A stretch of 64,000 nucleotides of DNA, taken from Negaprion brevirostris (lineage: Eukaryota). Under the pieces are notes generated by a model. The model was given only the letters and a program-made list of their open reading frames with translations. It made no database searches and was not told where the DNA came from. Numbering within the stretch: position 1 is the first letter of the stretch; the number at the start of each line of letters is the position of its first letter. Positions 1-64,000 of the stretch are shown here, piece after piece. Both the position numbers and the translations under genes were made by a program. The stretch covers positions 39,390,046 through 39,454,045 of the forward strand of contig JARDVH010000128.1 of assembly GCA_030324005.1 (NCBI GenBank), in the 5' to 3' direction.

Positions 1-1135
1 TATCATACCCCTTTACATTTATCTGTGGAACTAATTCATTTTGTTTCAAATGCTCCAAGCATTTAGGTACAAAACCTGAAGGTGAGCATCTTTAACATTT
101 CTTCTCCCTTTCCTACTAGTTTTTTACTTGGTCCATATCTGAATCTGGCCTTTGATTTCTCTGCCTATCACTTTTTTTATTCTCCTTAGTGTTTCTTCTT
201 TGTATTCTTAATTCCTCCTTAATTGCAAAGGTTCCCATCCCCCTGCTATATTAGTTTAAACCCTCCCTAACCACTCTAGCAAATACAACCCCCAAGGACT
301 TAAGTCCCGATTCTGCCCAGGTGTAACCCATCCAGTTTGTACAGGTCCCACCTCTCCCAGAACCAGTCCCAATGCCCTATCAATTTGAAACCCTCTCCCT
401 CAAACCATCTTTTCAGCCACATATTCATTCTATGCATCTTGCTGTTGCTATCCTGACTAGCAGGTGGCACAGGTTGTAACCCTGAGATCACTACCTTTGG
501 GATCCTACTTTTCAGCTTGCTTCCTAGCTCCCTGTATTCTGCTTTTAGGACTTATCCTTCTTTTTAAACCTATCGTGTACAACAATACACGATCGGTTGA
601 GTTAAGAAACAACAAGGGGCAAAATACCTTGGTGGGGGTGGTATACGGGCTATTTGTGTTTACCGCTTTGAGAATTCAAAGGGAGTGGATAGCAGGGATT
701 TGAATGTCCTGCAGCCACTCCGAAACATCCTTGACTCCAGCACCAGGGAGGCAACATACCATCCTGGAGTCTTGTATGTGGCCACGTAAATACCTATCTA
801 TTCCTCTAACAATTGAATCCCCCAAAACTATTGCATTCCCACACTTTTTACTCCTCCCTTCTGCAGCAGAGTAGGTGTAACGAGTTTGGCTGCTGTTGCT
901 TTCCCTAGAGAGGTCATTCCCCTCAATGGTATTCAAAACGGTATATCTGTTTTGCAGGGGAATAGCCACAGGAGATTCCTGCATTGCCTGCCTCGTTCTC
1001 TTGCTCTGTCTGGTGGTCACCCATTCCCTTCCTGTGGAGTCTGAGCCTGTGGTGTGACCATCTAACGTGCTATCCATGATACTCTGCCTCGCGGATGCTC
1101 CACAGTGTCCCCAGCCGCTGCTCTGGATCTGAAAC
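1..1135 (-). mobile_element. CR1 LINE (HER1-like), degenerate ORF1 (SGNH/esterase) and start of ORF2
   Basis: Minus-strand AIVLGDSIVRG..MVCCLPGAGVKDV, DLYKLDGLHL, ORF1 end GLN*, then LQVLYLNAWSI at the endonuclease start. Confidence 0.9.
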
Positions 1136-1224
1136 TGGGCTTCAGTTTGTACTTGTGGTGGTTTTAAAACAATCATAAATCAAGTGTTATATGCTGATCA
1201 ATATCTGCTTTCTTTAATTGAAGC

Positions 1225-1357
1225 AGAAACTGTTGGAAAATCTCAGCAGGTCTGACAGCATCTGTGGAGAGAGAATAGACCCAATGTTCCGAGTCTGGAT
1301 GATACTTTGTCAGACCTTTTGACTCTGACGAAGGGTCATCCAGACTTGAAATGTTGA
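1225..1357. mobile_element. Fold-back Penelope-like terminus (family 2) with hammerhead-like motif at 1325-1355
   Basis: Inverted arms caatgttccgagtctggatga..tttgtcaga / tctgacgaagggtcatccagacttgaaatgttg; CTGACGA..GAAA core. Confidence 0.7.
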
Positions 1358-1549
1358 CAATATTTTGCTGTTGCCTTAGCACCTTTCACAACCACGGACA
1401 TTTCAAAGTGCTTTACAGTCAGTGGAGTATTTTTGGAGTCATGGTAATGTGCTGTAACCATTTTAAAGAACGAAATGCAGCAACAGTTTTGCACATAAGA
1501 TCACAAACAGGTCCTGCGCTGAAGAACAGACAATCATCTGGTGATGATG

Positions 1550-1670
1550 ACAAAACCCACACAGATACAGGGAGAACATGCAGACTTCGCACAGTGACCC
1601 AAGCCAGGAATCAAACCCTCATCCAAGGTACTGTGAGGCAGCAGTGCTAACCACTGTGTCACCATGCCAT
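1550..1670 (-). mobile_element. V-SINE (HE1-like) 5' fragment
   Basis: Reverse complement of the tRNA-like head tggttagcactgctgcctcacag. Confidence 0.85.
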
Positions 1671-1674
1671 CAAA

Positions 1675-1995
1675 GACAAAGTGCACCAAAGCAGAAGACT
1701 ACGAAAACAGGGAAATCACCATCTTGAAGTGCTCTCAGCACAGTGGGAAGTATCCGCATAAGTGGGAAGAGTGTCCACCAGGGGAGCAGAGTGCCAGAAC
1801 TGTGGAAAAATAAGATCTATCTCAGCAGTAAGCATTCCAATGAAATAATGTTCAGGAATAGTCATAGTCCCAAAGCCAAAAGGCTCAATAAGAGTCTGCG
1901 TGGATTTAACTAACTAAAATCAGTGGAACGTGGGATCCACCCAACAGCCTGAGTGGATGACACCATTACCAAACTAGCCAAAAATTCCATTGTCC
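1675..1995 (+). mobile_element. Gypsy LTR retrotransposon remnant (gag zinc knuckle plus RT fragment)
   Basis: CP..GAECQNCGK followed by CSGIVIVPKPKGSIRVCVDLT..IHP..VDDTITKLAK. Confidence 0.75.
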
Positions 1996-2159
1996 TATTG
2001 ATTTCATTTTCCGTCAGATTTCCTGATGTTAGAATTGTTGGTTGGGAGGTTCACGTTGGATTATGGTAGAAAATTTAACAGACCTTTCTCTTTCTTTCTC
2101 ATTCACTACGTTAATGCCATTTTTGTTCCATATTATCCACCCATTAATGCCCAAATCAG

Positions 2160-2430
2160 CAGCAACAACAACTTGTGTTTGTATCAACCTTAACTAGGAA
2201 AACATCTGAACTGTACAGGAGTCTTATAAAACAAAATTTGACACCGAGCAACATATGAAGATGTTAGGTCAGATGACCAAAAACTTGAGATAGATTTTAA
2301 GTAGTGTTTTAAATGAGCAAAGGTAGCAGCAGAGGGATAGGGAAAATTCTAGAACTTGGGCCTTGGCAACAGAAAGCATAACTGTTAAAATTGGGGATGC
2401 AAGAGGCCTAAGTTGGAGAAATGCAGACAT
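2160..2430 (-). mobile_element. L2 LINE 3' fragment (related pieces near 3545-3600, 10505-10855, 11260-11345 and 58190-58395 +)
   Basis: (caa)n tail and recurrent aaacaaaatttgacaccgag..ggtcagatgaccaaaa motif. Confidence 0.65.
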
Positions 2431-2437
2431 CTCAATG

Positions 2438-2715
2438 TTGTGGCACAATGGTTAACGCTGCTGCTTCATAGCGCTAGGGACCTGGGTTCGATTCCTGGCT
2501 TGGATCATTGTCTGTGTGGAGTTTGTACATTATTCCCGTGTCCGCATGAGTTTCCTCCAGGCACAACCGTTTCCTCCTGGTCTAAAAGAAGGGCTGATGG
2601 GGTACATTGACCTGAACTGGTGCTGGAATGTGATGACTAAGGGGATGTCATGGTAACTATGTTGCAGTGTTAATGTAAGACTTACTTGTGACCTAATAAA
2701 TAAACTTTGACTTTT
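2438..2715 (+). mobile_element. V-SINE, tail type B
   Basis: A box tggcacaatgg, B box ggttcgattcc, V-domain, tail gtaacttcattgcagtgttaatgtaag..aataaataaacttt. Confidence 0.88.
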
Positions 2716-3009
2716 GACTGGAAGGGATCACAGGCAATCCTTGACTTTACAACTTTCAAGTCACAAAGAATGACATTTAAGATGTTGACAAATTGATACA
2801 CTGTTTTGACTTTACAACATTAGTTTCTACTTTATGATGCTTGCTGTGACGTGATTCCATGCTGGCAAGCAAGTTCAAACATTCATACATGTGCATCAAT
2901 GTTCTGCGCTGCCCAACTCCCTGACTCAGTGTACACTACAGTACTATATTCCTATGTGTATTTTTAGCTTATGTGATTTTGTTTTATATATCAATATAAT
3001 TGCTATATT

Positions 3010-3325
3010 GTTTTGTTCATTCATGGGATGTAGGTGGCATGGTTGATTCAGCATTCATTACCCATTGATAATGGCTTTGAACTGAGTGGCATTTCAGAGA
3101 GTATTTAAGGGTCAACCACATTGCTATGGATCTGGCCAGACCAGGTAAGGTTGGCAGATTTCCTTCTTTAAATAGTATTAGTGAACAAGGTGACTTTTTA
3201 TGACCCTCAATAATAGTTTCCTAGTCATCATTAGATTCATTGCAAATTTTTACTGAATTCAAATGGTAGGATTCAAATCTGGGTCTCTGGATTACTTGTT
3301 CAGCAACACCACAAGGCCACCCACC
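3010..3325 (-). mobile_element. tRNA-derived SINE with CR1-like tail (same family as 8850-9190)
   Basis: Diverged reverse complement of the 8850-9190 and 21720-22030 copies. Confidence 0.65.
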
Positions 3326-3654
3326 GCCTGTCCTAATATTGCTATATTATTCCTCTATAATTGATTGAGTACAAAATTTTGGGTTGTTTTGGTGAAAATA
3401 GAGTATTGAGCCTTGGTTCAGGCTTCAATCCCCCATTTATAACATTGTTCTTATGGGAAAATAATTTCTGAAGTGTGACATTTCATCTTAAGGCACAGTT
3501 TTCAGAAACCAATTGCATTCAAAGACTAAGGACTGACTGTACAGAGATAATGAGAAAGCAAGACCATGGAGGAATTTGAAAACAAGGATGAGAATTTTAA
3601 AACTTGCAGCTTTCTAACAAAAAAAGAAAAGACAAATGCTGTTAAAACTTGATT

Positions 3655-4400
3655 AATTCAAGATAGCTGAAGAAAGGGACATGCTGAGCACGATTTTTGT
3701 CTTGCAGTCTAAGACAAGAATGCAAGGCAAATTTCAAAGGCAGCAACAATTTAACGTGCATGGGAACTTTGAGTTAATTGGCAAGTTGACTCTGTTTAGT
3801 CAAGGTAGTGCCATGGAGAATGTTCCAGGGAACTATTGTCTCTATGCTTTTGTTTAGTTTGAAATCAGTGCAATACCTGGACATGTTACTTTTGTCTGCA
3901 AAAGACAGGTCCCTCAGTATTGATATAACTTTCTAGCAAACATTAAGTAAGTCACATTATGAGCCCATCTGATAATTATAAATTCTTTTTAGGAAGCTAA
4001 AAAACTAAACCGTTATTGACGCTCAGGATTATTTCGCAAATGCTGTCTAATCGCAGAATCACACCTAACATTAGGCATTATGTTGTGAGGTTTGCAAACA
4101 TGTGCCAGTTGATTATGGTCAGTAAACTGCCTATTGCCAACAGCCAAAGGTTAAGAGTAGAAGGAACATGTCCAAGCACTGCACGTTCTCTGAATTAAAC
4201 AAAAACATGGGGGAAAATAGTTACTTAATACATTCTTCATGGCAATACCTTGATCAATCGGAATTGATTTGCCAACAAATCAGCATCTTTTCTCATGCTG
4301 TACAAATTGTTGCTCCCTTTGAAATTTAGCATTCATACATCTGTCCTGATGAGTGCAAGATGAAAAGCTTTGACAGCATCTTTTTTCAGCAATATTCAAG
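3655..4400 (-). mobile_element. 5'-truncated Penelope-like element (GIY-YIG endonuclease C-terminus) with inverted pseudo-LTRs
   Basis: Minus-strand DSAIRQHLRNNPE..FIII..YINTEGPVFCRQK at about 3890-4080; roughly 250-bp diverged inverted arms at 3655-3900 and 4155-4400. Confidence 0.8.
4341..4376 (+). ncRNA. Minimal type I hammerhead ribozyme motif (PLE-associated)
   Basis: Stem I CUGUC/GACAG; CUGAUGA; G-ugcaaga-U; GAAA; palindromic AAGCUU; NUH = UUU. Confidence 0.75.
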
Positions 4401-4739
4401 TTCTATACTACCAACTGACAATTTAAAGGTAACTCACAAAATAACTCTCCTGTCCATGAATCCACAAAGTTCTACTATACTAAACTTTAGTTAAGAATGG
4501 CTTGAATACTGTGGCATTTTGAGCAGTCCCACAATTATGTCAGACATTTTTTGATAGTTTCACAAATCTGACAGAAATGTGGAAAATTCAGTATAGTTGA
4601 TTGCAGCGTGTAAGTTTCTCTGAAATACAGGCTGAGGAACAGGGAGGTGTAAAACTGAGGCACACAGCCTATGTGATGGGGTTTAAATGGGCAGTTTAAT
4701 AATAAATGCGAGTGTAAGAATTTTGATTATGGGGCAGTC

Positions 4740-5022
4740 AGAATCATAGACTCCGTACAGTGCAGAAGGAGGCCATNNNNNNNNNNNNCCAGGCCCTATC
4801 CCCATAACCCCACGTATTTACCTGCAAATCCCCCTGACACTGGAGCAATTTAGCATAGCTAATCAACCTACCCTAATCTTTGGAGTATGGGAGGAAACTG
4901 AACTACCCGGAGAAAGCCCACGCAGACACAGGGAGAATGAAAAAACTCCATACAGAGAGTGACCTGAGGTCAGAACTGAACTTGTCGTTGATGCTGTGAG
5001 GCAGCAGTGCTAACCACTGTTG
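4740..5022 (-). mobile_element. V-SINE HE1-like, tail type A (CR1 tail)
   Basis: gaatcataga..gcagaaggaggccat tail, reverse V-domain and head. Confidence 0.9.
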
Positions 5023-5247
5023 TTTGCTAGGCCAGAGGAGGCAAGAATGCACATTTAGGGGAGGAATGTTGTCAGCAAATTTTAAATAAGTGTTCATAGG
5101 ACAGGGAAGAACAGTGCCTGAGGAGAGAGAATCTTTTACAAAAAGTACACATACCAGAAAGGGCAGTTATGTGGGGAAGCAATTTAGTAAGGATGATGGA
5201 GTTAACTGAATAAGGTGCTTAAGGTATATCTCTTGAAAAAAACTAAA

Positions 5248-5615
5248 GGCACAACGGGTGGCACAGTGGTTAGCACTGCTGCCTTACAGCACTAAAGACC
5301 TGGGTTTGATTCCTGGCTTGGATCACTGTCTGTGTGGAGTTTGCACATTCTCCCCATATCTGTGTGGGTTTCCTCCAGCTGCTCTGGTTTCCTCCAAAAG
5401 ACGTCTGGCTAAGTTAAAAGTTTATTTATTATTCACAAGTGGGCTTACACTAACACTGCATTAAAGTTAGTGAAAAACCCCTAGTCGCTACAGTTAGGTG
5501 CACTGGCCAAGCTAAATTGTCCCTCGATGCACCCAAACAAGTGCTGGAGTGTGGCAACTACGGGATTTTCACAGTAACTTAATTGCCATGTTAATTTAAA
5601 CCTTCTTGTGACACT
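5248..5615 (+). mobile_element. V-SINE, tail type B, with an antisense tail-B piece inserted at about 5411-5491
   Basis: Head, V-domain and tail recognised; the internal segment is the reverse complement of the tail. Confidence 0.85.
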
Positions 5616-5624
5616 TATTTTTCC

Positions 5625-6210
5625 AAGATGGTGCCAGAGCAAGGTGACTCTTGTAAGCTGTGGCCAGCATACCCTCTAATTCTATCTTTTACTCTTGTTC
5701 TACGCTTCTACGCCTTGGCTGTGACTGGAACACTACATTCTACACCCTCTCCTTTCATAGAATCATAGAATCCCTAGTGTAGAAGGAGGCCAATTGGCCC
5801 ATTGAGCCTACAATCCCACCCAGACCCTATCCACTTAACCCCATGTATTTACCCTGCTCGTTCCCCTGACACAAAGAGGCAATTTAGCATGGCCACTCCA
5901 CCTAACCCGCACATCTTTGGACTTTCCTTCTCTATGTATGATACACTTTGCCTGATGTGGAGATGCGTGCGTTGGACTAGGGTAAGCACAGTAAGAAGTC
6001 TCACAACCCCAGATTAAAGTCCAACAGGTTTATTTGGCACCAGCTTTCAGATAAGGTAATGAAGGAGCCCGAAAGCTAGCGCCAAATAAACCTACTGGAC
6101 TTTACCCTGGTGTGTGAGACTTCTTGCGACACTTTGTCTGTACAGTGCACAAGAAACAATACTTTTCACTGTATTGTAACTACACATGTGGCAATAATAA
6201 ATCAAATATA
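5625..6210 (+). mobile_element. Internally deleted Rex1/Babar-type element carrying nested SINE (5756-5922 -) and PLE palindrome (5955-6128)
   Basis: caagatggtgcc 5' end; 3' UTR cactacattct..cttttcactgt..caataataaatcaaat shared with the Rex1 copy at 55728-56123. Confidence 0.7.
5955..6128. mobile_element. Fold-back Penelope-like terminus (family 1)
   Basis: Arms aagaagtctcaca..tttatttggc..gctttc / gaaagc..gccaaataaacc..tgtgagacttctt; flanking 12-bp near-duplication acactttg(c/t)ctg. Confidence 0.8.
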
Positions 6211-6546
6211 AATAAACTTTAAAACTTTTTAGGCATCCCTGGCAACAATAGACAAAATAACAACAATTTGGAATGGCACAACTGATAGAGAGACCTAAAC
6301 CCTGAAAGGAAGAAAGATTACAAAAATTAAATAATAGTCCCTCTTTGACTTATGTGATGCCTGGACTTTAACCTTGCTGAAAAAGTGCTGGAGAACGTTC
6401 CTGCTGACTGACTCCAGAGGCTGTGTGACAGGAACCACGTGGTGTTCGCCGGAAGTGGTTGCAGCCGGGCGAGGGTTAAAGGGCAAAGGTTGAAGGTGGC
6501 GGTGCTGTTTCCTGTGTTGTGGTGGGGGGAATTTGTCTGGGCAGCA

Positions 6547-61165
<54,619 letters not shown>

Positions 61166-64000
61166 GTAGGATCCAATTACTTATCTTGCAACCTAATTTG
61201 ACTGGCGGCTAGTTTTGCCTGATGCAACTTGGTTAGCTAAAATGATGGGTTTAAACCTCCAGCTCCACCTTTTTGTTGATCATTATCTTCCAAAATTGGC
61301 CTATTAAAATAAACTTATGGTTTGTCATAAAGATACATTTTATGCAATTAATAAAAGAGACTTTTTTGGCATCTCTGCACATCCCAGTCCAGTCCAACAT
61401 TAATGATATCTATGTCCTTTCTCAATCTGAGCTAGCTTTTTAAATGATGTGCACACCACGCAGTGTCCCTTGGTGGGACCAACCATGTGGCTAAATCAAG
61501 TATTTTCGGTAGGAGAAAATAGTGTTTTAATGTCGTCATTCAGTAGCAAATTGTGACAGAACATATTTTTAATGCAGAAATAATACCCATGGTCTGATTT
61601 ATTGATCTGTAGCCTGCTGTTATTTTAAAAATGCATGCTTCAAATTTAAAGACCATAGTATTTATACCAATGGAAACCGTTTAGTTATTGCACATGGAAT
61701 GAAGAGATCCAGTAGAGCTGGAATGTGGGAAAACTATGAATGCAAACCGTATCTACAAAAGCTCCCCAAATAATTTTAATAGGTTCATGGCTTCAGCCTC
61801 CATACAGGATCTTTTCTTTTGGTTCTTGTTAATACAATTGATGCATAAATTCTGCTGGTTTCAGAATAGCCTCCTTATTTAAGAATTTTATCTTCTCTTA
61901 GCCCTATAACCATGGGAAAACATCACCATTTAGGACTATCCAATCCTTGTTTCAGTAATGTGTGCACTTAACACTGGAGTTATTACACAGCACTAAGGAA
62001 TGGGAACATTTACCTTTCCTGTCCGTCCATTGTTAAAAGTAATGATATGTACATGTTTGTACAGTTGTGAACTATGGATAACAGATCAAAAGATATAACT
62101 ACATGTTTAATTAGAGAGAAAATAGATTATTTAAGACCTTAGATCTTTATATTAAGTTGATTCATTCAGTTGATTTTTGGGTTTGAGAATTTGGTGTGCA
62201 GCTTGGCACTGTGATGGTCTTTGATCAGTGATCAAAAATGCTTTGGCAGGGACAGGTTGGTGATCCATCCATAGCCTGTTAGAAAAATGCACCCTTCTTT
62301 CAGCCACTCCTCAGCAGATTTAAAAGAAATTTATTTTCTTTTTGATGGCAACTTTAATAGAAATCTTTCAGAAATAACATGGGCCCAGCGCCTTTGAGTA
62401 ATCATAACTTTAAGATCAAGCTGCTTTGGTATTAGGTTAAAATTAGAATTGATGCACTCTTTCAAATTATTACTTTAAATTCCTCCTTAATGTTTTATTC
62501 AGTGGACCATTTAAGGCCAAAGCAGCATTATCCTTTTTCTTCCAAATGGTCAGCTACATCATCTTGAGCATAATCCAAGAGAAAACAGTTTGATTCCCAG
62601 TATCACCCATGTGTCTAAAAATAGTGAATTGGCTTCCAAAGTCTCCTGGTGAGAATTCTTTGCAGTCAACACTTTTATGGATCAAAACTCTGCCAGCAAA
62701 ATCCAATGGAGCTTAAATTGTTTGGGCATAATATAGCTGGGATAAGAGCTAATGTGATTCTTGTTGTCCGCCATGTTCTGCTCTACAGTGCCCACAAACT
62801 TCCCACCAAGGTGGATGGATCTCCAGCTGCTACTCTGCAAATGACTATAGAATTGCTAGGTTACCTTGATTGACTAAGATGTTTGGCATAAGAAGACGCA
62901 AGAGAAATGTTAAACATTAGTGTTGGTGGTATGGTTTATATATGTGTTTTCCTATTTTAATTTTTTTCAGTTTTTTTTATTTTACTGCCAGTCACATGAT
63001 TCCTCACATCCTGGAATTCTTGGCTCTCAGTCATGTGTTTCCTCACTAACAATGATTCACTGACCATGCCTTGTAATTTCATGGTTTCAGATTACTCTGC
63101 GTTTTTGCTTGTCCTGCAGTTTTCAGCTGGTGGACTTCAAGCCAGAGAATGTGACTTCCTGGCTTGGGACTGATAATGAGAAATCAATGATGTACTGTTT
63201 GAAAAGAGATATCTTGCCATAAAGGATGTTAGGCACTGGTACAGAGGAGTTGTGGTAAAAGGTTCTTTGAAATAAATTGTGTAATAAATGGCTCGTAAAT
63301 TAATAGTCAATTGGATAAACACACGGTGCAAGTAAACAAGTACTGGAAGCACACTGTTCCGTTGTTTTTGGTTTTCATACTAGTTGAGCTTTGACAGAAT
63401 TTCAAATGGATGCTTAGTGTTTTTAGGAGTGCTGTAGAAATGCTAATCTCGTCAGTCAAACTTGTTCAATCCCACTCCAGCATTCACATTTATTGTGCAG
63501 CCACTTCACCCAAACCTGATCTTTCTACAGTGAGAGTGGAGCGGCGGATGTTGACTGACATCTCTCCACTAATAGGAATACACATGCAGAACGAAGTCCT
63601 CTTGTGTTGATGTCACAGTGCGCACATGCCAATTTGCAGATTTCATTGCATCTTGAATTCCAGTCTCTCATCTTCTCATATGAGTGGTAAGGATGAGAAG
63701 GAGAAAGGCTTGGAGAATCTAAATACAGTTGGGCTGTACTGAGCTCTGTATACACACAATGAAAATACCAGACTGAAAGTCAGCACATAAATTCTCAGTG
63801 CCTTTGCTATGAATTCAAGTGAAGTGGAATCCACTTATTTTTTTGATCTGAAGTTAGTTTTGTGAATAGAGTATAAACTATGAAGAGTGTGTTTAGATAT
63901 TAAATTTGTCATTAGTTGATTTGATTTAGTGAATTTACCTTTCATGCTGTCCTCCTTCAGGAGTTGTAGCTCTCATAGGTCATACTGTTGTTTGGTCCCA

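Follow-up and report, generated by a model that had tools for sequence, protein, structure and literature searches.

A type I hammerhead motif in a decayed Penelope-like element upstream of shark PARN, and a likely pseudoknot in the fold of its family

We analyzed a 64,000-nucleotide stretch of the Negaprion brevirostris genome (contig JARDVH010000128.1), referred to here as the window, which carries a hammerhead motif at positions 4341-4376 of the plus strand. In our reading, to which we assign a probability of about 0.8, the motif belongs to the decayed end of a Penelope-like element; the one-pair helix II of its family is likely completed by a 7-bp pseudoknot, and the window copy is likely inactive because two of the pseudoknot pairs have been lost.

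Results

The hammerhead motif and its parts

We re-read the letters and coordinates of 4341-4376, and these agree with the preliminary description, as do the five-pair stem I, both catalytic boxes and the AAGCUU palindrome reported there. On the plus strand, the 5' strand of stem I (4341-4345) makes five pairs with its 3' strand (4372-4376). It is followed by the catalytic box CUGAUGA (C3 to A9, 4346-4352), by a one-pair helix II (10.1-11.1, 4353-4361, formed by G4353 and U4361) that closes a loop II of 7 nt (4354-4360), and by the GAAA box (4362-4365), both boxes and the 3' strand of stem I having been read directly from the letters. Next come the palindromic helix III (4365-4370), with a self-duplex energy of -4.3 kcal/mol, and position 17, which is U4371, so that the cut is predicted to fall 3' of 4371. 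The features of a type I hammerhead are all present, namely CUGANGA and GAAA boxes, A15.1-U16.1, H17, helices I to III and ends that lie in stem I. A non-circular permutation of the kind treated in part of PMC10085705 was considered and dropped, since the order of the blocks is that of a plain type I hammerhead. The preliminary description had looked to conservation and covariation across copies as a check, and both were found: the CUGAUGA box is conserved in the family, and all five columns of stem I show two-sided changes in the cross-family comparison (5/5). The single pair that it had assigned to helix II proved to be the family's own design, G-C in the ancestral form and G-U in the window copy, although in the window copy helix II could make two pairs (4353-4361 and 4354-4360).

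A motif this short might resemble a hammerhead by chance. Taken alone, the boxes say little against this, since their pattern has six matches in the window where 2.2 are expected. The hammerhead model search proposed in the preliminary description also gave no match: no Rfam hammerhead family was found in window positions 2000-8000, nor in six loci with good copies, at E values up to 10. Moreover, the predicted minimum-energy fold of the window motif is not a hammerhead (z 0.44). Set against these points, none of 200 simulated windows contained the complete motif, in which exact boxes are combined with a palindromic helix III and a five-pair stem I. Across families the motif keeps its place behind the open reading frame (ORF), with covariation in stem I and in the loop pairing described below. 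The 25-letter core has 495 exact matches in the genome, and its reversed control has none. We regard chance resemblance as refuted because of the covariation across families, and its remaining likelihood as negligible; judged from sequence, the motif is a real type I hammerhead.

The host element is an old Penelope-like retrotransposon

The motif sits in the 5'-truncated 3' end of a Penelope-like retrotransposon on the plus strand (4161 to about 4420), which we delimited by its identity to the family majority sequence (87.8% over 255 bases, with majority support fading at 4415-4423). The copy opens inside the ORF, of which it keeps 10 final codons (4161-4190) and the stop codon (4191-4193), and these are followed by the 3' UTR or pseudo-LTR, the hammerhead and a tail at 4395-4414 on the plus strand. 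The tail is optional, being present in 36 of 66 scored copies from the same genome and absent from the other 30; the plus-strand copy has it and its neighbor does not. This neighbor is an inverted, 5'-truncated twin on the minus strand (3657-4150), placed head to head with the plus-strand copy and retaining part of the GIY-YIG region. The twin is 75.9% identical to the family majority, and with both boxes altered its hammerhead core is destroyed. Such a head-to-head arrangement recurred in 26 of 99 other loci, and same-strand pairs of copies over the hammerhead in 3 of the 99. The element is a dispersed repeat, 78-84% identity being measured for the 40 relatives scored out of 3294 candidates.

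Walking upstream through longer copies, we found in the family majority translation an ORF in the order YVDD, thumb and C-terminal endonuclease. A profile built from the copy alignment retrieved 371 proteins, the best of which carry RVT_1 (PF00078), PF26215 and GIY-YIG (PF01541), and the motif DKG is present in the homologues. Translations of single decayed copies matched no Pfam family (0/2 and 0/7), and a homologue search with one decayed copy found none among longer proteins. Homology could be followed for about 1.1 kb on the 5' side of the stop codon; no full-length copy occurred among the fetched loci, and no relatives were found in viral contigs. A reverse transcriptase (RT), a C-terminal GIY-YIG endonuclease (EN), 5' truncation, inverted neighbors and an optional tail are all traits of Penelope-like elements in the relevant sections of PMC8557442. 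From its sequence, the carrier is an old Penelope-like retrotransposon with a C-terminal GIY-YIG domain, and the earlier placement of the hammerhead in a Penelope pseudo-LTR is borne out by the RT, thumb and GIY-YIG order of the ORF and by the position of the motif in the 3' end of the element.

The same sections of PMC8557442 give the Neptune clade a CX2-5CXXC zinc-finger linker between RT and EN. This linker is absent from the family majority translation and from all nine homologues checked (9/9), and we rejected membership in Neptune on that ground. The absence of the linker is the sole pointer to the Penelope/Poseidon clade.

As a separate observation, contigs assembled from four runs were more than 100 times deeper over window positions 4320-4400 than over the ORF end at 4156-4278. 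The excess of depth over the hammerhead suggests either that this part is common to many subfamilies or that most copies are very short stubs. A search of RNA sequencing runs listed none that contains the element, a result with no bearing on its expression.

Predicted pairing of loop II with the 5' flank in four families

Copies of the family have, just 5' of stem I, seven bases (4333-4339, plus strand) that are the complement of the 7-nt loop II (4354-4360); the two stretches are the predicted 5' and 3' strands of a pseudoknot. A genome pattern open to loops of 5-9 nt gave 13 matches, each with a loop II of 7 nt, and 276 genome copies carry both strands exactly, with a linker to stem I that varies in length and letters. 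Six or seven pairs are kept in 62 of 87 fetched copies, from loci found by their likeness to the window family, and two of these 87 own-genome copies are intact in every part.

For an outside test, we fetched 80 metagenome loci of related elements. A relaxed scan of these loci returned 36 rows, of which seven were chance-like and were dropped. The remaining 29 rows are G-N7-C hammerheads of three further families, known from metagenome loci alone; 18 have all seven pairs, 6 have six and 4 have five, and in the last one the flank is cut off. These three families have the G-N7-C form in common, and the same helix III palindrome is found in related families. A genome search for a second own-genome G-N7-C family with another palindrome gave 0 matches. 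Two side observations concern these relatives and one a possible addition to them. One related family (L132, L134, L137, L144 and others) has mostly U at position 3, keeps G8 and has U17. A weak match to the histone 3' stem-loop model (L130:1319-1365, 27.7 bits with a cut-off of 34) lies right behind the hammerhead of the family to which L130 belongs. The metagenome row whose flank is cut off may represent a fourth further family.

Compensatory changes were evaluated in 13 rows from four families, where four of the seven pairs change on both sides and two positions show three pair types. The covariation score was reached by none of 500 shuffles, bearing in mind that only four families are independent and that relatedness alone can beat shuffles. 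Controls with a slid partner strand pair at 28-40%; the percentage of pairing in the 13 rows themselves is inflated because they were hand-picked as good copies, and one of them is misaligned on its 3' side. A match as good as the real one was found at 0-0.35% of background places per family, and one non-cognate combination of flank and loop also reached 7/7, through wobbles. The complementarity ends at the edges of the loop, extending onto 11.1 in none of five representatives and onto 10.1 in two of the five. In the five intact representatives the seven-pair duplex has an energy of -7.9 to -9.6 kcal/mol. Among seven representatives, a helix IV enclosing the 5' strand amounts to 0-2 pairs, and the distance from the 5' strand to C3, stem I included, is 6-10 bases in every case (7/7). 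Because four families keep the pairing, with compensatory changes at four of the seven pairs, the family fold is likely that of a PK-type (pseudoknot) hammerhead combined with a dimer-type palindromic helix III. The word 'minimal' in the preliminary description does not suit a hammerhead whose loop II shows a 7-bp pairing with 4333-4339 that covaries in four families.

The same pairing could instead serve as an off-switch, in which a hairpin forms first during transcription and locks the core until a partner or a protein opens it. Transcription would complete both strands ahead of helix III and of the 3' strand of stem I, the hairpin made by this helix on its own has an energy of -6.2 to -7.4 kcal/mol, and the minimum-energy nested fold holds this helix without stem I in four of five intact representatives, as computed by a program that does not allow pseudoknots. 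We nevertheless consider an off-switch unlikely. The pairing is limited to the seven loop bases and leaves G10.1-C11.1 and both boxes free; loop length is fixed at 7, and without the pairing helix II is a single pair. Microbial one-pair hammerheads, moreover, need a pseudoknot of this kind to cut, according to the portions of PMC11300833 and PMC3088659 that deal with them.

The window copy has lost two pairs of the predicted pseudoknot

A completing pseudoknot remains the preferred reading of the family fold, and it directs attention to the state of the pairing in the window. There the pseudoknot is broken at 4335 and 4337, leaving five of seven pairs and a duplex energy of +0.7 kcal/mol. Other aligned copies have the pairing letter in 27 of 30 cases at 4335 and in 25 of 30 at 4337, and the contigs of the family from four runs have it at both positions in about nine of ten by depth. 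The motif had been called intact, which is true of its boxes and stem I and not of the pseudoknot. The CpG-type C>T changes proposed at 4361 and 4371 were substantiated by the presence of TG and CA where some copies keep CG. At the first site (11.1/12) own-genome copies have TG 50 times, CA 13 times and CG 13 times (n=87), and at the second (17/1.1) TG 18 times, CG 16 times and CA 11 times (n=54), with the CG counts at both sites raised by loci that were picked for CG. It had been suggested that these two changes may weaken the ribozyme through a G-U pair and a UUU cleavage triplet. The G-U pair did arise by CpG decay, but the UUU triplet is usual in one related family, and U17 is common in published examples. 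The pseudoknot breaks at 4335 and 4337 likely matter more than the UUU triplet.

Contigs from three other organisms (X2, X3 and X4) cross the twin junction or enter unique flank, placing the same insertion there. One X3 contig, 54 bases long, matches the window letter for letter over 4305-4358, and since it includes the pseudoknot breaks, these appear old. No same-strand partner copy exists in the window, only the destroyed inverted twin. By this structural model the window copy is likely inactive; with perfect boxes and a perfect stem I, it may conceivably retain some slow cutting in trans.

We also weighed whether the window locus holds a plain minimal hammerhead that has no tertiary brace and still cuts slowly as a dimer. 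Its boxes, palindrome and stem I are perfect, the U17 that it carries is no oddity among published examples or in the related family, and two helix II pairs are possible. Against this stand the covariation of the upstream pairing in four families, the unfavorable energy of the hammerhead fold of the window copy relative to another fold (+1.2 to -1.9 versus -7.8 kcal/mol), the lack of a same-strand partner in the window, and the 3-7 pairs that helix II has in published minimal hammerheads (PMC4209133, in the parts covering the motif). We judge this explanation to be quite improbable.

The element lies between PARN and BFAR

PARN lies downstream on the plus strand, where we located its CAF1 exon at 44244-44360 and an exon-2-like motif near 13970. 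A start codon and splice donor at 6547-6565 on the plus strand, outside the element, mark what we take to be the probable first coding exon of PARN, and a CpG-rich stretch (6401-6800) lies just before the PARN start. From 4376 to this probable start codon, whose ATG is at 6547, there are 2171 bases, in agreement with the distance of about 2.2 kb given in the preliminary description. The first coding exon of BFAR is on the minus strand at 39382629-39382907 of the contig (L205:2530-2808), about 7.1 kb left of the window. It is 96% identical to the white shark protein, and a splice-acceptor-like sequence precedes it. Because this minus-strand first coding exon lies left of the window with an acceptor-like sequence before it, the element is probably in intron 1 of BFAR, by gene order and splice signals, which would leave the surviving hammerhead antisense to the gene; we did not find exon 1. 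BFAR and PARN are divergent, one on either side of the element, and likely share a promoter. We found no literature on a shared PARN/BFAR promoter.

This location invites the explanation that the host kept the copy to regulate PARN or BFAR. The hammerhead is 2.2 kb from the likely shared promoter region, and the insertion is at the same place in the three other organisms. However, it is one among the 495 exact copies of the core, it precedes the PARN start and runs opposite to BFAR, its pseudoknot breaks appear old, being contained in the X3 contig identical over 4305-4358, and the twin, which reads in the BFAR sense, has a destroyed core. Host use therefore strikes us as very improbable. The closeness of the hammerhead to PARN appears incidental, because the motif is upstream of the PARN start and probably antisense to BFAR.

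Other hammerhead-like sequences occur in the window. One at 12731-12766 on the minus strand, in intron 1 of PARN and antisense to it, belongs to another repeat family and is a minimal hammerhead of conventional form; its boxes are intact, and it has a four-pair stem I, a five-pair helix II and the palindrome AGCU. Decayed hammerhead-like stubs of other families were seen by eye at 1325-1355 and 6050-6085 on the plus strand and were not recovered by our hammerhead scan.

Discussion

Our preferred reading is that of a family hammerhead completed by a pseudoknot, of which the window holds a decayed copy. In an active ancestor, G10.1-C11.1 would carry the stacked 7-bp pseudoknot helix, which would stand in for helix II and run parallel to stem I with a short linker between them. 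Two copies would be needed to form the palindromic helix III, so the cut after position 17 would be made when tandem or paired copies meet, in line with proposals for other Penelope hammerheads. The window locus would then be an old, drifting insertion that has no partner on its own strand and is probably not transcribed in sense. Parts of this picture have published precedents. In the model for Penelope hammerheads, the palindromic helix III needs a second copy (PMC4209133, PMC6765202). In a tested hammerhead with a one-pair stem II, a shortened pseudoknot slowed cutting by 20- to more than 100-fold, and compensatory changes reversed the loss (PMC3088659). In the PK hammerhead structure, G10.1-C11.1 is likewise the closing pair and the pseudoknot comprises 6 bp (PMC11300833).

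The shark family shares much with the minimal hammerheads of Penelope-like elements in the sections of Cervera and De la Pena (2014, PMC4209133) describing them: the same type I in a 3' repeat behind the ORF, the same short palindromic helix III and G10.1-C11.1 pair, and the same occurrence as mostly single truncated copies, some of them close together in opposite orientation. It departs from the minimal hammerhead descriptor given there. The descriptor asks for 3-7 pairs in helix II, whereas the window copy and the four families have a single pair or at most two; no base stands between 9 and 10.1, so that G10.1 adjoins A9 in the four families; and from GAAA to U16.1 there are four bases, more than are allowed. 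The 56 aligned examples in the portion of the PMC4209133 supplement that lists them have helix II of at least three pairs and include no cartilaginous fish. Penelope hammerheads are said in the pertinent text of PMC6155905 to be without tertiary contacts, whereas the shark family has a 7-bp pairing with the 5' flank.

In its fold the family resembles a known class. The PK hammerhead, a fast-cutting form, was reportedly described by Weinberg et al. in 2015, and minimal hammerheads in Penelope-like elements are said to be treated by Lunse et al. (2017). In the structure of Zhan et al. (2024, PMC11300833, PDB 8YDC), as far as its published excerpt describes it, a loop closed by G10.1-C11.1 likewise pairs 5' of helix I, and the pseudoknot helix takes the place of helix II, as it would in the shark family. 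The family has the G10.1-C11.1 closure and the full pairing, whereas the window copy has a G-U closing pair and five of seven pairs. The pairs are seven and canonical in the shark family, compared with six, four of them standard, in the PK hammerhead, which also has a five-pair helix IV and an A-rich triplex linker that the shark family is without. In addition, helix III is here a mere palindrome that needs a second copy, and the carrier is an animal retrotransposon. Perreault et al. (2011, PMC3088659) reported a similar pseudoknot, in which the regions of stem I and stem II are joined by Watson-Crick pairs. In the portion consulted, hammerheads stabilized in this way occur in all three types; the tested example with a one-pair stem II is of type II and from a metagenome, and that portion does not assign such a pseudoknot to Penelope-like elements. 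Non-LTR retrozymes (PMC7229834; bioRxiv 10.64898/2026.07.22.740005) have the same type I hammerhead in Penelope-derived repeats, but in the passages defining them they are tandem non-coding units, whereas the window holds an inverted pair of ORF-bearing stubs. The available part of the 2026 preprint samples one cartilaginous fish and does not mention a pseudoknot (bioRxiv 10.64898/2026.07.22.740005). We found no published account of the pairing in Penelope elements in a search that did not extend to the 2017 and 2015 papers by Lunse et al. and Weinberg et al., either of which could show it.

The family fold, joining a PK-type brace to a dimer-type helix III, is likely a new variant. We hold it to be somewhat more probable than the contrary that a whole branch of the Penelope-like elements of animals has a hybrid hammerhead not described before, in which a stripped PK fold (one-pair helix II, 7-bp pseudoknot and no helix IV) is combined with a dimer-only helix III. 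Such a hybrid would cut only with both its pseudoknot and a partner copy, would be missed by the published descriptor and by Rfam, and, among natural forms, would be the smallest to link minimal, PK and pistol-like folds. The copy near PARN most likely does nothing and is likely unrelated to PARN. Penelope hammerheads have been described as slow in vitro. In an anole Poseidon element, hammerhead cleavage was not needed for insertion in vitro, according to the section of PMC11167929 on this point. If the brace is real, it would offer a direct test of whether Penelope hammerheads are built for efficient dimer cutting, and current descriptors would be missing a class with hundreds to thousands of copies per genome.
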